Source: Candidatus Bathyarchaeota archaeon
GTDB taxonomy: Archaea; Thermoproteota; Bathyarchaeia; TCS64
Reading direction: 5' to 3'
Length of the DNA stretch: 64,000 bases
Assembly (NCBI GenBank): GCA_963771885.1
Contig: CAVYVF010000023.1
Coordinates: forward strand, 384,001 to 448,000
Every line of letters starts with the position of its first letter. The stretch's first letter is position 1. A program made the position numbers and the translations under genes. Below, piece after piece: positions 1 to 64,000 of this stretch. The notes below the pieces were generated by a model that saw only the letters and a list, made by a program, of their open reading frames with translations, was not told the origin of the DNA and did not search any database.

Positions 1-48
1 GGACTTCCCTATGCCGCTGCAGGGGATGACGAGTATCGGCTTCTTCAA
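1..48 (-). CDS. DGC-domain (putative zinc-binding) protein, 5' part only; runs off the window
   Basis: TTG start right after the gcvH-like stop reads MKKPILVIPCSGIGKS, matching the recalled PCSGxG N-terminus of DGC proteins. Confidence 0.6.
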   Translation of the reverse strand, partial: MKKPILVIPCSGIGKS

Positions 49-49
49 G

Positions 50-502
50 TTACATCCCCTTTATCTTCCTAAGCTCCTCGACGACCTTGATCTTCATCGA
101 CTCAAAGTAATCTTCCGCGGAGATGAGGACGCTCAATCCGGAAGCTGGTTTGATGACCGCCACCCAGCCCCCACCGTAGGGGTCACGGTTGATGACCTCG
201 GGCTTTGACTCGATGGTGGGGTTGACTTCAACTATCTCTCCGTCGGTTGGGCTCAGTATGTCCTGCACCATCTTCACTGTCTCGTAGCTGCCGATGAAAC
301 CCCCGTTAGTGATCTTGGTTCCGACTGGCCGAGCCTCCGCGAAGACAAGGTCGCCAGCTCTCCTCTGCGCGAAGTCGGTTAATCCAACCCTGATGCTTTC
401 ATCGGCTTCGCGTTTCACCCAGACCTCATCCCGGGAGTATAGTAGGCCCTTCTTGGCCTTGAACACGAACTTGTCAGCAGTTGTCTCGTAGTATTCACTC
501 AT
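50..502 (-). CDS. gcvH: Glycine cleavage H-like lipoyl-carrier protein
   Basis: VGLTDFAQ, ETVK (lipoyl Lys), SPTDGEIVEVN, NRDPYGGGW motifs; ATG overlaps the acr3 stop (ATGA). Confidence 0.9.
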   Translation of the reverse strand: MSEYYETTADKFVFKAKKGLLYSRDEVWVKREADESIRVGLTDFAQRRAGDLVFAEARPVGTKITNGGFIGSYETVKMVQDILSPTDGEIVEVNPTIESKPEVINRDPYGGGWVAVIKPASGLSVLISAEDYFESMKIKVVEELRKIKGM

Positions 503-1554
503 CACTTCTTCTCCTCCACCTTCCCAATTCCTTTCCGGTTGCGGGGGAAGTAGCCGCATGTGTGCAGCCCGAAGCGCACTAGGCTGAGCATCAGCGGGAC
601 CTCGAAGAGGGGTCCGATGACGGTTGCCAGTGCAGCGCCACTGCCGATGCCGTACAGCGTTGTTGCCACGGCTATGGCGACTTCGAAGTGGCTGCTCGAG
701 CCGATGATTGTACAGTCAATGGCCGTGGGGTAGTCCCAGCGCATATACCAGGCGAGGGCGTAGGTCCATACTATCATAACGGCGTAGTGGATGAGGTTGG
801 GTACGGCGATGAAGAGGACGAGCAGGGGATCGCTGAGTATTATATTGCCCTGGAGGCTGAAGAGGACGATGAGAGTGACGAGGAGGGCGAGGAAACTGAC
901 CTTACCCGCCTTGGCGCGGAATACGTCGTCGAACCACTCCTTGCCCTTGGCTGGGATGAGTATCTTCCTCGTGAGTGCGCCAGCGGCTACGGGTACGAGT
1001 ATGAAGAATACGACACTCATGACGATGAGGTCCCAAGGTACAGGGATGCCACTGACGCCTAGGTAGAACGCCGCCATAGGTGCGTAGAGGAGTATCATGA
1101 GTACCGCGTTTACAGCCGTGTTAATGAGCCCCTGCGCCATATCTCCCTTGGCGAGGAGCATCCACCACATCACCATCGCTGTGCACGGCGACAAGCCAAG
1201 CAGTATGACGCCGGCTATGTAGTCGGGGTGCCCCGCGAGGAAGACGTTGGCGAGCAGCGTCATCAGCGCCGGCGCGATGACCCAGTTTGCGAAGACCGTG
1301 AACATTATCGGCTTCGGGTTTTTCGCCGCTTTCTTCACATCCATGAAATCGATACCGAGGATCGTCGGGTACATCATGAAGAAGAGGCAGATTCCGATGG
1401 GGATCGATATCTGGGCAAACTTTAGCGAGTCGAGGTACTGCCCGAAGCCGGGGGCGAACTTGCCTAGGAGTAGTCCGATCGCTATGCATATTCCGATCCA
1501 GACTGTTAGGTACTTTTCTATTATGCCGAGTTTCTTCTCCGACACGGCGATCAC
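502..1554 (-). CDS. acr3: ACR3-family arsenite efflux transporter
   Basis: ~10 TM helices; MMYP, SPCTAMV, SSHFEVAIAVA, GPLFEVP motifs. Confidence 0.95.
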   Translation of the reverse strand: MIAVSEKKLGIIEKYLTVWIGICIAIGLLLGKFAPGFGQYLDSLKFAQISIPIGICLFFMMYPTILGIDFMDVKKAAKNPKPIMFTVFANWVIAPALMTLLANVFLAGHPDYIAGVILLGLSPCTAMVMWWMLLAKGDMAQGLINTAVNAVLMILLYAPMAAFYLGVSGIPVPWDLIVMSVVFFILVPVAAGALTRKILIPAKGKEWFDDVFRAKAGKVSFLALLVTLIVLFSLQGNIILSDPLLVLFIAVPNLIHYAVMIVWTYALAWYMRWDYPTAIDCTIIGSSSHFEVAIAVATTLYGIGSGAALATVIGPLFEVPLMLSLVRFGLHTCGYFPRNRKGIGKVEEKK

Positions 1555-1646
1555 TTTTCATCAACGTTACTACACCCTAACATATTAAGTTATGTGGATA
1601 TGTGGATGGATGTATGTTTAAACACCTCGCCTCCCAAGGGACGCCT

Positions 1647-2060
1647 ATGGTCAGCGTACTGTTCATATGCGTCCACAACGCGGGCAGGAGCCAGATAGCG
1701 GAGGCGATCTTCAACAGCCTCGCAGACGGGCGCCACCTCGCCAAGAGCGCTGGCAGCAAACCAGCAGACCAAGTTAACCCCGTCGCAGTCGAGGCTCTGA
1801 AGGAGATAGGTATAGACATCAGCGGCAGGAAGCCAAAGAAGCTGGACGCCGACCTCGCCCTCGGGGCGGACCTAGCTATCACAATGGGCTGCGGTGACGA
1901 GCCCTGTCCCGTAGTCACCGGCGAGTTAAGGGACTGGGACCTCGAGGACCCCCATGGGCAGCCCATCGAGAAAGTCAGGGAGATCAGGGACGAGATACGA
2001 CGGAGGGTCGAAGCTCTCGTCGAGGAACTCGATAAATGGTCTATACCCTCCCCGGATTAA
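1647..2060 (+). CDS. arsC: Arsenate reductase (LMW-PTP family)
   Basis: CVHNAGRSQ P-loop, ITMGCGDEPCP, WDLEDP; divergent from acr3. Confidence 0.92.
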   Translation: MVSVLFICVHNAGRSQIAEAIFNSLADGRHLAKSAGSKPADQVNPVAVEALKEIGIDISGRKPKKLDADLALGADLAITMGCGDEPCPVVTGELRDWDLEDPHGQPIEKVREIRDEIRRRVEALVEELDKWSIPSPD

Positions 2061-2156
2061 ATCCTCCTCAACCATCTCCCAATTAACACAGTATTACCAA
2101 CGCATGCCCCAGTTATGGCAGCTTTTATATCGCGCCAAACCTTTCCATCAAACGTT

Positions 2157-3488
2157 ATGGTCAAGAAAGCGATAATCATGGGCGCCGCGGGCCGCGACTT
2201 CCACAACTTCAACACCCACTTCCGGGACAACCCCGCCTACGAAGTTGTCGCCTTCACGGCTGCCCAGATAAGCGAACTCGACGCTACCGCAGGAATCGAG
2301 AAGAGGATCTATCCCCCGGAGCTCGCTGGGAAGAGGTACCCGAAGGGAATACCCATCTACCCAGAGTCCCAGCTCGAGAAGCTCGTCGAGGATCTCGACG
2401 CCGACGAGGTCTTCTTCAGCTACAGTGACGTGAGCCATCAGTTCCTCATGAACGAGGGAAGTAGAGCTCTCGCCTCGGGCGCTAGTTTCACCCTCCTCGG
2501 CCCTAAGGAAACCATGATCACTTCGCAGAAGCCGGTGATCAGCGTCTGCGCCAGCAGGACGGGGAGCGGCAAGAGCCCCACGAGCAGATGGCTCGTCGAC
2601 CGACTCAAGGCGCAGGGCAAGAAGGTCGTCGTCATCCGCCACCCGATGCCCTACGGTGACCTTGTAAAGCAGCGTGTCCAGCGCTTCGCCACCCTAGCGG
2701 ACCTCGACAAGCACGACTGCACGATCGAGGAGCGGGAGGACTACGAACCACACATTGAGAGAGGTGCTATCGTCTACGCGGGCGTAGACTACGAAGCAAT
2801 CATCCGGGAGGCGGAGAAGGAGACTGATATCGTAGTCTGGGACGGCGGCAACAACGACTACCCCTTCTACTGGCCAAAGGTACATATCTGCATCGTTGAT
2901 CCCCACAGGGCTGGCAACGAGTTGACCTACTACCCTGGCGAGGTTAACGTTCGCATGGCGAACGTCGTCGTGATAAGCAAAGTCAACACGGCGCCGCCGG
3001 GGAGCGTTGAGCTGGTTCGGAAAAACGTCCAATCAGTCAACCCTTGGGCGCAGGTTGTGGAGACCGATATGGTCATCACCGCTGACGACGAGGCTCGGCT
3101 CCTCGGCAGGCGCGTGCTTGTCGTGGAGGATGGTCCCACCGTCACCCATGGGGGAATGGGCTACGGCGCAGCAACGATAAAAGCGCGTGAGTTGGAGGCG
3201 ACCATCGTCGACCCACGCCCCTACGCTAAGGGTACCATCAAGAGCGTCTACGAGCAGTACCCCCACCTCAAGAACGTGCTCCCTGCAGTCGGCTACAGCC
3301 CCAACCAGGTGAGGGAACTCGAGAAAATTATCAACGATACGCCCTGTGATCTTGTCCTCCTTGGCACACCTACCGACCTCCGCAGGTACCTGAAGCTGAA
3401 CAAGCCCGCTATACGGGTTCGCTACGAACTAAGGGAGCGTAAGAAGGGCGAACTTGAAAAAGCTGTACTTGGCAGGATGGAGTCCTAG
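2157..3488 (+). CDS. COG2403-type P-loop protein; probable arginine synthetase ArcE (often annotated cyclic 2,3-diphosphoglycerate synthetase-like)
   Basis: GAAGRDFHNFN, RTGSGKS, RHPMPYGDL, TIEEREDYE, WDGGNND, VEDGPTVTHG motifs. Confidence 0.8.
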   Translation: MVKKAIIMGAAGRDFHNFNTHFRDNPAYEVVAFTAAQISELDATAGIEKRIYPPELAGKRYPKGIPIYPESQLEKLVEDLDADEVFFSYSDVSHQFLMNEGSRALASGASFTLLGPKETMITSQKPVISVCASRTGSGKSPTSRWLVDRLKAQGKKVVVIRHPMPYGDLVKQRVQRFATLADLDKHDCTIEEREDYEPHIERGAIVYAGVDYEAIIREAEKETDIVVWDGGNNDYPFYWPKVHICIVDPHRAGNELTYYPGEVNVRMANVVVISKVNTAPPGSVELVRKNVQSVNPWAQVVETDMVITADDEARLLGRRVLVVEDGPTVTHGGMGYGAATIKARELEATIVDPRPYAKGTIKSVYEQYPHLKNVLPAVGYSPNQVRELEKIINDTPCDLVLLGTPTDLRRYLKLNKPAIRVRYELRERKKGELEKAVLGRMES

Positions 3489-3641
3489 AGGACGTCGCTG
3501 GCGTCGTAGACCTTGACGCGTTGGAGACGCTCTACCTCGGTCAGTTCCCTCGCGTGTTTGACGGCGTGTTTCTCGTCCTCGTCCGACCAATACTTGCGTT
3601 CATCAAGCTATCGCAGTCTCGAGCTGCCTTAGGTACACCAC
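3485..3641 (-). CDS. Possible small hypothetical protein (~50 aa) with one apparent frameshift
   Basis: GTG VYLRQLETAIA then a shift near 3605 into DERKYWSDEDEKHAVKHARELTEVERLQRVKVYDASDVL*; fills an otherwise empty gap. Confidence 0.3.
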
Positions 3642-3709
3642 TGATACCAATAGAAAACCGAGAGCCCGAGCGCCGCTAATTTATAGCGTTAATCGAGTGA
3701 AAATATGGA

Positions 3710-4936
3710 TTAGTTCGGCTTCCACAAGCCCCTCGCCACGGCGGGGACGAAACCACGGACGGAGTCGGGGCTGAACTTCAGCGTCTTTCCCTCCTCCGCC
3801 GACTTATAGGCGTGCATCATAAGCCTGGTAACGAGCAGTCCGTCGTGCCACGTCTCCTCAGGCCGCTCACCCTCCGCGAAGCACTCGACCATATGCCTAC
3901 ACTCCGCAGCGTAGCCGTAGGCCGCCGCCTCATCTGGCACAATGGGCATGAGCCCCTGCTCGGCCGCCTGCTTCTCGACGAAGTCCTCGCCCTGTTTGGC
4001 TTGGATGTTCCTGCTCAGGAAGACGCTGAGTTCCTGCTGGAGGCTGTTCATGGCGACGCTATACTCGGGTCCGAAGACTTCCATGCTGAGGCGGAGCCCG
4101 GGGCCCGTGTAGCACCAGCTTACCTTCGCCTCGGAGAGCACCTGATCCTCTCCGTCCTGGTAGGTGATGTTGACGCTGGCGTAGTCCTCGGCGGGGGCGA
4201 CGGAGTAGTCGACGCCATACTGCTTCTTAAGCTGGCCCATGGCTGGCTCGTGCGTCCATTTGAGGCTCCGAATGTCCCCCTGAACTGAGACTGGCTTGAG
4301 GCTTCCTGGCCTCTCGGGGTCTGTGAGCAGGTATCGTGATGCCTCGATGCTGTGGCACGCCATGTCTAGGAGGACACCACCGCCGCTCCGACGCGGGTCC
4401 CAAAACCATGGCATGTGCGGTCCGCCGTGCTCCTCTGCTGCGCGCCCAAGGTAGGGCCTACCTGCCTTTCGGGCGCCGTGGCGCCAGAGCGCGTCGCGTC
4501 CCCTGACGACGCTTGGCGAAAAGACCTGGTTCTCGAGGTAGCCGTGGAGGAGCTCCGTCTTCTCGACGAGCTTGACCATCTCCTCGGCCTCGTCAGCGGT
4601 TCTGCCTAGTGGCTTTTCGCAGGCGACTCCGATGAGGTTGCCCTTGCCCTGCAGCGCCTCCTCGGCGATCACCTTTACAGTATCTAGGCGCGCGTAGTTG
4701 GGGTTCATCACCCAGACGGCGTTGACCGCCTTGTCAGCAAGCATCCTGTGCAGATCGGTGTAGATGTTCGGGTTTCCTATGCCGAGGCCGTTGCAGTACG
4801 CGGCAAGCTTTCTCGCCCCCTCGGGGTGTGGGTTGTATATCGCGGTGATGTCGGCGCCCCTGACCGATGTCCATCCTTGGGCCATGAACCTGGCGATGAA
4901 GCCCGAGCCGATGAATCCGACTCCCAGCTTGTCCAT
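3710..4936 (-). CDS. Gfo/Idh/MocA family oxidoreductase
   Basis: GFIGSGFIA Rossmann motif, CEKP, GGGVLLDMACH. Confidence 0.9.
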   Translation of the reverse strand: MDKLGVGFIGSGFIARFMAQGWTSVRGADITAIYNPHPEGARKLAAYCNGLGIGNPNIYTDLHRMLADKAVNAVWVMNPNYARLDTVKVIAEEALQGKGNLIGVACEKPLGRTADEAEEMVKLVEKTELLHGYLENQVFSPSVVRGRDALWRHGARKAGRPYLGRAAEEHGGPHMPWFWDPRRSGGGVLLDMACHSIEASRYLLTDPERPGSLKPVSVQGDIRSLKWTHEPAMGQLKKQYGVDYSVAPAEDYASVNITYQDGEDQVLSEAKVSWCYTGPGLRLSMEVFGPEYSVAMNSLQQELSVFLSRNIQAKQGEDFVEKQAAEQGLMPIVPDEAAAYGYAAECRHMVECFAEGERPEETWHDGLLVTRLMMHAYKSAEEGKTLKFSPDSVRGFVPAVARGLWKPN

Positions 4937-4967
4937 GCCTGAGAATCCGCCCGTGGCTCGGATAAGA

Positions 4968-5393
4968 CTACCCACTACGCTTGCCTACGCGAAGGAGCCT
5001 ACCATCCCTGACCCTGCCGAGGTCGAGGGCGTGCCCCGCGGAGAAGACGATGTGGTGCTCCTCAGTCGCCTCGACCACAATCGGCTTTCTGTCGATGAAG
5101 GCAGCGGCGTCTCCGTGTGTGAGAATTATCGAGTCGCTCCGGGAGCTGGCGAAGAGCTGCAGCCCCGCGACTGTAGGCACTGTTTCAGCGCCACGTGCAA
5201 CCAGTATGCCGACAGAGTCCGTCTTCAGCTTCCGTAACGGCAGCGTAATGACTTTAGGCGAGACCGCCCAGATTCCCTCCTCGCCCTCAAGCACCTCGCA
5301 TCCGGCTAATGCATCGACATCGAACCCATATCGCTCGACTAGGTGGGCCAGCAGCAGGCGCCTCTCTTCCCCAGCGATCAGCCTCAGCGACAT
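4968..5393 (-). CDS. Hypothetical protein, possibly NIP7/PUA-like partner of the RNA methyltransferase
   Basis: Overlaps and follows the RsmB/NOP gene; size and layout fit NOL1/NOP2-associated proteins. Confidence 0.5.
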   Translation of the reverse strand: MSLRLIAGEERRLLLAHLVERYGFDVDALAGCEVLEGEEGIWAVSPKVITLPLRKLKTDSVGILVARGAETVPTVAGLQLFASSRSDSIILTHGDAAAFIDRKPIVVEATEEHHIVFSAGHALDLGRVRDGRLLRVGKRSG

Positions 5394-6310
5394 CTCTGTA
5401 TCCTCGCTACGAAGAATCCCTGCGTCTTATGGTGGTGAGGGTAGAGGCGGACGCATCTCGACACTCTATCGTCATATCTTATGCCTCTCCACTCCGTTTC
5501 CCCCTCGGTATGCCTGAGGGGATTGATTGAGATCTCTTTTACGTCAGCGTCCCTATGCCTTCTCAACAGAGAATCTACGACCCCCTCGTTCTCCTCCGGC
5601 GACAACGTGCAAGTCGAGTAGATCAACATACCCCCGGGGGCGAGAAGACCGAAGCAGCTCTCGATGAGCTTTTCCTGTAGTCGGCTGCACCTCTGCACCC
5701 TGGAGGGCTTCCAGAGAGCGAGCGCCTCGGCATCATCTCCTATGCGTCCCTCGCAGCTACACGGCGCATCGAGCAGCACCTTATCGAATATCTGTCCCAC
5801 GTCGGGGTGTACACTCATGTCGAGCGTCGTCACCGCTGCATTCAGGACGCCCATGCGGCTTAGATTGAACCGGAGGACACGCGTCCTGTGCACGTCCACC
5901 TCATTCGCGGCAACGGCGCCACCGTTTTCCATGAGAGCGGATATGTGCGTCGTCTTCCCTCCGGGGGCTGCTGCAGCGTCCAACACAACACTCTCAGGGC
6001 TCGGGTCGAGTACCTCGGGTGGAAGGAGAGAGGCGGCGTCCTCGAGGTAGAATAGGCCTTGGAAGTGGGCGACTGAGTCGCCGAGACCATGCCCACGTTC
6101 ACTTATCCAGAAACCAGTCGGGCACCAGGGCACGGGGTCGAGTGCGAGTCCCGCTTCCCCTGCGAGCCCCTTCACCTCCCCCACAGTCGCTTTGAGCGTG
6201 TTCACCCGTAGGCAGGGCCGCGGCGGTGAGGCCAGAGCATCTTTGTATTCGCTGTACTCGTCGCCAAGAATTTCGGCGAGGCGACCGGCGAGGGTGGGAG
6301 GGAGCGTCAA
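5384..6310 (-). CDS. RsmB/NOP2 family RNA m5C methyltransferase
   Basis: RVNTLK, AAAPGGKTT, LLDAPCSCEG, YSTCTLSPEENE, GFFVA motifs. Confidence 0.95.
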   Translation of the reverse strand: MTLPPTLAGRLAEILGDEYSEYKDALASPPRPCLRVNTLKATVGEVKGLAGEAGLALDPVPWCPTGFWISERGHGLGDSVAHFQGLFYLEDAASLLPPEVLDPSPESVVLDAAAAPGGKTTHISALMENGGAVAANEVDVHRTRVLRFNLSRMGVLNAAVTTLDMSVHPDVGQIFDKVLLDAPCSCEGRIGDDAEALALWKPSRVQRCSRLQEKLIESCFGLLAPGGMLIYSTCTLSPEENEGVVDSLLRRHRDADVKEISINPLRHTEGETEWRGIRYDDRVSRCVRLYPHHHKTQGFFVARIQRCR

Positions 6311-6351
6311 GCTGTCCTAAGAATGGATTAATGTGCTTAAAGGTGCCTCGG

Positions 6352-6612
6352 CTAGCGGACCATCCGTTTAAGCTCCTTCGAATTTATCGCGACCCTGTAG
6401 GCGTCTCGCATCTGCATCTGCTTGTAATCCTCGTAACTCATGTGGGTGTTAGGGTAGAGCTGCTTGTACCTCTTGTAGGGGAGCCTTATATCCCCCTCAT
6501 GCTGCTGGATGAGCCGGTCCCTGGGGCGCGCAGAGATGGCTAGGGCTACGAACTCTAGCACGAGGATTGGTATGGCGATCCAGAGCAGGGTCGCTGTGAT
6601 GTCCCCGCTCAC
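6352..6612 (-). CDS. Small single-TM hypothetical protein
   Basis: N-terminal hydrophobic helix; start overlaps the SPFH stop. Confidence 0.65.
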   Translation of the reverse strand: MSGDITATLLWIAIPILVLEFVALAISARPRDRLIQQHEGDIRLPYKRYKQLYPNTHMSYEDYKQMQMRDAYRVAINSKELKRMVR

Positions 6613-7520
6613 TGCTTCGCCGCCTCCCCACTGGTCTTCTTGAGGGGGAGGACCGGCGTCCCCTCGAGGCCGAGGACGTTGAGCACATCTGAGTTCGACG
6701 GAACGACGATCTTCGTCTGGTTGGCGAATGTGTCCCTGATGACGTCGAGCTTCTTGTTGATCTGGGCGTTCTCCTTGAAGTACTCGTTGGCGGCCTCGGA
6801 GACGAGCTTTATCGCCTTGGCGTCCGCCTCGGCGACGAGGAGTATGCTCTGGCTCCTGCCCTCCGCGACGAGGATCGTCGCCTCCTTGTCCTGCTCGGCG
6901 GCCTCCTTACGGCCCGTAGCCTGCAGCCTCGCCTGGCGGCGCTCCTGCTCGGCTGTCTTCTGTTTGTGCATCGCCTCCTGTATGTCCTTGGGCGGGTCGA
7001 TGCGCTGCACCTCGATCCTGTTCACCTTGGTGCCCCACTTGTCCGTTGCCTCATCGAGGATCTGCCTCAGATCCGTGTTGATCTTCTCACGGCTCGTCAG
7101 GCAGGTGTCGAGCGTCATCTCGCCGACGACGTTCCTCAGCGTCGTCTGGGCGAGCTTGACTATCGCCATCTCGAAGTCCTCGATCTCGTATATGGCGCGC
7201 TTCGGGTCCATTATCTGGTAGTAGACTACAGCATCAACGTTGACGACGACGTTGTCCTCTGTGATGATCTCCTGGGGGGGCACGTCGATGACTTGTTCCC
7301 TCATGTTTACGCGGTATAACCTCTGCATGATCGGCACGATGGTCCTGAGGCCGGGGCCTACGGTCTTGCTGTATGCGCCCCAACTCTCAACGAGACCCCT
7401 CTCGTACTGACCGACCACCTTTATGCCCGCAACGGCGAAGGTGATTACACCTAGGACAACGACTAGCGCTATCACCGCTACCTGTATCTCGAACACAGTT
7501 AACCCCAAATTAACAATCAT
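6609..7520 (-). CDS. SPFH/stomatin (band 7) protein
   Basis: N-terminal TM, PPQEIITEDNV, AQTTLRNVVG, AEQERR coiled coil. Confidence 0.95.
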   Translation of the reverse strand: MIVNLGLTVFEIQVAVIALVVVLGVITFAVAGIKVVGQYERGLVESWGAYSKTVGPGLRTIVPIMQRLYRVNMREQVIDVPPQEIITEDNVVVNVDAVVYYQIMDPKRAIYEIEDFEMAIVKLAQTTLRNVVGEMTLDTCLTSREKINTDLRQILDEATDKWGTKVNRIEVQRIDPPKDIQEAMHKQKTAEQERRQARLQATGRKEAAEQDKEATILVAEGRSQSILLVAEADAKAIKLVSEAANEYFKENAQINKKLDVIRDTFANQTKIVVPSNSDVLNVLGLEGTPVLPLKKTSGEAAKQ

Positions 7521-7984
7521 TCTTCATCTCCCCCTTCTACCTGCTCCACGATGAGGCTAACCCCCTCGACCCTAAGGACTCTGACGGCGGAGCCCTTGGG
7601 TATCAGGTCGTCCCCTTCGGCGCGTGCGAACCACTTCTCTCCAAAGAGCTTGATCAGCCCGCCCTCCACAGGCTTGATGTCGGTCTGCGCCAGCGTCTCA
7701 CGCCCGATGAGCGAGTCGACGTTCGTCGGGGTGAAGTTGGCCTTCGCGTCCCGGACGTGGGGATTACCCACCATCTCGACAATCTGGTACTTCGACCCCT
7801 TGATCAGGTTAATGCGCCTAACGAGTTCGCCGAAGTCGTCGGTTTTAATTCTGAGCGTGAATCCCTCGTCGCATCTGACGAGGCTGTAGCTCGCCTCGTG
7901 CTGCTGGCTGAACTTGTCGAGGACTTGGTAGAGCTTGAACTCGTCGGCCTCTACCTTGAGCGCGACCATCGTGGACATATCCAA
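7517..7984 (-). CDS. NfeD-like C-terminal OB-domain protein
   Basis: LIGRE...GEKWFARA...IPKGSAVRVLRVEGVSLIV; directly upstream of the SPFH gene. Confidence 0.8.
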   Translation of the reverse strand: MDMSTMVALKVEADEFKLYQVLDKFSQQHEASYSLVRCDEGFTLRIKTDDFGELVRRINLIKGSKYQIVEMVGNPHVRDAKANFTPTNVDSLIGRETLAQTDIKPVEGGLIKLFGEKWFARAEGDDLIPKGSAVRVLRVEGVSLIVEQVEGGDEE

Positions 7985-8093
7985 ATGATCCTTTGTAAAG
8001 GGATGTATATAGGGTTATCGAGGGTTATCTATTATCATTTATTGTGGTCTATGTGGGCTCAGTACTTTATAGGGGGACAGCGAGTATCCCCCA

Positions 8094-8552
8094 ATGGTCA
8101 GGAGCATCGTAATCGAGTTCCCATCCGTGCACTCTTCCGTGTGCGCCGACCTATGGGAGGAAGTGGAGCCAGAGCTCTGTGAGACCCTTTGGGGAAACCT
8201 CGCGGAGCCCATTAAGATGGTGTGCAGACACCCGGTTAGCAGCGGACAGGAGTTCAGTGCCGAAGCGCGCCCTCCGAGGCACCCCGTCAAGTCAGGCCTC
8301 GGCGTCGGGCGGAAGAGGTATCTTTACACGACGGTGCCTCTCGGCGGCGTCGTCTACGCCGTCACCGGCGGCTTCGGCGGCCTCAGCCTCTACTACGGGC
8401 CATGCACAGAACCCCTCCAGATCAGGGGAAGCGTCGTTGCACAGGTAATCCCCGAAGACCTCCCAAAGGCTGCGAAGGCGGGCAAGGCGGTCTGGGACGC
8501 TCAAGCGCTGGAGCACAAACCGATGACGATAGTCGTGAGGAGGGCACAGTAA
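8094..8552 (+). CDS. Cyclophilin-like (DUF3830-type) domain; N-terminal half of a McbB/cucumopine synthase-like protein
   Basis: ADLWEEVEPELCETLW, YYGPCTEPL, VIPEDL..AGKAVW motifs parallel the recalled McbB N-domain. Confidence 0.75.
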   Translation: MVRSIVIEFPSVHSSVCADLWEEVEPELCETLWGNLAEPIKMVCRHPVSSGQEFSAEARPPRHPVKSGLGVGRKRYLYTTVPLGGVVYAVTGGFGGLSLYYGPCTEPLQIRGSVVAQVIPEDLPKAAKAGKAVWDAQALEHKPMTIVVRRAQ

Positions 8553-9109
8553 TGAGGGACTGGCGAACGGTCAAGGACGAGATTGAGAAGGACCTAGACC
8601 GCATCTTCTGGGACGAGCCCGTCGAGGTGGAGATGTGCCGTCTCGGAGTCTTCCCGAGCGGGGCGGAGGTACACGGTCAAGTGCTTGGCAACCTCCTCTT
8701 CCTCGTAGGGGACACCTCAGCGATGGGGTGGAAATGCGCTCAGCCGACCATCAACGCGGCGCTGAGGGACCCGAGGTTCACGGTGGAGCAGGTAGAGGCG
8801 ATCTGGCTCGCGGCGACGATGCCGATAGCCAAGCTGGTCGGCGACGTCGACCCGCCGAGGTGCCCCGCGCCATGGCTCAACCTTCCCAAAGTCCTAAGGT
8901 TCGCCAAGGAGATCGAGGAGTCCTTCTCTAGCATCAAGACCAAAGAGGAGCTCGAGGACTTGCTCTGGAGTTGGTTCAACTACATCAACACACTGAACCG
9001 GTGGTTCACCGTGGCGTTCCCGTTCGAGATGGGAGCGCTCTTACCCCTGAGGAGCGGCGCGAATATTGAGCACCTCCGCGAGCTCAACGAGAAGGGTCTA
9101 CGCGATTAG
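8552..9109 (+). CDS. Cucumopine-synthase C-terminal helical-bundle protein
   Basis: TAATG overlap with GGAGG upstream; EIEKDLDRIFWDEP, GQVLGNLLFLVGD, NYINTLNRWFTVAFPF motifs. Confidence 0.75.
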   Translation: MRDWRTVKDEIEKDLDRIFWDEPVEVEMCRLGVFPSGAEVHGQVLGNLLFLVGDTSAMGWKCAQPTINAALRDPRFTVEQVEAIWLAATMPIAKLVGDVDPPRCPAPWLNLPKVLRFAKEIEESFSSIKTKEELEDLLWSWFNYINTLNRWFTVAFPFEMGALLPLRSGANIEHLRELNEKGLRD

Positions 9110-9149
9110 TTACATATTGCGGTTTTTTCCCGCCTGGTTCGGCGCAAGT

Positions 9150-9653
9150 CTAGAGGCCGTGGATTATGTGCAGGATGATGCTCATCAGGAGCGTCATCGC
9201 AGCGGCTGGATGGAGGAACTTGTAGTATCTGATCCATACGGGCTTGACTGCGAAGAATGTTGTGAGCCCCGTCGCCACGAGGATAAGCACGGCAACGTAC
9301 TGCACGACGCCGGTGCCGAGGTCGGGGTAACTCGTCGGGGAGCGGGATATCTGGTGTGCGAGGTGGGTAGAGACTAGAAGGAAGCCTAGTAGGTTCCCGA
9401 AGGCGTGTAGTCTAAGGGTGTTTGCCGTGGTAGCGTGGCGCGCCCTCTTGGCGTAGACGTACCACGCGGTAACGGCAAATATGATGATTGAGCCGATCCA
9501 CCCCGTCCAGTGCTGTGGGGAGTTGACGACGCCGAGTATGTCGATGGGTGTGAAGGGCAGCCTTACCAGGTGCAGGAGTACCGCCGTCATCACGATGGCG
9601 GTCGCCGCGACAATGGCTAGAGCTAACCATAACGTTGTCCTCCTGCTGACCAT
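9150..9653 (-). CDS. Membrane protein with His residues in or next to its TM helices (cytochrome b/ferric reductase-like?)
   Basis: 4-5 hydrophobic helices; RLHAFG, STHLA, FLHPA, ILHIIH. Confidence 0.6.
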   Translation of the reverse strand: MVSRRTTLWLALAIVAATAIVMTAVLLHLVRLPFTPIDILGVVNSPQHWTGWIGSIIIFAVTAWYVYAKRARHATTANTLRLHAFGNLLGFLLVSTHLAHQISRSPTSYPDLGTGVVQYVAVLILVATGLTTFFAVKPVWIRYYKFLHPAAAMTLLMSIILHIIHGL

Positions 9654-9757
9654 ACTTGATCCATGAAAACCGGGGTATTTATTACATCTTACATGGGGGA
9701 GTGTCGCGTCAAGACGAGTTGGCCTTGAGGCGTGCTCCCCTCATAACGAGAAAAATT

Positions 9758-10660
9758 TTACTTCAGCTTCAGGTCGGCGAGTATCTGGAAGAGGCGTATT
9801 CGTCCCTCGTCGGTGAGTGGGACCTTTGGGCTCCTGCTGGTCGCCGTCTCGATAACGCCGCGGTACTTGAGAGTCTCCTTCTCGATCTCGGCGGTAGCGC
9901 CGGGGCTGGCGTGGAAGAGGTCGACCCAGGGCTTGTACTTGACGTAAGCCTTCTCAGCCGCCTTCGCATTGCCCTTCTTGGCGGGCGTCCATATCTCCCT
10001 GATGAGGTCTGTGAGGCACCCGCTCGGGATCGTGCCGTCAGCGCCGAGGGCCGCCTCCTGGAGGATGAGTTTGGCTGCCATGCCGCCGAAGACGGAGACC
10101 CGCTTGGGCATGAGGCGGTTGATATCGCGTAGCTTGTCGAGTGTCCCTGGCCCCTCGAGCTTGATACTGACGAGGTTGCTGTATTCGTCGGCGAGGTCGA
10201 GGTAGGTTGTGGGGCAGATGTGTATCCCCGTCGCGTCCTCGGCGTCCTGGAGCATGACGGGTAGGTTTGTGGAGCCGCAGATGGCACCTATGTGGCTCTT
10301 GACTATCGCCTTGCTCGGCGTGTGGCTGAAGTAGGGCACCATGGCGATGACGCCGTCGGCGCCCCTGTCATCCGCGTGCTTCGCGAGGCGTATCGCTAGC
10401 TCGGTGCCGCTGTGGCTCACCCCGTAGAGTACCGGCACCCTCCCGTCCGCTGCTTCAATCGTTGCGTCGAGGATATCCATCCGCTCCTCCTCGCTGAACT
10501 TGAAGAACTCCCCCGCGATTATCCCCGGGCAGACCCCATCCGCCCCCCACTCGATGTTCGCCTCGACCTGGGCGCGCATGCCAGCCACGTCGAGGTCGCC
10601 CTTCGCATCCGTCACTGTGCAGAGGGCTGGATAAACCCCGGCCCAATCAGGCTTGACCAT
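9758..10660 (-). CDS. DHDPS/NAL superfamily protein, resembling 2-keto-3-deoxy sugar acid dehydratases
   Basis: GVYPALCT, GEFFKFSEEER, Schiff-base Lys in IKLEG; MLQDA replaces the catalytic Tyr. Confidence 0.85.
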   Translation of the reverse strand: MVKPDWAGVYPALCTVTDAKGDLDVAGMRAQVEANIEWGADGVCPGIIAGEFFKFSEEERMDILDATIEAADGRVPVLYGVSHSGTELAIRLAKHADDRGADGVIAMVPYFSHTPSKAIVKSHIGAICGSTNLPVMLQDAEDATGIHICPTTYLDLADEYSNLVSIKLEGPGTLDKLRDINRLMPKRVSVFGGMAAKLILQEAALGADGTIPSGCLTDLIREIWTPAKKGNAKAAEKAYVKYKPWVDLFHASPGATAEIEKETLKYRGVIETATSRSPKVPLTDEGRIRLFQILADLKLK

Positions 10661-10746
10661 GTTCCACTATGGGGAATCTATCCCCTTAACCGTTGCCACG
10701 GCAAGTGTTTTCTTAACAGTCGACGGAAGTCTCACCAGTGGTTCAG

Positions 10747-13200
10747 ATGGCGAGGCTACCCTACTCCAAAAAGACCCTGAGAGCGACGGGATCCCAGTAC
10801 AGCTACGGCCCCGAGGCGACTCAGGCGGCGTTCCTCCTCGGTGGCATTGGCACGGGCAACGTGAGCGTCGGTGCGCGCGGCGATCTGCGCGACTGGGAGA
10901 TATTCAACAGGTCGGCGAAGGGGCAGAGGATGCCCTACGGCTTCTTCAGCATAGCCGTCAAGCAGGGTGACGAGGTCGACGCACGCGTCCTCGAGTCGCG
11001 TCTGCAACCACCGTTCGCTGAGAGTCACGGCTTCCACCCGAGCACAACCGCGGGGCTTCCCCGATTCGCCCATAGCGAGATGCGTGGCGAGTATCCCCTC
11101 TGCTGGGTCGACATCTGGGATGAGGAGCTCCCCATCGAGGTGACGCTCGAGGCATATACGCCGCTTATCCCCCATGAGCCTGACGACTCAGGCATCCCCG
11201 TTGCTGCCCTTACATATACCGTCAGGAACGTCGGCACGACGTCAATCGATGTCACGATAGTAGGCAGTCTCACCAACGCCGTCGGCCATACAGGGGTCGA
11301 CCAGTTCGGCGCAATAAAAACCCAGGGCTTCGGAGGCAACTCGAACGAGTTGCGTGTAGAGCAGGAGCTAATCGGCGTCTACCTCCACTCGCAGAAACAC
11401 CCGGCCGACGACATCCTCCACGGCAGTCTTGCTCTCGCCACGACTAACAAGAGGACGACGGTTAAGCCCCATTGGCTGAGAAGCGGCTGGTGGGACGCTC
11501 TGCGTGAGTTCTGGGATGACATGCAGGACGGGACGCTAACCTCCCACGGCTACACGACGCCCAGCGAGGAGGGAAAGACAGATGTAGCCAGTGTCGGCGC
11601 CACCGAGGCTATCAAACCCGGTGAGGAGAAGACGTTCCGATTCATACTCGCGTGGCACTTCCCCAACAGGGTCCGCCACTGGGACCAGCGCCTCTGCGCC
11701 TGCGGCGGCGACTGCGAGCAGGAGGTAATCCGAAACCGCTACGCGTTGCGCTTCGATAACGCGTGGGAGGTCGCCCGCTACATGGTTGAAACGTGGGACC
11801 ACCTCGACGGGATGACCCACACATTCCACGACGCCCTATTCCAAAGCACGCTACCTGCACACGTCCTCGACGCCGCCTCCGCAAACATAATTGCGCTCCG
11901 CAGCAACACTTGCTTCTGGCTCGAGGACGGCACATTCCTCGCCTACGAGGGGTGCTTCGACGACGCCGGCTGTTGCAGTGGTAGTTGCACGCACGTTTGG
12001 AACTACGAGCAGACCCTCGCCTACCTCTTCCCCACTCTTGAGCGGAACATGAGAGAAGTCGAGTTCCGGAGTGAGACCCACCCGGACGGTGAGATGAACT
12101 TCCGTGTAAGGAACGCATTCCCGGGCACGATCAACTCTGACACTAAAGAGGCGGCGAGCGACGGGCAGCTCGGCAGCATAACGCGCGTCTATCGTGAGTG
12201 GAAGCTATCGGGGGACACGGACTGGATGACTGGGCTCTGGCCCCAAGTCAAGCTATCGATGGAATACAGCATCAGGACGTGGGACCCTGACAAAGACGGC
12301 GTCACAGACGGGCGCCAGCACAACACCTACGACATCCAGTTCTACGGCCCTAATCCACTCACCGGCGTCATCTACCTCGCCGCCCTGCGTGCCTCCGCGA
12401 AAATGGCGGAGGCAGCGGGTGATTACGACGCCGCCGAGCGCTATGCCAGCTTACTCGCTAAGGGTGGTAGGAAGCTCGATAAAGTACTCTGGAACGGCGA
12501 GTACTACGAGCAGCGCCTCCCCGACGTGGACGCCTACAAGTACCAGCACGGCGTCGGGTGCCTAGCCGACCAACTCCTCGGGCAGCTGAACGCCCACCTA
12601 GCTGGCCTCGGCTACGTGCTCCCCCCGAGGAAGGTAAAGAAGGCGATCAGCGCCGTCTTCAGGCACAACCTGCTCACGGACTTCACTCACCACGACAACT
12701 GCCAGCGTACATACGCCCTCAACGACGAGGTTGGGCTCTTGCTATGCACGTGGCCTAATGGGGGCAGACCTAAGATTCCCTTCCCATACAGTCACGAGGT
12801 ATGGACGGGTATAGAGTACCAAGTCGCCGCCCACCTTATCTGGGAGGGGCTGGTCGACGAGGGGCTCGCAGTCGTTAAGGCGGTGCGGGACAGGCACGAC
12901 GGCATCAAGCGAAGCCCGTGGAACGAGTTCGAATGTGGCCACCACTACGCCCGAGCCATGTCAAGTTGGGGCCTTATTATCGCTCTTAGCGGCTATAGCT
13001 GCGACATGGTTGAGAAGAAGATCAGCTTCAGCCCTCGCATCAACGGAGACGACTTCCGCTGCTTCTGGAGCACCGGCACCGCCTGGGGTGTATATACACA
13101 GAAGTGGGACGCCGAGGGAAAGCTCAGGCAGTGCATCGAGGTCATCCACGGCTCCCTCAAGGGCGTCAGGGTGAACGACAACCCCCAGCAACCCATATAA
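10747..13200 (+). CDS. GH116 glycoside hydrolase (non-lysosomal glucosylceramidase-like)
   Basis: LGGIGTG, WEIFN, CTHVWNY, QHNTYD, DQLLGQ, EVWTGIEY, ECGHHYARAMSSW. Confidence 0.93.
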   Translation: MARLPYSKKTLRATGSQYSYGPEATQAAFLLGGIGTGNVSVGARGDLRDWEIFNRSAKGQRMPYGFFSIAVKQGDEVDARVLESRLQPPFAESHGFHPSTTAGLPRFAHSEMRGEYPLCWVDIWDEELPIEVTLEAYTPLIPHEPDDSGIPVAALTYTVRNVGTTSIDVTIVGSLTNAVGHTGVDQFGAIKTQGFGGNSNELRVEQELIGVYLHSQKHPADDILHGSLALATTNKRTTVKPHWLRSGWWDALREFWDDMQDGTLTSHGYTTPSEEGKTDVASVGATEAIKPGEEKTFRFILAWHFPNRVRHWDQRLCACGGDCEQEVIRNRYALRFDNAWEVARYMVETWDHLDGMTHTFHDALFQSTLPAHVLDAASANIIALRSNTCFWLEDGTFLAYEGCFDDAGCCSGSCTHVWNYEQTLAYLFPTLERNMREVEFRSETHPDGEMNFRVRNAFPGTINSDTKEAASDGQLGSITRVYREWKLSGDTDWMTGLWPQVKLSMEYSIRTWDPDKDGVTDGRQHNTYDIQFYGPNPLTGVIYLAALRASAKMAEAAGDYDAAERYASLLAKGGRKLDKVLWNGEYYEQRLPDVDAYKYQHGVGCLADQLLGQLNAHLAGLGYVLPPRKVKKAISAVFRHNLLTDFTHHDNCQRTYALNDEVGLLLCTWPNGGRPKIPFPYSHEVWTGIEYQVAAHLIWEGLVDEGLAVVKAVRDRHDGIKRSPWNEFECGHHYARAMSSWGLIIALSGYSCDMVEKKISFSPRINGDDFRCFWSTGTAWGVYTQKWDAEGKLRQCIEVIHGSLKGVRVNDNPQQPI

Positions 13201-13227
13201 CCCTGAACGCCCCAACCACGGGGAACA

Positions 13228-13875
13228 ATGTCTTGGGACGCCGAGTACAACAAGTACAGGCAGATCTGGGGTGAGAGACCAAGCGAGCTTACCCTTGAGG
13301 CGGCAAAAAGGCTTATCTACTCAAAGGGGAAGCCGCTGCGAGTCCTCGACATCGGCTGCGGCTACGGACGCGACTCGGTGTTTATAACGAAGAGCCTCGG
13401 CTTTAGGGTCCTCGGCATCGATATCTCCGAGAAGGCCGTCGAGATGGCTAAGGAGAACGCCCTAAAGGCGCAGGCAGGCAAGGCCGAGTTCAAGATCTCC
13501 GACTTCCGCGACCTTAACAGTTACTTCGACGTCATTATAGTCTCTAATCTCTACCACCTGCTGCCTCCCGAGGGGCGCAGAGACCTTGCGTACCACGTGG
13601 CGCGTCTACTGGGCCCGGAGGGCAGATTGTATCTGAACGCCATCTCGGTCAATGACGGCGAGCACTTCGGCGTTGGGACACCGGTGGAGAGCGAGGAGAA
13701 CTCGTGGGTCGATAAAGGCAGGTACATACACCTCAGTGCTGAGGAGGAGTTACGCGGGGCCTTCCACGCATTAAAGGTCAAGGAGCTTTACGAGCATGAG
13801 TACGAGGAGCCCCACCCGGGGGCACGTACTCACTACCACAAGGCATGGATTCTGGTAGCTGAGAAGTTAATTTGA
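13228..13875 (+). CDS. Class I SAM-dependent methyltransferase
   Basis: VLDIGCGYGRD, GIDISEKAV. Confidence 0.9.
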   Translation: MSWDAEYNKYRQIWGERPSELTLEAAKRLIYSKGKPLRVLDIGCGYGRDSVFITKSLGFRVLGIDISEKAVEMAKENALKAQAGKAEFKISDFRDLNSYFDVIIVSNLYHLLPPEGRRDLAYHVARLLGPEGRLYLNAISVNDGEHFGVGTPVESEENSWVDKGRYIHLSAEEELRGAFHALKVKELYEHEYEEPHPGARTHYHKAWILVAEKLI

Positions 13876-13882
13876 GAAGGGT

Positions 13883-13958
13883 TGGTGCGGTCGCCGGGAT
13901 TCGGACCCGGGTTTCCTGCGTGGCAGGCAGGTATCCTACCAGGCTAGACTACAACCGC
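13883..13958 (-). tRNA. tRNA-Gly(GCC), CCA encoded
   Basis: Cloverleaf GCGGTTG...CGACCGC-A-CCA; anticodon arm CCTGC-CTGCCAC-GCAGG. Confidence 0.95.
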
Positions 13959-14008
13959 GCGCATCCAGAAATGTCAAGGGGCTCCTATTAATCTCTTACC
14001 CCGAGAGC

Positions 14009-14530
14009 TCAGCCCTCGCGTTTCCTGAGGATCATCTCGGCCGCGACCTCGGCGGCGATTCCGCAGACCTTGAGGCAACCCTCGTCGCCGTGGCCGCCCG
14101 AGTTGATGAAGTCGGTTCTTTGGGCGGCGTCGGCTAGGTTCCAACTCCTCCCATAGAGCGCTTGCTGTATGTCCCGGCAGAGCGTCGAGGGGAGTGGCTT
14201 CTCGAGCGCCCACTCCTTCTCGAGGCGGTGCATGAACTCGTTGCTCAGGGCGTAGCCGTCGGCGACCGTACCCTGTAGCTTTGGCAGGTCTTCGAGCTTC
14301 TCCCTTCCCTCCTCGAGGCCGAGGGCCATGAGTGCGCCGACGAGTGCTCCACAAGACTCGCCTCTCCTCGCCATGCCGCCGGCGAAGGCAGTCGCGGCTT
14401 TCAGGCTCTGGGCGTCTCCGATGTTCAAGCCTTCCTGTAAAGCGGCTATTACTGCCTGGCTGCAGCCGCTCATGTTCTCGTTGGCGTGTGCCTTGGCGCG
14501 TATAGCCTTGACCTTATTGTAATCAACCAT
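14009..14530 (-). CDS. C-GCAxxG-C-C family putative redox protein (paralogue 1)
   Basis: GCSQAV, GESCGALVG, TLCRDI, CLKVC. Confidence 0.88.
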   Translation of the reverse strand: MVDYNKVKAIRAKAHANENMSGCSQAVIAALQEGLNIGDAQSLKAATAFAGGMARRGESCGALVGALMALGLEEGREKLEDLPKLQGTVADGYALSNEFMHRLEKEWALEKPLPSTLCRDIQQALYGRSWNLADAAQRTDFINSGGHGDEGCLKVCGIAAEVAAEMILRKREG

Positions 14531-14572
14531 TAATGAGACGTGGTCCAGCCCCGATTTAAACCCTGAGCCGAG

Positions 14573-15091
14573 CTACATAACCCGTGGGAGGAGCCTCTCC
14601 GCAGCTACCTCGGCTGCGATCTTGCACACCTTGGGGCATCCCTCGTCGCCATGGCCCCCACAGGCGTAGAACGCCTCCCTCTGCGCCGTGTCGCGGAGGT
14701 CGTAGCTCCTCCCATAGATGCCCCTCTGGATGTCCCAGCAGATCGTAGACTTCAGCGGCTCCTTGAGGTTGAACTCCTTCTCGACTCGGCGCTGGAACTC
14801 GGTGGCCACCGTGTCGGCCTCGGCGCAGGCGGCGGCGTAGACCGTAGTGTCGGGCATTCTACTCCTACCCTCCACGAGCCCTACAGCCATCAACGCGCCT
14901 AACAACGCGCCGCAGGTCTCACCCCGCCTGGCGACTCCGCCGCTGAGAACCGTCGCTGCCTTGAACGAGTTTTGATCACCGATCATGAGCCCCTCCTGGA
15001 GCGCGAGGAGCACGGACTGACTGCAGCCGCTGTACTTGTCGTAGAAGAGGGCGCGCCTGCCGATCTCCTTCACGAGAACATCATCTACCAT
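14573..15091 (-). CDS. C-GCAxxG-C-C family putative redox protein (paralogue 2)
   Basis: GCSQSV, GETCGALLG, TICWDI, CPKVC. Confidence 0.88.
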   Translation of the reverse strand: MVDDVLVKEIGRRALFYDKYSGCSQSVLLALQEGLMIGDQNSFKAATVLSGGVARRGETCGALLGALMAVGLVEGRSRMPDTTVYAAACAEADTVATEFQRRVEKEFNLKEPLKSTICWDIQRGIYGRSYDLRDTAQREAFYACGGHGDEGCPKVCKIAAEVAAERLLPRVM

Positions 15092-15179
15092 GATAACAAG
15101 TCGCCTCGTAGCCGATTTAAGACGTGACCCTAGTCGACATCAACATTTATACGGGGGCAAACCAGCATCCAGCAACGAA

Positions 15180-15518
15180 ATGATAGGTCTACACCTCATG
15201 CTCGACGGCATAATGCGTGTGCCGGTTACGCGTGATACCGTAGACGCCATCCTAAGCGAGCTTCCCGGCAATATCGGTATGAAGATACTTGCGGGCCCCA
15301 TCGTCGTGGCGGGCCATGACTGTAACCCCGGGTGGACAGGTTTCGTCGTCATCGACAAGAGCCACATAGCTATCCACACCTTCACCGATGGCAATAGGAT
15401 AAGCATCGACGTCTACAGCTGCCAGCCGTTCGACACCGACGAAGTGGAGCGCTACCTCAACAAAAAGATCGGTATTACGCACGTGAACAAGAGCGTAGTC
15501 AACCGCTCCGAGGCTTAG
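15180..15518 (+). CDS. Pyruvoyl-dependent AdoMet decarboxylase (SpeD)-family protein
   Basis: GLHLMLD, GWTGFVVIDKSHIAIHTF, IDVYSC. Confidence 0.8.
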   Translation: MIGLHLMLDGIMRVPVTRDTVDAILSELPGNIGMKILAGPIVVAGHDCNPGWTGFVVIDKSHIAIHTFTDGNRISIDVYSCQPFDTDEVERYLNKKIGITHVNKSVVNRSEA

Positions 15519-15897
15519 ACCGACTTTTAGCGAAGGCGTACGCCTCGTCCAACCACCTCCGGACGTCGCCATCCAGGTCAGCCTCCTTCTCAATGATAAG
15601 GTGGTGAGTCCAGAAGCCAGCTCGGGGCTCGACCGACTGCTTTATCCTCGGGTGCTCGACCCGATGCGGGAGGTCGAAAGTGAGAGTAATGGTGGCCTCG
15701 GGCCTCCTTACCCACATCTGGGGGAGCCAGATCCATACGAACTTTCTCCCGGCGCTGAATGAGACCTGCGTTTTCATCACCTCCATCTTGACGGGTCCGA
15801 GCGTTTCGATGTATTCTCTCACGTGATGGAAGAGGCGCAGGGATTCGTGTCGGCCCTCGAAGAAGCCCTCAATCGTCCAGATCCCGGGTGCCTTCAC
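15499..15897 (-). CDS. DUF5655-like hypothetical protein
   Basis: KTQVSF, WTHH, DGDVRRWLDEAY pattern. Confidence 0.7.
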   Translation of the reverse strand: MKAPGIWTIEGFFEGRHESLRLFHHVREYIETLGPVKMEVMKTQVSFSAGRKFVWIWLPQMWVRRPEATITLTFDLPHRVEHPRIKQSVEPRAGFWTHHLIIEKEADLDGDVRRWLDEAYAFAKSRSKPRSG

Positions 15898-15939
15898 GGT
15901 GAAGCCATGGAGTCACTACAATTTAGTTGTTTATCACGC

Positions 15940-17667
15940 CTAGTTGAGCTCGAAAGTCTCCTCTAGCTGCCTCGTGGCGCGTAACGCCGCACGCCCCGCG
16001 ACTATGAAGAAGACAACTATCACCACCAGCACGACGAGGCCGCTGCCGAGGTCGCCGAAGACGCTGCTGAATGTCCTCGCGATGAGGGGGAAGCTCACGA
16101 GGAGCACCGTCGTCGCCACTAGGGCGAGGGTCGTGAAGTAGAGAAAGCTCTCGATCCTGTCGTTTGCGCTTCTGTGGCGCTTGCCGAGCCTCGATGCGAC
16201 GCCTTGCACGAGCTTCGTATAGACGCGGCGCATTCTGACGCTCACGATGAGGACGATGATGACGGTGAAGCTGGCTATAGTAAGGTCAACACCGTTTCTG
16301 ATGAAGGGTGTGGAAATTAGGGGAGTCACGTAGGTTATGGCGAGGTTCCCGACACCGACAACGAGTAGTATGATCGCCACGCGTCTCGCTAGCTCCCAGA
16401 ATGCGGAGCGTATCTCCTCGAAGACAGCTGTCTCCTTCCCAAATGCCTCCCCAACGATCCTGAAGATGTTCTCTAATCTTGTCCTGAGCTGCCTCGGGAA
16501 AACTCCGGCGAGTCGCTCGGGGAGCGTCTTCTCGAACATTATTAGACCGCTGGACATGACCGCGGAGCCGGCGAGGGCTATGACGCTGATGAGGTAGAGC
16601 TCCTCGCTTCCGAAGCCGAGGTCGACGGCGTTGCGCGCCATGATAACACCGAACTCGCTTATTGCCAGCATGTAGAGTCCGAGTCGGAGCCCCTGCTCTA
16701 GCTTAACCCCCATTATCCAACTGCTTAGACTGAAGCCGACGAACTTCACGAGGACGACGAATAGTGAGACTAATATGGCGACGGTTATCAGGCCGGCGTC
16801 GTTGACAAGTGGGAGGCTCGCTCCGATGCTTGAGAAGAAGATCAGGCTACTCAGATCGCGGAGGCTCCTCATCTTCTCCTCGACCGCTTCCTGTACGCCG
16901 AGGTTGCTGACGACTAAACCGGCGATGAATGCGCCGAAGGCGGTGCTGAGTCCTGAGAGGACGCCGACGTAAGCATATGTCAAGACGACTGCGAGACTGA
17001 GGGCGAGAAATATCTCGCTCTCTTTGCCCGCCGCCCAGCGCAGGGGTCCCCTCAGTAGGCGTAGTCCAAGATAGACCATGAAGATCACACTCAAGAGGAT
17101 ACCGAGAAGGAGTTGGACGATGCCGCTGACGCTAGGCCTCCCCGCAGCGGCGAGTATAGGGAAGATGCTCAGCCCGACGATGGCGATGATGTCCTCGAAG
17201 GCGCCTACGCCCAGTATAATGCTCCTCGTCCCCGGGTCTTCTATCCCCCTCTCCTCAAGCATCTTGAATGTGATCGCGGTGCTCGTGTTCATCGCCATAA
17301 AGACTAGGACGAGTGTCTCACCCCAGCTTAGGTCGAGGACCGTGGCGAAGAATATGGTGAGGAGCGAGACGACTACAACCTCAACGGCAACTATGCCTCC
17401 GGACTTGAGGCCGCCCCGGCTCAGGAAGTCAAGCTTCACAACGAGTCCGATCTCGAATGCTATCAGTATAACCCCCAACTCGGCGAGGAAAGTCAACAAC
17501 GGACTCTCAGTGTCGACGAGGTGGAGGAGAGGCCCGACTATCATGCCTCCTAGGATGTAGCCAGCGATTGCGGAGAAGCCGAGACGCCTAGCAAGAATGC
17601 CGCAGACGGCAGCCGCCACCAGCGGCACAACCAACAGTAAAATCGCGTCTTCGGCCAAATCCATCAC
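15940..17667 (-). CDS. CPA2 (Kef-type) cation:proton antiporter
   Basis: GYILGGMIVGP, AELGVILIAFEIG, FEDI, GAFIAG, SEFG. Confidence 0.9.
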   Translation of the reverse strand: MMDLAEDAILLLVVPLVAAAVCGILARRLGFSAIAGYILGGMIVGPLLHLVDTESPLLTFLAELGVILIAFEIGLVVKLDFLSRGGLKSGGIVAVEVVVVSLLTIFFATVLDLSWGETLVLVFMAMNTSTAITFKMLEERGIEDPGTRSIILGVGAFEDIIAIVGLSIFPILAAAGRPSVSGIVQLLLGILLSVIFMVYLGLRLLRGPLRWAAGKESEIFLALSLAVVLTYAYVGVLSGLSTAFGAFIAGLVVSNLGVQEAVEEKMRSLRDLSSLIFFSSIGASLPLVNDAGLITVAILVSLFVVLVKFVGFSLSSWIMGVKLEQGLRLGLYMLAISEFGVIMARNAVDLGFGSEELYLISVIALAGSAVMSSGLIMFEKTLPERLAGVFPRQLRTRLENIFRIVGEAFGKETAVFEEIRSAFWELARRVAIILLVVGVGNLAITYVTPLISTPFIRNGVDLTIASFTVIIVLIVSVRMRRVYTKLVQGVASRLGKRHRSANDRIESFLYFTTLALVATTVLLVSFPLIARTFSSVFGDLGSGLVVLVVIVVFFIVAGRAALRATRQLEETFELN

Positions 17668-17770
17668 CTACGCCATTCAGCGCCTCCCATAGCTAACCCC
17701 GTGCAACCAAAAACGTTGTGGGGCGAGTCAAGGTTTATCTCGATTGTTTCCCCAGCCAAACACGACCAGA

Positions 17771-18274
17771 ATGAGCAAAAAGGACACGAAGATGGCAGAG
17801 AAGTTCAGGCAGCTCGCGGTCGTCGAGGACGACTACGCAGTCAAGCTCGAGGGCGAGGTACGCGGCTACGGAAACGAGGTTCTCCGCGACATCGTCGGCT
17901 CAGTCGCCGTCGACAGTAAAAAGCACGCGGGCCTCTTCAAGGCATGCGCCGCGATAAGCGCCGGCGAGAGCCTCAGCTTGACTGAAGACGAGTACAACGA
18001 GCTCGTCGACAGCTTCGAGAAGCACACAGTCGTCGAGGGCAACATGATCAAGCAGGTCGACGACATTCTCGCCAAGACGAAGGATGACCGCATTAAAATG
18101 ATGCTCAACCACATAAAGAGCGATGAGATCAGGCATCACCTCCTCCTCAAGGCGCTGACCAAGATGGTCGTGAAGAGGGAGATCGTCCTCGAGAAGGAAG
18201 TCTGGAACCAGCTCTTCCGCGACGTGCTGACGCACGGCCACGCTCCACCGGACCAGTGGGAAGAGCCCGAGTGA
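17771..18274 (+). CDS. Ferritin-like four-helix-bundle protein
   Basis: Helical protein with DSKKH, HTVVE and DEIRHH metal-ligand patterns. Confidence 0.7.
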   Translation: MSKKDTKMAEKFRQLAVVEDDYAVKLEGEVRGYGNEVLRDIVGSVAVDSKKHAGLFKACAAISAGESLSLTEDEYNELVDSFEKHTVVEGNMIKQVDDILAKTKDDRIKMMLNHIKSDEIRHHLLLKALTKMVVKREIVLEKEVWNQLFRDVLTHGHAPPDQWEEPE

Positions 18275-18448
18275 CATAAACCAACGCGTAAATTGGACAC
18301 CTAAGGGGTAAAAAGAGGCGAAATATCCCCCCTTTTCCCACAAGGGGATTTTTTAATGGCAAAAACTCATTTCGCCAAGTTCTGAGGGTTAAATTTAAAT
18401 AAATTCCTCCGATGACATACTCGTGCCCGGAAAAGCTCACGGTGAAGT

Positions 18449-19838
18449 ATGCAGCTGAAGAGTGAGGATTATCTACGCGTTGACGCGGATTTCGACGAGA
18501 ATGGATTAGAGATCAGGCTGGACGATAGAACGTATAGGGTCGACTACCCTGAAGCGGTCTGGAAACCACTTCCAGACGATGCGAAGAAGCTAATCGTCGA
18601 CCATGTTGCCTTCATGTCGACGAACTATCTGCCCATCGTCCTCGGGAAGAAGGGAATAATCTACGGTACCAGGCAGCCGATGCTCGAGAGCCTCGCCTTC
18701 GAGAGCATGATCTACGACATACCGAGCAGCGCCCTTCTCGACGGGAGGTCTGCGACAGACACACTGCGCAGCTACTATAACGCAGACTTCCGTTTTGAGG
18801 GTGGCGAGACGGTCGTCTGGAGTGGAGGATACCGGCCGAGGAACCGCGCGATAATCAGCTTCACGAGCGGCAAGGAAAGCCTTCTCACACTCGCAGTCTG
18901 CCGGGAGCTCGGTATCGAGCCCGTCCTCGTCAACGTCGTCGAGCCAAGCAACATCTACGAGGAAAAGCACCGGCGCGGGCTCCTCCGTGGGATGGCAGAT
19001 GAGTTCGGCTACGAGTGGTACATGATACACCACGAGCCCGGCGTCTTCCACGACGGTAAAAGGATGGGCTACAAGCCGAGCAGCCTCGGCTGGGGAACCC
19101 AACTCCTCTATTACTTGCTCCTTTACCTGCCCTTCATGATCAAGTTTGATGCACGTTACATCTTCTTCGGGAACGAGAACAGCTGCGATAAGGAGGCGCC
19201 TCCTACGGAGGGGTTCCGCACAAACTACTGCTTCGACCAGAGCAGCCGGTGGACCATGCAGATGGATAACGCGGCGCGACTCCTAACGAGGGACTCGGCG
19301 CGCGTAGGCAGCTTAGTGGGACCCCTCAACGAGATAGCGGTCACGAAGGTGCTCCACGACGGCTACCCCGAGCTTGCGAAGTACCAGATGAGCTGCTTCT
19401 GCGAGGACCCGCCCGCCGAGGAACATAGGTGGTGCTGTAGCTGCAGCAAGTGCGCACGCACCTACGCTTTCATCAGAGGACTAGGGGTACGACCCAGCGA
19501 CCGTGGGATTCTGGAGGGACATGTTCACGGAGGAGCACACCGACCTCTTCCCGGCCCTCGGCGGAACTAAGACCTTCGGCTTCGACAAGTCTGGTTTGGG
19601 CCGGGAGGAGCAGGAGCTCTCACTTTACATGGCGGCCCAGAGGGAGCCCGACAACCCCTTCCTGCAGAGGTATATGAAGACGAGTATGTACAACGGCGTC
19701 GCAGGGGAGGGCGGGGCAGGCAACGAGAGGTTCCGCCGCGACTACGAGTTATACATGACTCCGCAGCACTACAAGGCTATGCCACCTGAGCTGCGAGAGA
19801 AGGTATACGCGATCTACAACAGGGTTCTGCGCGGCTAG
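18449..19838 (+). CDS. PP-loop adenine nucleotide alpha-hydrolase, MurL-like; one apparent frameshift
   Basis: SFTSGKESL PP-loop, FGNE, SCF, WCCSCSKC; removing one G of GGGG at ~19484-19487 joins ...GLGYDPATVGFWRDMF... Confidence 0.7.
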
Positions 19839-19859
19839 TCGGATGCCCACCAATACTTA

Positions 19860-19878
19860 TATCCCCTCCCCCTGGATA
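19860..19878 (+). promoter_or_regulatory. Putative CsoR/RcnR-type operator next to a TATA-like box
   Basis: TATCC-cctccccct-GGATA inverted repeat around a C tract, between CTTATA and the repressor ATG. Confidence 0.55.
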
Positions 19879-19880
19879 GG

Positions 19881-20156
19881 ATGACTATGTCGTCCGTCCA
19901 CAGACAGAGGAAAAACGCAAGGGACCGCCTCATGAGGGCAGAGGGCCACCTCAGGGGCATCATAAAGATGATCGACGAGGACAAGGAGTGCCCCGACGTG
20001 CTCCTCCAGATCGCCGCTGTCAAGGCGGCTCTCGACAAGGCGGGGCTCGTCATACTCGAGGACCACATAGAGCACTGCCTCGTCGAGGCCGTCAAATCGG
20101 GGGATGTTAAGCCCCAGCTCGACGAGCTCAAAGCGGCGTTGGGGAAGCTCCTTTAG
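19881..20156 (+). CDS. CsoR/RcnR family metal-sensing repressor
   Basis: RLMRAEGHLRGIIKM, ECPDVLLQIAAV, DHIEHC. Confidence 0.93.
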   Translation: MTMSSVHRQRKNARDRLMRAEGHLRGIIKMIDEDKECPDVLLQIAAVKAALDKAGLVILEDHIEHCLVEAVKSGDVKPQLDELKAALGKLL

Positions 20157-22004
20157 GTGCCTGCTTTGGTTGACAAGGTCAAGGCGGGGGTGCTCGTAGC
20201 CTCAGTCGGGCTCGGCATCGTCAGCTGGGTGTCGCAGACCTTCGGACTGCTACCCCCTCAGATATGCAATATACTCTCACTCGTAGGTGCCATCCTCGGC
20301 GTTCTCTTCATCGGGCACAGTGCCATCAGAACACTGCTTGGCGGCGTATTTGGGATAGACTTGCTGGCGACGGTCGCGATCATCGCATCGATAGTCCTCG
20401 GGGAGAACCTCGCCGCTATTGTTGTCGTACTCATGCTCGGCGGCGGCGAGATTCTCGAGGAATATATCAGCGGGCGCGCCAACAAGGCGATAGAGGAGCT
20501 TGTTGACGCCTTTCCGAAGAACACAATAGTCGTTCGCAATGGTGCCGAGGTTGAGGTACCCGTCTCCGAGGTTAAGCCGGGGGACGTGGTAGCTGTTAAG
20601 CCTGGGGGCATTATCCCGGTCGACGGCGTCGTCTCCTCGGGGCGCGCCACAGTCAACCAGAGCAGTGTCACAGGTGAGCCCCTCCCAGTCGAGAAGGCGG
20701 AGGGAGACGACGTGCTCAGCGGCTCGATCGTTGAGCTGGGCGCCGTCTACATCCGGACACGCGTAGTTGGAGACGACAGCACCTACGGCAGGATCATCGC
20801 GATGGTGAAGGAGGCGGAGGAGAACCAGGCCCCCATCGTTCGGTTGGCCGACCGCTTCGCTGGCTACTACATACCGATCATCCTCCTACTCGGCCTCGCC
20901 GTCTACTGGATGACTGGCGATCCGCTGAGGATGGCGGCTGTCTTCATCATCAGCTGCCCATGCGCATTGACGCTAGCGACGCCTATGGCGGTCGCGGCGA
21001 GCATTGGGAACAGCGCCCGCAAGGGGATACTCATCAGGAACGGAGAGAGTCTGCAGAAGCTCGCTTCAGTGGACACCGTGGTGCTTGATAAGACGGGGAC
21101 GCTCACCCTCGGTCGTCCCGAGGTGTCTGATGTGAAGGGTTTCAACGGCACGACGGGAGCAGAGGTACTCGCCCTCGCCGCGGGAGCGGAGCGCCACTCC
21201 GAGCACCCAGTCGCACACGCCATCCTTAAGAGAGCCGAGAAGGAGGGCATAAGCCCAACCGACTGCTCCGAAGTAGAGACGCTCCCCGGCCTCGGCATCT
21301 GCGTCATCCACGAGTCGACGCGCGTCGCCGTTGGCAGCGAGAAGCTCCTCCGTCAGGAGGGCGTGGAGGTCACTGAGGAGGCGAACGCCTACCTCGCGGC
21401 GCAGAAGACGAATCAGTCTACGATATTCGTGGCCATGAACGGAACACTCGTCGGTGCAATCACAATCTCTGACACCATCCGCGAGAATGTGAAAGAGGTC
21501 ATCGCGGACGCCAGGAGAAGCGGCGCCAAAAAGGTCGTCATCCTCACGGGTGACAAGAAGGACGTGGCCGAGGACGTCGCAGCGCGTGCCGGCGTCGACG
21601 AGGTAGTGGCCGACCTGCTCCCCGCCGAGAAGGTGGCGCACATCAAGCGCCTCAAGAAAGAGGGCGGTGTCCTCATGGTCGGCGACGGCATCAACGACGC
21701 CCCCGCCCTCGCGACTGCGGACGTCGGCGCCGCCATGGGGCTAACTGGCACCGACATAGCCATTGAGACGGCTGGCATCACCCTTGCAAACAACCGCTTA
21801 GAGGGCGTCCCTAGGCTCCTCAGGATTGGCCGCGAGACGATGAAGAACGTGAAGCTGAATATCGCCTTCGCCCTCACGGTGAACGCGATAGGCATCGCCC
21901 TCTCCGCGATGGGTCTAGTCACCCCGCTGACGGCGAGCATCATACACGAGAGCAATGCGTTGCTTGTGATGTTGAACAGCCTGAGGCTCCTGAGGGTAGA
22001 TTAG
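20157..22004 (+). CDS. P1B-type heavy-metal ATPase without N-terminal metal-binding domain
   Basis: TGEP, SCPCAL, DKTGTLT, SEHP, GDGINDAP, HES. Confidence 0.95.
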   Translation: MPALVDKVKAGVLVASVGLGIVSWVSQTFGLLPPQICNILSLVGAILGVLFIGHSAIRTLLGGVFGIDLLATVAIIASIVLGENLAAIVVVLMLGGGEILEEYISGRANKAIEELVDAFPKNTIVVRNGAEVEVPVSEVKPGDVVAVKPGGIIPVDGVVSSGRATVNQSSVTGEPLPVEKAEGDDVLSGSIVELGAVYIRTRVVGDDSTYGRIIAMVKEAEENQAPIVRLADRFAGYYIPIILLLGLAVYWMTGDPLRMAAVFIISCPCALTLATPMAVAASIGNSARKGILIRNGESLQKLASVDTVVLDKTGTLTLGRPEVSDVKGFNGTTGAEVLALAAGAERHSEHPVAHAILKRAEKEGISPTDCSEVETLPGLGICVIHESTRVAVGSEKLLRQEGVEVTEEANAYLAAQKTNQSTIFVAMNGTLVGAITISDTIRENVKEVIADARRSGAKKVVILTGDKKDVAEDVAARAGVDEVVADLLPAEKVAHIKRLKKEGGVLMVGDGINDAPALATADVGAAMGLTGTDIAIETAGITLANNRLEGVPRLLRIGRETMKNVKLNIAFALTVNAIGIALSAMGLVTPLTASIIHESNALLVMLNSLRLLRVD

Positions 22005-22121
22005 TTAGTTTTCGTCCCTTTTTGCTCCATCTAGGGCTAGTAGATTGAGCCTATATGTTATTAAATTTAGCTAAAAGACTCGATTTAAAAATGTTTTTAA
22101 ATAATGGTCGTTTCGAAAACA

Positions 22122-22298
22122 ATGGACATGTCTGACGACGATAAGAAGTATAAGTATCACACCGTCAACCTCCCCGAGAACCTTGCCTCAAAGATCGAGG
22201 AGGTCATCTCGAGTGGTAAGCACGGCTACACTAGCGTCCCAGACTTCGTCAAAAGTGCGGTCCGGAGGTATCTCCGAGACCTAGGTTATCTGGTTTGA
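22122..22298 (+). CDS. Small ribbon-helix-helix (CopG/MetJ-like) regulator
   Basis: TVNLPENLASKIEEVI...GYTSVPDFVKSAVR; AT-rich upstream promoter. Confidence 0.8.
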   Translation: MDMSDDDKKYKYHTVNLPENLASKIEEVISSGKHGYTSVPDFVKSAVRRYLRDLGYLV

Positions 22299-22420
22299 AT
22301 TTGCGCGCACACGCTCGTTGCCGACATCCCCCAATCTCGAAATTCTCCTGATGGGAGTTTTAACCGCAACATTCAGACTCAAAGCATTAAAACAGCCTCA
22401 CCTCTGCACTCGTGATCGGT

Positions 22421-23470
22421 ATGATGGGCGAGGATGAGATGTGGCACGCCGTCGAGGCGCGCGACTCGTCGGCGGACGGAAAATTCGTTACAGCGGTACG
22501 TACAACCGGTATCTACTGCCGACCCTCGTGTCCAAGCAGGCATCCAAAAAGAGAGAACGTCGAATTCTACCCAACCGCCGACGCTGCGGAGGTCGCTGGC
22601 TATCGCCCATGCAAGCGCTGTAAGCCACAGGATGTAGATGCGCCGCAGGTCGCCTGGGTCAAGAATATATGCGACTACATACGTCGCCACCCCGAGGCGA
22701 AGATCACACTCGACAATCTCGCCGCCGAGGCGGGTGTCTCCGCCTACCACCTGCAGCGTATCTTCAAGCGCGTTATGGGTGTGAGCCCACGACAGTACCA
22801 AGAAGCGTGTCGAATAGAGCGCCTTAAGGGGCAGCTCCGAGAGGGTGAGTCAGTCACCAAGGCTATTTACGGCGCTGGCTACGGTTCGACTAGCTGGCTC
22901 TACAGGGACTCACATACAAAGCTAGGGATGACCCCGGGGGCATACCGGCGCAAGGGTGAGGGCATGGCGATAAAGTACAGGATACTCGACAGCCCCCTAG
23001 GGAAACTCATCGTCGCCCGCACGGCACACGGCGTCTGCTACGTTGGACTCTGGGACGAAGAGGCGACACTCGAGGCGTCTCTGCGCACCGAGTATCCCCG
23101 GGCGGAACTGACCCGCGACGCAGACGGGAATGATCCCTGGACACAGGGAATACTCGCCTACCTCGAGGGAAGGGCGGCGGAGCTAGGAGGCATACCCGTC
23201 GACGCGCACGGAACCGAGTTCCAGCGGAAAGTCTGGAGGGAGCTTCAGGCGATCCCCCGTGGTAAGACGCGCTCATACGGCGAGGTGGCCAGCAGAATAG
23301 GCCGCCCAAAGGCAGTCCGCGCCGTAGGCAGGGCATGCGCAACTAACCCCGTCTCCCTGCTCATCCCCTGCCACCGAGTCCTCGGAGGCGCTGGCGACCT
23401 CCACGGCTACCATTGGGGACTCGAGCGAAAGAAGAAACTCCTTGAGGCCGAGAACGCACTAGGGGTGTAG
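22421..23470 (+). CDS. ada: Bifunctional Ada: Zn methylphosphotriester domain + AraC HTH + O6-methylguanine methyltransferase
   Basis: TTGIYCRPSC, GYRPCKRCKP, HLQRIFK, GTEFQ, PCHRV. Confidence 0.93.
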   Translation: MMGEDEMWHAVEARDSSADGKFVTAVRTTGIYCRPSCPSRHPKRENVEFYPTADAAEVAGYRPCKRCKPQDVDAPQVAWVKNICDYIRRHPEAKITLDNLAAEAGVSAYHLQRIFKRVMGVSPRQYQEACRIERLKGQLREGESVTKAIYGAGYGSTSWLYRDSHTKLGMTPGAYRRKGEGMAIKYRILDSPLGKLIVARTAHGVCYVGLWDEEATLEASLRTEYPRAELTRDADGNDPWTQGILAYLEGRAAELGGIPVDAHGTEFQRKVWRELQAIPRGKTRSYGEVASRIGRPKAVRAVGRACATNPVSLLIPCHRVLGGAGDLHGYHWGLERKKKLLEAENALGV

Positions 23471-23868
23471 CCGGAGCCCTTTGATGACGGTATCTATCTG
23501 CCTCTTGGTGCTCCTGATCGCCATGCCGACGAGGTTGAGGTCTTTCCTCCTTCACTGAGGCGACGGCGGCGCGGTTGTCCGCGTCGTTGTAGGTTTTGAA
23601 GAGCTCCTCAGTATAAATAGTAAACCTTCATGTTCCTTTTCTTGGCACGCTCGTAGACTTCTTTTATCTGATCTCGGTTTGCGGCGAAGACGAGAATGGG
23701 CTGTACACTCATGGGGAGATACTTGTTGCCGCTTGCGTCGACGTAGGGTTCGCCCACGATCTTCTCAGTGCCGGCTATCCCACTTACAGTGAAGGCGGTT
23801 ACGTTTAGCTTCTGCCAGATGGCGAGATCCTCCCTAACGATTACGACTATCTTCGTGTCAAAATCCAT
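23459..23868 (-). CDS. DUF2000 family protein with two apparent frameshifts
   Basis: DTKIVVIVREDLAIWQKLNVTAF; continues out of frame as YTEELFKTYNDADNRAAV and DLNLVGMAIR...KGLRLHP*. Confidence 0.7.
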
Positions 23869-23899
23869 GCCCTGATCTAGTTCGGCTCTGAGAAAAGCA

Positions 23900-24520
23900 T
23901 TAGGGGACGCCGCCGAGGTACTCGAACCACGCGATTCGGGCTGCTACGGACCGCCAGGGGCGCCACAGCTCGCCGATCTCCTCGAACTCCTCGGCCGACG
24001 GAGGACGGGGGAGCCCCTTGATGCGGGTTACTGCGGAGATGAGTGCGAGATCGCCCCTAGGCCAAACGTCGAGGCGGCGCAGCGCCATGAGGAGATATAT
24101 GTCAGCGCTCCAGCGCCCGATGCCCTTCAAATCCATAAGCCTGAGCCTGGCCTCGTCGTCGCCGAGTCCATTCAGTTCATCGAACCTGAACGAACCGTCA
24201 AGTACTCTCTCCGAGAGGAGCCGTACGTAGTGGATCTTTTGGCGGCTGAAGCCTATTCTCTTCAGCTCCATGTCGCTGAGGGTGAGGAACACCTCTGGAA
24301 CCGGTTCACCTATCCTCTCGGCAAGACGGCCGTATGCGGCTCGGGCGGATGAGAGGGAGACTTGCTGTTCCAAGATAATGCGTGTGAGTGTGGAGAACCC
24401 GGGTGGACGCGCCCAGAGAGGCGGAGGGCCGTGGCGCGCCACGACAGCGGCAAGGTCAGAATCTCGTTCGGTGAGAGCCCTTACCGCGCTGTGCAGAGTT
24501 TCCTCGTCGAGCAGCCCCAT
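23900..24520 (-). CDS. alkA: DNA-3-methyladenine glycosylase II (HhH-GPD)
   Basis: ILEQQVS, LKGIGRWSADIYL, WPRGDLAL, WRPWRSVAA. Confidence 0.9.
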   Translation of the reverse strand: MGLLDEETLHSAVRALTERDSDLAAVVARHGPPPLWARPPGFSTLTRIILEQQVSLSSARAAYGRLAERIGEPVPEVFLTLSDMELKRIGFSRQKIHYVRLLSERVLDGSFRFDELNGLGDDEARLRLMDLKGIGRWSADIYLLMALRRLDVWPRGDLALISAVTRIKGLPRPPSAEEFEEIGELWRPWRSVAARIAWFEYLGGVP

Positions 24521-24579
24521 ACAAAGTCAAACAGCACGGCACCTGGAGGCTGATAATCCTTGCCAGAAAAATTTGGGCC

Positions 24580-24876
24580 CTATTCCTTTACGTTTGTTAT
24601 TTCGGCGTCCTCATGTAGTGCAGACGGGAACTTGGCGAGGTATTGAACCCAATCTTGGAGCTGCGTCTCCGGGTGCGCAGCAACGAATGCCTCGTGCTTC
24701 TTGCAGTGCCGGCCTACAAACTTAGGGTCGGCCTTTATGACCATGTGCATTCTCAACGCTCCGGGGCCCTGATCGGTCTGGAAGCCACACCCCTCAACAG
24801 GGCACGTAAACAGGCTTATGCTCCCCCTCTGCTTGTCGAGGAGGTAATATCTCTTGTACCTTTCATCTATTTCCAA
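24580..24876 (-). CDS. Small hypothetical protein with zinc-finger-like motif
   Basis: CPVEGC...LRMH and HCKKH; GGAGG RBS before the TTG start. Confidence 0.65.
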   Translation of the reverse strand: MEIDERYKRYYLLDKQRGSISLFTCPVEGCGFQTDQGPGALRMHMVIKADPKFVGRHCKKHEAFVAAHPETQLQDWVQYLAKFPSALHEDAEITNVKE

Positions 24877-24889
24877 CGATTACTCCTCC

Positions 24890-25070
24890 CGACTGTGGCC
24901 CCGGCGGCCCTCGCCATCTGGGGTGTTTGAAGAATGTGTCCGCCGCTTTACGCGGTCAGGTTCGGCCTCTGCCCGGGCCGCCGGGTGGGCGATGGGGGAT
25001 CCGCCCAACTCTGGATTCTAAATGGCTTAGTTGTATGATCTCCGCGGCTCACCGGGCCGCTCAGAGCCAT
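24890..25070. ncRNA. Candidate structured RNA (leader or sRNA), family unassigned
   Basis: 11-bp perfect inverted repeat (24900-24910/24975-24985) plus several GC hairpins in a non-coding gap. Confidence 0.4.
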
Positions 25071-25248
25071 GTTAGTCTTGCATAAAGGGTGTAATAAGCT
25101 TACTGCACGCCGACGCTAACGGTTCAACACATATCCCTATTTAACAGAGCTTTTTCATACCTTCGGCATTTAACTGGAAAACAGCCCCAGATCGGTAGTC
25201 AACCTTTAAGTAGACTCTTTCCCAACGACGAAATGAGGGAATCCACCA

Positions 25249-25464
25249 ATGAAGTACACGATAGAGGTAGACAGGAACAATTGCATTGCATGCAGTGTCT
25301 GCTATGGTACTGACCCAACACACTTCGAGAGCGACGCCTCCGGCAAATCCCGGGTCATAGGAGGAACTACAAACGGCACATCCGTCGGCGCCTTCGAGGA
25401 CCTTAAAGAGGACGCCCAGAGAGCCTCGGACTCCTGTCCGGTCACAGCCATTACTATAAAGTAG
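25249..25464 (+). CDS. Monocluster ferredoxin
   Basis: CIACSVC ... SCPVTAI. Confidence 0.9.
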   Translation: MKYTIEVDRNNCIACSVCYGTDPTHFESDASGKSRVIGGTTNGTSVGAFEDLKEDAQRASDSCPVTAITIK

Positions 25465-25651
25465 CCCGTAGCAGACTTATGCCAAACGCAACCTCTGATC
25501 CGCTTCATTATGCTTAACCAACATCTCCTAGAAAGTGCAGATTTGGGAAGCGGGTATACAGGTCCCTCGAAGTTCATCGACTCAAATCACTAGGCTGAGA
25601 ACGCCCCACAATCATTAAAGCGTCCGTAGGCGATCTGAGACGCGACCCGCT

Positions 25652-26629
25652 GTGGAAGTAATATGCGCAGGAAGCTGGATGGTCGATATTGTTGCCCCCC
25701 ACCTACCCGCGATAACGCCTCCGGGCGGACTCATCTATGCCCCGCATGGAATATCAGTAAACATAGGCGGACACGCCGCCAATGTATCAATAGATCTCAC
25801 TCAGCTTGGACAGAGCGGGGTAGCATCGACGGGATGCGTCGGCTCCGACATGCTTGGCGACTATATACGCGAGACGCTGAGGAAGGCGGGCGTTGACCCT
25901 CGCCCGCAGATCCTGAATGATATACAGACCGCGAAGAATATTGCTCTCACCGTCGAGGGGGAGGACAGGCGATTCATCGCCGAACTTGCCGCGAACACTC
26001 TTCTCAGCCACGAACATGTTATGGGGCAGCTCAAGGACCGCCCACGGATTCTCTACCTAGGGACCGTCGGCGGGCTTAGGCACATCGACGCGAACCTCGC
26101 CAAGTTGCTCGACGCCGCACACAGCGTCGGTGCGTTGACGCTCGTTGATGTCATTCAGCCGACGAAACCCGACTGGAGCCACCTCATCCCCGCACTCCCA
26201 TACATCGATGTCCTCCACCTCAATACTCTCGAAGCGCGTCTCGCCACTGGCATCAGTAACTCCCTCAGCGCTGCTGAGACTCTGCACAAACAAGGAGTAA
26301 AAACAGTCATAATCACCGGGGGCTCTCAAGGGCTTACCGCAATCCACGGGGAGGAGAAGATTAGGATGCCCGCCTTTGCAGTCGAGGAAGTCGATTCGAC
26401 AGGCGCTGGCGACGCTCTATGTGCCGGCTTAATCCACAGCCTGTTAAACCTACGCGAACCTTCGGATGTGACGCACAGTGAATTCAAGGATGCACTCCTC
26501 GAGGGACAAGCCGCAGGTGCCGCCTGCGTCACAGCCCCAGGGGCGACTACGGCGGTGACAGCGAACAACGTGAAACGGCTGATACGCGAGCAAGGCGCAG
26601 GGATTCTCTCCTCTACCTCAAGTCTATAA
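25652..26629 (+). CDS. PfkB family carbohydrate kinase
   Basis: GGHAANV, VGSDMLG, DSTGAGDA. Confidence 0.92.
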   Translation: MEVICAGSWMVDIVAPHLPAITPPGGLIYAPHGISVNIGGHAANVSIDLTQLGQSGVASTGCVGSDMLGDYIRETLRKAGVDPRPQILNDIQTAKNIALTVEGEDRRFIAELAANTLLSHEHVMGQLKDRPRILYLGTVGGLRHIDANLAKLLDAAHSVGALTLVDVIQPTKPDWSHLIPALPYIDVLHLNTLEARLATGISNSLSAAETLHKQGVKTVIITGGSQGLTAIHGEEKIRMPAFAVEEVDSTGAGDALCAGLIHSLLNLREPSDVTHSEFKDALLEGQAAGAACVTAPGATTAVTANNVKRLIREQGAGILSSTSSL

Positions 26630-26653
26630 GAGTGGGCGGCGGAGAGCCATACC

Positions 26654-27334
26654 ATGGAGATGCGGCGAAGGATACCCACGGGCTCTCAGGGTCTCGACGC
26701 CCAACTCCTCGGCGGCATCCCTCTGGGAGAGCTCACACTCGTCTATGGTGAGCCGGGCTCTGGGAAGACCACCCTCGCCCTCTGTGCCGCCGCTCAACTC
26801 CTCCGCCTCGACCACGCCGCAAGAGTTGTCTACCTCGATTCCGACGCCAAGTTCGCACCATCGCGCCTAATTCAGATCGCAGGCTCGGAAGAGCACCTCA
26901 GGCGTCTATCTTACACTCGCCCAACAACCTTCGAGGAGCAGGCCGAGGCACTCGACCGCCTCCCCGAGCAGCTCCAACATGGTGACCTCGCCGTTGTCGA
27001 CTCAGTTACGGGGCTCTACCGCGTCGAGACAGGGGACACCCAGAAGACCTTCACTGAGAACAAGGAGCTCAATAGGCAGCTTGGGGCGTTAAAGGAGGTC
27101 GCCGTTTCGACGCGTGCCGCAGTCATCCTAACTGGGCAGGTGAGAAGCGTCCTCGACTCTCCCTTCCCTGCCGTCGAACCTGTCGCCCAGCGCCTACTTC
27201 GCTACTGGAGCGACAAAGTGATAAAGGTGGAGAACACAGCGACGCCGGGGGTAAAGCAGGCGACCGTTGAGAAGCCCCCCGAGATGCGCGGCGCCACTCG
27301 GTTCAGGATAACACAGGGCGGTTTGGAGGACTAG
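26654..27334 (+). CDS. radB: DNA repair/recombination protein RadB
   Basis: IPTGSQGLDAQLLGG, GEPGSGKT, VVDS; no RadA N-terminal domain. Confidence 0.85.
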   Translation: MEMRRRIPTGSQGLDAQLLGGIPLGELTLVYGEPGSGKTTLALCAAAQLLRLDHAARVVYLDSDAKFAPSRLIQIAGSEEHLRRLSYTRPTTFEEQAEALDRLPEQLQHGDLAVVDSVTGLYRVETGDTQKTFTENKELNRQLGALKEVAVSTRAAVILTGQVRSVLDSPFPAVEPVAQRLLRYWSDKVIKVENTATPGVKQATVEKPPEMRGATRFRITQGGLED

Positions 27335-27336
27335 GC

Positions 27337-27819
27337 TTGGACGTGGTTGAATGGTTCCTGGGCACGGTGTGGCTCTTCCTCCCCGCGTACTTCGCCAACG
27401 CTGCCCCCGTCCTCCTCCATGGCGGAGGAGTCCTCGACGGCGGAAAGAATTGGAGCGACGGGAAAAGAATCCTCGGCGACCACAAGACGGTCTACGGGAC
27501 ACTTGTCGGTATAGCAGTCGGCAGCGTCTTCGGCATCATCCAGGGGAACGCTGTTCAGGGGGTTCTCTTCTCAATAGGCGCCATACTTGGCGACCTACTA
27601 TTCGCGTTCATAAAGAGGCGCCTCGGCATCCCTCCAGGTAAGCCCCTCCCCCTTTGGGACCAAGTTGGCTTCATAATCCTAGCTATAGCTCTCGGAAGCC
27701 TAGTCGAGCCACGTCCAACGTGGCAACAGGACGTCGCTATGATCCTCACCACGATCCCCGTCCACTACGTCTCAAACCTGTTTGCATGGGGCCTAAGCTG
27801 GAAAAAGGAGCCATGGTAA
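27337..27819 (+). CDS. carS: CDP-archaeol synthase
   Basis: PAYFANAAPV, DGKRILGDHKT, GDLLFAFIKRR, DQ, KKEPW. Confidence 0.93.
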   Translation: MDVVEWFLGTVWLFLPAYFANAAPVLLHGGGVLDGGKNWSDGKRILGDHKTVYGTLVGIAVGSVFGIIQGNAVQGVLFSIGAILGDLLFAFIKRRLGIPPGKPLPLWDQVGFIILAIALGSLVEPRPTWQQDVAMILTTIPVHYVSNLFAWGLSWKKEPW

Positions 27820-27827
27820 CTCTAACC

Positions 27828-27901
27828 GTTCTAGGCTGTAGAACAATTGTTCTAAACCCTGATTTTAATAAGTTCAAATCACCCGCTACAGGGTATAGAA
27901 C
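27828..27901. promoter_or_regulatory. Cluster of TAGAAC/GTTCTA boxes including a perfect 16-bp palindrome
   Basis: GTTCTA 27828, TAGAACAATTGTTCTA 27839-27854, TAGAAC 27896. Confidence 0.5.
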
Positions 27902-27968
27902 CTCGTTCGGCAAAGGTTTTAGACCGGTAGGAGTATTAATCGAATCAGAAGCTTGACGGAGGCTCAAA

Positions 27969-28535
27969 GTGTCTAAGAGGAAGATGCTCGCAGCGGAGGA
28001 GGACCTCGCGAACAGGGTCGCCCAGCTAGCAGAAAAGAAGGGCCTCACCGTCTACCAGACAGTCAACGACATCCTCGAGCAAGCGTTACGCGCCGAAGGT
28101 CAAGGCGTCAACCTCAAGGAGGCACTAGATCGCCGAGGCGACATGGAGCGCGCCCGAGACATGGGCCTCACATTCACAGTCGAGCACCTATACTACCAAG
28201 TCGTCGATGCCGCCTATAGGGAGGACAAGGAGAAGATCCATGACCTCTGGCGTGACATGGGCTTCTGGTACGGAAAATACTTCAAGGGCAAGAGTAGTGA
28301 CCCCGTGAAGGAACTCACGGACGCCCTCGGTTTCCTAACCCACGGAAGCCAGTTCACGGCCGAGAAGGGAAAGGGCGACGAGCTCATTGTCAGCTGCATT
28401 AACGAGCGCTACACACGGGGTTATACTGAAGTTTTTGCCACATTCATTGAGGCGGCTTTCAGCGTCCTCGGCTATAAGAAGCTCGAGAACGAGGCGAGCC
28501 GTGGTATAATTAGGATGAGGTTGGTGAAGGCGTGA
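27969..28535 (+). CDS. Hypothetical protein with putative N-terminal RHH domain (paralogue A)
   Basis: KMLAAEEDLANRVAQLAEKKGLTVYQTVNDILE; GFWYGKY motif shared with the next gene. Confidence 0.75.
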   Translation: MSKRKMLAAEEDLANRVAQLAEKKGLTVYQTVNDILEQALRAEGQGVNLKEALDRRGDMERARDMGLTFTVEHLYYQVVDAAYREDKEKIHDLWRDMGFWYGKYFKGKSSDPVKELTDALGFLTHGSQFTAEKGKGDELIVSCINERYTRGYTEVFATFIEAAFSVLGYKKLENEASRGIIRMRLVKA

Positions 28536-29122
28536 CGAAGAGGCAGCCCGACGATACGAAGCTGCTTATGCTCCCAAGTGATCTCGTTGATCGCCTCAAA
28601 GAAGTCTCTAATAAGAGAGGCACAAGTCTTTCCGGCTACGCTATGGAGGTCTTCGAGGAGGCTCTCAAGGCTGATAAAATGGGGGCTTCTCTCGGTGATG
28701 CTGTGGATGCGTTTAGAATGAAGGAGATACACCGAGGTGCGGGCGCTGTCATCGTTCCCCGGCGCGGTCTCGGCCAGATTATTAAGAGCCTTGGCGATGA
28801 GCATACCGAAGACATTGTGAAGTTATGGGACGAGGCCGGGCGCTGGTATGGTAAGTATCTACTTGGCAAACTCAGTTCTGATGACATACTTGCTTTTTTC
28901 CGTCAGGACCTCCTAACGAGTTGGAACCTCGACGAGGTCGAGTTCACGGATGGGGATCACCCGGCGCTTCGCTTCACCGGCTTCATGATGTCCGAAGAGT
29001 TCACGGGAATGCTCTTGAGCTACGTTCACGGAGTTATGGATTCCCTTGGCTACAAGGAGATTGAGAGAGATAGCCTTCGAGGAATGGCGACGATCAGGTA
29101 TCTCCGACTTAAAAACGCTTAA
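28532..29122 (+). CDS. Hypothetical protein with putative N-terminal RHH domain (paralogue B)
   Basis: KLLMLPSDLVDRLKEVSNKRGTSLSGYAMEV; GRWYGKY; GTGA overlap. Confidence 0.75.
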   Translation: MTKRQPDDTKLLMLPSDLVDRLKEVSNKRGTSLSGYAMEVFEEALKADKMGASLGDAVDAFRMKEIHRGAGAVIVPRRGLGQIIKSLGDEHTEDIVKLWDEAGRWYGKYLLGKLSSDDILAFFRQDLLTSWNLDEVEFTDGDHPALRFTGFMMSEEFTGMLLSYVHGVMDSLGYKEIERDSLRGMATIRYLRLKNA

Positions 29123-29304
29123 TTTTAACAAGTTTATGTCAAATAAATTATTTGTAAATTAAATTTTTAACATTTTTAATTTTTAATACTTATCACACAT
29201 TTTTAACATTATTCACTAGTTTGATGAATCTACACATGTAAGAAAAATTGATGGTAAAAAGAGCCCGTTTTCTTGTTCTTTTTTTTTGAGACAATCCCTT
29301 TCTT

Positions 29305-29352
29305 TGTATACATTGTCCCAAGTCTGTATACAGCAGCGGGTGGCTGTAGACA
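29305..29352. promoter_or_regulatory. Three phased TGTA(T/G)ACA boxes upstream of the S-layer-like gene
   Basis: TGTATACA 29305, TGTATACA 29325, TGTAGACA 29345 (exact 20-bp period), then CTTATTA. Confidence 0.55.
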
Positions 29353-29459
29353 TACGCTTATTAGGATACTAAGGCTCGTCTTCTCAATCGTCCGTGTGGA
29401 GTAGGTTTGAGACTCCTCTTACCCTCCACGAGACGATGAACAAGGAGAAAAATGGAAAA

Positions 29460-31873
29460 ATGAATGGTAAAAAAACACTACCATTGATAGTAATTGCTTC
29501 TCTAATGCTGTCAATTCTACCTTCAATGATGTTCGCTAGCGCTGCCCTCAGTGCTCCAATTCTATCCTCTGGCTCTGGTTTAAAGGGACAGACAATAGAG
29601 GTCACTGGTGGTACAGTTCCTGCAGGCACAGTAGTGTATCTCTACTGGGATGACTCCACCATTCCATGGAATGGTGTAAAGGGGCTTCTAAACAGCACAA
29701 CGGCTGCTGCTGCCGGTACCTATGAGGTCTGGTTTGATGTCCCTGAGGCAACTGGTGGTAACCACTACCTCTGGATAAAGACTACAACTGGCGGAATAGC
29801 CGATGTTGTTTCAATTGTCTTCGTAGTCAACTCAAGTTTGGAGGTCAGTCCCAGCAGGGGTCAACCTCTCGACACAGTGACTGTATCTCTATCTGGCTTT
29901 GGAAATGCTGCTAAAGTCCAAGTTCTATTCAATGGAGTTCTAGTCGTAACTCCCACCACTAAACTCTATCGGTTCCGCGAGTACAACTTTCAAGGTACCT
30001 GATCTAGCCGATGGTACTTACTCCATCACTAACAACGGAACAGCTCCAGCTGTAGACTTTCATAATTGGCCCAACGATCACAGTGACCCCAACCTCCGGC
30101 CCAGTTGGAACAGTTGTTTCAATCACGGGAAGAGGATTTACTCCAATGGCCAATGGTGTCGTTCAGGGTAACCTATTTGTCGATGATGGCATTAGATCCT
30201 GCTTGCTGGATTACCACTACTGTTCCAATGACTGTTGATGCAACTGGCAGAATAAGATTCAATGCTGTAATTGCACAAACAAGCGATGATGGCGACTTCG
30301 TACTTGTCCTTGATTCTGCTGCTGGTTACGCTCAGGTCGACTTCGAGGTTACGGCCCTTGCAAAGACTACTGTAACTCCCGGCTTTGGTGCACAGGCATC
30401 TACACTCACGGTCTCAGGTGTAAACTTCCCCAAGATCGCAGGTGAGGATGTAACCTTACAACTTACTGATGGCCTTACAACGTTACACTTGGTACTGTTA
30501 CTACTTTGGCTGATGGTACCTGGAGTAAGAATGTCAAGGTACCTGCCGTTGCTGATGGAAAGTATGACGTAGTGGCAAATGCTGCTGGTTACAACATCGC
30601 GGATATTGCAGCCTTCAAGGTAGGCACGATGAACATTATCCTCGGTGAAGATGAAGGTCCTACGGGTCTTCTCGTCTGGTTAACCGCCAACGGCTTTGAA
30701 CCAAACGAAGCCTGGAACGCAACCATCGGCGATGAAGAGATCGGCAGCGGAACCGTATCCGCAACTGGTACAATCAGCGCTACATGGAGAGTTCCACAGT
30801 TAGCGGTCGGTACATACACAATAACTGTATGGGATATATTCAACGAGATCGCATTAACCACAACCTTCACGGTAACAAAGACCACGACAGTGACCCTTAG
30901 CGTAGCAAGCGCTCCAGTGGACTTCAAGGTTGGAATCGCTGGATATGGATTCTCAGACGATCTCACTAACACACTCACCTTCGTAATTTACAACAAGACC
31001 AGCACAGGTGCACTAGACTTCTGGTGGACCCCAACAACCATCACTGACGCTACTCTAGAAGATGGCGTGATCCACGAGGACGCCGCCTGGGTAGTCGATG
31101 ATGTACTCAGCAAGGGCAACTACTGGATGAACGTCACTGACATAGATGACTACGCCGTAACGGTACCCTTCACAGTTGGCGATGTACACGCAGTTGCACA
31201 GACTCGCAAAGCTTCATTCGCGCTCGGCGAAACTATCTCCTTCCTACTTGAGCACAGCTTCGGTAACCAGGATCCAATCTGGGGCAGTGTCCTCAAGATC
31301 TACAACCCCAGTGGGGTTCTAGTCTTTGACGGAGACATGCTCACAACCTGGACCAAGACTGGTCTCTGGTACACGGCTCCATACTCCAGCCAGACCGCTG
31401 GTGGTAACCCAATGATCATCCCACAGGATGCAGCAATTGGCACTTGGAGTTGGAAGTGGGTAGACGCCGACGATGAAACCGCCGCAACTGGCACTTTCGC
31501 AGTGACTGAGATCGCAGCTGGATCAGTTGACGAGAAGATCGCTGCTCTCACAACCCAGATCGCAGCAGTCACTACAAACGTGAACAACCTACAGACCACA
31601 GTCGCCAGCGTAGCGACGACCGCGACGGCAGCCTCGAACGCCGCCACGGCAGCCTCGACGGCAGCAAGCGCAGCCGCCACGGCAGCCACGGCAGCCTCCG
31701 CGGCAGCCACCGCAGCAGGCGCAAAGGCTGACGCAGCCAAGACTGCAGCAGAGAGCGCAGCGGCCGCAGCAAACGGCCTCACGACGCTAGTCTATGCAGC
31801 CATCGGTGCAAGCCTCATAGCCGCGCTCGCCGCAATCGTCGCGCTGATGCAGATCAGCCGCAAGATCGCGTAA
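29460..31873 (+). CDS. Large S-layer/surface glycoprotein: signal peptide, Ig-like beta repeats, Ala/Thr stalk, C-terminal TM; about four apparent frameshifts
   Basis: MNGKK + hydrophobic signal, Thr/Gly/Val-rich repeats (VTPTSGPVGT), N-x-T sequons, (TAA)n stalk, LVYAAIGASLIAALAAIVALMQISRKIA. Confidence 0.8.
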
Positions 31874-31886
31874 GACAAAACCAATC

Positions 31887-31902
31887 CTTTTTTATTTTTT
31901 TT
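31887..31902 (+). terminator. Archaeal oligo-T terminator
   Basis: Long T tracts just after the surface-protein stop codon. Confidence 0.6.
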
Positions 31903-31973
31903 CATTTCTGGCACCCAGCGGAAGCTGGGGTTGCCTACCACATTTTTTAAACCCGTAGACATAGGTGGACTGC

Positions 31974-32949
31974 ATGCTCGCCCCCGCCGCGATCAGCGCC
32001 CTCATACAGACGGGGGTCGTCATCATACTCTGCGTTGGCTTCACCTTCACGTATATGGTTGAAAAGTTCCCCAATTTTGCGCACACGGCCCTCGCCACCT
32101 TCGGGACAGTGCTGAGTTACACCCTCGTGAGGATACTTGGCTTCGACCCATACGTTGCTCTGCCTTTCTCCGTGTTGTTCTGCGGGCTGCTAAGTATGGG
32201 GCTTTACTTGCTCATTGTGCGCCCGATAAAGGCAACTGGGGCGAGGGAGATCACGATGACCTTTGCTTTCTTCGCACTGGCTCAGGTCATGTCCTCCAGT
32301 GGTCAACGTCTACAGTTACTGGTTCATGCTCAGTCAGGGGCACCCCACTCAGGGATTCAGTCTCGTCTCCTGGGACTTCAAGTACCAGGGCTACCCTGGC
32401 GTGCTCCTAATCATACTTCCCTTATGCGCGGTCCTTGTTTTCTCGCTCTGGGTCTTCCTCACCAGAGTCAAGCAGGGCATCGCCTTCCGCGCCGTTGCTG
32501 AGGACGAGGCGCTCGCAGCGAGCCTCGGCATAAACACCCCAAACGTTCACCTCCTAACATGGCTGCTCACCGGCGCGCTCGCCGGCCTCGCAGGCGGGCT
32601 GATACCCCTCTGGAGGTACACGGGCCTCGGATATAACGACGAGTTTCTCATGCTCGTTATGGCTGGAAGCGTAGTGGGTGGAATAAACAGCGTAACAGGC
32701 GCCGTCGTTGGCGGGCTACTCGCCGCCACCTCGCAGAAGGTGCTCGGTGCCCTCGCCATCGCCATCTACGGCGTCGACGCCTCCGCATACGAGTCCATCT
32801 ACCCGACCATACTCATCGCAACCATACTCATGCTGCAGCCCGAGGGTATAATGGGCTTCTTCGGCCACTCCAACAACATCCTCGCCACGCTCAAGCGCAG
32901 GTATGAACGTATCCGCGCTTCACCTACGAGAGTGACCCACGCCACTTAA
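31974..32949 (+). CDS. Branched-chain amino acid ABC permease (LivH-like), one apparent frameshift at ~32290
   Basis: GFTFTY...FPNFAH, GIAFRAVAEDEALAASLGIN, GALAGLAG, VVGG. Confidence 0.8.
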
Positions 32950-32974
32950 ATCCGGGGCCGAAACCTAGAAGGCG

Positions 32975-34810
32975 ATGCCCGAGCCGAGCGCAGGGTGGAG
33001 GAGCCTATTCCCCTACGATCCCTACCCCCAGCAGGTCGACTTCATGGGGGACACCGAGTCGACCCTCGGCTCAGGTGGCACACTAATCGCCGAGGCATGC
33101 AACGGCTTCGGAAAGACCGTCTCCGCCCTCAGCGCCCTCCTCCCCCTCGGAAAGCCCATCACATACGCTACACGCACCCACGACCAGGTGAGGCAGGTCC
33201 TCGCCGAGGTCGAGAAGATAAACACCCACGCCGGTACAGCTTACACCGCCGTCAACCTCGCGAGCAGGGACCACCTCTGCCTAAATCCAGACTGCCGAGG
33301 CAGGCCAAGCAGGGAGGCGCAGGAGCTCTGCGGGGTACTCCGGAAGGAGGAACGATGTCCATACCGATCCGAGTTCAATGACGCGCCAACCGGGTTACCG
33401 CGAGTCCTCTCAGTTGACACCCTCGTCTCGACGGGGCGCCGCGCGAGGCTCTGCCCCTACTTCCTCGCCCGCCGCGTCGCCAAGACTCGGAGCCTCACGG
33501 TCTGCCCCTACCCCTACGTCTTCGACCACAAGATCAGAATGATGACCGGACTCGACCTAGAGGGTCGTCTGCTCGTCCTCGACGAGGGACACAACGCCGA
33601 TCAGGTGGGGCAGGAGACGCTTAGTGACACCCTCAGCGACAGGAGCCTCGCAGCCGCCTCGGACGAACTCAAGTCCATTGGCATGAACAGGGCTCCTCTG
33701 AGGCGGCTGGAGGACCACCTCGCCGAGGTCATCGGGGACGAGCCTACACTTGTCAAGGCGGAGGATGCATACGACAATGTGGCCCACGCCCTAGGCGGAG
33801 ATCTCATCGCCTTCACCGAGAACCACGCACCCGCCGTCGAGGCGATAAGGGGTAGGAAGGAGAAGGCCGGAGAGCCACCCCTCAGCTACCTGAATGGCGT
33901 CCTCGGCTTCCTCGAGCTGCTGATGGAGAGCAGGAAGGACAAGTACGTCGCCATCTATCAGAAGGCTAGCTACGGGTCGAACATGCTCGAGTACAGGTGT
34001 CTAGACCCAAGCCTAGCAATACGCCCAATCGTCGACTCCGCCGCGGGCACACTGATAATGTCTGGCACACTCAGCCCCCTGCCTCTCTTCGCCGAGGTCA
34101 TCGGGCTCAACAGGGCCCAGCTGCGCAGCTACCCCGCAATACAGACGAGTGACAAGATCAAGATGACGATAGACCCCAGCGTCACAACTACATACCGCGA
34201 TAGAGGGCCTGAGATGCAAAAAAAGATAGGGTCAGCAGTCGCCGCCGCCCTCAAGGGAGTCCCGAACGGGGCACTCGTCTTCTTCCCACAACGCACACTC
34301 ATGGAGAACAGCCTCGAGGCGTGGACGCAGGCGGGACTCATACAAGTCAGCGGTGGCAGGCCCTACCTTGCCGGTAAGCTACTTTTCAGGGAGGGGCGTG
34401 ATGCTAAGGCGAATCAGGACACTGTCGCACGCTACAAGGCAGCGGCGGTGACACCTCAGGGCGCTGTTCTAACATGCGTCTTCCGCGGCAGGAACTCGGA
34501 GGGGAGCAACTTCCCCGACGACCAGTGCCGCGGCATAGCTCTCGTTGGCGTCCCATACGCCAACTACGGGGATCCCCTAGTCCGCGCTCAGATTGCCTAC
34601 TATGACAGGAGGAGCATGGGCCTCGGCCACAGGTGGTACACGATGGACGCCTTCCGGGCCGCAAACCAAGCCCTCGGCAGGGGCATCAGGAGCCGCGAGG
34701 ACTGGTGCCACTACTGGCTCCTCGACCAGCGGTACGCCCAGCACAGCGACCTAATAAGCGCGTGGGCGAAAGGTGCGGGGCCCACTATAGTCGAACCCGA
34801 GACGCTATAA
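32975..34810 (+). CDS. xpd: XPD/Rad3-family Fe-S DNA helicase
   Basis: FPYDPYPQQ, GFGKT, four Cys, DEGHN, SGTL, GVPY, QALGRGIR. Confidence 0.9.
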   Translation: MPEPSAGWRSLFPYDPYPQQVDFMGDTESTLGSGGTLIAEACNGFGKTVSALSALLPLGKPITYATRTHDQVRQVLAEVEKINTHAGTAYTAVNLASRDHLCLNPDCRGRPSREAQELCGVLRKEERCPYRSEFNDAPTGLPRVLSVDTLVSTGRRARLCPYFLARRVAKTRSLTVCPYPYVFDHKIRMMTGLDLEGRLLVLDEGHNADQVGQETLSDTLSDRSLAAASDELKSIGMNRAPLRRLEDHLAEVIGDEPTLVKAEDAYDNVAHALGGDLIAFTENHAPAVEAIRGRKEKAGEPPLSYLNGVLGFLELLMESRKDKYVAIYQKASYGSNMLEYRCLDPSLAIRPIVDSAAGTLIMSGTLSPLPLFAEVIGLNRAQLRSYPAIQTSDKIKMTIDPSVTTTYRDRGPEMQKKIGSAVAAALKGVPNGALVFFPQRTLMENSLEAWTQAGLIQVSGGRPYLAGKLLFREGRDAKANQDTVARYKAAAVTPQGAVLTCVFRGRNSEGSNFPDDQCRGIALVGVPYANYGDPLVRAQIAYYDRRSMGLGHRWYTMDAFRAANQALGRGIRSREDWCHYWLLDQRYAQHSDLISAWAKGAGPTIVEPETL

Positions 34811-34840
34811 ACGCCGCCGGGCACCATAACTCGAAGTATT

Positions 34841-36028
34841 ATGCCCACACTGGACGAGGCACTCGGGATGATAAGCCGCGAAGAGGTCGTCGAGACGGCG
34901 AAGAGGCTCATACGTGTCCCCAGCATCACGGGGGACGAGAGGAAGGTCGTGCTCCTAGCCCGCGATATAATCGAGAGCTTAGGGATCGAGACGCGCCTTT
35001 ATGGAACCGAGGAGCGTCCAATACTCACAGCGACTCTAAATCCCGAGGCGAAGCGCCTCGTTGCTTTCAACGGTCACCTCGACGTGGTCCCCCCCGCCAG
35101 CCTCGACGCCTGGAGTGGTGACCCTTGGAATCCACAGCTCATCGGCAACAATCTCACCGGGAGGGGGAGCTGCGACATGAAGTCCGCCTGTGCTGTGATG
35201 ATACACGTGGCGGGCATAATCAATGAGCAAAAGCTACCCCTCGGCGTGGCGCTGCACCTCGTGCCCGATGAGGAGAAGGGGGCGGCGCACGGCACCAAGG
35301 TGCTGATCGAGGAGATGAAGAGGGGGAATCTGCGTCGCCCAGACTACGTCGTCATAGGGGAGAAGAGCAACCTCAAGCTTCGTGTCGCCGAGCGAGGTGG
35401 TTGGAGCTTCAAGATCAAGTTCAAAGGAAGGGCGTCTCACACAGCCTTCGCGCGGGTTGACGGGATAAACGCCATAGCAAAGGCGTCGAAAGGTGTGCTA
35501 GCGTTGGAGAAGCACATCGATAAATGGCACCCGTGGATCGGCGCCCCTGTTCTCAGCGTCAACTCGGTACAGGCTGGCACAGCGGGCAACCAGGTCCCAG
35601 ACGAGTGCACTATAAGTATCGACCGTCGCCTCATCCCCGGTGAGACTCCCGACACAGTAGCCGCAGAGGTAAAGCAGATCCTCGACGAGGCGGGTAGAGG
35701 AGACTCCGACTGGCGCTGGGAGATAGACGCGCCTAAGGACGGCCACGGCAATTGGATCTTCAACCCTGCCAACTTCACCGACCCAGACACCGAGCTCGGA
35801 ACAGCCTTCAAAGCGGCGGTGAAGGCAGCCCTAGGAAAGGAGGCCGAGCTCTTCGTCGAGTGGGCGGGCGGGACGGACGGCGCATACTACCGCGAAGCCG
35901 GAATACCCACGATAGGCTTTGGCCCCACCGGCGAGCACATGCATGGGCCAAACGAGCTCGTCTATGTAGACACACTCATCGACCAGGCGCGCGTCTATGT
36001 CGCCCTCGCCCTCCAGCTCTCCAAGTAA
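34841..36028 (+). CDS. M20 family metallopeptidase/deacylase (ArgE/DapE-like)
   Basis: NGHLDVVP, GRGSCDMK, DEE, GGTD, HGPNE. Confidence 0.92.
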   Translation: MPTLDEALGMISREEVVETAKRLIRVPSITGDERKVVLLARDIIESLGIETRLYGTEERPILTATLNPEAKRLVAFNGHLDVVPPASLDAWSGDPWNPQLIGNNLTGRGSCDMKSACAVMIHVAGIINEQKLPLGVALHLVPDEEKGAAHGTKVLIEEMKRGNLRRPDYVVIGEKSNLKLRVAERGGWSFKIKFKGRASHTAFARVDGINAIAKASKGVLALEKHIDKWHPWIGAPVLSVNSVQAGTAGNQVPDECTISIDRRLIPGETPDTVAAEVKQILDEAGRGDSDWRWEIDAPKDGHGNWIFNPANFTDPDTELGTAFKAAVKAALGKEAELFVEWAGGTDGAYYREAGIPTIGFGPTGEHMHGPNELVYVDTLIDQARVYVALALQLSK

Positions 36029-36136
36029 GATCGACCATGGGAAAGTATCACACCGTGCGCGCTCTACACACTGGAAGCGCGTCCCGGAGTGACCCCATCG
36101 CTTTTAGGCTCATACCCCTATATGTTATCGAGAACG

Positions 36137-37027
36137 ATGCCCAAGCCAGCCATACCCGAAGCACCTGAGGCGTTTAGTCTATTTGGAGAACCTCTTAATC
36201 AGCAACCCCCTCGCCCTGAGGTCGTGGAGATGCAGAAAACCCTCTACGAGAAGGCGCTAAGAGACTGGGAGAAGAACCCAAACGATGCCGAAGCCATTAT
36301 TTGGCTTGGGAGGCGCACAGCCTACCTCGGACGCATAAGGGAGGCGGCTGCTATCTTCAGCAAGGGGATAGAAGTGCACCCCGAGGACTCGCGGATGTAC
36401 CGCCACAGGGGCCACCGATTCCTCAGTCTCCGCCTATTCGACCAGGCGATCGACGACCTCGAGAAGGCGGCGGAGCTCATCGAGGGGAAGCCGGACGAGG
36501 TCGAGCCTGACGGCATCCCGAACGAGCGGGGCATCCCCGTAAGCAGCCTCCAATTCAACATCTGGTACCATCTGGGTCTCGCGTACTACCTTATAGGCGA
36601 CTACGAGTCCGCCCTCAGCTGTTACGAGGACTGTCTCAAGGTGAGTGAGATACCCGACAAGCTCGTCGCTACGGTGCACTGGACATATATGACCCTCCGC
36701 CTCCTCGAGCGCAAGGAGGAAGCCGATGAGCTGATCAACCCGATCACCGCGGATATGGATATCATCGAGAATCAGCACTACCACCGGCTCCTCCTCATGT
36801 ACAAGGGGGATACGACACCCGATGAGGTCATGAAGGAGGCGAGAAAGCAGGGACCTCTCGCCGTGGCGACGGTCGGCTATGGCGTCGGCAACTGGTACCT
36901 CTATAACGCGAAAGAGGAAAAGGCAGTCGAGGTCTACAATGAGATACTCGACACCCGCGGCTGGTCGGGCTTCGGATACATCGCCGCCGAGGCTGACCTC
37001 AAGTGGCTCAGCCTACCGAAGGAGTAA
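36137..37027 (+). CDS. TPR-repeat protein
   Basis: Repeated TPR-like helices (WLGRRTAYLG, YRHRGHR, WYHLGLAYY). Confidence 0.8.
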   Translation: MPKPAIPEAPEAFSLFGEPLNQQPPRPEVVEMQKTLYEKALRDWEKNPNDAEAIIWLGRRTAYLGRIREAAAIFSKGIEVHPEDSRMYRHRGHRFLSLRLFDQAIDDLEKAAELIEGKPDEVEPDGIPNERGIPVSSLQFNIWYHLGLAYYLIGDYESALSCYEDCLKVSEIPDKLVATVHWTYMTLRLLERKEEADELINPITADMDIIENQHYHRLLLMYKGDTTPDEVMKEARKQGPLAVATVGYGVGNWYLYNAKEEKAVEVYNEILDTRGWSGFGYIAAEADLKWLSLPKE

Positions 37028-38201
37028 CCCTATTTCTCAGGAAGAGTGACATCGAGACGACCGCAGCGCTCGCTGTCACCATACTGTACAATGAGGCAGC
37101 CGACGATCCATAACTGTTCCACAGCCACCCAGTAGCAGCGTTGCTGATGAAGAACGACACTCCAACGACCAAATAGTAAACACCATAAGCTGTACCCCTC
37201 AACCCCGTCTTAGCGTAGTGAGGCACCATCGCTCTCTGCACCGTCTCGACGACGCCTTGATACAGGCCATAGACGGCCGCGATGACGTAGGCGAGGAATA
37301 GACTCCTCGAGCCAAGAAAGATCAGGGTGGTGGAGGTGAGGAATAAGATATAGCCGCCTGCGAGCACTTTCTCCTTGCCTATTCTATCTGACAGCCTCCC
37401 TGCTGGTATGGCTATGAGCGTATGCGCTACGTTAACTAAGGCGTAGACGACGGGGATTAGATCCGCCCCAACTCCGAGGTCTTGGGCGTTAAGAAGGATG
37501 AAGCTGAAGTTGAAGGCACCCACGCTGAACAAGGCGACGACGATGAGCAGCCTCCTATAGTCGGCTGTAAGTGTGTCCCTTATCCCCTTCAGTAGCTCGA
37601 ATTTGGCGCTAGCCTTCGGGATCGTCTCCTTCACGAAGAAAACGAGGATGATGAGGGCGATCGCCCCCGGGATGAAGCTGATCCAGAATATGTCCCTCAC
37701 AGTGTAGCCGAGGAAGATGAGCAACCCTGAGGCGAGGAGGGGGCCTACGATGGCGCCGGACTGGTCGAGGGTGCGGTGCAGCCCAAAGGCGGCGCCGCTC
37801 CTCTCACTCGAAACAGATTCGCTGATCAATGCGTCCCGAGGGGCGGTCCTTATCCCCTTCCCAACCCTGTCCCCGACCCTTACCCACAGCGTATCCCACG
37901 CCGTCGAGGCGACCGCGAAGAAAGGCTTCACGACGTTGCTGAACCCGTACCCAATAAGTACGAGGAGCTTTCTCCTCCTGAACTTGTCGCTCCAGAACCC
38001 TGAGACGGAGCGGAGGCTGTAGCTGAGAGCCTCCGCGACGCCTTCGATGAGACCGAGGAATGCGGGGCTCGACCCTGGCAGGCTCAGGATGAAGACGGGG
38101 AGGACGCTAAAGACCATCTCGCTAGAGATGTCCGTGAAAAAGCTGACGAGCCCGAGGGCGTAGATGTTACGCATCCCACCCTTCTCTTTCTCTGAGGACA
38201 C
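37008..38201 (-). CDS. MFS transporter
   Basis: 12 TM, GFWSDKFRRRK, GRLSDRIGK. Confidence 0.92.
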   Translation of the reverse strand: MSSEKEKGGMRNIYALGLVSFFTDISSEMVFSVLPVFILSLPGSSPAFLGLIEGVAEALSYSLRSVSGFWSDKFRRRKLLVLIGYGFSNVVKPFFAVASTAWDTLWVRVGDRVGKGIRTAPRDALISESVSSERSGAAFGLHRTLDQSGAIVGPLLASGLLIFLGYTVRDIFWISFIPGAIALIILVFFVKETIPKASAKFELLKGIRDTLTADYRRLLIVVALFSVGAFNFSFILLNAQDLGVGADLIPVVYALVNVAHTLIAIPAGRLSDRIGKEKVLAGGYILFLTSTTLIFLGSRSLFLAYVIAAVYGLYQGVVETVQRAMVPHYAKTGLRGTAYGVYYLVVGVSFFISNAATGWLWNSYGSSAASLYSMVTASAAVVSMSLFLRNRVTPSVG

Positions 38202-38289
38202 ACCAGACTCGATGCCTTGGGTCTATTTACGCCTGTGGACCAAATTCGATAAGTAACCTATGAGCCCTGTATGGTCTTGGGGACGCACC

Positions 38290-38466
38290 GTGAAGAGCAG
38301 GGAGACCTATTCGAGAGACTACATAGACTCGGCGAAAAGACTGGGGATCGACCTAGAGATTCCGACGCAGCATATTACGAAGACGGCGGAAGCTGCATGG
38401 GCGGTCGATAATTTTCCGATCGAACCCGGAGACGAGCCAGCCAAGGAAAGTCCCACGAGGAGGTAA
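38290..38466 (+). CDS. Small GatC/AtzG-like amidase partner
   Basis: AKRLGIDL...VDNFPIEPGDEPA; ends 1 nt before the amidase start. Confidence 0.6.
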   Translation: MKSRETYSRDYIDSAKRLGIDLEIPTQHITKTAEAAWAVDNFPIEPGDEPAKESPTRR

Positions 38467-38467
38467 A

Positions 38468-39772
38468 GTGATGACGGAGCCCCACCAGCTAACTGTCGCT
38501 CAGGCCGCCAAGAAGATTAGGCTCGACCAGTTGACTCCTCTTGAACTCGTGGATTCCCTCCTCGCGAGAATCGAGGAGTTGGAGCCCAAACTCGATGCAT
38601 GGGTTACAGTTGACGCTGAAGGCGCCCGAAAGACAGCGAAGACATTGACCGCAGAGGCTAAGAGAGGAAAACTTAGAGGGCCTCTCCACGGTATCCCCGT
38701 CGGCATCAAAGACATCTACGACACAAAGGGGCTCAAGACCACGATGGGGTCCCCCCTCTTCGCCAACAACGTCCCGAATACGGACTCAGCAGTCGTGGCG
38801 CGCCTCAGGGAGGCCGGCGCCATTATACTCGGGAAGACCGAGACCACCGAGTTCGCCTACCTCGACCCAGCCCCAACAAGGAACCCCTGGAACACTGAGC
38901 ACACCCCCGGGGGCTCGAGCAGCGGCTCCGCTGCGGCGGTCTCGGCACAGATGTGCGCCCTCGCCTTTGGCACACAGACCGGAGGCTCGGTCATGCGCCC
39001 CGCCTCCTTTTGCGGCATCACCGCAATCAAGCCAACCCACGACTTGCTGAGCAGGGAGGGGATCTACCCCCAGTCCTGGAGCCTCGACCACGCTGGCTTC
39101 ATGGCGAGGAGCGTCGAGGACCTGAGGCTAACCCTCGGGGCGCTCACAGGCGCCGAGTTCAAAACGAAGGTGCGGAAGCCCAGATTAGGTATCCCCACCA
39201 CGTACTTCAAAGAGGCGGGAACCAAAGAGGTCACGGTGAACTACGAGGACGCCGTGGCGAAGCTCAGGGGCGCTGGAGCCGAGGTAATCGACTTCAAGCT
39301 TCCCGAGTCGTTCAATGTGATCCACTCCGCCCATAGGATAATCATGTTCGCCGAGGCCGCTGCGGTCCACGAGGCGAAGTTCAGGGAGAACCCGCGACTC
39401 TACCGCCCCCATATGCAAGGCGAGGTCTACTCGGGGCTCATTATCCCCTCCTCTACATACCTGCATGCCCAGAGAATACGAGGCAAGTTCAGAAGCGAGC
39501 TAACTGTCTCCATGGAAGATGTAGACGCGCTGCTCATACCCTCGGCGCCAACACCGGCGTTAAAGGGGCTCGCGTCGACAGGGGATGCTGCGTTCAACGC
39601 CCCGTGGAGCCTCGCCGGGTTCCCAACAGTGACAATACCCTCAGGCTTAACCGGAGACTGCCTACCTCTAGGGGTTCAGCTAATAGCGAAGCCGTACGAG
39701 GAGGCGAAACTACTCGGGGACGCAGCCTGGTGCGAATCTGCTCTGTCCTTCAAAGCGGAGCCGCCGCTCTAG
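38468..39772 (+). CDS. Amidase signature family protein (GatA/AtzE-like)
   Basis: GIPVGIKD, PGGSSSGSAAAV, GTQTGGSVMRPASFCG. Confidence 0.93.
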   Translation: MMTEPHQLTVAQAAKKIRLDQLTPLELVDSLLARIEELEPKLDAWVTVDAEGARKTAKTLTAEAKRGKLRGPLHGIPVGIKDIYDTKGLKTTMGSPLFANNVPNTDSAVVARLREAGAIILGKTETTEFAYLDPAPTRNPWNTEHTPGGSSSGSAAAVSAQMCALAFGTQTGGSVMRPASFCGITAIKPTHDLLSREGIYPQSWSLDHAGFMARSVEDLRLTLGALTGAEFKTKVRKPRLGIPTTYFKEAGTKEVTVNYEDAVAKLRGAGAEVIDFKLPESFNVIHSAHRIIMFAEAAAVHEAKFRENPRLYRPHMQGEVYSGLIIPSSTYLHAQRIRGKFRSELTVSMEDVDALLIPSAPTPALKGLASTGDAAFNAPWSLAGFPTVTIPSGLTGDCLPLGVQLIAKPYEEAKLLGDAAWCESALSFKAEPPL

Positions 39773-40545
39773 CCGACTGTCTTTATCTCTCTGCCGTTCT
39801 CGATGGCGACGAGTTCGACGTACTTCGACAGTCCCGATGTCTCAACCTTTTTCCCTATGACCTCCTCGATCTGGAAGACACCCGCGGGGTTATCCATATA
39901 GATCCTTATTGAGACTGGCTTGTCGTCACCAACTGCGATATCAACCCTCTTTATCGAGATTGCGGAGAGGCTGTGCATGTCCACCTTCCCACCCTTGTAG
40001 GGTATACGGGCGCGCCCCTCCGCCATGTCCGTGCCGTCCGCCACCTTAGCGCAACCCGCCTCGATGCTCAACGCCTTGATCGGGTCCTCGTGTGCATATA
40101 TCGCGTGAAGAGTCTCGCACTTCAACTTCATGACGAGCTCTGGAGACTCTGCATAAACTGTGGAATAGATCCTATCGAGGATCGGGGCTGCTAGGTAACA
40201 GCTATGCATGATGTGTTCAGTTCTGTGGACGCTGTTGCCGATGTCGTGGAGGTAGCTACCCACCATGGCAACTAGTTTCGCCCCCTCAATGTCGCAGATG
40301 CCGTTAGCGACCGTCGTCGGCTCCACCACGCGGGAGATATGGTCTAAGATCTCAAGACTGCTCCCCGCCGCGATACGCGCGTGAACAGGGCCGTGGTCGT
40401 TGTAGTTTAGACGCTTCACCACCATCTCGTTAGACATACGTAGGTGGGCCTGGACCTCAGCATCGCCCTCGAGGATGTCGAAGACACGGCGCACACGCGG
40501 CTCCGCGAGGTGGCTGAATATGAGCCTGTTTGAGACAGTAACCAT
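39769..40545 (-). CDS. HD-domain phosphohydrolase
   Basis: NDHGPVH, LHDIGN, VADGTDM. Confidence 0.88.
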   Translation of the reverse strand: MVTVSNRLIFSHLAEPRVRRVFDILEGDAEVQAHLRMSNEMVVKRLNYNDHGPVHARIAAGSSLEILDHISRVVEPTTVANGICDIEGAKLVAMVGSYLHDIGNSVHRTEHIMHSCYLAAPILDRIYSTVYAESPELVMKLKCETLHAIYAHEDPIKALSIEAGCAKVADGTDMAEGRARIPYKGGKVDMHSLSAISIKRVDIAVGDDKPVSIRIYMDNPAGVFQIEEVIGKKVETSGLSKYVELVAIENGREIKTVG

Positions 40546-40594
40546 TTGGCATCCGATGTGAATAGGCGCGTCGAGCCATAAACATCTATCTGGG

Positions 40595-41647
40595 TCACGC
40601 GACGAGGGGTACAAGCAGAACCGCTGAGACGAAGGCTAACAGTCCCGCCGTCACTGCGATTGTCGCAGCTAGGATAATCGGCTTAGGCCCCAGCTTGAGT
40701 ATGCTACTGAAGCTCACCTTCGACCCCACGCCGGCGAACGCCGTCGCGAAAGTGAATGGGAGGATCGTGCTTGAGAAGTAAGCCTTAATGGCGACCCAGT
40801 CGACTCCCGCTCCGAGAAGCTGCGCCACGTTGAGGTCAAGGAAAGCGCACACTATTGAGCCGATTGTAAAGGCAACCGCAAAGAGAGGCACTGTGAATTT
40901 CGCCTTTCCGCTCCCTCCCTCACAGCGCTGGCAGTACCATGACATGGCGAAGACGACTGGCCCAATCATGAATATCCTCACCGACTTGATCAACATCGCT
41001 GTCTGGACCACTGAGGCGTCCACGGCCCCCGCAGCAGCTATCACCTGCGCAGTCTCGTGTATGCCCGCCCCTACCCACACACCGTAGGCGTCCAGACTAC
41101 CTCCTAACAACCCGTTAACTGGCGTACTCAGGAAGAGGAACGGGTACAGGAGCATCGAGATGAGTCCAAATAGTGTAATTCCGGACACAGCCAGCCCAGC
41201 CTCCTCCTCCTTAGCGTTGACCGCGGGGGTGAGCGCAGCGATCGCAGAGGCCCCGCAGATCGCTGTCCCGGCGCCGATGAGTGCAGCCAACCGTCTGTCG
41301 AGCCCAAGTCTCCCCCCGAGCCATAGGCTCAAGCCTAGAGCAGCAAAGATGACGGCGAATGCCGCGACGACGCCGACGCCCACACGCGTCCAGATGAGTG
41401 CACTCGTTACGAAGCCGAGCACCGCCACTCCCAAGCGAAGCAGTTGCCCAGAGCAGAAGCCAACACCGCTCTTGAACGCACTGCGAAGACCCATTGTGTT
41501 CGCAACAAGTATCCCGAAAATGAAAGCCCAGAGCATCGGGCTTACGGGCTTATAGTATCCCCATATCAGGAAGGAGATTGAGGCGATGCCTATACAGTAG
41601 ACGAATCCGGGTAAAGCAGCTGTTACTCCCCTAGACGATGCGACCAA
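40595..41647 (-). CDS. YeiH/UPF0324 putative sulfate exporter family membrane protein
   Basis: GTAICGASAIAA, GAGIHETAQV, KSVR. Confidence 0.88.
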   Translation of the reverse strand: MVASSRGVTAALPGFVYCIGIASISFLIWGYYKPVSPMLWAFIFGILVANTMGLRSAFKSGVGFCSGQLLRLGVAVLGFVTSALIWTRVGVGVVAAFAVIFAALGLSLWLGGRLGLDRRLAALIGAGTAICGASAIAALTPAVNAKEEEAGLAVSGITLFGLISMLLYPFLFLSTPVNGLLGGSLDAYGVWVGAGIHETAQVIAAAGAVDASVVQTAMLIKSVRIFMIGPVVFAMSWYCQRCEGGSGKAKFTVPLFAVAFTIGSIVCAFLDLNVAQLLGAGVDWVAIKAYFSSTILPFTFATAFAGVGSKVSFSSILKLGPKPIILAATIAVTAGLLAFVSAVLLVPLVA

Positions 41648-41689
41648 TAGGCACCTCCACTTCCGTTCGGACTTCTAAAGATTTCTCAG

Positions 41690-42454
41690 CTACTTAATGG
41701 GCAAGTATATCGTGAAGGTCGTTCCCTTTCCCGTCTCGGTTTCGAACGAGATCGACCCGCCCATCGCCTCAAGGTTCCTCTTGGCCGCGGCGAGAGCTAG
41801 ACCATAGCCGCCCCTCTTCTTCGCGCCGAAGGCGATGAAAACCTTGCTGCGGATCGCCTCAGGGATGCCCGAGCCGGTGTCGCTTATGCGAACCAAAATG
41901 TTCCCTCCGTCAACATATGAAGAGACCGTTAAATTACCACCGTTCGGCATAGCCTCAACGGCGTTTTTAATTAGGACAGCGAAGTCCCGCTTAATTTTTC
42001 CTAGGTCAAGCATTGTGTCAGGTATTGCGGGGTCGAGGCTCTTCGAGACGACTATGCCCCCGGGCACCATGACGTCCTCAAAGCTCTTCTCGATGATCTT
42101 GTTGACGTTTCCCTTCATCAACATTATCTCGTGGCCGCGATAGTATTCCCTGAAGGCGTCGAGAATCCCGGTTGCCTGCTTGAGGGCATCTCCAATCTTC
42201 GGGTAGTAAGTCGTGTCCCCGGGCTTTCGCTCCATCAGAAACAGACTATTAGTTATAATTTGGAGGGGTCCCCTTAGGTCGTGGGCGAGTTCCGATGAGA
42301 CGCGGGTCATCTCCGCTTGGAATTCCGCCTTCGCGACCTCACGCACCCGTTCGTCTATCGAGTCCTTTAGCTCAGCGTACCTCTTCTCGCTCTCAGCAAG
42401 GGCACACCGAAGTTCCTCAATCGACTGTGCCTCCGTCATGCCCATTCCCAGCAT
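41690..42454 (-). CDS. Cytoplasmic histidine kinase (HisKA + HATPase) without obvious sensor
   Basis: LAHDLRGPL, NAVEAM, DTGSGI, GYGLAL, GKGTTF. Confidence 0.9.
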   Translation of the reverse strand: MLGMGMTEAQSIEELRCALAESEKRYAELKDSIDERVREVAKAEFQAEMTRVSSELAHDLRGPLQIITNSLFLMERKPGDTTYYPKIGDALKQATGILDAFREYYRGHEIMLMKGNVNKIIEKSFEDVMVPGGIVVSKSLDPAIPDTMLDLGKIKRDFAVLIKNAVEAMPNGGNLTVSSYVDGGNILVRISDTGSGIPEAIRSKVFIAFGAKKRGGYGLALAAAKRNLEAMGGSISFETETGKGTTFTIYLPIK

Positions 42455-42590
42455 TCTATAGGCGCGAGAAAGGGTATATCCCTCTTTTGGATTTGAAGCA
42501 CGATAACCCTTAAACCGGAGCTCTAGGTGATTCTAACCCACCCATCGGGGGTCGGAACTCCTGAGTAAGAAACAGTCGGCGTCTGCATCA

Positions 42591-43430
42591 GTGATAGGCG
42601 GCTTCCTAGTCTTTTGCCTAAAGCTCGCCGCATTCTTCATCTCGGGTTCCGTTGCCCTCCTCTCCGACGCGCTTGAATCCATCGTGAACATAGTCGCCTC
42701 TCTTATGATGTTCATATCGGTCAAGGTATCGGGTGAGCCGGCCGATGTCGACCACCCATACGGGCATGAGAAGGTTGAGAACATCTCTGCCTTCGTCGAA
42801 GGCGCTCTCATTTTGGTGGCGGGACTCCTAATCGCCTATACCGCCATTGGGAGACTCTTTAACCCCGTCGAACTCGGCAGCCTCGATCTCGCCCTCATAG
42901 TATCGTTAGTCGCCACGGGGATAAACGGGGGGCTATCTCTTTACCTTGCCAGATCCGCGAAGGCACATGGTTCCTTAGCTCTCGAAGGCGACGCTAAGCA
43001 CCTACTCTCCGACGTTCTATCTTCTGTGGGCGTAGTCGTAGGGTTATTCATCGCCAAGCTAACAGGGTGGACTATACTTGATCCGCTCATCGCACTCCTC
43101 ATGGCCCTCATAGTCTTCCGCATGGGCACCGAACTCGTCACAAAGGCGGGAAACGGGCTGCTCGATCAAGCCGCTGACGACGAGCAGAAACAGATCGAGG
43201 CGCTCCTAAACGCACATCAACCCCAATTCATCGACTACCACAACGTCAAGACACGCCGAAGCGGGAACAAGGTATTCGCAGAGCTACACTTGACCGTCGA
43301 CCCCAACCTCACCGTCCAGAAGGCGCACGACTTGACGAAGCATCTCGAGGAGAGGCTGAATATGGAGATGCCTAAGGTCAGCCTAACCATCCACGTCGAG
43401 CCGCCGAAGGCGCACGGCGACGCCGACTGA
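42591..43430 (+). CDS. Cation diffusion facilitator
   Basis: SDALES, HPYGHEK, HLLSD, HVEP; true start may lie slightly upstream. Confidence 0.9.
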   Translation: MIGGFLVFCLKLAAFFISGSVALLSDALESIVNIVASLMMFISVKVSGEPADVDHPYGHEKVENISAFVEGALILVAGLLIAYTAIGRLFNPVELGSLDLALIVSLVATGINGGLSLYLARSAKAHGSLALEGDAKHLLSDVLSSVGVVVGLFIAKLTGWTILDPLIALLMALIVFRMGTELVTKAGNGLLDQAADDEQKQIEALLNAHQPQFIDYHNVKTRRSGNKVFAELHLTVDPNLTVQKAHDLTKHLEERLNMEMPKVSLTIHVEPPKAHGDAD

Positions 43431-43471
43431 CTTTTTCAACCCGAAGCCACACAGAGTAGGCGGGTGTAACA

Positions 43472-44248
43472 GTGGGCAACATCATCGACAAATTCTCATT
43501 AAAGAACCAGGTGGGCATCGTCACTGGCGGAGGACAGGGGCTGGGCAAGGTCTTCAGCCTTGCATTTGCCGAAGCCGGGGCCGACGTCGTCATAGCTGAA
43601 CTCAACCACAAAACCGGACCTGAGACCGCCAAGGAGGTAGAGGCCCTTGGACGCAAATCACTTTTTATCGAAACAGACGTTACAAACCGCCTAAACCTCG
43701 AAACCCTAGTATCGAAAACCGTCGAACACTTCGGACGCCTCGACTTCATCATGAATAATGCAGGCATAGTCAAGTGGTGCCCTGCCGAGGACGTCACTGA
43801 GAAAGACTGGCGCGCCGTCATCGACGTCAACCTTAACGGCCTCTTTTATTGTTGCCAGGCGGCGGCGAGGCAAATGATCAAGCAGAAGAGCGGACGCATA
43901 ATCAACATAGCTTCCATGTCCGGTTATATTGTCAACCGTCCGCAGCCGCAGGCTAGCTATAACGCCTCAAAGGCAGCTGTCATACACCTCACGCGGAGCC
44001 TCGCCGCGGAGTGGGCGCAGCATAACATACGCGTAAACGCGATCGCTCCCGGCTACATGGACACTGCTATGACCCACAAGGCCTTCGAGGACCCCGCATA
44101 CGGCCCCATCTGGACAGACGGTATACCCATGCACCGGCCTGGACGCCCTGAGGAACTTGCCCCGCTCGCTGTCTTCCTTGCGAGCGAGGCTTCGAGCTAC
44201 GTCACGGGCTCCACGATCCTTATAGACGGCGGATACACGGCCTGGTAG
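43472..44248 (+). CDS. Short-chain dehydrogenase (sugar/polyol type)
   Basis: TGGGQGLG, NNAG, YNASK. Confidence 0.92.
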   Translation: MGNIIDKFSLKNQVGIVTGGGQGLGKVFSLAFAEAGADVVIAELNHKTGPETAKEVEALGRKSLFIETDVTNRLNLETLVSKTVEHFGRLDFIMNNAGIVKWCPAEDVTEKDWRAVIDVNLNGLFYCCQAAARQMIKQKSGRIINIASMSGYIVNRPQPQASYNASKAAVIHLTRSLAAEWAQHNIRVNAIAPGYMDTAMTHKAFEDPAYGPIWTDGIPMHRPGRPEELAPLAVFLASEASSYVTGSTILIDGGYTAW

Positions 44249-44370
44249 ACTCAGCTATGATAATTCCCCATCTCTACACCTTAACGAGCTAAAGGCGCGC
44301 GCTAACAGGAACTCGACGAGGGGTAACCATTTTTATTCAAGAGATCGGCTACAAGCGCGTGCCCGCCACC

Positions 44371-45558
44371 TTAGGGCTGGTTCCGCTCTTTCAGCTGCAG
44401 CACGAGGAGCAAGTTGATCACTAGCATCGCGGCGCCGACATAGAAGGAGGCGACGTAGCCGAAGGGCACACCAGCGAATGTGAGCACGCCGCTGAAGAAT
44501 AGGGGGCCGACGACACCGCCGAAGTCGAAAAAGGTCCTGTAGGTCCCGATCGCCATACCTCGGCTCTCCCCCGGTACCGAGTCTGCGATGAAAGCCGGCG
44601 TCACCCCGTAGACTATGCCCCAGAAGAAGCCGTTGAGGAACATGAGTGGCAGCATTAACTCGAACAACCCCGTGAGGCTGAGCCCGATGAGACTCACGAC
44701 ACCCACTATAAAGCCTAGGGCTAGCACCCTCTTCCTACCCAGCCTATCAGAGAGTGTCCCACCAAGGAGATTTCCTGTGATGTTGCCAGCAGTGCTCAGC
44801 GAGACGAGTAACCCATATCCTGCGAGGGTGAAGGCGAGCTCCTCTGTCACGTAGAGGGGCATCAGTGTCCCCATCAGACCGTTGTTCATCATCATGCAGA
44901 CGAAGTTGATGAGGCAGCACGCGATTAGTGTCCTATTCATAAGCCCATTGAGCACTAAGCGGCTCGGGAGGATCGACGAGAGCTTCACGGGCCCCGCTTG
45001 CTTTCCACCGCCCTTAACTAGTAATACAACACCGAGTGCAGCGAAACCGACAGCTGCGCAGAGCAGGAAGATCGAGCGAAGTCCCAGTCCCACGGCGAGA
45101 AAGCCGCTCACGGTCTGACCGAGAAAGCTCCCCGTAAGCTCCACCGCTTGGAAAAGTCCAAGGTAGCGCCCCCTAGTTTTATTCGGGAAGAGGCTGCTAA
45201 CGTAGGTCATACCAATGCAAAAGAAGCTCGCGTCTCCCACCCCCCAGAGTGCGCGGGCGACGATTAACACCCAGATGTCGTTCGTTAAGTAGCAGGCGAG
45301 AGCACCGAAGATGCCGAAGAACCGCCCCGCGATGAGGAGTCTACGAATCGCCACCTTGTCGCTGAGTACGCCTATCGGGAACTCGGCGAGCATCCTGACG
45401 ACGAAGTAGCCGGAGACGGCGAGACCGACGAGGAATATGGGTGCCGTGAAGCTCTGCCTGACGAATGGGGCGAATATGGGGTAGATGAGCCCGCCGGCGA
45501 ACATCGTCAGCGTGCCGCCGACGACCATGAGAAGGTACTCGCGGCTCTCCGGCTTCAA
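44371..45558 (-). CDS. MFS transporter
   Basis: 12 TM, GTLSDRLGRK. Confidence 0.9.
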   Translation of the reverse strand: MKPESREYLLMVVGGTLTMFAGGLIYPIFAPFVRQSFTAPIFLVGLAVSGYFVVRMLAEFPIGVLSDKVAIRRLLIAGRFFGIFGALACYLTNDIWVLIVARALWGVGDASFFCIGMTYVSSLFPNKTRGRYLGLFQAVELTGSFLGQTVSGFLAVGLGLRSIFLLCAAVGFAALGVVLLVKGGGKQAGPVKLSSILPSRLVLNGLMNRTLIACCLINFVCMMMNNGLMGTLMPLYVTEELAFTLAGYGLLVSLSTAGNITGNLLGGTLSDRLGRKRVLALGFIVGVVSLIGLSLTGLFELMLPLMFLNGFFWGIVYGVTPAFIADSVPGESRGMAIGTYRTFFDFGGVVGPLFFSGVLTFAGVPFGYVASFYVGAAMLVINLLLVLQLKERNQP

Positions 45559-45653
45559 TCTGGGTCCGCCCGATACCCACGCACCGCGGGGATTTAAACA
45601 CCGACCCCGCCCTCAGATAAGTTTTTCAGCCCACGCCCCCCGGGTTCAAGGCG

Positions 45654-46890
45654 GTGGGGTTCTACGAGCAAAAGGGAGCTTCTCGTCAGTAAGATAGAGA
45701 ACGGAATAGTCATAGACCACATCCCCTCGGGGAAGGCTTTCCAAGTCCTCCGACTCCTAAAGGTGGAGCCGGATGCCCAGGCGCTCATCGCCCAGAACGT
45801 GGAAAGCAAGACGATGGGGCGGAAGGATCTCATAAAGATCGAGGGAACCTATCTCACGAGCAAACAGATAGACCTCATAGCCTTCCTCGCACCCGACGCC
45901 ACCCTCAACATTATACAGGACTGGGACGTGAAGGAAAAGAGGCGGATACAGCTCCCGAAACAGGTCGAGGGTATATTCAGGTGCCCTAACCCCCTCTGCC
46001 AAACGAACGCCCCCTTCAGTACATTCAAGACAAACTTCAAGGTCGAGAAGGGGGAGCGCATCGAGGCGACCAAGCTCAATTGCACCTACTGCTCAAGCGT
46101 AAGCTACTACGGCCCCGTGCTAGAGCAGCTCACGCGTGACGACTTCACTATCGAGGGTAGCGGGCTCGTCAGCCAGGAGAAGATAGAGCGTGTCCTCCTA
46201 GACGCCCTCATCAAGGGCGGAGCCCTGCGCTTCCCTACAAGCTCCAAGGAGCTCTTCCTGCTTAAGAGCGGGCGCAAGAGCCCCTACTTCGTCAACCTCG
46301 GCGCCCTCACAGATGGCGAGAGCCTCGGCAAGCTCAAGTGGGCCTTCGCCAGCTACATCGCCCTCCAGATGGAGAAGGGAGAGTTACCAGACTTCGACTA
46401 CGTTTTCGGCCCGAGCTACAAGGGCATCAGTCTCGCTGCTCTCACCTGCGAGGGACTCCGCGAACTATACGGCATGAAGAAGCGCTTCATGTACGACAGG
46501 AAGGAGGAGAAGAGCTACGGCGACATGACCGCCGACAAGGTAATCGTCGGCGCTGGCTACTACAAGCCGGGTCAGCGTATACTCGTTGTCGATGACACTA
46601 TTACTACGGGCGCCACGAAGGTGGACACTTTCGAGAAGCTCCACTTACTTGAGGACCACAAGGTAGTCGGACTCGTAATTGCAGTCGACAGGCAGGAGAA
46701 GATGGGCGACGCCGAGCACATAGAGGCGAAGACCCCCACTGAAAACATACAGGACGAGCTAGGCATTAGGGTCTTCAGTATTCAGAATATCAAGAGCATC
46801 TACGGACTCATCAAGGATGGGCTCGACCCCGAGATGAAGAAGCTCTGGCTCGACTACTACAACAAATTCGGGATAGTCAAACTGGAGTAG
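45654..46890 (+). CDS. pyrI-pyrE: Fusion of aspartate carbamoyltransferase regulatory subunit (PyrI) and orotate phosphoribosyltransferase (PyrE)
   Basis: In-frame ELLVSKIENGIVIDHIP upstream of the ORF call, CPNPLC/CTYC zinc site, then LKSGRKSPYF and VVDDTITTG; GTG at 45654 is one base out of frame (GGGG). Confidence 0.85.
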
Positions 46891-46923
46891 CCGTTTTTAT
46901 TCCGCAACTCCGCTTCCCCATCC

Positions 46924-48306
46924 ATGGAGCGGTTTGATGTACTCGTCGTCGGCTCGGGTTCGGGTATGACGATAGTCGAGGGTGCCCTCAACAAGGGGTT
47001 GAGGGTTGCACTCGTCGAGAAGGATGAGCTAGGAGGAACCTGCCTCAACAGGGGGTGTATACCGAGCAAGATGGTAATATACCCCGCAGACGTCGTCGAG
47101 GAAATTAAGCGCGCCGCCGCCCTCGGGGTCAAGGTGACCATAGACAGGATCGACTTCCAGACGATAATGGCGCGTATGAGGCGTAGCGTTGAGGAGGACC
47201 GTCGCCACATGGAGGAGAGCGTGGCGCGCATCAATACTCTCCGTTATTACCACGCGGTTGGCGAGTTCACGGGCGACTACAGGATGACGGTCGCCGGCGA
47301 TGAGATCGAGGCGAAGAACGTTTTCCTAGTCTCGGGTGCGCGTCCCGACATTCCAGCCATCAATGGCCTCGACAAGGTACCCTACCACACAAGCAGGGAC
47401 ATTTGGGAACTAAATAGCCCCCCCGAGAGCCTGATAATCATAGGTGGAGGCTATATCGCAGCAGAAATGGCTCACTTCTTCAGCGGCATCGGCGTCGATG
47501 TTAAGGTACTTAGCCGGAGTCCCCGACTTCTTAGACGTGTCGAGCCCGAGATCGGTGAGACTCTTACGCAGGCTCTTAGGGCGAGGATGACTGTTAAAAC
47601 CGGAGTCGAGTTCCTTGGCGTGACTGAGTCGGGCGGTATCAAGGAGGTCACGGTCAAGGAAGGTAGCGAGGAGCAAGTCTATCGGGCTGACAATATACTC
47701 GTCGCTACCGGGGAGAGGGGAAACGCTGACCTGCTCAGGGTTGAGAAGACCGGCGTTGCCGCCGATGAGAGGGGCTACATAAAGGTGAATGAGTTCTATG
47801 AGACTGGCAAGCCCCGCATCTGGGCCTTCGGCGATGCCATCGGCAGGGCGATGTTCAAGCACGTCGCCAACAGAGAAGCTGAGATTGTCTGGCACATCTT
47901 CGACCATGGCCACAAGCAAGTTCTCGACTACGACAAGGTCCCCTACGCTGTTTTCACCTCACCGCAGGTAGCTGGCGTCGGCATTACTGAGGATGAGGCC
48001 AAACGCCGCGGGCTCGGCTACCTCGTGGGCAGCTACGCCTACGCGGATACCGCATATGGCGCCGCGATGGGTGAGAAGGTTGGCTTCGTCAAGCTCATCG
48101 CAGAGGAGAAGAAACACTTCATACTCGGCTGCCATATAGTTGGGCCTCAAGCGGCGACGCTGATACACGAGGTCATCATCGCCATGAACGCCGGAGACGG
48201 ATCAGTCTACCCATTGCTTGACTCCATGCATATCCACCCCGCCCTCAGCGAGGTCGTCCAGCGCGCTGTCTGGCGCCTTCAGAAGCCTATCCACAACAAC
48301 GAATAG
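46924..48306 (+). CDS. Dihydrolipoamide dehydrogenase / mycothione reductase-like flavoprotein disulfide reductase
   Basis: GSGSG, GGTCLNRGCIPSK, GGGYI, HIHPALSE. Confidence 0.9.
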   Translation: MERFDVLVVGSGSGMTIVEGALNKGLRVALVEKDELGGTCLNRGCIPSKMVIYPADVVEEIKRAAALGVKVTIDRIDFQTIMARMRRSVEEDRRHMEESVARINTLRYYHAVGEFTGDYRMTVAGDEIEAKNVFLVSGARPDIPAINGLDKVPYHTSRDIWELNSPPESLIIIGGGYIAAEMAHFFSGIGVDVKVLSRSPRLLRRVEPEIGETLTQALRARMTVKTGVEFLGVTESGGIKEVTVKEGSEEQVYRADNILVATGERGNADLLRVEKTGVAADERGYIKVNEFYETGKPRIWAFGDAIGRAMFKHVANREAEIVWHIFDHGHKQVLDYDKVPYAVFTSPQVAGVGITEDEAKRRGLGYLVGSYAYADTAYGAAMGEKVGFVKLIAEEKKHFILGCHIVGPQAATLIHEVIIAMNAGDGSVYPLLDSMHIHPALSEVVQRAVWRLQKPIHNNE

Positions 48307-48359
48307 CCGAGACCGTTTATATCCAGAGCCACCCAAACCCAACGTGGAGATGCATCGCG

Positions 48360-48938
48360 GTGAACGTCGTCGACGCTATTGAGAAACGCAGGGCATACCG
48401 ATCACTGGATCCAGTTGAGATAACAGACGAGGTTGTACGGGACCTCGCGATCCACGCCGACCTCGCTCCAAGCTGCAACAACAACCAACCCTGGAGATTC
48501 ATTTTTGTCAGGGACCCCGCGCAGCTGGCGAAGATACATCTCGGCTTGTCGAAGAGTAATAAGTGGATCCAACTGGCGAGCATGATAGTCGCCGTGTTCA
48601 GTCGTGTCGAGGACGACTGCACCGACAGGGGTAGGGTATACCATCAATTTGACACAGGTATGGGTGTCGCATTCCTCATTCTGCGCGCAACCGAGCTGGG
48701 TCTAGTGGCTCACCCTGTCTCCGGATACGACGAGACGATAGTGAAACAGGCACTCGACGTCCCCGAGAACTACCAGTTGATAACACTTGTCAACATTGGC
48801 AAGCACTCGGAAAAGATCCACCCCTTCCTCACCGAAAAGCAGGCCCTGAGAGAGGTCGAGCGTCCCGCTAGGTTTCCCTTCGAGAGATACGCTTTCTTCG
48901 ACAGATACACGTCTCCCGAGCCCCCGCAGTCAATATGA
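48360..48938 (+). CDS. Nitroreductase family protein
   Basis: KRRAYR, APSCNNNQPWRF. Confidence 0.9.
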   Translation: MNVVDAIEKRRAYRSLDPVEITDEVVRDLAIHADLAPSCNNNQPWRFIFVRDPAQLAKIHLGLSKSNKWIQLASMIVAVFSRVEDDCTDRGRVYHQFDTGMGVAFLILRATELGLVAHPVSGYDETIVKQALDVPENYQLITLVNIGKHSEKIHPFLTEKQALREVERPARFPFERYAFFDRYTSPEPPQSI

Positions 48939-48982
48939 GTATCACCTAGGAGTTGAGTGGAAAAAAACGCGCGTGGAAGCAG

Positions 48983-49333
48983 TTACTTCGTCGTTATGGT
49001 GTACTGAACGCCGAGAGGCGCAAGGATCTCATCGATCTGCTCGATGAGCATGTTGATCTGCTCCATCTTCGGCTCCTTGAACCACTCGAAGATAAAGTCA
49101 TAGTCACCCAACTTAGTGCTGCTCTTACTAATGATCGTTCCACAACGCTTCTCTGGGATTCCACCCATCGTGGAGAAGTAGTTCATAACGCCCTCTTGGG
49201 CATTAAACTGGGGCATAGCCGACTCGATCATGGTATCCATGATGCAGACCTCGGGCATGTTGACGGCGAGCTTCTCGAGTGCCTTGATCGCCTTGAGGAG
49301 CGGTGGGCCGTAGATCCTAACATAGCTCTTCAT
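48983..49333 (-). CDS. Hypothetical protein
   Basis: Clean ORF with RBS-like GAGGT and host-like codon usage. Confidence 0.7.
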   Translation of the reverse strand: MKSYVRIYGPPLLKAIKALEKLAVNMPEVCIMDTMIESAMPQFNAQEGVMNYFSTMGGIPEKRCGTIISKSSTKLGDYDFIFEWFKEPKMEQINMLIEQIDEILAPLGVQYTITTK

Positions 49334-49391
49334 TAACAGACCTCACATAGGTTGATGAAAGCGTAGTTTATTAAAATTTAGCATTCCGACC

Positions 49392-49859
49392 TCAGATTGT
49401 CGCCAGCTGTCGCTCAATATCAGCATATTTAGGCTCCACGCCGGGGTCGTCGGACACCCACTTCCACTTGAGAACGCCGTCCGCGTCAGCTATGAAGACG
49501 CTTCTTTTGGCCACATTGTAGCCCTTAAGACCGGCGAAGTTCCTAAGTTCGACACCGTACTCCTTCACGGTGTCACGTGTGTAGTCGCTGAGTAGGGGGA
49601 AGTTCAGGGCATTATCGTCGTGAAAACCCTTGAGGCTGAAGGGGTCGTTCACGCTGATGCCCACAATTTGGGCTTCTAGCTTCTCGAGCTTTGCTAGGTC
49701 GTCGCGGAGAGTGCACATCTCCTTCTTGCAGGTACCTGTAAAGGCACCGGGGAAGAAGGCAAGCACGAGTTTTCGCCCCTTCCACTCCTTGAGGCTGCGC
49801 TTCCTGAAGTTCATGTCAACGAGCGTGAAGTCGGGTAGCTTTTCCCCTATCTCAACCAT
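49392..49859 (-). CDS. Peroxiredoxin (Bcp/AhpE-like)
   Basis: FFPGAFTGTCKKEMC. Confidence 0.92.
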   Translation of the reverse strand: MVEIGEKLPDFTLVDMNFRKRSLKEWKGRKLVLAFFPGAFTGTCKKEMCTLRDDLAKLEKLEAQIVGISVNDPFSLKGFHDDNALNFPLLSDYTRDTVKEYGVELRNFAGLKGYNVAKRSVFIADADGVLKWKWVSDDPGVEPKYADIERQLATI

Positions 49860-50117
49860 TATTCATCGTCTGATTATTGGGAGAAACCGGTTTTTAAACT
49901 GACTGGGGAGACGCATCTGACGCTCTTCACCCTCAGCGAGTCGATGTTTATTATCTCCTTTCTGGTCAGATTGTAGCCAACGAATTTTTGGGGGGCTGTT
50001 ATTTTTAAGGCAGATCTCGGTGCCGGCCTCTTCCGTCAGTGCCAGCGCGCGCAGTCAATGAGGGGTGGCACGTCAAGTCTCATTAACCCGCAGACGCATA
50101 CCTCCCCGGTGCATGTT

Positions 50118-50483
50118 ATGCCGAAGATTGACGGGCTTGTTACCTTCCTTTACTATGACGACCTCGCCAAAGCAGCGAAGTTCTACACCGAGGTTATGGG
50201 TCTAAAAGTGATAGTGGATCAGGGCTGGGCGAAGATACTGCGGCTCACCGATACGGCGAACGTGGGCCTTGTTGACGGTAAAAAAGGGAGTCTCCGCCCC
50301 AGTAAAGATAAACCGGTGATGTTAACTATCCTCGTCCCCGACGTCGACGCGTGGTACACTCACTTCAAAAAGCTCGGCGTTCCTACTATGAGCGAGCCCC
50401 ACGACGAGCCTGGAATGAACCTACGCCAGTTCATGCTCAAAGACCCTGAAGGCTACGTCATCGAGATGCAGCACTTCTACTAA
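50118..50483 (+). CDS. VOC/glyoxalase family protein
   Basis: FYTEVMGL, DVDAWY, KDPEGYVIE. Confidence 0.88.
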   Translation: MPKIDGLVTFLYYDDLAKAAKFYTEVMGLKVIVDQGWAKILRLTDTANVGLVDGKKGSLRPSKDKPVMLTILVPDVDAWYTHFKKLGVPTMSEPHDEPGMNLRQFMLKDPEGYVIEMQHFY

Positions 50484-50545
50484 GCCTACCCACCTTGTTT
50501 TGGTAAAGCATAAATCCCCGTCTTCATGGCTCATCAGGATACGCG

Positions 50546-51868
50546 ATGAGCGCAAAGACGCCGCGACAGTACTATGATGAGGTCCTCACCGCCCTGCAGG
50601 ACCATCACAGGGCGTTCAACCGGTACATTCCCCTCATAGCGAGTGAGAACGTGCCGAGCCCCGCTGTGCGAGAGGCGATGACCACCGACTTCGGTAACCG
50701 CTACGCGGAGGGCTGGGTCGGGGAGCGCGTCTATGCTGGCTGCGAGTGGATAGACAAAGTCGAGTACGCCTGCATAGAGCTTGAGAAGAAGCTGTTTAAG
50801 GCGGAGTTCGTCGATCCTCGCCCAATCTCAGGCGTTGTCTCAAACCTCGTAGTCTACACCGCCTTCACGGAGCCCGGGGACACCATAATGGCGCTCCCCA
50901 TCACCTGCGGCGGGCACATCACATATGGACGAAAAAACCTCGGAGGTACAGCCGGCGCGGTCACCGGTCTCGAGGTTGAGTACCTTCCCCTCGACTATGA
51001 GGAGCTGAACATTGATGTTGATAAGACGGCGCAGAGGCTCATGAAGCTTGTCGAGGAGGGCAAAGCGCCGAAACTCGTAATCTTCGGCGGTAGCGTCTTC
51101 CCGTTCCCGCACCCCGTCGAGGAGCTCGCGGGAGTCTTTCATGACGCAGGCGCATTGATCCACTACGATAGCGCGCACGTCAGTGGCCTCATCGCAGGGG
51201 GCAAGTTCCAGGACCCGCTACGGGAAGGCGTCGACACAGTTACCGTAAGCACGCACAAGACGTTCTTCGGCCCCCAACACGGCACTGTACTCAGCTGGGA
51301 CAAGTACGCCGAGCCAATCAAGAAGGCGACACTACCCGGCCTAGTCAGCAACCACCACCTACACGCGCTCGCCGGCGTCGCAATCGCCTGCGCTGAGATG
51401 CTCCAGTTCGGAGAGGCTTATGCCGAGCAGGTCATCAGGAACAGTAAGGCGCTAGGACAGGCACTCTATGAGCGGGGCTTCAAGGTCCTCGCCGAGCACA
51501 AAGGATTCACCGAGAGCCACATTCTTCTCATCGACATAACCAAGTTCGGCCTCGGCGGCGACATCGAGAAGAAGCTTGAGAAGGCGGGCATCATCATAAA
51601 CCGCAATCTCCTCCCCTGGGACGTAAAGGAGGGGCGCCACTACATGAATCCCGGTGGCATACGCCTAGGCACCTCGGAACTCACACGCCTTGGCATGAAG
51701 GAGGGCGAGATGGTCGAGGTCGCCGAGCTCATGAAGCGCGTAGTCGTCGACGGTGAGGACCCTGCGAAGGTCGGCGCCGACGCTGCCGAGCTCCGCAGCG
51801 ACTACGAGAAGGTCCAGTACTGCTTCGAGAACTCTACCAAGGCCTACGAGTATGTCAAAATCAGGTAG
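50546..51868 (+). CDS. glyA: Serine hydroxymethyltransferase (archaeal type)
   Basis: LIASEN, RYAEG, STHKTFFGP, GIRLGT. Confidence 0.96.
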   Translation: MSAKTPRQYYDEVLTALQDHHRAFNRYIPLIASENVPSPAVREAMTTDFGNRYAEGWVGERVYAGCEWIDKVEYACIELEKKLFKAEFVDPRPISGVVSNLVVYTAFTEPGDTIMALPITCGGHITYGRKNLGGTAGAVTGLEVEYLPLDYEELNIDVDKTAQRLMKLVEEGKAPKLVIFGGSVFPFPHPVEELAGVFHDAGALIHYDSAHVSGLIAGGKFQDPLREGVDTVTVSTHKTFFGPQHGTVLSWDKYAEPIKKATLPGLVSNHHLHALAGVAIACAEMLQFGEAYAEQVIRNSKALGQALYERGFKVLAEHKGFTESHILLIDITKFGLGGDIEKKLEKAGIIINRNLLPWDVKEGRHYMNPGGIRLGTSELTRLGMKEGEMVEVAELMKRVVVDGEDPAKVGADAAELRSDYEKVQYCFENSTKAYEYVKIR

Positions 51869-51931
51869 CCGGGCATAGTTTCTTAACACCCGGTCATGAC
51901 TAATTCTACAGTTCTAGGGAGAGATGCATCC

Positions 51932-53080
51932 ATGGATGAGACACAAATCAGGAGGCTCGTCGAGGCGAGCGGCTGCGCCGCCTTTGTCGTCTTCGGGGCC
52001 GACAACTTCCGTTACGTAACCGGCGCGACACTGCCCTTCGCGGAGAACTACCCGGAGAGGCAGGCCGCGGCTGTGATCCCCGCCGATGGGAACACATGCG
52101 CCGTAGTCACCCCAGTAGACTGGATCCAGGCTGTGAAAGACCAAGGCTGGAAGGAGGCGGCGGTCGCCTATGACGAGAACGAGGGACCTCACCCTGCAGC
52201 ATTCGCAAAGACCCTCGCGAAGACGTTGGCGGGCATGGGATTAACAAAGGGCAATATCGGGTACGACTCTGAGCGCGCCTCCGCCGGCCTCGTCGAGGCG
52301 GTGAAGGCGGTGTCGAAGGCGAAGCTCGTCGCCATCGACTCTACCCTCGCGGGGGCACGTGCCGTAAAGACTCCCGCCGAGGTCGCCCTCATCGAGCAGA
52401 GCTGCGAGTTCGCTGACAGGGGCATCATACACGCCCTCAACCACCTAGAGGGCACACTCTGGGGGCCAGGCTACACAGTGCCCGAGTTCGCGGAGAGGGT
52501 GAGAGTGCACGCCTTCGAGAGCGGCGCTAGCGGCATCGGCCACATGGCGGTCACGATGGGCGACGACACGCGCCTCGCCTACACGCCCCACCGCGGCGAC
52601 GTCGACGAGGGCCTCGTCATAAGGAGCGACATCACGTGCCACACGATGGGTTACTGGTGCAGCATAAGCCGTATGGCGTACACCGGCTACGCGCCTCCCG
52701 AGGTTGAGGATGCCTACGCCGACAACCAGTACCTTAAACGCGTCGCCGAGGACATGCTCAAGCCCGGCGCCCGCTGCGACAAGATCCATGTCAAGGTTGC
52801 CTCCGAGGCTGAGAAGGCCGGCATTAAGCTACACAGCCCCCTCATAGGGGTGGGTGTCGGCTGTAGCCACTTCGAGGCGCCATACATCGTAGCCGGCAAC
52901 CCCGCCGAGCTAAAGACGGGCAACGTCGTCGCCCTCGGCGTCGAGACGCTCGGTCCACGCAGGGAGATAATCGTCGACCGAGACGTCTACGAGATCACGC
53001 ATGAAGGTGCGCGCAAGCTCAGTTGGTACAGGTGCTGGGATAGCATATACGAGGTGACGGGCTTCAGGGCCGTCCACTAG
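51932..53080 (+). CDS. M24/creatinase-fold protein with degenerate metal site (paralogue 1)
   Basis: Creatinase N-domain, ARAVKTPAEV, HFEAP. Confidence 0.8.
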   Translation: MDETQIRRLVEASGCAAFVVFGADNFRYVTGATLPFAENYPERQAAAVIPADGNTCAVVTPVDWIQAVKDQGWKEAAVAYDENEGPHPAAFAKTLAKTLAGMGLTKGNIGYDSERASAGLVEAVKAVSKAKLVAIDSTLAGARAVKTPAEVALIEQSCEFADRGIIHALNHLEGTLWGPGYTVPEFAERVRVHAFESGASGIGHMAVTMGDDTRLAYTPHRGDVDEGLVIRSDITCHTMGYWCSISRMAYTGYAPPEVEDAYADNQYLKRVAEDMLKPGARCDKIHVKVASEAEKAGIKLHSPLIGVGVGCSHFEAPYIVAGNPAELKTGNVVALGVETLGPRREIIVDRDVYEITHEGARKLSWYRCWDSIYEVTGFRAVH

Positions 53081-53092
53081 GAGGAATATGGA

Positions 53093-54241
53093 ATGGAACT
53101 GTACGACAGGATCGAAGCAGCGGTCAAGGGAGGCACGTTCGACTACGTACTCGTGACGGGGGCGGACAACTTCGCCTACATGGCTGGGGCGGCTGTGCCG
53201 TTCCTCGCCCTCTACCCGAAGAGCCCCGTAGCGGTATTATGGCCGAAAAGGGGCGACCCGACGATAATAGTCCCCGAGGAGTGGGAGGAGACCATAGTCA
53301 CGCTCAGCAGCGTCAAGAAAGCAGTCACGTACAGCGGAGGCGTCGACGCCTTCACTGCGGCTGCCACAAGTCTGCTCAAGCATAAGAAGGAAGCACGAGT
53401 GGGCGTCGACCTCCTACGCATCTCCGACGCGACGCTCCAGAAGCTAAGGAAGCTTCTTCCCGACGCCGTGTGGGCGCCGGCGGACGGACTCATCCGAGAG
53501 CTACGCGCCGTTAAGACCGACGAGGAGCTAGAACTCCTCGAGGACGTCGCATACAGGGTCGACCACGGTATCTTCGGCACACAGCACCACGTACTCATCA
53601 CGAGTACACGCAGTGAGATGAGCCTCGGCGAGGAGGTACGCGTACACTGCCTTGAAAGGGGTCTCGATGTGGTCGCGGGGCACAGCGTCAGCCAAGGCGC
53701 GAGCGGAGTAAACGCTACCAAGTTCTGGCCAAGGGCTCCCTACTATGGCATCGGCCACGAGAAGAAACTCGCAGCGGGCGAATACGTCCGTATGGAAGCC
53801 CGGTACAGCATAGACGGTTACTGGGGCACAGGGAGCCGCCTGATGACTCAGGGCTACCCGACCGCTGAGCAGAGGGAGGCCTATAACACCTTGGTCGCCC
53901 TTAGGGAAGCAGCCCTCGCGGCGATAAAGCCCGGCGCCAAGTGCAGCTCCGTCTACAAGGAGATGAAGGCAGAGGCGAAAAGGCGTAGCGCCAAGCTCGT
54001 CGAGGGACTAGCACTCGGACACGGTATAGGAGTCGCCGACGTCGAGGCGCCGTACCTCTCCGCCAAGGACGACACTGTGCTCTGTCCAGGGATGGCCATC
54101 GTCATCCGCCCCGTCATCGAGGGGCCGAAGGGAGAGCTGCTGTGGAGCAGTGACACCGTCGTCGTCGAGGAGGATGGTCCACGCGTCGTGGGCTGGTACA
54201 AGGATTGGCGCGCCCCCTACGTAGCCAACTACACCCTATAG
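53093..54241 (+). CDS. M24/creatinase-fold protein with degenerate metal site (paralogue 2)
   Basis: LRAVKTDEEL, GHGIG..VEAP. Confidence 0.8.
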   Translation: MELYDRIEAAVKGGTFDYVLVTGADNFAYMAGAAVPFLALYPKSPVAVLWPKRGDPTIIVPEEWEETIVTLSSVKKAVTYSGGVDAFTAAATSLLKHKKEARVGVDLLRISDATLQKLRKLLPDAVWAPADGLIRELRAVKTDEELELLEDVAYRVDHGIFGTQHHVLITSTRSEMSLGEEVRVHCLERGLDVVAGHSVSQGASGVNATKFWPRAPYYGIGHEKKLAAGEYVRMEARYSIDGYWGTGSRLMTQGYPTAEQREAYNTLVALREAALAAIKPGAKCSSVYKEMKAEAKRRSAKLVEGLALGHGIGVADVEAPYLSAKDDTVLCPGMAIVIRPVIEGPKGELLWSSDTVVVEEDGPRVVGWYKDWRAPYVANYTL

Positions 54242-54251
54242 GTGCTACGGC

Positions 54252-55202
54252 GTGTCACTGAACGTAGCCGGCGCGGAAGTTCAGCCGGGAACCAGGGCTA
54301 GGGGATACCTCCGCGTCTCGGAGGCATCCACACACGAGGTCACGGTTCCATGGGTCGCCTTCAACGGCCTCTTCCCGGGGCCAACCCTCTGCGTCATTGG
54401 AGGCGTCCATAGCCTCGAATCCACCCCCATTGAGGGGCTCTTCAGGATAATCGACGAGCTTGACCCGTCGAATATGATGGGGAGGCTCTTAATCGTCCCA
54501 TTCGTCAACTCCACTGGGTTCAACGCCCGCACGCCATACGATAACCCGTGGGACCACCTCAACCAGAACAGGGTCTGGCCCGGCGACGCAGAGGGACCGT
54601 TGACAAAGCGGGTGGCGCACGCCGTCTGGAGCGAGTTCCTCGCGAAGGCTGATGCGGTTGTCGACGCCCACTCCGCCGACCTCGGCGAGGATGCAACACG
54701 CAGTGTCTTCATCTTCAAAACGGGGGATGAGGCGCTGAGGGGCAGGATGCTGGACATGGCGGGGTGCTGGGATGTCGACTACATCGAGACCGCGGCGGTG
54801 GCGGGCAACACGGGCGAAGTCGTGCCCCGCCTAGGCGTCCCATGCGTCATGACAGAGTCCGGCGCCCCATACCCTCTCAGGGAGAAGGACGCCTGGTGGT
54901 TCGCCAAGGGCATCTACAACCTCATGCGCCACCTCGGCATAACCCCCGGCGACCCGGTCGTCAGGAAGGTGCCCGTCGACCCAGAGTCCCGCCGACTCTA
55001 TGCCACTCGGGGAGGGGCCTGGAGAAAGCTAGTCGAGGCTGGCACAAAGGTGAAGGAGGGACAGCGCCTAGGCACCGTCTATAGCCTCGTAGGGGAGAAC
55101 CTGCAGGAGGTCCACGCCCCATTCGACGGCACCGTGACTTTCCTACGCACCCACTTCAGTGTCAACGAGGGCGACACTCTCCTCTGGCTGACCCGAGTGT
55201 GA
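54252..55202 (+). CDS. Succinylglutamate desuccinylase/aspartoacylase (M14-like) deacylase
   Basis: GGVHSLE, NQNRVWPG, VDAHS, TESG, C-terminal barrel-sandwich domain. Confidence 0.88.
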   Translation: MSLNVAGAEVQPGTRARGYLRVSEASTHEVTVPWVAFNGLFPGPTLCVIGGVHSLESTPIEGLFRIIDELDPSNMMGRLLIVPFVNSTGFNARTPYDNPWDHLNQNRVWPGDAEGPLTKRVAHAVWSEFLAKADAVVDAHSADLGEDATRSVFIFKTGDEALRGRMLDMAGCWDVDYIETAAVAGNTGEVVPRLGVPCVMTESGAPYPLREKDAWWFAKGIYNLMRHLGITPGDPVVRKVPVDPESRRLYATRGGAWRKLVEAGTKVKEGQRLGTVYSLVGENLQEVHAPFDGTVTFLRTHFSVNEGDTLLWLTRV

Positions 55203-55394
55203 GCAGGTTGGCAGCCCACCTGCGGCTATAGCGTCATGGAATGTGTAACAAGGGCTCTTGGATTGGAGCTTCCGCTCCTGATGTGCCCAGTATCGAAGCG
55301 TGTAAAATAGCCTGGAGTTAACAGAACTCGGCGACAGTTCTTTAATACACCAAACGTAGGTTTCTGTGAGGCAACCCTACGAGGAGTGCCCATA

Positions 55395-56609
55395 ATGTAC
55401 GACTTTCTAACTTTAGACGACGTAGAGGTGAAGGGGAAGAGAGTCTTCCTCCGCGTAGATATCAACAGCCCCCTCGACCCGGCGTCGAAGAGGATACTAG
55501 ACGATGCAAGGATAAGGGCGACGGAGGCAACCCTCAGAGGATCTCAAGGAGGCGAAGGTTGTAATAGGCGCGCACCAGAGCCGCCCCGGCAAGTACGACT
55601 TCACCAACCTCGAGGCCCACACCCGTGTGATTCAGATGTACCACGGGAACAAGGTAAAGTTCGTTGAGGACATCGACGGTCCCAAGGCGCAGGACGCCAT
55701 AAAGGCGTTAAAGGTCGGAGAGGTCCTCGTCTTAAACAACATGCGTATGCACAAGGACGAGAATCTCGACGCGCCTCCGGAGAATCTCGCCGAGACGGGG
55801 CTCGTCAAGACACTCGCTCCCCTCTTCGACCTCTGCGTAAACGATGCCTTCGCCGCGGCACACAGGGGTTCGGCGAGCCTCACGGCCTTCGGCGAGGTCA
55901 TGCCGATGGCGGCTGGCAGGCTCATGGAGAAGGAGCTTACGGCCCTCAACAAGGTCATCTACAACCCATCGCGCCCCACTGTCTACCTCCTCGGAGGCGC
56001 CAAGGTCGACGACCGCATCCCCGTAATCAATAGGGTCCTCAAGGACAAGATAGCCGACCATATACTCATCGGCGGCCTCATCAGGGACAGCTTCCACATG
56101 GCAAGTGGCGCTATGCCCGAGCGTTATCGCCAAGCTCAAGGAGGAGGATAAAAAGCTCGTCGCCGAGGCAGGCGTGATTCTAAAGAAGTACAAGAAAAAC
56201 ATCGAGCTCCCCGTTGGACGTCGCCCTCGATACGAAGGGCGGACGCATCGAGGTCCTCACAAGCCAGATCACGGACGAGACCAACATCTACGATGTAGGC
56301 CTGAACACGGTGGCGAAGTTCAGCAAGTTCATCCGCGAGGCGGGCACAGTCGTCGCCGAGGGCCCACTCGGCATGTTCGAGCGCCGCGGCTTCGACGTCG
56401 GCACGAAGGAGCTGCTGCGCGTCATGGCTGAGGCTCCCGGCTACACCGTCGTAGGGGGAGGCCATATGGGCGGGCTCGCCAGCATGCTCGGCATCGACGT
56501 CAAGATGAAGCACGTCAGCACCGGCGGCGGAGCCATGCTGAGCCTCCTCGCGGGTGAGGAGCTGCCAGTCATCGAGGCGATGGCTAAGGCGAAGAAGCGC
56601 TGGGGCTAG
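55395..56609 (+). CDS. pgk: Phosphoglycerate kinase, about three apparent frameshifts
   Basis: RVDINSP, HQSRPG (out of frame), NDAFAAAHR, LGGAKV, GPLGMFE, HVSTGGGA. Confidence 0.92.
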
Positions 56610-57115
56610 ATGCGGCGAAGGACCTGCAACTGCATCTGGGCGTAGATGGGTTGTTCGTTGTACTTTATGAGAGGCACATAGTTCCATGGCAGCTTGTCGT
56701 AGCTTCCGAACAGCCTATCCATCTTCAGGGCTAGGTAGCTCTCACCGAGGTCCTCGATGGCGTATGTCAGGTCAGTGAGTGCCTCGTTGAGCCAGCCCGT
56801 CCTCGGAGGCGCCGCGAGTCGTTGGTACTGTATCCCGTACTTGATTAGATCGGGTTCCTTGAACTTGGTGAAGACCTGGTCCCTGCCTGTTGACCATGCA
56901 GTCGAGGATAGGCTCGCCTGCTTCTCGGAGAGTCCCGCTTGTCTGGCTATCTTCTTGACGCTGAGCGGCTCGATGACGGGCTTAGTCGTAACCTCGTAGA
57001 GGATCTTCCTCGAGTGGCGACCGAACTGCATATCCTCGAGCTCGTCCTTCGTCTTGAGCTTGAATGTGCCCTCGTTGAGCATCCTTATCGCTTCAACGCC
57101 AATTATCGGAGCCAA
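56606..57115 (-). CDS. Hypothetical protein
   Basis: 169-aa ORF with host-like codon usage, convergent with pgk. Confidence 0.65.
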   Translation of the reverse strand: MAPIIGVEAIRMLNEGTFKLKTKDELEDMQFGRHSRKILYEVTTKPVIEPLSVKKIARQAGLSEKQASLSSTAWSTGRDQVFTKFKEPDLIKYGIQYQRLAAPPRTGWLNEALTDLTYAIEDLGESYLALKMDRLFGSYDKLPWNYVPLIKYNEQPIYAQMQLQVLRRI

Positions 57116-57297
57116 CTAGCCGTCTTCACCGTTATGGGCGGACGCCAAGGCGTCCCAATAGACACTTCTACACCGTTCCTTTTAGCTTCACCGCCTAGCA
57201 AACCGTAGGTAAAACGTCGTAATCGGTCTTTTTCATGCGTTTTTTATTCGCCCTTGGGGGATAAAGATAAAACGAAGCCCCGCGATTAACCGGGTGC

Positions 57298-57375
57298 GGG
57301 ATCGTAGTCTAGCTTGGTTAGGATACGCGGCTTGGGCCCGCGTGGTCCCCGGTTCAAGTCCGGGCGATCCCACCA
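57298..57375 (+). tRNA. tRNA-Pro(TGG), CCA encoded
   Basis: GGGATCG...CGATCCC-A-CCA; anticodon arm CGCGG-CTTGGGC-CCGCG; GTTCAA T-loop. Confidence 0.95.
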
Positions 57376-57451
57376 CCTTCACCTACCGGGGTACTTCGGG
57401 GCTTCGAACCATTTTTAAGGACTCTCGGCGACGTGGCGATCGGTGTGAGCT

Positions 57452-57787
57452 ATGGTGAAGACGATGATGAGTCCCTGCGGGCTGGACTGCGGCGGATGCG
57501 AGTGGTATACCGGTGGGAAGCAGCCGAAATGCGCCGGCTGCTTAGCGATAGAGGGTAAGCCCTTCTGGGGCACGTGTCCGACCTACACCTGTGTTCAGGA
57601 TCATAAGGCTAAGCATTGCGGCGCATGCGCCGAGTTTCCTTGCGAGAAATTCGTGAACGCTTTCGACCCGAACGACGCCGAGGGTAAAAGGAGCGCCGTC
57701 TACCGCGCCGGCGTCGAGGCATACCGTGCCCGCCACGGCGACGAGAAGGCTACTGAACTGGTCAAGGCTACCTCGAAGTCTCACTGA
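57452..57787 (+). CDS. DUF3795-type Cys-rich protein
   Basis: PCGLDCGGC, CAGC, CPTYTC, HCGACAEFPC. Confidence 0.85.
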   Translation: MVKTMMSPCGLDCGGCEWYTGGKQPKCAGCLAIEGKPFWGTCPTYTCVQDHKAKHCGACAEFPCEKFVNAFDPNDAEGKRSAVYRAGVEAYRARHGDEKATELVKATSKSH

Positions 57788-57844
57788 GCCGACCGCGCGC
57801 CGCCGTGAAGATTTAAATCCATCTCCCCCGCTAAGTTGTTGCGC

Positions 57845-57917
57845 GCCGGGTTGGCTGAGCGGTTTAGGCGGCTGCCTGCAGAGCAGCTCTACGGGGGTTC
57901 GAATCCCTCGCCCGGCT
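57845..57917 (+). tRNA. tRNA-Cys(GCA)
   Basis: GCCGGGT...GCCCGGC-T; anticodon arm GCTGC-CTGCAGA-GCAGC; GTTCGAA. Confidence 0.93.
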
Positions 57918-57989
57918 CTTTTACTTATTTGTGAAAGATTTGATTTTATAGCATTGTTTATCCGAATAATCGTTTTTGCAGCAGCGCGG

Positions 57990-58858
57990 GTGGGTGGCTT
58001 CGTAGGCCAGCTGCTTCGGAACAAGAAGATAATCGAGGAGCTGGATAGGGGAGGCTGGTCTAAGAAAGACCTCCCCTCATGGGTGGGCTCCAGAGATCGC
58101 TGAGGCTGAGAAGGCAGGGGCAGAGACCGCTGGAGGTGGCTCAAAGACCGCTGGAGGTGGCTCAGCAACCGCTGGAGGGGGCTCAGCACCCCTGAAGACC
58201 CTCGAAACGCTGGCTGAGGGCGCTGGCTCGGAGCGACAGCCCCTGGAACTGCTCCCTACGCCTAAGCCGGCCCAGGGAGAAAGCTCAGCGCAGCGCAGCG
58301 GAGCTCAGCCAGCTCAGCGCAGCGCAGCGGAGCGCAGCGCAGCGGCTCAGCCAGCCTCAGCCAGCTCAGCGCAGCCCAGGCCCTCTCAGCCGCCTCCAGG
58401 GGAGCTGAGCCAGATGCCTGCCGAGGGTGAGGCCCCCCTAGGGGGTGACCCCAGGGGTGACTGAGCCCGCCGCGAGGGGCCTCCTCATTTCAGGTGGCAG
58501 GTACTACAAGCAGGTGCAGGCGGCCGACGGCGGCACCGCCTTCCGCGAAGTGAAGGTCCCCACGGAGGTTCTTCTCGCGGAGAAGATGGCCGCCCCCGGG
58601 AACGCGGCTGAGATGGTTATGAAGACGATGGAGGCGGAGAGCCAGGCCCTCATCAGGAAGGTGGCCCTCAACCCCAACGTCTACACCAGCTTCAACTGGA
58701 TGAGGGCCAAGGGGTACCTCGAGGAGAAGGCTTACATGGGCGACTTCATCAACGACGCGGTGATCTTCTATATGGACAAGGGCTTCGGCATGAGGGTCGC
58801 CGTCATCACGGACCCCCGCAGAAGCATCATGGGCCTCCTCAACGAGGCGCGCGCATAG
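57990..58858 (+). CDS. Hypothetical protein with long low-complexity linker; two apparent frameshifts
   Basis: GTG GGFVGQLLRNKK..., shift at ~58086 into (TAGGGS)3 and Ala/Gln/Ser/Pro tract, shift at ~58443 into the globular C-domain. Confidence 0.55.
58124..58187 (+). repeat. Three 21-bp tandem repeats
   Basis: ACCGCTGGAGG(T/G)GGCTCA at 58126, 58147, 58168. Confidence 0.9.
58282..58376 (+). repeat. Degenerate short repeats (GCGCA / GCTCAGC)
   Basis: Visible GCTCAGCGCAGCGCAGCGGA and GCTCAGCCA iterations. Confidence 0.8.
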
Positions 58859-58873
58859 CTGTGTCCAACGATT

Positions 58874-59841
58874 TTATAGCCAGCCCATACGCTCCCGGAG
58901 ACCTAGAATGTGAGCCATATGGTGCCGACCATGCCATGCATATGCCCCAATATTCAAACCCTTGCTCCAGAAGTAGTAGTTCCGCCGAGTCGTGAAGCCG
59001 GTGGCCTCGTAGAGCCGGTTTGCCGCTGGGGTATCCGCAGCACCGCCTATGTAGAGGAGAGTTGGTTCGTACACGTTGAGGCGCTTGAAGCCTTCGCAGA
59101 GGAGCGCCTTAGCGAGCCCGAGGTCCTGATACCTTGGCAGCGTGCCCATCGGCTCAAGCTCCGCTATACCGCTCGGCTCGTCCAGCCTGAATGTGCAGAA
59201 GGCTGCTATCTCGTCACGACTATCCACCGCGACGAGGTCTAGATTATCGTGGTAGAATGACGCGCTTGAAATTTCCTTAATCATGTCTCCGTTGAACCAC
59301 TCGCCATGGCCAAAGACAATTCTAACGGCGCGCGCTAGTTCATCAAAATCCCCGGGGTCGACTGAGCGGATCGTGAAGCCATCCGGGAGTCGATACACCG
59401 GTATTGGTGCATTAACGTCTCGGAGGCGAAGTACACCGTAGACCTTGCCCTTCTCGAATCCATGTCGGCGCAGAGTGTTCTCCCTCTCCGGATCCCCTTC
59501 GAGTGTAATGATCGATAGCCTCTCCTCCTCGGCGTAGTGTCCATCGATCCAGCCAATGATCTCGGTGTAGAGGTGGGTGTGATTAGGATGAACTTGTATG
59601 AAGAAGCGAAGCTTCTCCTCCGGCGTCACAGCGGCGACTATCCGGCCACTTCGGGTCTTCCAGATGCGTGTGTCCGCCTCATTTCCTTTAGCGCTGTTCT
59701 CAAATCGGGGTGGCAGCCAGTTCTGCAGGCTCCCGTCTCAACGTATGTCTCGCGGAGGAACCCCATAACTGCCTCAAAGTCCTCTGAGTGCCTGTATGGT
59801 CGCGAGTTATACTCGGAGGCTAAATGGCGCATCTCAACCAC
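58874..59841 (-). CDS. GNAT acetyltransferase, frameshifted near the N-terminus
   Basis: LEPMGTLPRYQDLGLAKALL, AANRLYEATGF; N-terminus in ORF 59638-59841. Confidence 0.8.
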
Positions 59842-59893
59842 CTAAATATGCCCTCTTAGAGGGATGAAACTTATGTGGATCGCTTACGTCTCA

Positions 59894-60301
59894 ATGAACA
59901 CCATGACGATAAAGATCACGCGGATAAAAGGTCTTAAACTGAAGGCTGAGATTGACGGCTTCGAGATAATCGCCGGAAGGATTGATGATAACACGCCTCC
60001 GGAGGGTCCCTCCCCTTCGAAGTTGATGATTGCCTCGCTAGGCCTCTGCGTAGGGCTTTACGCGGCGCACTACTTGAAGAGGCATAACATCAGTGACGAT
60101 GGCCTCACCGTTGACGTTGATACAGAGGACGCGAACGACCCAAGCCGGGTGGTCAAATTCGATGTAAGAGTCAACCTCAAGGCGGAACTCACTGAGCAGG
60201 AGAAGGCGGGGCTCCTCGCCTCGGTCAGTAGGTGCTACGTTGGCAACACCCTGAAGGCGACGCCCGATATCAACTACTCTCTCAACTTGATGACGCCGTG
60301 A
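59894..60301 (+). CDS. OsmC family protein
   Basis: GPSPSKLMIASLGLC ... RCYVGNTL. Confidence 0.88.
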   Translation: MNTMTIKITRIKGLKLKAEIDGFEIIAGRIDDNTPPEGPSPSKLMIASLGLCVGLYAAHYLKRHNISDDGLTVDVDTEDANDPSRVVKFDVRVNLKAELTEQEKAGLLASVSRCYVGNTLKATPDINYSLNLMTP

Positions 60302-60359
60302 TGCGGATCGATTTCCCCGTCTCTTAAATAACCTGAGACGCTTTTTTTACCCGTTACAA

Positions 60360-61718
60360 ATGTCAGGAGCCTCCAACCGCATAGTCATCATCGGTCTCGG
60401 CACAGGTGGCCTCCACGCGATAAGGTCGGCCCAGAAGCAGGACCGGAACGTCGATATTTCCGTTGTTGAGCGGCGGAGCTACGACATGTTCAGTCCCTGC
60501 GGCCTCCCTTACGCGGTAGGCAAGATGGTCGAGAGCTTCGAGGCCCTCAAGCACACGATACCCACGACGAGGAGGATGAAGAAGCTTCTACGCCACGAGG
60601 CACGCCGAATCGACTTGAAGGGCCGCTATGTGGAGGTAGCCGACCTCGAAGGCGGCGAGGCGAAGAGACTGGACTACGACCACCTCATCATAGCCACTGG
60701 GAGTAGACCAATTCTACTTGAGGTTCCAGGGACACGCGAGTTATGGGGTAAGGGTGTCCACGTCGTTTCGAACCCTGAGAATGCCCGAGTTCTCCAAGAG
60801 CACGCCCTGAGGAGCAAACGAGCAGTCATCATCGGCGGAGGCGCAATAGGGCTTGAGATAGCTGCTGCCCTCAAATCCCTTGGCCTCGACGTAATAGTCA
60901 CGAAGAGGAGCCTCCCACCATTTCCGCGCAACCTCGACCCAGATATGGGGGAGGTCGTCGGAGAGCACCTCGGAGCGCACGGATGCCGACTCCTCTTCGG
61001 TCAGGACGTCGACAGTATAAACGGCGTCGAGTATGTAGAGAGCGTCACCATTGGCGGTGAGGACATCCCGACAGACATCGTCGTACTCGCCTTAGGCGTT
61101 GAGCCCGAGTCGACGCTTGCAGCTGAAGCGGGACTGCGTATAGTCGACGGCGCCGTCTGGACGAATGAGAAGATGGAGACGAGTGCCCCCGGCGTCTACG
61201 CCGTCGGTGAGTGCGCTCAGACCTTCAGTGGCATCGACGGCTCTAAAATCAAGATAGACCTCGCAACCACCGCGTTTAAGCAGGCCGTGGTAGCGGGTGC
61301 GAACGCAGCGGGAGGAAGCCAGGTCTTCCCTGGCGCCTTCGGCACATTCGTATCACACATCGGCACTCTCGAGGTCGCCTCAACGGGCCTAAACACACCC
61401 GCAGCTGAGGCGAAGGGGTTCAAAGTCGTCTCTGGGAGGGCACGCCTAAGCAGCAAGCCTAAGTGGATGCCCGACTCCAAGGAGGTGACAATAAAAGTCA
61501 TCGCCGAAGCGAGGACGGGGAGGATAATTGGGGGGCAGGCGATAGGTGGGGAAGGCGCAGCGTGGAGGGTCAACATGATAGCTGAGGCACTCAGGATGCG
61601 TATGACGCTTCAGGAGTTCGCCTCGCTTGAACTCGCGTACTGCCCTGCAGTTTCGGAGCTGTACGACCCGCTGCTAGCGGCGGTCGACGTCGCTTTGCAG
61701 AGGGTGGGGGCTACTTGA
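60360..61718 (+). CDS. CoA-disulfide reductase / NADH oxidase family flavoprotein
   Basis: GLGTGG, FSPCGLPY, GGGAIGLE, LAYCP. Confidence 0.9.
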   Translation: MSGASNRIVIIGLGTGGLHAIRSAQKQDRNVDISVVERRSYDMFSPCGLPYAVGKMVESFEALKHTIPTTRRMKKLLRHEARRIDLKGRYVEVADLEGGEAKRLDYDHLIIATGSRPILLEVPGTRELWGKGVHVVSNPENARVLQEHALRSKRAVIIGGGAIGLEIAAALKSLGLDVIVTKRSLPPFPRNLDPDMGEVVGEHLGAHGCRLLFGQDVDSINGVEYVESVTIGGEDIPTDIVVLALGVEPESTLAAEAGLRIVDGAVWTNEKMETSAPGVYAVGECAQTFSGIDGSKIKIDLATTAFKQAVVAGANAAGGSQVFPGAFGTFVSHIGTLEVASTGLNTPAAEAKGFKVVSGRARLSSKPKWMPDSKEVTIKVIAEARTGRIIGGQAIGGEGAAWRVNMIAEALRMRMTLQEFASLELAYCPAVSELYDPLLAAVDVALQRVGAT

Positions 61719-62088
61719 CGACCTTGCCGTCCTCGAGGTAGACGATGTCCTCCTCAGGGGGTGCCCAGATCTCTATCATCTTGAAGCCCTTTGGGCCCGA
61801 TCCGATGACACCATGAATGTCCTTCGGGGACAGGTAGGCGATGTCACCCGCGTGGAGAAGGTGCTCCTCACTGTTCAAGTGGATGCGCGCCTCCCCCTCG
61901 AGGACGATGTAGGCGCTCTCCCTCTTCTCATGATAATGTACACGCTTCGTAGAGAAGCCGGGGTGGTACTCGTACTCGAGGGCCACCAGCTTCGACGCGC
62001 CTAGGTCCTTGTTCACGAGGACGTAGGTATCGCTGACGCCGGGACGCGACGTCTTCTTCGCTTCCTTAATGTTGAAAATCTTCGACAT
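61711..62088 (-). CDS. Cupin domain protein
   Basis: HYHEKRESAYIVLEG, GDIAYL...HG. Confidence 0.88.
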   Translation of the reverse strand: MSKIFNIKEAKKTSRPGVSDTYVLVNKDLGASKLVALEYEYHPGFSTKRVHYHEKRESAYIVLEGEARIHLNSEEHLLHAGDIAYLSPKDIHGVIGSGPKGFKMIEIWAPPEEDIVYLEDGKVVK

Positions 62089-62176
62089 GGGCTTCTAATA
62101 GTGCCTATTCGTGTTTAAGGCTGCGCCTAAGCCCATTTAAGTCGGATCCGACTGGAAATTATTCCGTGGACCGGCG

Positions 62177-62779
62177 ATGAGGTCGGGTGTAATTCTGGCG
62201 GGAGGTAGGTCTAGCCGCATGGGCGCGGACAAGGGCCTCATCCCTCTGTCAGGTAAACCCATAGTCTCTCATGTCGCCGAGCGCCTGGCACAGGCTGTCG
62301 ATGAGGTCATAATCGTCGTCTGCACGGTCTCACAGGCGGAGGCATACCGCGCCCTCGGGTTACACGTCTTAACCGACATCACCCCCAGCAACACGCCCCT
62401 CGTCGGCGCCTACACAGGGCTAGCAACAGCCAAGGGTAGCTACACATTTCTTGCCGCCGGTGACCAGCCGCTCCTCGATCCACGCGTCGTCGAGCTACTC
62501 TTCGCAGAGGCCGAGGGGTACGACGCGGCAACGCCAATATGGCCAAACGGTTGGGTCGAGCCGCTCCATAGTGTCTACGCGACTGAGCCTACCGCTGATC
62601 TCGCACGGCGCCTAATTGACGCGGACGAGAAGAGGCTCCGACTCCTCATAGACGGACTCAGAAATGTCAATAGGGTGCCAATCGAAGCCGTGAAGGCGAT
62701 TGACCCGGAGCTGCGCACGCTAATGGATGTAGACACGGCTGAAGAACTTGAGCGGATCAAGTGCCTTATAGAAAACTAG
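62177..62779 (+). CDS. mobA: Molybdenum cofactor guanylyltransferase
   Basis: ILAGGRSSRMGADK, GDQP, EPLHSVY. Confidence 0.9.
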   Translation: MRSGVILAGGRSSRMGADKGLIPLSGKPIVSHVAERLAQAVDEVIIVVCTVSQAEAYRALGLHVLTDITPSNTPLVGAYTGLATAKGSYTFLAAGDQPLLDPRVVELLFAEAEGYDAATPIWPNGWVEPLHSVYATEPTADLARRLIDADEKRLRLLIDGLRNVNRVPIEAVKAIDPELRTLMDVDTAEELERIKCLIEN

Positions 62780-63025
62780 CAAAATGTGGCGGAAGTCAAT
62801 AAGCTTAGAATATGACCCTTTCGTGGAAAGAAGCCCGTTTACTTGTCTGTTCGCAGATTACTATATACTAGGCGGGTACTTTACACCCTGCTTTAATTGG
62901 CCGTCCCCTACTCCCTTGAAGCCAACTTCCACTTAACAAGATTGTGTCAACATATAGTGATCAACGAAACCAAAAGTATATAAGACGCGTAAGGTGAGAT
63001 GGCTTTTAAAATGTAGGTGTCAGTG

Positions 63026-64000
63026 ATGGTTTTCCGTGACAAGTTCAAGAACGCGGACACCGCCTTCACCTTCAACGACGTGATTCTCCTCCCCGGCTGG
63101 ACGACCCTCGAGCCCAACGAGGCGACAACGAAGACCCAGCTTACGAGTAAGATCACGCTAAATATGCCGTTCCTGAGCAGTCCGATGGACACAGTCACCG
63201 AGTCCGACATGGCGATCGCCATGGCGCGTAACGGTGCACTCGGCGTCCTCCACAGGAACTGCAGCGCGGAGGAGGAGGTGGACATGGCGCGCCGCGTGAA
63301 ACGCGCCGAGGCAGTCATAATCAGGGACGTGGTGACGGTCACCCCCGACACCACGGTAGGTGAGCTCCTCAAGCTTATGGAGGAACATCACATCAAAGGC
63401 TTCCCCGTCGTCGGTAGGGGCAGCAAGCTCGTGGGTATCGCAACTTGGCGCGACGTGCGCCTCGCCGAGCAGACCCTCAAGGTCAGGGACATAATGACTA
63501 AGAAGGTCGTCACAGGCGCGGAGGATATAACCCTCGACGAGGCGAAGCAGGTCCTCCACAAGCACAAAATTGAGAAGCTCCCCATCGTCGACGCGGAGAA
63601 GCACGTCAAGGGGCTGATAACGATGAAGGACATCACCCTCAAGGGCGACTTCCCCGACGCGATACGCGACGAGGAGGGACGCCTAATCTGCGCCGCCGCA
63701 GTGAGCCCCTTCGACCTCGAACGCGCCAAGGTTCTCGACAAGTATGTCGATATAATCTTCACCGACGTCGCCCACTTCCACAACAAAAACTGCTTCGACG
63801 CTGCCAAGAAACTCATCAAGGAGGTAAACGCCGAGGTCATCGTAGGCAACATTGGTACATACGAAGCCGCGGTGGACTGTATCACTAAACTCGATGGTTT
63901 AGCGGGCGTCAAGTGTGGCATCGGCTCCGGCTCCATATGCTCTACCAGCGTCGTGACCCGCGCAGGTGCGCCTACGCTTTTCGCCACGAGCAACGCCGCG
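63026..64000 (+). CDS. guaB: IMP dehydrogenase with CBS pair, 5' part; runs off the window
   Basis: TFNDVILLPG, SSPMDTVTE, GVLHRN, CBS domains, GIGSGSICST; absent from the ORF track because it has no stop in the window. Confidence 0.95.
   Translation, partial: MVFRDKFKNADTAFTFNDVILLPGWTTLEPNEATTKTQLTSKITLNMPFLSSPMDTVTESDMAIAMARNGALGVLHRNCSAEEEVDMARRVKRAEAVIIRDVVTVTPDTTVGELLKLMEEHHIKGFPVVGRGSKLVGIATWRDVRLAEQTLKVRDIMTKKVVTGAEDITLDEAKQVLHKHKIEKLPIVDAEKHVKGLITMKDITLKGDFPDAIRDEEGRLICAAAVSPFDLERAKVLDKYVDIIFTDVAHFHNKNCFDAAKKLIKEVNAEVIVGNIGTYEAAVDCITKLDGLAGVKCGIGSGSICSTSVVTRAGAPTLFATSNAA

Follow-up and report, generated by a model that had tools for sequence, protein, structure and literature searches.

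The closest described systems are the bacterial Pictet-Spenglerases McbB, KslB and the cucumopine and mikimopine synthases (Cus, Mis), and the characterised members of this fold are one-chain synthases in the accessible portions of PMC12012969, PMC12547825 and PMC12536604. According to the available text of PMC12012969 (Kim et al.), the order of the two domains is swapped between KslB and McbB, E274 of KslB is essential, the V223-S225 backbone binds the Trp carboxylate and R256/K264 bind alpha-ketoglutarate; the KslB site is located between monomers (PMC12012969 and, likewise from an excerpt, PMC12547825). In McbB, E97 was confirmed as the catalytic site in the accessible part of PMC10372676, in which archaea are unmentioned. 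That Bathyarchaeota have members of the family is known from Kong et al. (PMC12536604), who list 12 of them among 471 PF18631 proteins; the available sections of that paper hold nothing on split genes.

A two-gene member of the McbB/cucumopine-synthase fold

The window analysed, a stretch of 64,000 nt from a Candidatus Bathyarchaeota archaeon, carries on its forward strand two genes that occupy different reading frames in the ORF list. Gene 1 (8094..8552) encodes a cyclophilin-like beta-barrel subunit of 152 aa (McbB N-domain/DUF3830-like) and gene 2 (8552..9109) a helical-bundle subunit of 185 aa (Cucumopine_C, PF18631). As described in the first-pass annotation, stop and start overlap in the sequence TAATG (8550..8554), which may couple their translation, and gene 2 has its own RBS-like word, GGAGG (8539..8543), 8 nt upstream of the second ATG, the same letters encoding Arg149-Arg150 of gene 1. 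On the same strand, a TATA-box-like TTTATA (8066..8071), 23-28 nt upstream of the ATG of gene 1, would agree with leaderless transcription as known from archaea, and a six-T run just 3' of gene 2 (9123..9128) is a possible archaeal terminator. A scan for sigma-70 promoters, a bacterial model for which none is expected in an archaeon, gave no match. Contigs representing ca. 200-230 nt of gene 1 are present in two RNA runs, a weak signal from one study only. The 15 neighbours scanned include band 7/NfeD, RsmF, Gfo/Idh/MocA, DHDPS-like and GH116 genes; none is McbA- or McbC-like, as already reported in the first pass. Elsewhere in the window (14009-15091), two tandem genes of the C_GCAxxG_C_C redox family adjoin an AdoMet-decarboxylase-like gene.

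Profile and structure comparisons establish the pair as a genuine two-gene member of the McbB/cucumopine-synthase fold, within an uncharacterised clade of archaea and bacteria. Gene 1 matched residues 21-160 of the deposited McbB chain (3X27) with an E-value of 1.6e-8 as a single sequence and of 3.1e-13 as a 41-row profile. Its AlphaFold model (pLDDT 85.6), superposed as the barrel alone, had its best structural match in 3X27 (Z 19.7, 1.9 A over 137 residues), with KslB at Z 19.4, the DUF3830-type protein 3KOP at Z 17.2 and true cyclophilins at ca. Z 12 or less. Gene 2 matched residues 183-331 of 3X27 (profile E 1.9e-14), and the McbB linker of ca. 20 residues between both matches is without counterpart in the gene pair. 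These results bear out the initial proposal that gene 1 is the McbB N-domain with its catalytic Glu, gene 2 the helical C-domain, and the break located at an inter-domain linker whose residues are absent. Of the two Pfam profiles named in that proposal, Cucumopine_C recognised gene 2 (49.2 bits for a cut-off of 27) whereas DUF3830 gave a weak score with gene 1 (16.6 bits), below its cut-off of 26. NCBIfam has no model for the product of either gene.

Alignment places E106 of gene 1 (codon at 8409..8411, forward strand as for all positions below) with the catalytic E97 of McbB and E274 of KslB, and this residue is kept in 68 of 69 rows. Residues V48-S49-S50 (8235..8243) align with the V223-V224-S225 backbone site of KslB, with S49 and S/T50 each conserved in 68/69 rows and G51 in all 69, and F50 of gene 2, equivalent to KslB F46, is found in 72/75. 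Six other KslB residues (R256, K264, Y230, W232, F89 and Y92) are not kept in the gene pair, the columns of R256 and K264 being occupied in the clade by Tyr/Val and Gly, respectively. Gene 2 further displays a clade-specific insert of 10 residues (8849..8878) that, by alignment, directly follows the F89/Y92/N93 active-site rim of KslB; it contains C104 (69/75 rows), W108 and N110 (71/75 each), and neither McbB nor KslB nor the plasmid proteins described below possess it. Since the Glu, the carboxylate-site residues and F50 are kept while the other KslB residues are lost and an insert is present, the pair is likely to bind an L-amino-acid derivative, though not in the manner of KslB. The plasmid gene taken here as mis (see below) also lacks the R256/K264 pair, so that the gene pair may still act on keto-acid adducts, including those of alpha-ketoglutarate. 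A two-cysteine, PLP-independent racemase was considered and rejected: C44 and C104 of gene 1 are invariant in 41 close homologues, but each occurs in only 43/69 rows.

Split and fused forms across archaea and bacteria

The same tandem two-gene layout was found at 14 of 14 loci of relatives (one truncated, one with an early stop in gene 2), and close homologues carry Bathyarchaeota names. A scan of GTDB genomes yielded 71 loci of the clade, 4 of which start at a contig end; wherever upstream DNA was available (67/67), a separate barrel gene directly precedes the bundle gene. At these loci the start of the bundle gene is located -13 to +14 nt from the stop of the barrel gene and is preceded by a Shine-Dalgarno-like word in 48/67. 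In addition, two contigs of one public metagenome span the junction with no indel there, the rows examined not including the stop-codon letters. A frameshift or an assembly error behind the split is ruled out by these relatives, GTDB loci and bridging contigs, as the first-pass annotation had argued.

Within the host's family, gene 2 occurs in 13/36 genomes, compared with 0/24 in more distant relatives. Overall, the 71 loci cover Bathyarchaeia and other archaea, Alphaproteobacteria (Devosia, Bauldia), Synergistota, Bacillota (Blautia, Oscillibacter, Pseudoflavonifractor), one Bifidobacteriaceae and one Acidobacteriota, and include the named isolates Blautia hominis KB1, B. celeris NSJ-34 and Pseudoflavonifractor AF19-9AC. 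Two loci, L027 and L047, are titled Patescibacteria and Desulfaltia yet have Bathyarchaeia-type copies and neighbours, and the match coordinates of L027 are identical to those of a genome of the host's family (G033); both probably reflect mislabelling or misbinning. Across the fold, split pairs are widespread, and they are not an archaeal oddity. The initial description of these enzymes as single-chain bacterial proteins, and hence of the archaeal pair as a surprise, was overstated, since split pairs of the clade occur in five bacterial phyla and a split pair of another subfamily is carried by the long-sequenced mikimopine plasmid pRi1724.

Only one natural fusion was found within the clade, P0164 (387 aa). 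A profile search returned 222 representatives at E <= 0.001 and, among the 149 new ones listed, 67 had the length of a stand-alone bundle (155-200 aa) and ca. 8 had both domains, many others being fragments. Fused forms were searched by length at 101-324 and 367-2000 aa, the likeliest fusion size (325-366 aa) being covered by this profile search only, in which fusions of that size scored <100 bits. Four proteins (P0196, P0204, P0218 and P0250) consist of two tandem Cucumopine_C bundles with no barrel.

Trees of each domain were built from 68 rows: 15 were fused proteins, and the others came from the distant pairs and from 29 of the 71 close loci. Neither duplicate loci nor two proteins of the bundle-bundle type were included, and the close homologue P0283 stood in for McbB. 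The gene pair belongs to a 36-row clade (100/100 in the bundle tree, SH-aLRT 100 in the quick barrel tree) composed of 35 split pairs and of P0164, which is nested among clostridial pairs, while P0283 falls in a separate clade. Plasmid fusions of both domain orders cluster with split pairs from the gut (100/99); the presumed mis gene clusters with the split pair of pRi1724 (99/89). A constraint uniting the 15 fused rows, chosen after inspection of trees in which long branches are present, was rejected (p-AU 7.5e-6), which suggests that the fused forms are not one clade. The trees are unrooted; they are most simply read as several fusions starting from a split ancestor, though this is not proven, and independent fusions would account for the opposite domain orders of McbB and KslB. 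Other layouts were seen in two hut clusters: at L120:8070-9026 a split pair occurs in reverse order (bundle then barrel), and in a Devosia-family genome (L121:7948-10219, on a 3.3-Mb contig) a cus-like, bundle-first fusion and a barrel-first fusion lie back to back.

Genomic context in bacteria, on opine plasmids and in archaea

Among the 31 bacterial carriers (L027 and L047 being counted with archaeal-type loci), hutH, U, I, C or ftcD was found within 12 kb of the pair in eight, a distance chosen after the data had been seen. These belong to Pseudomonadota (4), Synergistota (1) and Bacillota (3) and correspond to L051, L053/L099, L057/L100, L062/L093, L061/L096, L068/L094, L080/L097 and L084/L098, the lyase of L084 scoring just under the HutH cut-off. 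In Devosia and Bauldia the pair adjoins nearly full hut sets, and one clostridial locus has the order barrel, bundle, antiporter, fchA, ftcD, followed by hutU, I and H. The other 23 pairs have no hut gene in the locus DNA examined and mostly occur with a regulator (AsnC, GntR, LysR) and a transporter (NhaC-type, ABC); often, a regulator and an amino-acid-type transporter are the only companions of the pair. No lactamase-like pair was detected among the annotated neighbours of bacterial clade members. An ergothioneine or thiohistidine pathway was discarded, the neighbouring lyases and hydratases scoring as HutH and HutU and falling under the thiourocanate-hydratase cut-offs.

At the genome level, urocanase is present in 27/31 bacterial carriers and was not seen in the remaining 4. 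It occurs in 9/9 carriers with Oscillospiraceae names versus 5/150 genomes sampled evenly from the family of G085, membership of all nine in that GTDB family being assumed from their NCBI names. Urocanase lies within 12 kb of the pair in 4/27 cases for 0.32 expected; p-values are not relied on here since kin are not independent. In a forward test, four PF18631 loci of other subfamilies, taken from even family samples (1/150 and 3/120), were all located within 8 kb of hut-like genes, the likeness being of the BLAST identity type (39-80%). In gut Oscillospiraceae (L089, L090 and L091; genomes G090 and G085), 2-4 distant split pairs are arrayed with genes for a branched-chain amino-acid ABC transporter and dihydroxyacetone kinase, one of these arrays adjoining a HutH-like gene, and DhaK is also found at L119; such neighbours would fit the release of a triose from an amino-acid adduct.

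A tblastn search of 72,556 plasmids returned 18 records, in which genes at the right end of the T-DNA were taken as cus and mis, both being annotated as hypothetical in the records. Outside the T-DNA, two fused homologues lie amid hutH, C, F, I, G and D on each of the plasmids pRi2659, pAvCG412 and pAtAG67, two of which also have hutU annotated; on Sodalis pHS1, a split pair adjoins hutH. On pRi1724, a split pair outside the T-DNA (RS00110/RS00115) adjoins an amino-acid ABC transporter and a lactamase-like pair, a hut set being found 15-22 kb further. In the same region (L102:11635-14519), the neighbouring gene taken as mikimopine synthase is fused, barrel first, and a hydantoinase/oxoprolinase pair, most like caprolactamase, follows; its products could open the opine lactam.

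The gene taken as cus is 99.6% identical over 837 nt to a homologue outside the T-DNA among hut genes, and the other twin is 98.0% identical over 856 nt. The genes concerned are located at L103:15986-16948 and L108:2301-3248 (pRi2659), at L104:11905-12939 and L109:1838-2785 (pAvCG412), and at L123:14989-15936 (pAtAG67). The A. vitis twin shares its protein accession with a gene of the T-DNA-less pAtAG67, which is presented as an octopine/cucumopine-catabolic plasmid without Vir and T-DNA in the available part of bioRxiv 2023.06.20.545721. The degree of identity suggests that cus is a copy of a catabolic gene and means that a catabolic operon encodes an almost identical enzyme; a near-copy of a synthase in such a place would most simply run the same reaction in reverse, pulled by HutH. 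Our literature search found no publication linking cucumopine or cucumopine synthase with catabolic histidine utilization, and none on DUF3830, although a catabolic use of the cus-like gene may already be in print. The plasmid proteins fall into other subfamilies, the identity between gene 2 and the pRi1724 protein being 24% and gene 1 having no significant pairwise match among them. The host window has neither the hut set, nor the ABC transporter, nor the oxoprolinase/lactamase-like pair of the cucumopine/mikimopine regions of Ri, Ti and At plasmids.

The archaeal carriers give no link to histidine, which counts against a catabolic reversal of the reaction. An aromatic (histidine-family) ammonia-lyase was detected in only 1/40 archaeal-type carriers and urocanase in none of 37 genomes of the host family, and the host genome (G000, 92% complete) has no detectable HutH, HutU or FtcD. 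HisG, HisB and HisD were not found there either and HisD occurs in 6/36 genomes of the family, so that much of this Bathyarchaeia family may need histidine from outside. Auxotrophy as the reason for carrying the pair was tried and dropped, hisD being present in 3/13 carriers versus 3/23 non-carriers (p 0.65, no enrichment). In the host genus, a Gfo/Idh/MocA oxidoreductase, a DHDPS-like aldolase and a GH116 glycosidase are conserved next to the pair, two of the three on the opposite strand, and would hint, if anywhere, at sugars. Genes for dimethylargininase, M42 peptidase and RidA occur near the pair in another archaeal genus, and no neighbour family is common to all archaeal loci. In one Nitrososphaerota locus (L058:973-2996), two distant barrel and two bundle genes lie ca. 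3.5 kb upstream of the clade pair itself, adjoining an amino-acid ABC transporter and a xanthine-dehydrogenase-like set.

A proposed ring-opening role and comparison with known systems

Since the bacterial copies often sit among histidine-breakdown genes, the pair probably acts in the degradative direction, and we propose, with about as much doubt as belief, that it is a two-subunit retro-Pictet-Spenglerase that opens a cyclic histidine-carbonyl adduct, as would a cucumopine-type enzyme in reverse. By analogy with KslB and McbB, the barrel and bundle halves would assemble into one enzyme, a 2:2 complex equivalent to the McbB homodimer with its site between the barrel and the partner's bundle; the V48-S50 backbone would hold the alpha-carboxylate, and E106, as acid/base, would reopen the ring to an iminium that hydrolyses to histidine and a carbonyl compound. 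HutH would pull the reaction in bacteria; in the host archaeon, where no hisG, hisB, hisD or hut gene was found, the freed histidine would rather be salvaged. The carbonyl part may be a small aldehyde or keto acid, as in spontaneously formed adducts of the spinacine type, a guess prompted by a pocket without the alpha-ketoglutarate residues of KslB and with the Cys/Trp insert. Formaldehyde adducts are thermodynamically stable, which weighs against their enzymatic reopening. In the accessible part of PMC9814826, spinacine is described as forming spontaneously and as detected in all mouse tissues and plasma examined, with reversibility shown for the cysteine adduct only and not for spinacine. 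For fungi that act on manzamines, a retro-Pictet-Spengler step has been put forward (PMC7024544, available in part). Judged by title or abstract start, no publication on microbial breakdown of spinacine was found.

The hut context applies equally to a catabolic enzyme that would act on modified histidine by other chemistry, such as epimerisation of a ring carbon or hydrolysis of an open imine or of an N-substituted histidine, perhaps with C104 of gene 2 as nucleophile. The clade-specific Cys/Trp insert at the rim of the site would suit such an enzyme, as would the flavin dehydrogenase and SDRs added at alphaproteobacterial loci, the two SDRs of Blautia and a histidine-racemase-like gene, below its cut-off, at one clostridial locus. 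No cofactor enzyme recurs in all lineages, however, the Glu and the carboxylate site match those of Pictet-Spenglerases, and Ala replaces C104 in two loci, which leaves this option rather unlikely. A synthetic Pictet-Spenglerase, which would condense a reactive aldehyde with His or Trp either to obtain a product or to dispose of the aldehyde, appears less likely still. In its favour, the catalytic Glu is retained, such an enzyme would be reversible anyway and the characterised members all run forward in the portions of PMC12012969, PMC12547825 and PMC12536604 at hand. Against it, no tailoring genes lie alongside, the pair is usually accompanied by transporters, regulators of the amino-acid type and hut genes, and a host in which no His biosynthesis genes were found would be spending a scarce amino acid. 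Of the two roles put forward in the first-pass annotation, the catabolic one has the better support and the product-making Pictet-Spenglerase is the weaker.

It is very improbable that the Bathyarchaeia pair has shifted to another substrate, such as an adduct of Trp, Tyr or a sugar, so that the bacterial link to histidine would not be transferable. The single ammonia-lyase among 40 archaeal-type carriers, the sugar-type neighbours conserved in the host genus and a barrel loop that reads VTGGFGG in archaea and S-GW/GY otherwise would agree with such a shift; against it, gene 2 is 52% identical to the copy within a Devosia hut operon, in one 100/100 clade, and the neighbours vary between archaeal genera. 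Opening of a histidine adduct can also be set in a wider and more doubtful scheme, in which the clade would be dedicated to the repair and salvage of aldehyde-damaged (spinacine-type) histidine in sediment archaea and gut anaerobes, and the whole McbB fold would go back to catabolic, ring-opening enzymes encoded by two genes. Fusion of these genes, on several occasions and in both domain orders, would then have produced the synthases of opines and alkaloids. If the ring-opening role holds, the common form of the fold would be a two-subunit catabolic enzyme and the pair a defined retro-Pictet-Spenglerase, through which microbes of sediments and guts would consume histidine-carbonyl adducts; named genes could also be put forward as candidates for the step that opens the ring when cucumopine and mikimopine are catabolised.

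When compared to known systems, the pair resembles McbB of Marinactinospora thermotolerans (3X27) in its gene order, which is the McbB domain order, in the catalytic Glu and in the carboxylate site, whereas McbB is a single chain without the CPAPW insert that makes beta-carbolines from Trp in a biosynthetic cluster. KslB and AsKslB (9NS6, 9K0A, 9UWA) share the same two domains, with E274 corresponding to E106, V223-S225 to V48-S50 and F46 to F50, but KslB is a single chain of reversed domain order. The stand-alone DUF3830 protein 3KOP has the barrel fold in common with gene 1. The clade shares its fold, its presumed histidine chemistry and its hut context with the synthases of cucumopine and mikimopine and with uncharacterised homologues of these located outside the T-DNA (pRi2659 RS26170/RS26175, pRi1724 RS00110/RS00115, pAtAG67 RS26125/RS26130), and the pRi1724 pair is split in the very gene order found here; that group differs by having no insert, by its lactamase-like companions and by its substrate, a plant-made opine of His and alpha-ketoglutarate. 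Finally, the bacterial Pictet-Spenglerases McbB, KslB, Cus and Mis are single chains whereas two genes are found here, and the pair is not classed among the single-chain synthases.
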